DNA from: Hyphochytrium catenoides
Lineage: Eukaryota > Protista > Hyphochytriomycota
Length of the DNA: 41,689 bases
Assembly (NCBI GenBank): GCA_900088475.1
Contig: FLMG01000762.1
Location: 1-41,689 of the forward strand
Direction of reading: 5' to 3'
Below, piece by piece: positions 1 to 41,689 of the stretch (within the stretch, counting starts at the first letter, position 1; every line of letters begins with the position of its first letter). A model generated the notes under the pieces. That model saw nothing but the letters and a program-made list of their open reading frames with translations, made no database searches and was not told the origin of the DNA. A program made the translations under genes and the position numbers.

Positions 1-193
1 GGAAGCGAGAGAGAAGGTTAGAAAGAGAGAAAGACTGAGCGGAGGTGAAGTTTATAGGGCCAAGGAGGGTATAGGAGTGGAAGATTAGCGAGAAACAAGA
101 GGTCGCAGCCAGGAACGTTTGGTCTTCCATTCTCTTCCCCTCTCTCAGCGCTCTCTCTGTATCTCTCTCTGCATGGCTCTCTGTCTAGCTTCT

Positions 194-225
<32 letters not shown>

Positions 226-2551
226 CTCACTCTCTCACCGTAGCTAAGGCTGACAAGAGAGACGAGCTCTCCGCTTCCCCAGAACATGGCGACCAAGGCC
301 ACGCCAGAGACAAGTATGAATAAGGCGCCACAGGAATAGACAACCTAAGTAGTAGACAAAGAGTTAGGAGCGAGAAAGAAAGAGAAGAGAGAGAACAAAG
401 AGATGCCAGGACAGCACACTAAAGACGATCGGACATCTGAGTTAACGTCTAATGGGAAAGAGAAAAGACATTGAAAGGAAGCGACGGAGCCGCTCTTATA
501 GAGTTCAAGGTATTGGGACGGACAAGAGTGAAAATGAGGGAAGAAAGAGGGAGAAAAATGCAGACAAAGAGAGAAACAGAGAGAGAGAAGAACGGAGGGA
601 AAACAAGAGGGAGCAAGAGAAAGAGACAGAGAATATGTTAAATATCAACAAATCGTGCCGTACGTTTATAATGGAGAGGAATCGGAAGACAGAGCCGCTT
701 ATGGAGACTGTTCCAACGTGCTCTGAGACGAGAAAGAGCCAAAGTGTCGCCGCCTGGGACTCAGAGAGGATCTGCTGCTCAACGGCCCTTTGGAGCAAGG
801 GAGGAGAGAGGGAGAGAGACGAATACACTGGACTCTTTACGAAGTAGGAGAGAGAGGAGAAGAGTTAAAAGAGCGAGAGAGGGAAGAGAGATTGAGGGCA
901 ACATGTAGATCAAGAAAGAAAGGGACAACAAGTCTTCCGAGGAACGGGAGGAAGAAAGTGAGAGCAGGCAGTTAGTCGTCAGAGAAAAGCTCCCTAGAGA
1001 CTGAGACAAGAGACAGAGAAGGAAAGGGAGAGAGACACAGAAAGGGACGGGAATAATTGAGAGAGAGAGAGAGAGAGAGAGTAAGACATGGAGAGAAGGA
1101 GAGGGTGTGCCTAGCGAAGTACCTGCATCTTCCATCCAGCCACATCTTTCTTGCCCAGCTCCACTTTCGTCCTTAGCTTTCCTCTCATTCCTTCGATTCC
1201 TTCCTGCATTTGGTCTCTCCTGGTTTCTCTCCTGGGCACATCTGCCCGACTGTAGAGGAGGAAGAGGAGGGCGAAGAGTCCAAGGATAATGACAGGAAGA
1301 TTGCGCTTGACATAGGCGACTCGTGCCATGAGTTTCTTTCTCTTCCGCTCCTGTGCAGGATAGGGCGGATGGAAGTGAAACGACTCAGGAATTGCTGGTC
1401 CTCTGTCTCTCTCTCTCTCTCTCACTCTCTCTCTCTCACACTCTCCCTCACACACACCCTCTCTCTCTCTCACTCTTTCTCTCCCTCACTTTTTTGCCCA
1501 CTCTCTCCGGTCCCTCTCTTTCATCACTGCGATGTTGTCTCCCATTCCTTTCCTGACCTCAAGTCCTTCCTCTTACGCTCTCATACAGGTGAACCCTCTC
1601 TCTCTCCCTCATCTTTGATCACCAACCTCTCTCTGTTTTTCTCTCTTTCTTTCCCTCTCTCTTTCCCTGTCCACCTTTTTCTCTGTCTTTGCTTTCTCGT
1701 TAGGAGACATTCCGTCCCCAGCCTGGGCATGGGAGACGTCAGTGGCTGCAGCGGAGGACGGGAGAGAAGATGTGGCAGGAAGGGCGAGAGAAAGTTGTTC
1801 CGCGCCTCTTTTTCTTTCGTGGGACCTCCAATTGGGAGAAGAGAGAGGGAACAGAGAAATGGAGAAAGACAGAGAGAAATAAGGATCAGACTAATGACAT
1901 GATTAAAGAGTTTCGAAGACTCAGGAGGAAATGATTGTGGAAGAGAAAGTTGAACCAGAGGCAGAGAGAGAGAGGCAGACAGACAGGAACGACGTGGAGC
2001 GAGATAAATAGCAGAGAGAGAGAGAGAGAAAGAGAGAGAAAGAGAGAGAAAAAGAGAGAGAGAGAAAGAGAGAAAGAGAGAGAGATTACAGAGAGCGGGA
2101 ATGAGCCAGAGGCTCTAGGACAGTAGAATAAATATGTGAAACAACTGAGAGAGGAAAAGTGAAGAATGCGGATAGCGACAGACAAAAAGGAAGGGAAGTA
2201 GGGAGGGCGATAGAAAAAAAGACAGAGAACGGAGAGAAGAAAGGAAGAGAGAAACAAGAAACGGTAGAGGCGTTACCTCTCGTCTCTTTGTGTCCTCTCC
2301 CCTGATCTGGCTACCCTGCCTCCATCCTGATGCAGCGGAGAGAAGCAACAATAGAAGGCTGGAGTTAGGAGTGATTATCAAAAGAAAGGACACGCGAGCA
2401 CAATGGGGGAAGGAGAAACAGAGGAGAAAGAAGGGTAGAAAAAGAGGACTTAGGATGGAAGACGAAGAGGGATGAGACTTGACAAAGAGTACAGAGATTG
2501 AGGCAGGAGAGAGAGAGAGAGTACATAGACAGAGAAAGAAAGAGAGAGAGG

Positions 2552-2587
<36 letters not shown>

Positions 2588-3368
2588 GAGAGAGACAGAC
2601 CGACAGAGAGAGAGACAGACAGACCGACAGAGAGAGAGACCGACAGAGAGAGAGACAGACAGAGAGAAGGAGAGAAACTGTGAAAGAGGGGAGAGAAAGA
2701 GGGAAAGAGATAGAGGAGGGGAGGAAAAGGGGGTAAGAGAAAGAGAAAGAGAGTACGAAGGAAAGAAAGAGACGGAAGAGGAGAGGAGAACAATAGGTGA
2801 GGGAGACAGAGGATAGAAGAAGAAGCAGCAGTCAAGGAGAGTGAGAGGAGGCCGATGGACAGCGAAAACAAGAGAGTGAAGACAGAGAGAGACGAAACGA
2901 GAGAGAAGGAGAGGGACACACAGAGAGAGACATAGACAGAGAAAGACAGAGAGAGAGAGAGAGGTTATGTTGACAGACACATGAATAACAAGGAAGGTAA
3001 AAAGGATAGAGAAGACTGGAAGGAGAAGAAGAGAGAGAAGTGGGAGAAGAGAGAGAGAATGTGCTGAAGGAAAGAGACAATGAGAGAAAGATGATACTGA
3101 TGGTCAGATAAAAAAGAGCCCAAAGGCAGAGAATAGAGCAGGGTAACAAGAATAAGAGAGAGACCTCTACCTGGACATTCTCCTCTCCTTCTGGAGACGA
3201 AGAGAGAGGGAGAGCCGCTTGAGGAGGAGGAAAGGAAGGGCGAGACGGTGAGGAAGAAGAAGCTTGAGCAGCCGACCGCGATGAGGGGATGGTGGCCGGT
3301 TCTCTCTCAGAAGATGGTGAAGCAGAAGATCCTTTCCTCCAAAAGAGTGACTGCCCGATGCGCTTCAT
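1..3368 (-). CDS. Multi-exon membrane protein with a DUF2157-like region; 3' end runs off the window
   Basis: Exons at ~3368-3171, 2326-2277, ~1825-1675 (uncertain), 1350-1123, 834-664 and 344-239 have GT/AG ends. The spliced product reads ...LLQRAVEQQILSESQAATLWLFL...FRFLSIIN|VVYSCGALFILVSGVALVAMFWGSGELVSLVSLSY. This resembles the N-terminus of bacterial DUF2157-type membrane proteins (AVxxGIxSxxQAxxLWxFL...hhYYhGAL). The N-terminal Ser/Pro-rich exons are less certain. Confidence 0.6.
2545..2670. repeat. (GACA)n/(GA)n compound microsatellite in an intron
   Basis: Directly visible agacagacagac... tract interspersed with gagaga and gaccgacag units. Confidence 0.9.
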
Positions 3369-3744
3369 AGCAGGGAAGAATCGCGGATAGAGCGCACGAA
3401 AGAGGAAGACAGGGGGAGAGAGAGCGAGAGCGAGAGAGCGCGAGATGGGGTGGGAAGAGGGAGCAAGAGGAAGAGAGAGAGAGAGAAAAGATGAAGATGA
3501 GGGAGAAGGACCAGCAAGAGAGAAAGCGTAGAGGATGACGGAAAGAGACTCTAATGGGTAGAAGGGATAAACAGCTGCTGCTGCACCTCAGGAAGACAGA
3601 GGCTGGAGCCTGAGATTCATGGAGGCGACAACGACCTTCAGGAGCCACGTGTAGCTAGGAGAGATAACCGGGAGAAGAGAGAGGGGGAGGAGACGGTGCG
3701 CGTGTAATAAGCGGCGGCAAAAGACGCAGATATGTGTAGGAGAG

Positions 3745-3895
3745 GGAGAGAGAGACACCGAGAGAGCGAGAGAGAGAGAGCGAGAGAGAGAGGGAGGGAG
3801 AGAGAGAGAAAAAGAGAGAGAAAAAGAGAGAGAGAGAGAGAGAGANNNNNNNNNGAGAGAGAGAGAGAGAGGGAGGGAGAGAGAGAGAGAGAGGG
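3745..3895. repeat. (GA)n microsatellite with a short N gap (3846-3854) in the divergent intergenic region
   Basis: Directly visible. It lies between ATG 3368 (-) and ATG 3968 (+). Confidence 0.9.
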
Positions 3896-3967
3896 GAAGA
3901 AGGGTAAGAACACAGGAAAGATTTGTAAGAACAAGACAACAGCAACAGAAACAGAGAGAAACGAATC

Positions 3968-4783
3968 ATGCAGACCGCTAACGGCCTGAGGTTCCGCACG
4001 AAAGGTCAAAAAAGCGAAAGGGAAAGGTGTATGGGGAGAGTGAGAGAGAGAGAGAGAGAGAGGGAGGAGAGAGAGAGCAGAGGGAGAGAGAAAGAAGAGA
4101 GAGAGGTAGAGAAAAGAAGAGGAGAGGAGAGGAAAAGAGAGATAAGAAGGGGAGGATCACCACTGTTATAGTGATCTCGCTCTCTCTCTGTCTCTCTCTC
4201 TCTCCCCCTCTCTCTCTCTCTCTCTCTCTCTCTTTGCATCTCTCTCTCTCTGGACGCATACACCTTTCTCTCTTTCTTTCCGTGCTGTACAGCGGAGAGC
4301 TAGCAAAAGAGAAGTTATAGAGGTTAGTCTTAGCTTTCTCTCCCCTTGTTTGGTCCTCAGAGCTATGGATTGGGATATGAAAGAGACTGTGGACGTCCTT
4401 CAGTTGGAGGTTCTCTCTCTCCTCAGCACCATGCAAACCTTCGGTACGCTTTCTTTCTTACATTCTCTTCTTTTTCTCTTCATCTTGTCTCCCATCGTAG
4501 CTGCCTGCGTTCCTTTCTGTCTGTCTCTCTCTCTCTCGTCTTCTTTCTTTCTCTCCCTCTCTTCTCTCTCTCTTCTCTGTCTATCACTGTGTCCTTTCCC
4601 TCTGCTTGCTTTCTCTCTTCTCACACTGTTTATCGCCTAGACTCTGCCATGAGGTCGCGGTTGCAAGCGCTGAGCGGTCAACTGGGCCGCCTAGAGCGAC
4701 AGGTCGAGCTGCTTGAGAGACAAGAAGACCAAGAGACAGAAGGCGCAGAGAGACGTACAAACGCCAGTCTTACAAGCAAATGA
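3968..4783 (+). CDS. BRK1: BRICK1/HSPC300 subunit of the SCAR/WAVE complex
   Basis: Exons 3968-3990, 4361-4443 and 4641-4783 (GT-AG, phases consistent) give 82 aa: MQTANGLRAMDWDMKETVDVLQLEVLSLLSTMQTFDSAMRSRLQALSGQLGRLERQVELLERQ... This matches the BRK1 pattern DWxxxE...FDxxxRSRLxxLxxxLxxLERxxExxE. Confidence 0.85.
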
Positions 4784-5123
4784 ATCCCTGGAGCAAGCAG
4801 AGACAGAAGAGAAAAAAGGAAGAGAGAGGAGAGAGAGGAGCACGTCCCAGCCCAACATTGTCTTTCACCAGGGTCAACAGCTCTCTTGCAAGGCTATGAA
4901 GGAGAAAATCAAACACCGTTTCTCTTTCTCTCTCTCTCTTCTTTTCGTGTTGTTTCCTTGATCCAAATCATTCTCTGCGTCGGAGAGAGAGAGACACGGA
5001 GAGAGAGAGACAACTTTTACCAGAGAGGAACAACGTCCTCGGACTCGAAAAGAAGAGAGACAAATGCCCCATTTCCTCTCTCTCTCTCTTCTTCCGCTTG
5101 TTAATAATAAAATAACTTATCTA

Positions 5124-16902
<11,779 letters not shown>

Positions 16903-18883
16903 GGCTAGGGAAGGGAAAAGGATGGGCGTGAAAGCTTCCGGTCCAGCCAGCTTACCAAATGGGGGCGACAACGCACTACTCCAAGCCTAGATGTAAGGCA
17001 GACATAAAGAAGAGCTTAGAATCTGAGTCTGCGAGGATGACGTTCATAAGACCGACAAATGCTATCTAGCCGCTCCTTGCAGCAGGGACAACAACCAGGG
17101 GCAGACATAAAACTACTGTCATCAACCTGTACAGACGCAGGGGAGGGCTTGTTCTACCTGACGATGACAGCCTCATCACTTTCGATGAGATTGTAACTAG
17201 AAGGCCCACACTATGTGGCTTGTTACCCTTTGTTAGCTTCAATGGCTTTGTAATGGTGCTCCATGACGTGGGAGACAAGCCTCTGAAGAGAGGCATACAC
17301 CCGCACGACAATCTGATTCTGAATGTTTTAGAGTAGAGAGAAGGATGGAATGAGTTCAAATGCTCAAAAGTAACTCGCGATCTCTGACCAAAGGTTCAGT
17401 ATACCTTACTCTTGACCTTCAAGGGCGGAAGGTGTCCAAGGTCAGAACTAGTTGATAGAGTTACTACTCAGCTCGTCGGCACTCCTCAGTTTGACTGATT
17501 CTCTCTGAACAGTTCACCACTGAATGATAAAGAAAGCTGAGTCGCAAGTTGAGAGCCGCAAGAGGACAGCGCTCCAAAGGCGATCGCTAGCAGTCAGACA
17601 GGAGTCTATTATAGAGACACCAGATGCACGGTCATCGGCTCTTGAGATGCAGGTCAGCAGCCACGAGCGCAGCAGAATGCATATCAGCTTGCAGACCTGG
17701 CAGACCCAGATTATACATTATGGAGTTCCCAGAGCTCTGCAGAGTTTGGACACGCATGTCTCCTCTGGTAACCCTATGATAAAAGCCTAGGAGGCGGCAT
17801 TCTGTCTCGCGGAGGTCGCATCTCTGTCTCTCTGCTTGAGTGTTGTGTGTATGTCGGACCCACACGGGGAGAATCACGGCCACTCTTCTTACCTAAACAT
17901 TTACCGCCATAGGTTAATTAGTAAGGGCTATGCGGCTGATATTACTAGATGGTATTCCGCCTTGCTGTCCTCAGAATCAGCCCAATTATTCCAAGTCTAA
18001 AGGGATTGTTCCAATGAGTAGCGGTTGCCGGTTTCCAGCGGCTTCCAAGGCGAAAGTATCGAAAGATTCAATTGACAAGCCATCTCTAGGGGAGATTCAA
18101 GGGTCTTGATCGAAGTAGAATTCCCTTAGTTCTTAGGCGGTCAACCAGCCCCAACAACATCAAGCACTCCGCTGTCCTATAATAACACAAACACAGACAA
18201 CTGTAACAGCCTGCCAATGCTTAGAGCCGCTAACGTATCTTTGTAATGATAACTGAATGTGACATCGGGATCTGTGTCTCAGAAAAAGGAAGATTCATCG
18301 TGTCTTCGCAGCTCTGTGGGCTCTGCCTGGGACTCCTGCAGAGCTGCTGCAGAGTGGCAACAGCGTCCCTATTGGCCGCAGTTCTCAGCATTCGCTCTCC
18401 TCTCTGGTCCAAGCAACGTGTTGTTGCAGCTTCGTCGACGGCCCGTGTAAAACTAGCACATCCTGCTGGTGAATCATCAACAGTTTGCCGCCGATGTACA
18501 AATAGAACTATCGGCCGCCATACTTGCGGCTGCTGAGAGGCAGATTTCGCAGTCGAGGATCTAGACTCATGCCCTCCTGACGCCGAATTAGCAGGGCTAG
18601 CGATAAGAAGCCAAGACAATGGAAAGGGCAGGCCTTGTATTAGGGTGCCTCTTCTTGTCCCATCGTTGACTGCAGCATCACTCTGGAAAATAAAACCTGA
18701 TTCAATTAATACGCAGTACAGGAGCAGTACTTTGTCCTCAATGTGTTGATTTTACAGCGTATCTCCGCGTAGGTACTTGAGCGTATGGCCCGGTCCTTGA
18801 GGGGACCGCAACTTGTGTGTGCACCAGTAGACTGAGCCCGCCCTATAAAGGTCATGCGCGAATTGCGCAATGACTGCTGGCGG

Positions 18884-20077
18884 CTAAGCTCTCAAAAGCT
18901 CCATGTGGATGCTATCTTTAGCAGCGTTTGGAAAGTGTCCTTTGGGTCCCACATAAGCATCTAGAAGTGCCCAGGAGAGTTCTGGAGAGTCATAGACAGC
19001 AACCTCCCTATCATTTACCGACACCGAGAGTGACCCGTCCACCATCCTATGGGAGCGCATGAGATTAGTAGAGAATGGGAAAGCGTGACAGTGTATCATG
19101 GGAAGGTCCCACACTCAGAAGATACGCAGAATGGCACCGCTAAAAATGCAGCACCGGGCCGCAGGTCAAAGAGAACAAAGGAGCATAATGCTTCTCTACC
19201 TGGTAAAGACTAGCACAGTCCCTTTTTTCCACTCTGTCTCACTGCTAAAAATCTTAACAAATGATCTTAGAGCACTCTTTCCCCGCCCCTGCTTCTGTCC
19301 CCTCTGCGCCTTCCTCACTCTGTGAAGAAGAGACTTATCGAAGCCCTTCGCAAGATGACTTCCTGCGACGTCTCGTCCTAAGACTAGTCGAAGAGAGCAC
19401 TCAGTGAACGTCGTGGCTGACGGAGAGGCGAGAAGGACGTTGATCAGATCGGCTCCAAATCCAGCCTCCTCCCTAGCGGAAAGCGCAGCAAAGCGGTGCA
19501 TGGAGCGCAAGATTAGCACATTGGGATTCCTTCGACGTCAAGCTCCCTCCTGTGATACTCATCGATGCAAAGCTACTTCTGGCACATGGCTACAGTTACT
19601 TCCTGCTTCTTCTCAAGCCTGCTCTTCGTCACATGTCTACCCTAACTCAAACCTCCCACATACCTAAAGACTCTCCAAGCCTCCTTGTCCACATAGAGAG
19701 CGAAGGAGTAAACCCTGGATACATCCAACGAGCACAGGCCTAAGATCGGAGCCCACGACGTAAGCAAGCAGGACTGACTGAGTCTTCTCCCACAGATGAA
19801 GAAAAATAAGCAAAAGAGATGGGAGCTTCTCTCTCTTTCTATCTTCAATCCAGCCTCTTTAGGTTCGTACCAAGCATGCACCTCACGGAGACAGCAACCA
19901 GGTCCTGTGGCCTGTAGCCGCCTTTGGGAAAGAGCTTTTGCGGGAAGTGCGCCTTGGTGTAGGGCTCGATGGCGTCAGAGAGGGAGGAGAATAGGGCTCC
20001 TTCCTTGCTTTGTGAGGCTGACGACTGCTGCAGCGCTGGCTCCTCCTGATACATCAAAGATGCTGCCGCCGCTAAGA
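18884..20077 (-). CDS. Chalcone-isomerase-fold (CHI-like / fatty-acid-binding type) protein; 5' exons unresolved, possibly extending to ~20900
   Basis: Spliced exons give EPYTKAHFP...LVAVSVRCMLG|LCSLDVSRVYSFALYVD...SLRLVLGRDVAGSHLAKGFDKSL...WKKGTVLVFTR|MVDGSLSVSVNDREVAVYDSPELSWALLDAYVG, which is the CHI-like family pattern. Confidence 0.8.
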
Positions 20078-20843
20078 ACGGGCGAGGAACAACAATGCGT
20101 CAAAGAAAGAAATCTGGTTGTTGATAAGGAAGGCCCAGCTCGCATGCAGGAGAAGAACCATGGATTAATCATCGAATGGGCAAGGATATAGTGACACAGT
20201 GCAGATGATGGCAAAAATGACAACTATGAGGAAGCAAGGAAAAGCAATGATGTGGCGCTGAGGCCAGCTAAAGGAGACGAAAGAGCAAGAGTCGGCCGTC
20301 CTGCCCAAGCTCAGTACCTCCAGTGATAGCAAGTAGAACGCCAGGAAGACTACGGAGCTCAGATGAGCCTTGGAAGACGTAAGGAGGTCTAGTGAGTGCA
20401 GCATTTGCTCTCGTCAGCGGTGCAAACCGAGAACTGCGAAACTGAGATGACGAGAGAGCTCGATAGGATGTGAGGGCGCCTAGCCTAGAGGCTCTGCAAG
20501 ATGAGACTCTTTGCCTCAGCGGAGTGAAGAGGCACGATAACGAGCCCTGCATCTTCCTACAGCTCATAATACCCAGTCTGCAGCCGAAGTAGCAAAGAAA
20601 GTTCTTCAGTAAGATAGGCCCAAGACTCGACAAAAGCGCTGCTCCGGCAGGAAAGATGCGATGTCTAGGCCTTGTCTCTGCCGAGTACTCCTCTGCCTGC
20701 AAGAGAACAACCAGACGGCCCTATTCTGATGATCTCTAATCACGTTAGCGGCTCTGAAAGGATCAGCGACAAGATGATGAGGATCATGGTGCAGAATCTC
20801 AACATTGCAGAGCTCTGAAAGCTCTGTGAAAGCTGCCTACTGC

Positions 20844-20928
20844 CTACACCGCGATAGATTGAGCTTTCTTGAAGAGCTCCATTCTACACCGCGATAGCTT
20901 GAGCTTTCTTGAAGAGCTGCCATTCTAC
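20844..20928. repeat. 40-bp tandem duplication (2 copies)
   Basis: ctacaccgcgatag(a/c)ttgagctttcttgaagagct(g)ccatt starts at 20844 and 20884. Confidence 0.9.
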
Positions 20929-22323
20929 TCAGAGATTGTCTATCGATGTAGGGCTCTAGCCCTTTAGAAGACGGACGATAGGCTCAGGAAGCTCGAGCAG
21001 TCCCGAGGTCTCCAAAGCAATAAAGGCCCCTATTACTATCCTCAGTCTTCCCGTCACTACCACGATAGTAGCAGCCTCCTGAGACGATGAGTGAGCTTAG
21101 CAGAAGAGAGAGGAATGAATCATCGGAAGAGTAAGTAGGTATGTTTGAGGCCTTCTCACGGACGACGGAGCGGTCGTCCTACGTGTTGGCCTGTCAAAGG
21201 TAACACACAGTCTACTTGCAGTCTAGATAACAAAGAAACAGAAGCCCTAATAATGGCGCACCATTCTGTTTGACCGCCCGTGAGCACTGTGGACATCAAT
21301 CCAAACATTGGGCCGGCGGCTGTGTCTATCTTCCTTTTCAACCAGACTCTTCCTCTGACCCAGGATCCACCGTCCGTTATCGCCCTTGCGGCCTAAACAG
21401 TATCTGAAGGCAATATCTTCCTAGACAGTCTTCACTTACTCCACGATCGACCTCATTGACCACGATCTTCGAGCATGCAGTCAATCTGCATGCGGCTATT
21501 ATTCAACTTATGGAAGGACCAGATGAAAGCCTTGGCAACGGGCCTTCCCGAGACGGGGCCGCCTCTCTAAGATTCATCATGAACGCTTGCAATTTCAGGC
21601 AGAGCAATTTCAAGCTCATCTAGCAAAGGTTGAATAGGCCTTCCAGATCCCGAGGCGGTGTGCGGGAGGTACTGAGCGTTGATGGAGTGATAGACCTCTT
21701 TCCAGGTGTCATACCTGAGAACCGATGGTTGCATCTGTCCACTGACTAATGGAGAGTTAGAAGTGCCACTTCTTAGTACGGCACTGGCTTAGCTCCGGCT
21801 CTTGACAGTGGCAGATACTTCTAAAGATACATCAGAACGGCCCGCCTCTCCACTAGTTCATCTCTCTGCCTCTCTCTTTGGACAAAGAGCATATGTAGGA
21901 GCCAAGTTGAGGCGTCATTGGTGCTTTATTGGTTCCTTTCCATCCCACATCGAGTCGGGAGAAGCTCGTTAGGCGAAGAAAGGCGCCCAGAGATAGACAG
22001 GACCTCACTCTGAAGGGCTTTTTGGAGTGAGTCATCCTAAGGAAGTGCCTCATCTGGTACCATTTAAGTTAACATTATCGATTCCATCGACGCGCTGCAG
22101 CTCGGGGCTAGCTATAGTTAGCAGCAGACCCTTCGGGCTGGATCTCTCGATATGGGCTTCGTAGCGGGAAGTACGGTTCCGCCCAGAGATCTGGATAGTT
22201 TTCGCTTCCTTGCTTTATCTCGTAGGACTTTGCTCATTCAGGGAGAAGAATGGTGCTATCACTGAGATAGAACGCTACATCTTTCTGCCTCTGTCTCGAG
22301 CGCGTACGCTGTGTCTTGTTTGA

Positions 22324-25300
22324 TTATGTTGGGGACCAGTGCTGCTCTGTCCGGCTGTACCAGAGGACGTACAATAGATAGGACAGTACTCCAACCAAGC
22401 ACGACAGCCAGAAAGCCTGGGACCAAGACCTGGCGGAAGGACGAAAAGTGAGACTCCAGATGACTAGAGACACAACGTGACCATCGAAAAAAGTTCTGAG
22501 TAGACCATAACAAGGATAAGGATAGGGTTCTTTCTCTAAAGCTGACATGAGCGAGAAGCAAATCATTCCGACCTCATAACTGGAGAGAATCGAGGGCAGA
22601 ACTAGAGCTAGCTGGGGTTGAAAGGCGAAGGAAGACGGCAAGAAGAGGGATACGAAGGCCTTAAGGGGTAGATGGCAAACTTAGACCTTGCAGTTTGGAG
22701 ACAAGGAAGGAGGGCACGCAATATTCTCAAGGCTGTGCAGCCAATGTGAAGGGGTACAGAAGAGAGAGTTGTTCTGGGCCATGGGACAACTTAGCGATGG
22801 TTCTAGGAGACTTACTGAAAGACGATGGCCATCATTAGAGCGAAGAGGGCAGTCTGCCAGGCCAGGGCATTAGCTGCCGACAGCAGATCTAGGCGGTTTT
22901 CTCGTCGTATCTGAACTCTGTGCTCCTCCCTCAAGCTGTACTGCGAGATCTGTGAAAGTAGAAATATCAGGACTTCGATGAGCGAGAGAGTCATCGACTT
23001 CAGAGCCCTCCAAAGAGTTATTGGCTAAAACAATGTATAGGAAGACCGAAGACGCGTCCTTTTACCCTATTGCTATCTCTGAGGCAACAGATAACATCCA
23101 GTGGTCTCAGCTCCCCGACAAGGACGGATAAAACTAATCAAACAGGCCTCAGAGTCTCCTAAGTTCATCGATAGAAGAGATGGACAAGTAAGACAGCCAA
23201 ACGACTTACAGCATTCCACCATCCTGGAGGCCTGGTCTTCCTATAAAAGTCTTCTAGTACGCTTAGCTCTGGTGGATCCGTGGCGAAGGTAACCATGAGG
23301 GAAGCAGACAGAGAAAAGAATGACACGAAGAGGAACTCGAAATACTCCGTACTGTCTGGAAAGAAGCTGCAAGGAGCGACGTGGAAGGTGGTAGAGGCAA
23401 GCAGTTATGGCAAGCTGGCTGCTGGCGAGAGGTTTAGGGTAGCAAGGCTGAGGATATCCGGAAAAAAAGACAGACAGTTACCGACGCGGTGAAAGAGCGA
23501 GAGCGAGAGGGGATATATAGAGATAGAGACCAAGAGTCGACAGAGAAAAAGAGAAAAAGGGAGAGAGAGAGAAGGCCATATCGGGCGACCGGAGGTGTCA
23601 GGACATGGAGCAGTTAGCGAGCTGAGGGAAACTTGATGACCAAGAACGTCCATGAGACTTGACTGTCAGATGGAAGAAGATCTATAGCAGGACAGGAAAG
23701 CTGTAGTGTCCAGGAGAACGAATTCAGCTTACATCACTTTGAGAGTAGCGCCAAGAATCCCTGCAACTATCCCAGCGACATAGCCGTATCCTATGGGAGA
23801 GCAGACGAGGAAGACGTTATGGTGGGCAGAAAAGTCAGACTATTCACCAAGATATCAGCTTTCAGCCCGCCTTCTCCTCTTCTCTCGCCCTCCCCGCATT
23901 ACCTAGACATGCTTTTGCCGTATTCCAAAAATACCGCGCAAGCATCTCTTCACTATCACTTACCAGTGAATCGCCACCAGTACCAGGAGAGGAAGGAGAC
24001 CCAGCAGGTAGAGGCACCAAATGCCATGGTCATGAAACCCCAGATCTGGTTAACAGAGGACACGAGGAGAGAGCAGAGAAGTCCTAGCACCATCAAGACT
24101 GCCGAGGCTATGCGTGCTTGCCAAAGAAGTTCCTTCTCTGTAGCCTGTCAAAAATAAAACGGTGTAAGGGTTGTGCAGTACCGGGTAAAGCGGCGACTCC
24201 AGAACCGGAACATATAACAATCTCCCCCGGTGAGAGAGCCCTTAGTCTGCCAAGGAAGTCACACCTGAGGCCTTAAGAAAGTCTGGTATACATCCACCGT
24301 CCAGTAAGAGGAAGTAGAATGCAAACCAGAGTCAAAGGTAGTCATTGCAGCCGCTAAGAGGGACGCCAAGACCAGGCCCCTCCCACCCGACGGAAGAACA
24401 TGACCTAGCCCCACAGACATTGCCCTATGTTAGCAAAGGCTATTACTATCAGAAGCAAAGGTTACACTCCAAAGAGTGGAGCTTCTGGAGAAAAACAAGT
24501 AGAAATTGGGATCACCTCCGCATGACAGCCTCCCACGCGCCGAAAGAGGGAAATGCTTTAGGGAACCAGACCAGATGAACGGTCTCTTTCTTGCGGGCTT
24601 ACCAATAACTGCGGGTATAGCTTTTTCCGGGTCCAAAACCAAACCCGCGTTTCTAACGGTAAGATCCACTGCCAGTACCGCGATGGCGGCGGTGAAGGCC
24701 CAGCGAAGAGATAGAAGAAGAATGGCGGTAAAGGTCTGTAGACCAACATCTCTTTCTGTCTTTTGGGCCAAGACCGTTTGAAGTCCTCCACCTGCATGTG
24801 GAGAGGCTTAAACTTCCTTCGGCGCTCCCGGTAGAAGAAACGTTCGACAGGGAGGAGGAGAGATCAGGAGGCTGAACAAGGAAGAACCCATGACCCTTAA
24901 GCCTAAAATGGAAAACTCGATCAGGAGAACGCGACGAAGGCTTTTGAAGCAAGAGCTGCCTTCTCTAGAATTAGCAGTAGACCTAATGACGGCATAAAAG
25001 GGCTTTGACCTCTTCAATCCAACGGGTTAAGACTAAGAGAAGGTCAATTAGGAGGGAAAGTGACAACAAGAGTCGCTGCATTCGTTACCTCCCGGTCCTC
25101 CCGCTGCCGATATGGTGGTCCGCAGGAGATAGAAGGAGATTGCAAGACCATAGGCGTTGTAGATCTCATAAGATACGTCCGAAGGAACTTGAAGATGCAT
25201 CTTGGGCAGAAGCGACGTCCACTCGGCGAGAGAGGTGTTGACGGGTCTGAAGGCCTCGTGGACTGGAAACATGGCAACGCGAAAGAGTGGCCGCAAGGGC

Positions 25301-25907
25301 AAAAGGTTAATGTTCCAGGCAAAGAGAGGTGGCGTGGCCGACTAAAGAATAGTTCGGAGATTGTTCCACAACTGTGAGAGAGAGGCAGTCTTTTCAACCA
25401 AGAGGAAGGTGATGAAGGACCTTCTCTTTCCCTCTCCAAGTTCCGTCCTGTCTTCCTTCCACATTTCTCTCTCTTCAGATCTCCAACTCCTAATGCAACG
25501 TGTCTTACCATGTGCGCCAGGAAGCAGGTCCGGAGAGTAGATAAGGTCCTCTTGACCCTCACTCTTGACTGGCATGAAGACGTTGAAGGTATTTGGAAGT
25601 CTGACGCTCATCCCGATGCAGATGACATAGAGGAAAGAGCCAAAGACGAAGATACTCTGGTATACATCTGTGTAGACCAAGGACCGGAACCCCGCGATGA
25701 CGGTGTAAGAAAGAGAGATAAGCATCAAGAAAAGGCCGATCCACACGCGAGAGGGGATGTGGAGATAGGAAGGGACAGAGAAAAACTGCTCCATCAGCTT
25801 GCCTCCTACGAATGACAGAGTACGATGGTAAGTCCTCAAGAGGATAGAGAAAGACCAAGAGAAGAGGGAGAAATTGAGCATGACCGGGAAAGAAGAGAGG
25901 TGAGTGT

Positions 25908-25943
<36 letters not shown>

Positions 25944-27268
25944 TCTGAGAGATGAGATGGCTGAGAGAGATAGTGTTGTCACAGCTAACCTCCTTCAACG
26001 AAGTACGTAATGGCTAGGACACAACCCGTGATGATCAGCAGACTGAGAGTCATCCTGGCCAGCCGACCTTGGCGACCATCCCCGAACCTAAACTTCAACC
26101 TATAATGGTACGTGTGCATATGTGTAGGAGATAGACAGAGATCAATAGAGAGAGAGAGCAAAGAGAAATTGAGAGTCTGTGAGGGTTGCGGGCGAGAGAG
26201 AGTACAAGTAGGAGAGAGCAGAGAGAGAGGAGAGAGAGAGAGAAAAAGAGAGAGGTTGAGGCCAAGTGTAGAAGCAAATGGTGAGAGAAAAGTATGACGA
26301 GCTCACAAGTGTGAGAGAGGATCCTATAGCTCTTCAAAAAACGAACGAAGAGGACATGGCGTAGAACGCTAAAGAGGCTCAGAAGTAAGAGGTTGCCCTT
26401 GTCTCTCTCTCTTCTCTCTCTCGTCTCTCCTTACTTTTGCCTTACCACTCTCCCTTAGTCATGACTTCACTTCTCCTCACGAGCTTCCCTGTGAAGGCGA
26501 GCTGGAGGGCGAGCATCAGACACATTCCGCCTCTGATCTCTATGTACATGCCCGCCGCTCCCATCGCATACACGAGCGCGGTGTTTATCATTGTTCCGCT
26601 GATGTCAATGTAAGAAGAGACATNNNNNNNNNNNNNNNNNNNNNNNNNNNNNNNNNNNNNNNNNNNNNNNNNNNNNNNNNNNNNNNNNNNNNNNNNNNNN
26701 NNNNNNNNNNNNNNNNNNNNNNNNNNNNNNNNNNNNNNNNNNNNNNNNAGAGAGAGAGAAAGAGAGAGAGAGGGAGAAAGAGAGAGAGAGGAGAAGGAAG
26801 AGAAGGAAACACGGTGAAGGGGAAGGGCATAAGGATCCCGCTGAAAGGGTTGGGAGGCAATGAGAGAACTCTTAACACGCCTTGGGCTCCACGAAAGATG
26901 CGAAAGAGACACAAGGGAATCAGCGACAGAGACCAAGAGAAGAGAGACGGGGAGAGAGAGAGAGAGAGAGAGAGAAGAAAGAAGAAAGAGCAGATATAGG
27001 AGAGGGTGAGCAGCTTTTTACCAAGAAAATACTCTTCCATAGTGTTCCCATTCTCCGTCTCTTCTCTCTCGTCTCCTCCATCTTCCTCCAGTGCGACCGC
27101 TCTATACTTCTTCTTCTTTTCTTCTTTCTCTCTCTCTCTCCCGCCGCCAGTGAAAAACGAGGCACCGAGCCCGACTCCTATGACGGAGAGGAGGTAGAAT
27201 ATGCAGATCACAAGGTCCACAGTAGCCAGTGGAGAGGGAGGAGGTGCAGCGACACTCTGGCTGTCCAT
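22324..27268 (-). CDS. Sodium:solute symporter (SSS/SLC5 family); one exon partly in an N gap
   Basis: Spliced product: DLVICIFYLLSVIGVG...MEEYFLG, SSYIDISGTM, VMTKGEWLKFRFG, YTVIAGFRSLVYTDVYQ, LPSGGRGLVLASLLAAAMTTFDSGLHSTSSYWTVDVYQ, WYWWRFTG, FYRKTRPPGWW. Stop TAA at 22324. All resolved junctions are GT-AG. Confidence 0.92.
26624..26748. other. Assembly gap inside the SSS gene
   Basis: N run next to (GA)n. It hides the start of the exon ending in SSYIDISG. Confidence 0.95.
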
Positions 27269-27490
27269 ACTTCTCCAGCTGGTGAGGCCTCGTATCCTGG
27301 TGCTTTTCTCTCTCTTTCTCTCTTCTCCCACTTCTGTCTTGCGCTTGGGTCTCTGTCGACGTGTCTCTTGGTGAACGGCCCTTACCTCCTCTTGGATGAT
27401 TGGAGAGATGTAGAGATCAGCAAGATGTAGACTGGGAAATGGTCGCAACAGCCTCTTGTGAGAGAACCTCAGCTTGTAGAGAATATCAGC

Positions 27491-27494
<4 letters not shown>

Positions 27495-27531
<37 letters not shown>

Positions 27532-27639
27532 NNNNNNNNNNNNNNNNNNNNNNNNNNNNNNNNNNNNNNNNNNNNNNNNNNNNNNNNNNNNNNNNNNNNN
27601 NNNNNNNNNNNNNNNNNNNNNNNNNNNNGAGAGAATGAA

Positions 27640-27677
<38 letters not shown>

Positions 27678-27700
27678 AGAGAGAAAAAGAGAGAGAAGGG
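27495..27700. repeat. (GA)n microsatellite with assembly gap 27532-27628
   Basis: Directly visible. Confidence 0.9.
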
Positions 27701-28015
27701 GACAGAGGGAGAAGAGAGACATCAGATAGAGAGATAAGTGGGCAAGAAAGAAGAGAACAGAGCAAGAGACTGACGGACGATGGCGGAGACTAGGGATGGA
27801 GACGGACAGAGGCCGAGGCGGCACGCAGGACATGAAGATGCCAAAAGTGATCGGTGACATAAATAGAGTTTGCTAGCTAACTAACCACTATCAAAACTAT
27901 TGACCCACAAGAATTGAAAGACGACTCTCCCTCTCTCTCTCTCCCCTGTTTCGTTCTCTCTCTCCCTCGTCTAAAGCAGTCAATGCCGTCTCTCTCTCTT
28001 CCTCTCATTCCTAAT

Positions 28016-28322
28016 CTACTCTCCTGCTCCCAAGCTAAGGCTGGAGAACATGTCGGAGGAGTCCAGATGGTCCTCTCCTTCCTCAGCTGCGAAGTAACTC
28101 TTTAGCATCTGAAATCCCACGGCGCTGAATCTTAGAGCAGGCTTTCTTGTCGGGGCTAAGGGGACATGAGAGCCAGTTAGAGCCACAGGGAAACGCTGCA
28201 AGAGCCGCTACTGATCATCACGTTATCATTGATGAGACGGCGGAAGAAGGAAAGAGAGAGAATAGTGATTCACGTAGTAAGAGAGGAGAAAGAAGGAAAA
28301 ATAGAAAAAAAAAGGAGAGAGC

Positions 28323-28381
<59 letters not shown>

Positions 28382-31300
28382 CCGCTAGCAGTGAACAAGC
28401 CCAGACTAACGGAGAGAGAGAAAGAGAAAGGGACGACCTACCGCGCTGTCTGCTGACGAAACTCTCCCTTGTTATCTGCTCCGTGGTCCCTTGCGAGGGA
28501 TCCGTGGCCACCGTGACCAGCACGGAGTCCTCATCCTCCTCTTCTTGCACGACTACACCGCGCGCATCTCCGCAAACCTGACCTGCCAGCGCCTTTCGGA
28601 GATTCTTCTTCTCCACCTACAAAGAAGAAATAGCGACACGCGATCAGAAAAGAATGAACGACTCGCTGGAGACAAAGGCAGCAGAGGATCATTTCTCCTT
28701 TCGCATTGCACGACGCCGGCCCAGTTGCCCACACTGTTTCCATCCTTTAATCTCTCTCTCTCTCTGTGTCACTCTCTCTTTCTCTCTCTCTTTCGGCTTC
28801 CGCTTGACCCGTCCCCTTCTCTCTCTTTCTACTTCCCTCTCCTTCTCCCTTCCTACGACTCCCATTTGTCCTCCTGTTGAGGTCACACTAAGCACCTCAC
28901 CTGCAGCTTTTGCAGCTCCTGCAGAAGCGTATTTTTCTCGTTCTTTTCTTCCTCAAGCTGCTCCTTCGTCCTCTTCAGCTGCATCTGCAGTGTAGCCTTA
29001 GCCCCCGCCAGCGCATTGCATTTCCTGCGTAAGTCCAATGCTTTCTTCTGCCGTCCGTCCAGATCAGCCTCAGAGTATCTTTGTCGCAGATAGAACTCAG
29101 CCCATATATTTATACTTGCGGGATGGCAATCTGGGTGGAGCACCTGCAAGAAGATCGACACCAAGAGCGAAACTAGAGGTTAAATGTTGGGTCAAACGGA
29201 TGAGGTAGAAAAGAAGAGAGAAGAGAGAGAGAGAGAGAGAGAGAAAAGAGAGAACAAAGCGAGCGAGGCTAATGGCTTCCTCTTCCCATAACTCTCGCTT
29301 GTTGAAGACATACCCTCGGTAATACGCCTCCATAGTCGTTCGGCGATCCAGGTTTTGCATAGTAAGGATTCAAAAAGCCCCCTTCTTCTTCCTGCTTCTT
29401 CCTGTCATGATGGATCAAAGTCCAGACAGAGAGTGACCGGGAAGATGCCCCAGTCTTCTCTCTATCCTGCTCGCAGTTCCCAAAGAAGGTCCCCGCACGG
29501 CCAGAAAGAAGGGCATCCATCAACGCAATAAGGTATCTGTTCAGACAGGAAAGCAAGACAAGGTCAGATGTGTGAAGGAGGCCCCAAAAAGAGATGAGGA
29601 GTGTCAATACGAGGGACAGCGAGACAGAGAGAGAAAGAGAGAAGGCAAAAAGCCGCGGCCAAGACAGAAAAAGCGACATTCACGGAAAGAAGAGGAACGG
29701 TAATAGAGGAAGGTCGGTGTAAGAGACCCAAGCACGGAAAAGGATGCAAAGAGAATAGGTCATGAGGAGCAAGACAGAGCAACCGCGGGACACACAGAAC
29801 CCCGTGAGACAGGCAAATGTTACCTTGAATTGAACTCAAAGGCGCAAGGGAACTGCTGCATCAGCTGCCACACTGCGTCCAGGAACTGTGCGAAGATGGG
29901 CGAGCAATCTTCATCCTCCCAAAAGGTGGCTGGACGGTCTACTATCCCATAACGGTCCGCAAACCGGTGGCCAAAGGAGCACCACTCTTGTTCGATCAGC
30001 ACCTGGAAGCCTATCAAGCATTGAGACCAAGGAAGAAAGAAAAAGAGTAAGAAACACAGCGAACGACGTGCTGCGCCATTTGAAGACGCCGACGAGAACA
30101 TCACCGAGAGGGACGGTAGATGTACCCGTCACTCACTAGAAGACAGCTGTGTGGACGCAGAGCTCTAAACCGTCAAGAACAGGCCACAACGAGAAGCAGT
30201 TAATCATAGACGAACGAATGACGTCCTTATCCGCACTTGGCATTATGGTTCTTTACCCCTTACCTCGCAGCGTCCGATAGAAAGGGTCCATCATCATCTT
30301 GGCTAAAGAGGCAACCTGCGTGGTCCTATCCCAGCCGTCCGAACAGTGGCAAACAACTGAAACTCCATCCAAGGCCACCAGCTCCACTATGCGAGCAGTA
30401 GCCACTAGAAGAGAGCGAAGATGCTCGAGCCATCGCGTGCTCTCAAGATTTGAGAGCCATTGCTACAAACAACGCAGAAAGCAGTTCGGCAGCTCCATGA
30501 GCAATCGTTCAATCATCGAGACAGCACGCAGCAAATGGAGAAACTGAGAGCACAGAAAGCGCCCTAACTGGCTGCTCAACGAGGGTAAGGAAAGACCAAT
30601 AATAGACTTGCAAGTGCCGCCAAAGGCCCACAATGGAATACGTGAGACTGCAGACCAAGCCGTGAGAGGACCAGGGGGAGCTAACTCTGACGAAGACAGG
30701 AGACAACAGATATCAAACGGAGTTTGTCTCTCTGGTCACGTACATTTTCCTGCTGCTTCTGCACCAGCTCAAAGACCCGCCTATAGCTGTCTCTGACAGA
30801 ATGAATGTTCTCAATACCCATAAATATCACATCTGCATTTCCATAGTTCGCCGAGCTCTCAAACCCTGATACCGACAGAGAATAGAGGAGAAAAGCCACG
30901 TCAGAGCAAGCATCTCATAAGGTATGTGTAGCTAGCATTTATGGCACGAGAAAGCAAGCGGAGCGACGGTGTCCTGAAGCACAAGCCGGGATATAAATCC
31001 TCAGACTCTTTCCAACCTCCTTCTCCACTCCTCACTTTCTATTAACCTTTCTCTCATTATCTCTTTCACGTGCCTTTGCATATGTTCAATCTCACTACAA
31101 AAGCTCTTCTTCCCAACCTTACACGTCGCTACTCCTGTCTCTCACCTGCACCCATAGCAAGGTTGGCAAAGGCACTTGTCTGGTTCCTGCAGTCCATAAT
31201 ACAAAGCTTTTGGCTCCGCGTAGCCTCCTTTAGCGCAAGAAAGTAAGCCTCATCCTTCGTGCTCCGTGCCCGCCTGAGGCCCACTAGAGGCTGCGAGCAG

Positions 31301-33021
31301 CGAGATATCGTAGCACCAGTTTGTCGCTATGATGTCAGAAAGTAAGAATCAGAAAGAGCGTCAGGACAGCTATTCAAGGGCGATAAGTGACCGTCACTCC
31401 TCCCTACTTTCCTTAGCTTGTCCTTCCTTGCCTATCTAACTGCCCATATACCTTTACTGCTCGATTACGTACATGTAGGTATGTTATAGCCGGAAGACGG
31501 GAGTTGATCCTGAATTTGGCAACTTCCTTCAGATCCTCGTCCGAGACAGACGCAGGAACAGCAAAGACTCGAGGATAGGTAGGGCAAAGCGAGAAATCTT
31601 CATTCACCCTGGTAACGCGGAAGGGACTTGTTCCGCCATTCCCAATGGGACAGGAAGTGGCAGAAGAGCGAGAGGAACAGGATGACGATGGAGGAATCAA
31701 GCCCTGCCTTTGATACTCCATCATAGGGTCGTAGCAACGCCATCCTGCGCGGTCTGGAATGAAGGGCGAAGAAGGTCCCTGGAAAGCGAAAACGCTTGCG
31801 TCTCTCTGTCTCAACTTTCGTAAGCGTTGGAACACCTCGCTGTAGAATGACAAAGTGTAAGCGCGAGGTGAGGTGTGACATGAAGTAAGAAAGACGGCAT
31901 AACTCGTGACATTGAAGTGGTGGTGGTGAAGCCCTCCCAGATTTATGGCCTCGGCGACAGACAGAAGCTGAACTGATGAAAGAGGACGAAAAGAGGACAG
32001 GAAAGGAGATAGCGACGACAGAGAGAGAGAGAGAGAGAGAGAGATGAGAGAAAGGTAGATGTATCGTTAAGTCTCACCTTGAAGAGCAATCATAGGGGAA
32101 GCCAAATCGCAGTCTGAAAAAGCTCTTGGTGGTGACTTCCATGATAGAGATAACAGCGTCGACGTCCTGCCCGCTATATCCTTTAACCGAGGCAATTGAG
32201 CAGAGAGGAACGTCCAAAGAAAAATCCAGCCGCTCCGATGAAGGAGACGGACGATTCGCAGGGGAGTATAATCCCGACGGAGTGTTCTTCACAGCCAGGG
32301 GATTGATTAGAAAGAGCAGATTAGGGAGATGAACAGATAGGGAGCGGAGGATAAGAGGGAGAGACGGGTAGACAAAGACATCTAAGACGAAGCCCACTAG
32401 GTGAGTAACATAGCTAGAGAGGCTCGATGAACACTCAGAAGAGTAACAGCACAGACGACCGGGACGGCTTGTGATATTGGAAGCTGTCTGAAGGTGGAAC
32501 TCATCCAAAAGCAGTAACAAGAGGAGATCGCCCTACCCCAAAGGCTGCAAAGAGAATGCGATGATTGGTAAGAAACAAGGTGCCGGGTGTCGCGTTCTTC
32601 AGGTCTCCACACTTCTCTAAATGACTTCCGAGAGCATGGGCCTTGGCGATGATTCTTTCTCCTGTCAGTAGCTTTGACGACGGGTCCTCCAGTACCAGAT
32701 ACATGCTCTCAGACACGTAGGACGTCTAACCATGAGGACGTTTAGGGAGAGATAGAGAAGTTTACAGGGAGATGGTTAGCGTTGGTACCGGCAGGAGAGA
32801 TAAGATAGAGCTCTCGTCACTACCTGGACAGCGACATCTTCCGCATTAATCTCCGTCCAGGGCCCGTCTAGTCCCACCAGCTCATCGAGAGAGGATGCAG
32901 AATGAGAGGTACCAAGTTCATCACAATCGGAAGGCGTTGAAGCGTCTCTTTGCTCTTCGAAGTTCACACTTATGGCGTCTTGGCCGCGTACGAGAGTATT
33001 GAGCTGTCGCCGGTTTCCCAT
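28016..33021 (-). CDS. Myotubularin-family phosphoinositide 3-phosphatase (PH-GRAM, phosphatase, coiled coil) with an intact catalytic motif
   Basis: [12 protein letters not shown] (PH-GRAM), [32 protein letters not shown]|[26 protein letters not shown], catalytic [11 protein letters not shown] (~30320-30355), [50 protein letters not shown]. The first and last exons are approximate. Confidence 0.93.
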
Positions 33022-35050
33022 TGTTCTCAGGGGAAATAAGCAGAAAGGCTACAAAGAGCTCGACAAGCTTGAAGAGATGCCGAGAGACGGCCTAGTAGCA
33101 AACAGAACAGCAGCTCAAGCTCAACAACCGGGCAGCGAGAAAGAAAGTATGGAGACAGAGTATGGAATGCCTCCTTTCAAAAGCAAAGACGTCGTTCCCA
33201 GCATCACGCTCTGCCAAGGTGCTGCCCTCTGGGCATGGAAAGAACAGGCAGAGATTTCGAAGTCTTGAAGAGACTTCAAGGAAGAAGCTTAGAAGCAGGC
33301 CGACGTTAACGTGGACAGGTGACCAACAAAGGAGCTGGCGATGAGACCTTTAGTGTCCAGACAGCACGGTATCCTCTCTCGTTGCTTCTGATGGAGACGC
33401 AAGAGACAGAGGGATCGTTCCGAGCAAGGGCGATGTGAGAGCAAGTGGGCAAAGAGAGGAGGAGAAGAGAGAGAGAAGAGAAGAGGAGAGACAGAGAGAG
33501 AGAGAAGACTCTCTCAACAGCAGTGAGGAGGAGAACTGGACAGACCAGGAGCGCAGTGTTCGCAGCGATCAAGAGTGATGCCTTGTGTTCAGCAGCAGCA
33601 GCAGCAGCGGTAGCGGCAGGAGCCGAAGTCGGAGCGGCAGGTAGCAGCGCAGCAAGAGCACGGAGAGAGCGGAGAAAGTGCTTTGCACGCCCAGAAACGC
33701 CCTTTTCTCATTACTGCTCTCTCTCTCTCAACTGAGGTCGGTATCTATATCTCCCTCTGTTTCTATCACTACACCTTCTGGTTACCCAACAACATCTATG
33801 TTAGAGATTGTAGGTTTATGAATCTTCACTCTGTGTTGTTACTGAGGAACTCTGTCTCGCAGATGGAAGCTTAATGTCCTCCCCCTTTTCTGGTCCAAGA
33901 GTAAGAGGAAGTGTAGCACCCTCGTAGGCCGTTATTCTGAGGTTAGGTTTCCCCATAATTCTTCTGAGACGAGTCGGCTGCTGAATCAGCTTGGTGCGGT
34001 TTTCCTGGGGATAAAGCCCTTGAAAAGTTCCGTTTACTTTGAAAATTAACTTTTCTTGAGGAGACCTCAGCAGATCAAATGCGTATTCGAACCTTTGCAT
34101 TTTGTCCCTTCATAGCTCAACCGAGAATACCAAACCCTTTTTCTTCTCGTTCCTAAACGTTCGCCGATTTTACCACAATCTGGCCTTTATCATCTACGAA
34201 AACAACCAGTCCTTCCTAATATAGTGCCGATCGATCTGCGAAGTCATCAAAAAGACAGCTGTTCTGTTTGTGAATCTTCACATTTGACAACCATCTCCTC
34301 CCACACTCGAGTTTTCATTGACGATTTGGTTGACAATTGACAATCTGAGATTGTAAATCCACAGCACCACATTGTCAGAAATCTGGTTATTTATCATGTC
34401 AAAAGGTGGACAAGTACAACTGTAAGCAATTACTTGTCACAGTCGTGCATTTGAAATACGTTTGTCATCGATCCCCGATAGATAGCATACTTTTCAGATA
34501 CTGACCTGAACCTTGCGGGTACCTTCGCAACGGTAGGTAAGAGCCTATCCCTCAGACTCATAGAGCCTATTCCTTAGGCCTATTTCGGGTCTGTAGTCAT
34601 CAAGTAGCAAGGGGGTTACCCTCCCCCACCCGCAGTAGCCGAAGCCGCCTGCAACCCATGACCTCTGTCTTTGTCTTGTCTTTGTGCAACGATCATGCGA
34701 GACAGAGATCACAAATAGATACAAAGATAAGAGAGTCAGAGTAATACATTGTCCATAGATAAAGATGAAAGTAAAGGCAACAATGCCTGAAGAAAGAGAA
34801 GAAGACAGAGATTTGGGACCCGAAGATTTGGACCTCGAGCGCTTGAAGGCGAGTAACGTCTTCTTTCTTTCTGAAGCTCGGCGCCGAAGATCTTCAGATG
34901 AAGCTCTAAGTAGAGACTGACTTTCCGGTACGGGGCGGGGAAGACTGGACGGAGCTTTAGCCGTGCTGAGCGGAACTTGGTCTGAGCTTGACAGTTTCAG
35001 ATAAAGCGGAGACGGAGAGGAAAGAGAGGTGAACCCATACGAAGGCTAAC

Positions 35051-37751
35051 ATGATTGGGAGGGTACTGCGCCAGAGAGGGGCCTTCCTCATTCTTCTCTC
35101 GGCCTCATCTCTTCTTTCTTTCTCTCTATCGCTCTCTATTGAAGAAATTTATAACAAAGAGCACCTTCATGACATCTACCACCGCTCAGATGGAAGCGGA
35201 ATACCGCGAACCAATGCCGCGATAGCTCTCTATGAGCCTTCTTGTGGGCACTCCTTGTCTCAGCTGGGATTCTCTAGCATATCGTCAGAGCTTCAGTTTC
35301 TGACTCTTACTCACGACTGGAAAACAAGCAGAGCCGTCTCTTGGTATAAATGGACGGAGGATTTCGATCTTACGCGTGATTTCGATGTGACGGTCTGTCC
35401 CAGCATCTACTACCTGCCTAAAAATGCAAGCCTGAAGCCAGTGAAGTGGGACAACCAGGGAAGGTACGGTAGATCTCTTGGTATTTCCGTTGGCATTAGG
35501 CCGTCACATGTCTTAATATCCTGTGACTTCTTCGCCGCTCTACGACCTCATGGCACACAGCGTACTGCCGCGTAAGAGGTGTGCGTTAGCTTACCTCTTG
35601 TGGAGACAAGTTAACTGTCTGCTCTCGCTCTTGCCGCTTCCCTACTATCACCTTTGAGACCTTCGTCATCTATTCTCTCTCTTTCAGCTTGTTTATCTCT
35701 TCTGTTCTCTGACTAAATTGCTGCCATTTCCTTTGTGTCAATCGGTGCTATTGCACCCACGCCAGTGGTGCTTTGCTTGACTCGTCTAAGCTATTTTTGC
35801 TCTGTAGATACACTGACTGGATCTGGTCCCAGCTGAAGCGACGAATATCAATCGTCAATGAATGGGACAGTCCTGTGAAGCTTCTACGGGCGGACTTCGG
35901 CTCTGAATCTGTTGAGAGCTTTGGTCTTATTGCCACTTTCCAACCAGGAAAGACTCCGACTGAACTTGACTCTTATGCTACTCAGGTACACAGGCAAATT
36001 TGAACTCCTTTCGGCTTGACTTCATACCTTTGTCTCACCTTCGGGCCATGCCAGTTGAAAGCTCCGTCGCTTTGTTAACTCATAGAGTCTCTTCCTCTAG
36101 ATCATTATTGCGGTTGATGAGTCTAGCACTCAGTACCTTGGCCACCTCGTAGTAGATGAAGGAGAGACCCAACTGAGAGTTTCTAAAGATGTGAAGTCCC
36201 AGCCTCTCTCTGCCTGGTGGGCAGAGGAGAGAGCAAAGTTTAAGAAGGCTCTTGATGTTTGGGGGAACAACATGTGGTCACATGCTATGAGACATCTTAT
36301 GAACTACAAGGTGAGGAGGCGGTCCACTCAGAGATCTATCAGGCCCTCAGTTTAGTTTGTTCTTGCGAGAAGCAGCTCTTCTCTTGACTTCGATCAAGCT
36401 TGGCACCTGGCAAGAAAACAGCGATTGCAGCTTGCTGTTGACTTTGGCTTCCCTCTCTCTTTNNNNNNNNNNNNNNNNNNNNNNNNNNNNNNNNNNNNNN
36501 NNNNNNNNNNNNNNNNACTACTACGACACTCACAAGAGCAAGTCTCTCCTCGAGGACTGGCATCCTTACGGCACTCAAATCAACTATGACGCAGTCACGA
36601 CGAGGATGGTAGAACTGCCACACGAAACGAAACTCAAAGTTGGAGAGGTACGAGAGAGGCCCAAGTTAGGTCTAGGAAGTAGAAAGGGTCGGAAAGGGAG
36701 AGGAGAAAGATGGAACAAGCCAAAGGCGTTCCTCGCAACTCAAACGCTGCTGTTTTCCGCTGACCTCTCTATTGTCTCGAATGGCCAGATCATCCGTCCG
36801 GAGCTGGAAGCCTGGAGCAACCAGGAGCTAGTATTTGCTGCCCTTTACGGAATCAGAGAATACTTTAACGGTGGTGTTCTGAAGAGCCACGTGGACAGGG
36901 TGGAGACGCATGTCATCTCAGCCATCCTGAATGTTGATCAGGTAAAGAACGCTCTTTTGGCTGAGCCTGTTTGACCTATTTTGAGTTGGATTGCTCCGCC
37001 CGGGTAGAGGGCGGTCCACTTTGTTCATCCATCCTCTATGAGGTCCTCCCTCTCCGCCCTATTTCTCGTGCCGGACACTATCACCTCGCTTCTGTCCACT
37101 TAGCCTTATAGCTCTTCCCTAGCACTACTGACGCTCATCCGCTTTCACTTGTAGGACGTCGAGGAGGATTGGCTCCTGGAGGTGATAAACTATGAGGGAG
37201 ACAAAGTCTTTATTCCAATGGAGCCCGGAGACATGGTATTCTATGAGAGCAGCAAGGTTAGTACTCCTGGACTCTCTGATAGGTCTTACCCTACTGCCGC
37301 AGCTTTCTTTCTAGTCTACTGGTCTTCGCTCCGTATATTCTTTTTGCATATCTTATCCAGTGCATGCTAGCTCCAGAAACAGCCCTTGGAGAAAGACGCT
37401 TCTCTCGACGACCTTGTCTTTTGCTCCGAACTGCCTGCGTCCACCGGTTCTCTCCATAGTGTGATTGACAAAGCTGTCTTCACGACTTTCGTCTGCCCAA
37501 AATACCCTCCACAGCTCATCCATGGCCGTCCCAAGCCACTCAAAGGCAAGTTCTATGCGAACGCCTTCCTTCACTTCCGGCCCACTTTATGGTCCCAGTA
37601 CAGCTTGTCACCAATCAACATATTCCGTACACCAGATCAGCAGATTCCACTTCGGCCTTTCAACGTCATAGGGAAGCGACTAGATGATATTGCCGACCAT
37701 GGTTCGGCATGGCTCAAGAGCATTGAGGCTGCCCAGAAAGAGGAGCTTTAG
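35051..37751 (+). CDS. ER-resident 2OG-Fe(II) dioxygenase (prolyl-4-hydroxylase-like) with thioredoxin-like and VHL-beta-like N-terminal domains and C-terminal KEEL
   Basis: Exons ~35051-35463, 35809-35986, 36101-36310, (gap)-36647, 36789-36941, 37155-37256 and 37515-37751. Hydrophobic signal peptide; LYGIREY...LKSHVDRVETHVISAILNVDQ (HxD); MEPGDMVFYESSK|LIHGRP (distal His); YANAFLHFRP; ends QKEEL*. Confidence 0.88.
36463..36516. other. Assembly gap covering an acceptor and part of an exon of the oxygenase gene
   Basis: The N run is preceded by a pyrimidine tract and followed directly by coding sequence (YYDTHKSK). Confidence 0.9.
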
Positions 37752-38344
37752 AGATGCAGAAGATAGAATAGAATAGATCTCTGCAAAGAACGAATAAAGC
37801 TACTTCATTGCTATAGGCAAGGCGCTAGGTCGTATGAGTGTGCTGAGGTCGTCGACTTCTATATACTGCTGTGGAGGTTGGCATGATGTTCGTTCCCTGA
37901 TTCTTGGAAACCCTTTGATATCCTGGTGTTTAGCTGGGACAAGTTGGAACGTGAAGACCCGCGGCCTTTTAGTACGGGAATCTCGTCACAGCGACCACAG
38001 ATTGAAGCCAACAGACAGATAGTGAGCTAGTAAAGAGAGCAAGCGCTTCTACTCGAGCCCATTCTTCTTGCTTAACGTGGGGCTATTTTGCTGAGAACAT
38101 TGTGTCGTTATTGATACACTGACTTATAGGAACACACATAATTGTGGATCCCCGTACGTTTAGAGTGATAGCAGGACCGTGATAGTGGACAACGGAAGAG
38201 GTGAAGAGAGAGAAGACAAAGCTAGTGAGAGAGCCCTAGACGAACCTACGGAAAGAAATAAAAGGATAAGGACTCTGAACCCTCTTGCAGTGTAGGCACT
38301 GCATAAGGATAGTAACCAAGATAGTCCGAACTACTCTCCAGTCT

Positions 38345-40868
38345 CTAAAGAACGATCCTCTCGTCGTCTACACTGTCCCTCTCTCTTCCTTCACCAGAGC
38401 CCTCAAAAGGAGGAGGAGAAGAAGGCGTGCTGACAAACTTGACTTGGAGCAAACAGGCTGTTCCTCCAGCTAGGGTAAAAGCTATGGCAACGACGAGGAA
38501 CAGCCAGCTGCTAAGATCCACGCCTTGGAAGACTGACGACACGCAGGTCACTAGAGCTTGAGGAATCACAATAAGCAGATTGAGCACACCCATCTGTACC
38601 CCTGTTGGAAGAGTTAGTTGGACGGCAGACAGACGATGCCGTTAGTCAAAATAGCCCTCGACAAGCCATAGAATGGCAATAAAGGAGCAGTCCACAGGAG
38701 GAAGTTTAGCAGGAACTAGAGGCACTCACGCGATGAAAGAGAAGACAGGCGACTAGTTCTTAACGTAGATAACGTAGAGTCAGGAAAAATGTGAGAGACG
38801 CAGAGCAAAAGTTTTCACAATTGAGGGCCAAACGAAAAGCAGCCAAGGAAAGCCACCAAGATAAGCCTGTTCAGTTCTTACCGGTGTCGTTCTCCCTATC
38901 CGTCTGAGACCTAATGTAGGCACCGACCAGGGCAAAGGGGAAGGAGTTGATGGCCACTATAGGAAGACATATCATGGAGAGCAGGATGGCACCTAATGCC
39001 ACCTTCCCGGATGAGAATGAGAGGAGGTAAAACAGACCTGCTCCCCATAGCAACATTCCCGCATACAGAAAGCGAATGGAGACAGCACGGTAGGAGAGAA
39101 GACATGCGAGACAGAGACCGACTAAGGTTTGTCCTGCGTACGCCACCAGATCCACTGTGTCGTTCATCTTAACGCCCTGGTTGTAACTCTCAACCTGATC
39201 GAGTGAGGTACATTCTCGCGCGCTCTCTTGCACTTCTCGCTGAGTACAGCCGGGGTAGGCTATCTTTGCCCACCACGTGACTTTAAAAGTCCAAAGACAA
39301 AAAAGACCAATCCAAGAGAAGAACTGGACGACAGCAATCCTTACAAGGGACCGGGGCATAAAGCGCACTGAGGAAGAGGAATCAGAAAAAGTAGAACGTT
39401 AGAGAGCCCGTAAACCACCTATGTGGAGCAATGAAATGGTGAGGAGAGAGAGAAGAGAGAGCATCGGCGAAAGAAAGCAACCACTGTTGGGACCATGACC
39501 GCGAAAGACAGACCGACTATACTTTCTTAGCTGGACGATAAACATAGTAAACAGAGCATCAGGCACAGCAGGGATACCTGCTATGAAAGACTGCTTGAGA
39601 GGCTCGACACAGCCAGGTTTCCTAAGATAGAGCGGCCGTATGTAAGGCCTTTCCTTAGCAAGGATGCAGGACAAAGGGATGACGATAAGGTTCAAGCCCG
39701 TTGCGAGAGCCACGACAGGAAGCGCTTTCTCTCCTTTCTCCTCAGCAAATGGAAGCATCATAGCTGCTCCAATGATCCCCCCAATGCCTTGAAATCCTGC
39801 TGCCATTAGTTGACCCACAGCCTGTTGTCTGGACGAAGACAGGTCCGAGATGAGCGCTCTGAGAGGGGTCTGGATAACGTTGATGGTCGCGTCCATCCCA
39901 ATAAACATTAACAGAGCAAAGTATTGAGAAGCCTGGGTGAGGCCAAAGAAGTAGCGGGATGCTGCATAGAGAAGAGAGAAGAAGACGAAAGAGAACAGAC
40001 CGCCAATCATGAATGGTCTTCTCCTTCCATAGCTGCTCTCACAACGATCAGACGCGGCACCAACGAGAGGAGCTACAATGAAGCCTGAACAAGGTAGTGA
40101 GAGGGCAGACGATACGGGTCAGTCAAAGGAGCTAGACAGAACGAGACACGTTGAACGCGAGGAGCTACAATGAAGCCTGAACAAGGTAGTAAGAGGGCAG
40201 ACGATACGGGTCAGTCAAAGGAGCTAGACACAACGAGACACGTTGCGAAAGCGAGAAGAGATAGAAAATGAAAGAGTCTGATCTCTTCGGAGCTCCCATA
40301 GAGACCAAGAGAAGAGCACGGAGAGCGCTCCCAGAGCAGAAACCTGGAACAAAAGGTAACAGAGCTGAAAGTGGTCGAGAAACGTGGGAGACAGACAGAT
40401 AGGCAAAGGAGAGAAAGAGTGAGAGGAGACACACCAGAACGCGGCGTTGAAAGGGTTAAAGAAGCAAGGGAATGGTGAAGAGCCAGAGGTCTTCTGGTGT
40501 CATTCTCCACCTGTAATAGGCCCCCAAATCCAGGTAAGAGCCGCTAGATCTGCCGACATGCCTAGATATTCCATGTACGGCTGCGTCAGGGAAAACTCAG
40601 AGACCCAGAGGCACTGCACGCCCACCCAGGCAGAGGTGACTACCGCCAGTCGCCAGAGAGGATAATCTTCCCCTGTTCTGAAGCGTGCCCGTCCTTCTCC
40701 CTCATCTCTCTCTCCAGCTCCTCCATGGTAGAAGACAGGTGTTGCTGGCGTCTCCCTGGCCTTCACCTTGCCTTCACTGCGGATGTAGCTGAGCGCCAGA
40801 CAAGGGAAATCCGAGGATGACCGCGTGTCCAAGGTATCCCGGAAAGAGTGAGCAATGGTTAACTCCAT
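38345..40868 (-). CDS. Sucrose/H+ symporter-like transporter (SUT/SUC, SLC45; GPH/MFS)
   Basis: Exons 40868-40512, 40084-39578, ~39367-38882 and ~38601-38345. Motifs: GVQCLWVSEFSLTQPYMEYLG...WIWGPITG|FIVAPLVGAASDRCESSYGRRRPF, INVIQTPLRALISD, VQFFSWIGLF, SFPFALVG, GVQMGVLNLLIVIPQ. Confidence 0.93.
40062..40245. repeat. 92-bp tandem duplication spanning an intron/exon junction
   Basis: Copies 40062-40153 and 40154-40245 differ at three positions. Confidence 0.95.
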
Positions 40869-41419
40869 GGCTCAGGGCAGGAGAGATCTAAGAATGACTC
40901 TGCACCATGCTCACGAGAGGGAAAGAAGGTGACAAATAGTAAGAGAGAGAGAGAGAGAGAGACACACACACACAAGCACAAGATCCTTGATAGGTCAACG
41001 AGAGAGAGAGAGAGAGAGAGAAAGAGACACTCATACAAAAAAAGCTACCAGCCCAGACAATCAGAAGCAGTCCTGCGGCGTTATACGGGATGAAGATGAG
41101 AAGGAGTTGTTGTTGACAGCGGAAGAGATGATGATGACGGCATTCTCCGGCTCTGGAAGCAAGAAGAGATTCACGATGATGATGATCTTCCTCTTCTTGC
41201 GCACAGGCAGGACTCGAGAAGAGAAGAAAGTTTGAGACAGCAAGGAAGAGGTATCAAGAGAATGATAGACGAGGGTACAGTGAGGAGTAGCAGAGAGAGA
41301 GACCACAAAGAGAGAGTAGCAAGATGATGAGGGGAAGTGGCAGAGCAGACGGCGACAAGGACGACGGCGATCATTCGTCGTCTCATCATCTCTTGGTCTC
41401 TTATTCTGTCTTATCCTTC

Positions 41420-41689
41420 ATTGCTATGGCACTCTCTCTTGTCACTCTCTGTCTCCCTTCTCTTCTCTCCCTCTTTTCTTTTTCCTGTTTCTCTCTCTCT
41501 CCCACTCTTTCTCTCTCTCTCCCACTCTTTCTCTTTCTTACTTTCACTCTTTCTCTCTCACCTGCTTCAACCGTCTCAGTTTCTTGTTTCTCTCCTGTCA
41601 TGGATTCATAGATTGTATCTGTCCCCCTCTCTCGCTCTCTCACTCTCACTCCTTCGCCCCTTTCCCTCTCTCTCTCTCTCTCTCTCTCT
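41420..41689. repeat. (CT)n-rich low-complexity tract
   Basis: Directly visible polypyrimidine/(CT)n sequence running to the window end. Confidence 0.8.

Follow-up and report, generated by a model that had tools for sequence, protein, structure and literature searches.

Within the window, the whole 41,689-nucleotide stretch of DNA analysed, we found that positions 35051–37751 of the (+) strand hold one gene with at least seven GT-AG exons; as judged from its sequence, this interval is a single nuclear, intron-split protist gene. The ATG at 35051 is preceded by an in-frame stop and opens a signal-peptide-like N-terminus (residues 1–29, 35051–35137), with a basic n-region, a hydrophobic core (Kyte-Doolittle 11-mer maximum 2.3) and a small-residue SLSLS region. 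The remainder of exon 1 (35138–35463, the full exon running from 35051 to 35463 and ending in phase 2) encodes a thioredoxin-fold domain without CxxC, as predicted by an AF2 model, Foldseek and VIA. It contains ‘ALYEPSCGHS ... CPSIYYLPK’, with C65 in YEPSCGHS and C116-P117 in CPSIYY. Exon 2 (35808–35985) supplies the last helix of the thioredoxin fold (DWIWSQLKRR) and then the first half of a VHL-beta-like sandwich, with an invariant Asn (IVN) and an S-Y-A-T-Q stretch. The second sandwich half (about 36101–36199) lies in exon 3 (36101–36310), which is 50% identical to exon 3 of a paralog in the same genome, continues into a helical linker whose motif WSHAMRHLMN is conserved among homologs, and ends in phase 0. 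Intron 3 and a 5′ part of exon 4 hidden by an assembly gap occupy 36311–36516. The visible part of exon 4 (36517–36647) encodes the N-terminal helical part of the catalytic domain (YYDTHK...WHPYGTQINYD...VELP; catalytic HMM 30–70, E 2.7e-8), exon 5 (36789–36941) the part of the catalytic core with YGIREY and the H-V-D iron ligands (HMM 74–123, E 2.5e-18) and exon 6 (37155–37256) a further part of the core (WLLEV...PGDMVFYESSK; HMM 125–159, E 4.3e-13). Exon 7 (37515–37751) carries the second His ligand (LIHGRP), a Lys at +9 and a C-terminal extension (HMM 160–184, E 1.6e-9), and ends with KEEL and a stop at 37751. Exons 4–7 match the family catalytic HMM in colinear order. The first-pass annotation had described a signal peptide, a thioredoxin-like segment, a beta-rich segment at 35830–36180, a 2OG-Fe(II) domain with HVD...H ligands and a C-terminal KEEL, and all five were found where it had put them, the beta-rich segment covering exon 2 and running to midway through exon 3. 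The proposed splicing is supported by the GT-AG sites, phase continuity, homology and the read variants at the locus, whose indels are intronic in 8/8 cases. Among the sequencing runs searched for the locus, no RNA run containing it was found.

The predicted protein belongs to an uncharacterised family, and its signal-peptide-like start and KEEL suggest that it resides in the ER. We found family members in chlorarachniophytes, a foraminifer, a dinoflagellate, diatoms, an annelid and many environmental transcripts, and the closest homologs come from ENA or Logan environmental assemblies. The combination of domains thus recurs in several protist groups and an annelid. Public members are unannotated or ‘uncharacterized’, and most are without any Pfam annotation. 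Uncharacterised members such as Dimorphilus gyrociliatus CAD5118666.1 / A0A7I8VQY3, Amorphochlora amoebiformis GAB5370500.1, Norrisiella, Bolivina and Polykrikos transcripts, and diatom ‘Fe2OG dioxygenase domain-containing protein’ clusters have the catalytic family and the N-terminal thioredoxin-like domain in common with the window gene, and usually end in a K/HDEL-like tail. Depending on the family member, the beta domain is placed before the catalytic domain, as in the window gene, or after it; hhalign linked the two types (probability 91%, E 9e-7). In domain order the Dimorphilus protein agrees with the window gene; in chlorarachniophyte members, by contrast, the catalytic domain precedes the beta domain, and the VHL pocket discussed below is kept. 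A hydrophobic stretch lies ahead of the N-terminal domain in 41/54 family members. Most relatives bear K/H/RDEL-like tails, and a [DE]L end was present in 15/23 relatives with the window's domain order and in 8/10 with the other order. The first-pass annotation had stated that no characterised example was known. None was found characterised, but the architecture itself occurs in many public sequences. Our literature search, with its incomplete coverage, returned no description of a single-chain enzyme combining P4H with VHL-beta or P4H with a thioredoxin domain, and because of that coverage this is weak evidence of absence.

The oxygenase motif Y...HVD...H...K is intact in the window gene, with REY...HVD in exon 5 and the second His in exon 7, which confirmed the ligands proposed earlier. 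Across 50 family sequences, Y99, H108, D110 and H163 are invariant or nearly so, and H163-G-R is nearly invariant. In PF13640 P4H/PHD-type oxygenases, a basic residue about 9–10 positions after the second His binds the C5 carboxylate of 2OG. At +9 the window gene has K, while relatives have K or R and also N or E; this variability suggests that 2OG binding may differ from that of classical P4Hs. The nearly invariant Arg two residues after the second His could substitute for the basic +9 residue. Searched singly against Pfam, the window exons gave only a chance Myb match. The PF13640 gathering cut-off (27 bits) was not reached, the best close homolog scoring 23.6 bits (E 1e-4); sub-threshold matches (E<=0.01) were present in 9/50 family sequences, and some more distant relatives carry precomputed PF13640 matches. 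The best PDB match was the Pseudomonas prolyl hydroxylase 4iw3, aligned across the HxD..H core at E 0.05, which is not significant alone, and a search of exon 7 against PDB sequences returned only chance matches or none. Atlas features of the catalytic domain linked it at 0.93 to ‘Prolyl 4-hydroxylase alpha subunit Fe2OG’ clusters, and relatives are named prolyl 4-hydroxylase by their sources, these names being automatic. These comparisons point to a catalytic domain of the prolyl-4-hydroxylase-like (2OG-FeII_Oxy_3) kind. It is possible, though we think it doubtful, that the protein is instead an ER oxygenase with another substrate, such as a lysyl, aspartyl or asparaginyl hydroxylase or an enzyme acting on a glycan or small molecule, and that ‘prolyl’ reflects an annotation habit for PF13640-type domains. 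The divergence of the domain, with Pfam scores below cut-off and a sole PDB match of marginal E-value, would fit this, as would the variable +9 residue and the automatic source names. Against it, every method gives domains of the prolyl-hydroxylase type as the closest relatives that can be recognised, and the attached module is VHL-beta-like, a domain joined to proline-specific S9/DPP-IV peptidases in similarly shaped bacterial clusters.

Exon 1 was modelled from the window's own residues (35135–35461), and the AF2 model was confident (pLDDT 92.2). The top 50 Foldseek matches were all thioredoxin/PDI a-type domains (TMq 0.48–0.67), and VIA gave Z 8.4–9.9 with about 88–91 residues aligned; a protein language model gave a weak lead to the same fold. 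As modelled, the N-terminal domain is a thioredoxin fold. The best structural matches were catalytic a-type domains of ER oxidoreductases (ERdj5, P5, PDI), and the domain resembles such domains (ERdj5 Trx4, P5 a0, thioredoxin) in fold, in a Cys at the first CxxC position (50/56 family members) and in a Pro at the cis-Pro position (44/56). It differs from them in having no second active-site Cys and in an extra Cys just before the cis-Pro position, which is conserved and co-varies with the CxxC-position Cys, and identity to them is only 6–19%. Sequence searches gave no significant match to Pfam thioredoxin/PDI models, the best being a single member on Thioredoxin_2 (E 0.077), or to thioredoxin/PDI sequences in the PDB, where the exon 1 profile returned only chance matches or none. 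The earlier term ‘PDI-like’ therefore stands for the fold but not for redox chemistry: a CxxC motif occurs in 0/56 family members, the window gene having CGHS, and the two residues following the first Cys are not conserved. C65 and C116 are both present in 50/56 members and both absent in 4/56, which fits a structural cysteine pair, and they probably form a disulfide. ERp44 is a thioredoxin-type ER protein with a single Cys, and a redox-active domain of that kind, or of the PDI kind, could in principle use C65 to form mixed disulfides with clients and couple thiol chemistry or retention to hydroxylation. The Cys at the first CxxC position, the cis-Pro and the catalytic nature of the best structural matches favour such a role, but the uniform absence of CxxC, the joint presence and absence of C65 and C116 and the results of the Pfam and PDB searches make it unlikely.

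The fold of the beta-rich segment was judged on a model of the homolog segment P0016:140-228 (pLDDT 94.6) rather than on the window's own residues, and window exon 2 is tied to the beta-domain family of P0016 by HMM (E 1.3e-10). With this model, the top 50 Foldseek matches were all pVHL, at 20–23% identity, and VIA placed the pVHL beta domain first (Z 11.6), the next-best fold having Z 8.2. The N-terminal segments thus model as the thioredoxin and, through the homolog, VHL-beta folds that the first-pass annotation had suggested. Pfam VHL was the sole recurring family among the beta segments (7/37, best E 7.9e-4), with the enzyme-linked beta domains staying below the VHL PF01847 gathering cut-off (21 bits) and the window exons giving no match. 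Against the PDB, a mixed beta-domain profile matched idealised de novo Ig designs and not VHL, a profile of the pocket-keeping type reached VHL only at E about 0.1, and the exon 3 profile gave only chance matches or none. VHL homology is not established by sequence alone, and the case for it consists of the modelled fold and the recurring weak Pfam matches. Compared through the P0016 proxy, the module and the pVHL beta domain (PF01847) have the same seven-strand sandwich (rmsd 2.8 A over 82 residues, 21% identity), an invariant Asn equivalent to VHL N78 and a PG turn in common. They differ in that the window's sandwich would be lumenal and pVHL is cytosolic, and in the replacement of W88, H115 and W117 in the window gene, where no VHL alpha domain or box for Elongin binding was noticed either. 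Separately, a different protein of the same genome passes the PF01847 cut-off, at 25.6 bits.

In pVHL-HIF structures, the hydroxyproline pocket of pVHL consists of W88, Y98, S111, H115 and W117. At VHL positions 88, 111, 115 and 117 the window gene has R, S, Q and I (the Y98 loop does not align reliably), against M, I, Q and V in the paralog. Across the 26 same-order relatives, invariance is confined to the structural Asn (VHL N78). Retention of the pocket is limited to the type in which the beta domain follows the catalytic one, where 11/11 relatives keep W88, S111 as T or S, H115, and W117 as F, showing selection on the pocket within this enzyme family. The first-pass annotation had proposed a writer-plus-reader system. 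In such a system the VHL-beta-like domain would bind the hydroxyproline made by the oxygenase of its own chain, serving processivity, product retention or quality control. A writer-type oxygenase motif and a VHL-beta-like module are indeed found in one chain, and both the modelled fold and the pocket of the beta-after relatives speak for such a system. For the window gene itself the proposal is only partly supported, since the pocket is kept only in the other type; because the pocket residues are replaced here and in the paralog, and vary among same-order relatives, the window's beta module would not be a hydroxyproline reader, and we consider the full system improbable for this gene. The literature searched presents the reading of hydroxyproline by pVHL as having been invented in animals (holozoans). 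A more speculative idea, to which we give a low but not negligible probability, is that the VHL-beta-like module is an ancient Pro/Hyp peptide-binding domain, in cis with secretory-pathway prolyl hydroxylases of diverse protists, and that animal cytosolic pVHL is a later offshoot. The pocket of the beta-after type would then read the product of its own enzyme, and the module of the window's type would have become adapted to some other feature of peptides.

The N-terminal modules and the catalytic domain are separated by the assembly gap (36463–36516, 54 N), whose left edge is CT-rich simple sequence. It is bridged by a 1162-nt Logan contig of run X1 (record 3) and a 1104-nt one of run X2 (record 12), with 212 letters from 36462 to 36517 in place of the 54 N; since both runs come from a single sample, and may even be the data behind the assembly, this bridge is not independent support. 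Run X4 contributed no sequence. Run X3 has loose ends on either side of the gap, and the 30 letters before 36517 in its loose end are in frame with no stop (..PAEAYSLLKN-YYDTHK), aligning with PEEAYNILKS-FYDKNK of the paralog. From this frame and this alignment, about 27–29 codons of exon 4 are therefore likely to be hidden in the gap. The gap that the first-pass annotation had wanted closed is thus bridged, at a true length of 212 letters, and the in-frame letters before 36517 correspond to the start of exon 4. The paralog is gap-free here, with exon order and phases identical to those of the window gene, a complete exon 4 starting QPPLTPRFTEQGY and the C-terminal tail RDDL. That two neighbouring genes, or the sides of a mis-join at the gap, have been read as one is highly improbable and was rejected: the gap does fall between the modules and the catalytic domain, but contigs bridge it, and the exons are colinear both with the paralog and with intronless genomic homologs that encode the same architecture in one ORF and in the same order. 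Transcripts show this architecture too. A bacterial contaminant was ruled out because of the spliceosomal introns, the paralog and the eukaryotic context.

Taken as a whole, the locus is best explained, and we think probably so, as a gene for a soluble ER-lumenal 2OG/Fe(II) oxygenase with two non-catalytic N-terminal modules, acting most likely as a prolyl hydroxylase on secretory-pathway proteins. As far as sequence and models allow, this bears out the earlier proposal that a thioredoxin fold, a VHL-beta-type sandwich, a 2OG/Fe(II) oxygenase and an ER-retrieval-type tail are joined in one lumenal protein. The predicted protein would be about 500 residues long and soluble in the ER lumen, in the order signal peptide, thioredoxin-fold domain, VHL-beta-like sandwich, helical linker, 2OG/Fe(II) oxygenase domain and KEEL tail. 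It would hydroxylate secretory-pathway proteins, most likely at proline, with both N-terminal modules acting in cis. The thioredoxin-fold domain may hold clients or aid solubility, comparable to what PDI does in animal collagen P4H independently of redox chemistry, and the sandwich may dock peptides and so deliver substrate to the catalytic cleft; retention would be supplied directly by KEEL. The gene is a candidate modifier of Pro-rich secreted proteins. The window copy itself is expected to have a more modest function, hydroxylating proteins in the ER with the help of two modules for docking or chaperoning. More broadly, the family occurs in several eukaryotic groups and appears to combine, within a single ER-resident chain, a P4H-like oxygenase with a thioredoxin fold and a VHL-type sandwich; it may offer a single-chain, probably easier-to-express model for accessory modules serving ER hydroxylases. 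The pair of domain types, with the VHL pocket kept or lost, would be a natural test of whether VHL-type hydroxyproline recognition predates animals.

Animal collagen prolyl 4-hydroxylase is an alpha2beta2 enzyme with PDI as its beta subunit, and it needs PDI in trans for solubility and ER retention. The window protein, known from its sequence, shares with it the HxD...H motif of a 2OG/Fe(II) oxygenase, a predicted place in the ER lumen, and the association of the catalytic unit with a thioredoxin fold and a KDEL-type retention signal. It differs in having one same-chain thioredoxin fold without CxxC, where the collagen enzyme has PDI, with its four domains, in trans. The window protein also lacks the alpha subunit's N-terminal domains, one for dimerisation and a TPR-like one for peptide binding, and has the VHL-beta-like sandwich instead; similarity between the catalytic domains is weak. 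Among the Foldseek matches of the N-terminal domain are the PDI chains of the C-P4H-II crystal structure 7zsc.

We found that the gene at 35051–37751 (+) does encode the five parts proposed in the first-pass annotation, namely a signal-like N-terminus, a thioredoxin-like domain (the N-domain), a beta domain, an oxygenase domain and a C-terminal KEEL, and that its exons are colinear with HMMs of a family of related ER oxygenases. Exon 1 matches the N-domain (E 4.6e-27), exon 2 the beta domain (E 1.3e-10) and exons 4 to 7 positions 30–184 of the catalytic HMM. Single exons had no match in Pfam. Searching 1.84 billion proteins with a profile of exon 1 and its paralog yielded no more than 18 representatives; nine are 470–556 residues long, with the match located N-terminally. 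These homologs repeat the order of the window gene (hydrophobic N-terminus, N-domain, beta segment, linker, oxygenase domain) and nearly all end in KDEL, HDEL, RDEL, REEL, KIEL or RSEL. Several homologs are unbroken ORFs on long environmental contigs. One ENA contig (ERZ25069296) carries two family members in tandem as intronless ORFs (3001–4671 and 5330–6742), namely P0005 and, probably, P0004 (470 residues), a homolog in which both the second His region and the ER tail are lost.

A word search with the homolog alignment returned 103 relatives, and local HMMs run on 119 collected proteins detected the N-domain in about 60 and the beta domain in 39. Proteins with the beta domain show two arrangements: I-type, as in the window gene, where it separates the N-domain from the catalytic domain, and C-type (11 proteins), where it follows the catalytic domain. 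A [DE]L tail is present in 15 of 23 I-type and 8 of 10 C-type proteins, and most exceptions appear truncated. The same architecture extends beyond the window, with an I-type member in the annelid Dimorphilus gyrociliatus (A0A7I8VQY3, ‘uncharacterized protein’), and further members lie in several protist groups, including the chlorarachniophytes Amorphochlora amoebiformis and Norrisiella sphaerica (both C-type), the foraminifer Bolivina argentea and the dinoflagellate Polykrikos kofoidii. A shape search also returned diatom clusters of ∼540-residue ‘Fe2OG dioxygenase’ proteins containing the beta module. Public family members carry no functional annotation.

The first-pass annotation had interpreted the gene as a PDI-like module, a VHL-type peptide-binding module and a hydroxylase in one ER protein, a candidate writer-plus-reader system for secreted Pro-rich proteins. 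The gene and its features were confirmed, and from that interpretation the fused folds stand, but PDI chemistry and a hydroxyproline reader are not supported for this protein. As the most likely mechanism we propose a soluble, ER-retained protein hydroxylase with accessory functions fused in cis, in which the enzyme’s own KEEL would provide retention, a non-redox thioredoxin-fold domain would hold clients or keep the enzyme soluble, and the VHL-type sandwich may dock a feature of the substrate peptide. Each kind of domain is already known; for VHL-beta domains, Pfam lists bacterial cases too, including fusions to proline-specific peptidases. In the literature searched we found no description of a VHL-beta domain combined with an ER oxygenase, nor of the split between pocket-keeping and pocket-lost members described below.

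The catalytic domain can safely be predicted to be a P4H/PHD-like 2OG/Fe(II) oxygenase. Y99, H108, D110, H163-G-R and other core residues were invariant or nearly so across 50 family sequences, and each of these is present in the window protein, as is a K at His+9, in keeping with the HVD...H ligands originally noted. ‘Prolyl’, as a substrate label, we infer from likeness: among PDB entries the Pseudomonas prolyl hydroxylase 4iw3 matches best, and language-model features gave 0.93 to ‘Prolyl 4-hydroxylase alpha subunit Fe2OG dioxygenase’ clusters. The rival reading is an oxygenase acting on a substrate other than proline; known models recognize the domain weakly, the 4iw3 match having an E of 0.05 over the HxD..H core and family scores for PF13640 falling below threshold.

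Another rival is a true writer-reader, whose VHL-type domain would recognize hydroxyproline. Because the window’s own beta domain is split by intron 2, we folded that of a homolog (P0016:140–228) with 37 family sequences as a proxy, yielding a seven-stranded model with a pLDDT of 94.6. The best 50 Foldseek matches were all human pVHL (TMq 0.66–0.73, 20–23% identity), and a representative-wide structural search placed pVHL first (Z 11.6 and 11.3; rmsd 2.8 Å over 82 residues), with the next fold at Z 8.2 and all others at ≤7.2. This model bears out the VHL-beta fold on residues of P0016 rather than of the window protein. Pfam VHL (PF01847) was the only family with repeated matches among the 37 beta segments (7/37, best E 7.9e-4, under the gathering score), sequence profiles reached VHL in the PDB at E ∼0.1 only, and hhalign of I-type against C-type beta profiles gave a probability of 91% (E 9e-7). 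Homology to VHL therefore rests on the fold together with converging weak signals.

In pVHL–HIF structures the hydroxyproline pocket has W88 and W117 as its walls, and its S111 and H115 bind the hydroxyl. When family columns were aligned onto VHL residues 72–122, all 11 C-type domains kept F76, N78, W88, S111 (as T or S), H115 and W117 (as F), whereas I-type domains kept only the Asn; the window protein has R, S, Q and I at VHL 88, 111, 115 and 117. Because W88, H115 and W117 are replaced, the alignment does not support a VHL-style reader role for the window gene; for the C-type relatives, hydroxyproline reading is still a viable hypothesis. The window’s genome holds three genes with this catalytic domain, the window gene included. 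The third (L011, G000:C1556:10751–13915; catalytic exons C1556:12904–13887) has an upstream VHL-beta-like exon (L011 1471–1695) with W, H and F at VHL 88, 115 and 117 and G at 111. The C-type profile also found, in this genome, a locus (L010, G000:C3010:3698–6883) with an unrelated 590-residue ORF (34–1806). It combines hydrophobic segments and an fn3 domain (E 7.5e-8) with a VHL beta domain at the C-terminus, which scores above the Pfam cut-off (25.6 bits) and has a complete T..H.F pocket motif; it has no oxygenase domain. Elsewhere, the best PDB sequence match of the pocket-keeping profile was a Legionella Dot/Icm effector (6vve/6vvc, E 0.012), which shares the F-x-N...W motif and may carry a VHL-beta-like module. 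Bacterial ESM Atlas clusters from Planctomycetota, Verrucomicrobiota and Pseudomonadota fuse Pfam VHL domains to DPP-IV/S9 prolyl peptidases, a sialate esterase and LRR proteins, which would fit a general proline-peptide-binding role of the module.

A redox-active N-domain is a further rival, and its fold is a point in its favor. An AlphaFold2 model of residues 29–137 of the window protein with 56 family sequences, which leaves out the fold’s last helix (this begins exon 2), reached a pLDDT of 92.2. Its best 50 Foldseek matches in the PDB were all thioredoxins or catalytic a-type domains of PDI-family proteins (TMq 0.48–0.67), and an independent all-against-representatives structural alignment found thioredoxin folds only (Z 8.4–9.9, ∼88–91 residues). 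The ‘PDI-like’ description thus holds for the fold but not for the chemistry, as CxxC occurs in none of the 56 family N-domains. Pfam thioredoxin/PDI models and PDB thioredoxin/PDI sequences gave no significant match, the best being a single member to Thioredoxin_2 (E 0.077). C65, at the first CxxC position (CGHS in the window), and C116, directly ahead of the cis-Pro position, are both present in 50 of 56 and both absent in four; these positions adjoin each other in thioredoxin folds. We take the N-domain to be a thioredoxin-fold module without redox activity, which a C65–C116 disulfide probably pins.

The region reads as a split eukaryotic gene on the + strand. Seven exons were placed, bounded by canonical GT-AG sites and continuous in phase: 35051–35463, 35808–35985, 36101–36310, a fourth whose start is hidden in an assembly gap and which ends at 36647, 36789–36941, 37155–37256 and 37515–37751. 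The locus occurs in DNA runs only, so this splicing is a prediction, and exons were used one by one in searches and folds, never as a joined protein. The gap (36463–36516) falls in intron 3 and the beginning of exon 4, where an assembly artefact could have joined separate genes; contigs of DNA runs X1 and X2 bridge it, with 212 letters where the assembly has 54 N, which, together with the in-frame X3 letters and gap-free paralog described next, argues for a single gene. X1 and X2 are a single sample, possibly the same data as the assembly, and X3 is a different sample. Loose ends of X3 flank the gap, the left being CT-rich simple sequence and the right 30 stop-free letters in frame with exon 4 (..PAEAYSLLKN/YYDTHK). 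The paralog, which lies on another contig of this genome (L006, G000:C3942:15800–19600), has the same seven-exon structure and order (L006 922–1305, 1537–1710, 1769–1984, 2117–2329, 2399–2551, 2632–2733 and 2802–3044), 50–75% identity in most exons and 31% in exon 2, and a C-terminal RDDL; its exon 4, free of any gap, starts QPPLTPRFTEQGYLKTRMPEEAYNILKSFYDK. Given the in-frame X3 letters and this complete exon, about 27–29 codons of exon 4 are hidden, and both sides of the gap belong to one in-frame gene. Read variants agree with the exon model: all eight indels lie in introns, and substitutions number 15 in 1424 exon bases (8 synonymous) versus 23 in 1223 visible intron bases.

On its left side (36440–36462, next to the unread 212 letters) the gap is bordered by CT-rich simple sequence (loose end CTCGTTTTTCTCTCTCCCGCTCTCTCTCTC), which probably made the assembly break here; low-complexity CT/GA runs of this kind are frequent in intergenic parts of the window. 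A 40-N gap also lies upstream of the paralog’s start (L006 625–664). At 35842, 35859 and 37732–37733, contigs of all three runs disagree with the assembly, two differences being synonymous and one changing Ala to Gly immediately ahead of KEEL. Many other sites differ between samples (90–95% likeness), which suggests diverged haplotypes or strains. The neighbors are functionally unrelated to the window gene: a myotubularin-like phosphatase exon upstream (31413–31853, −; PF06602, E 6e-22) and an MFS sugar-transporter-like gene downstream (38871–40868, −; weak MFS_2 match).
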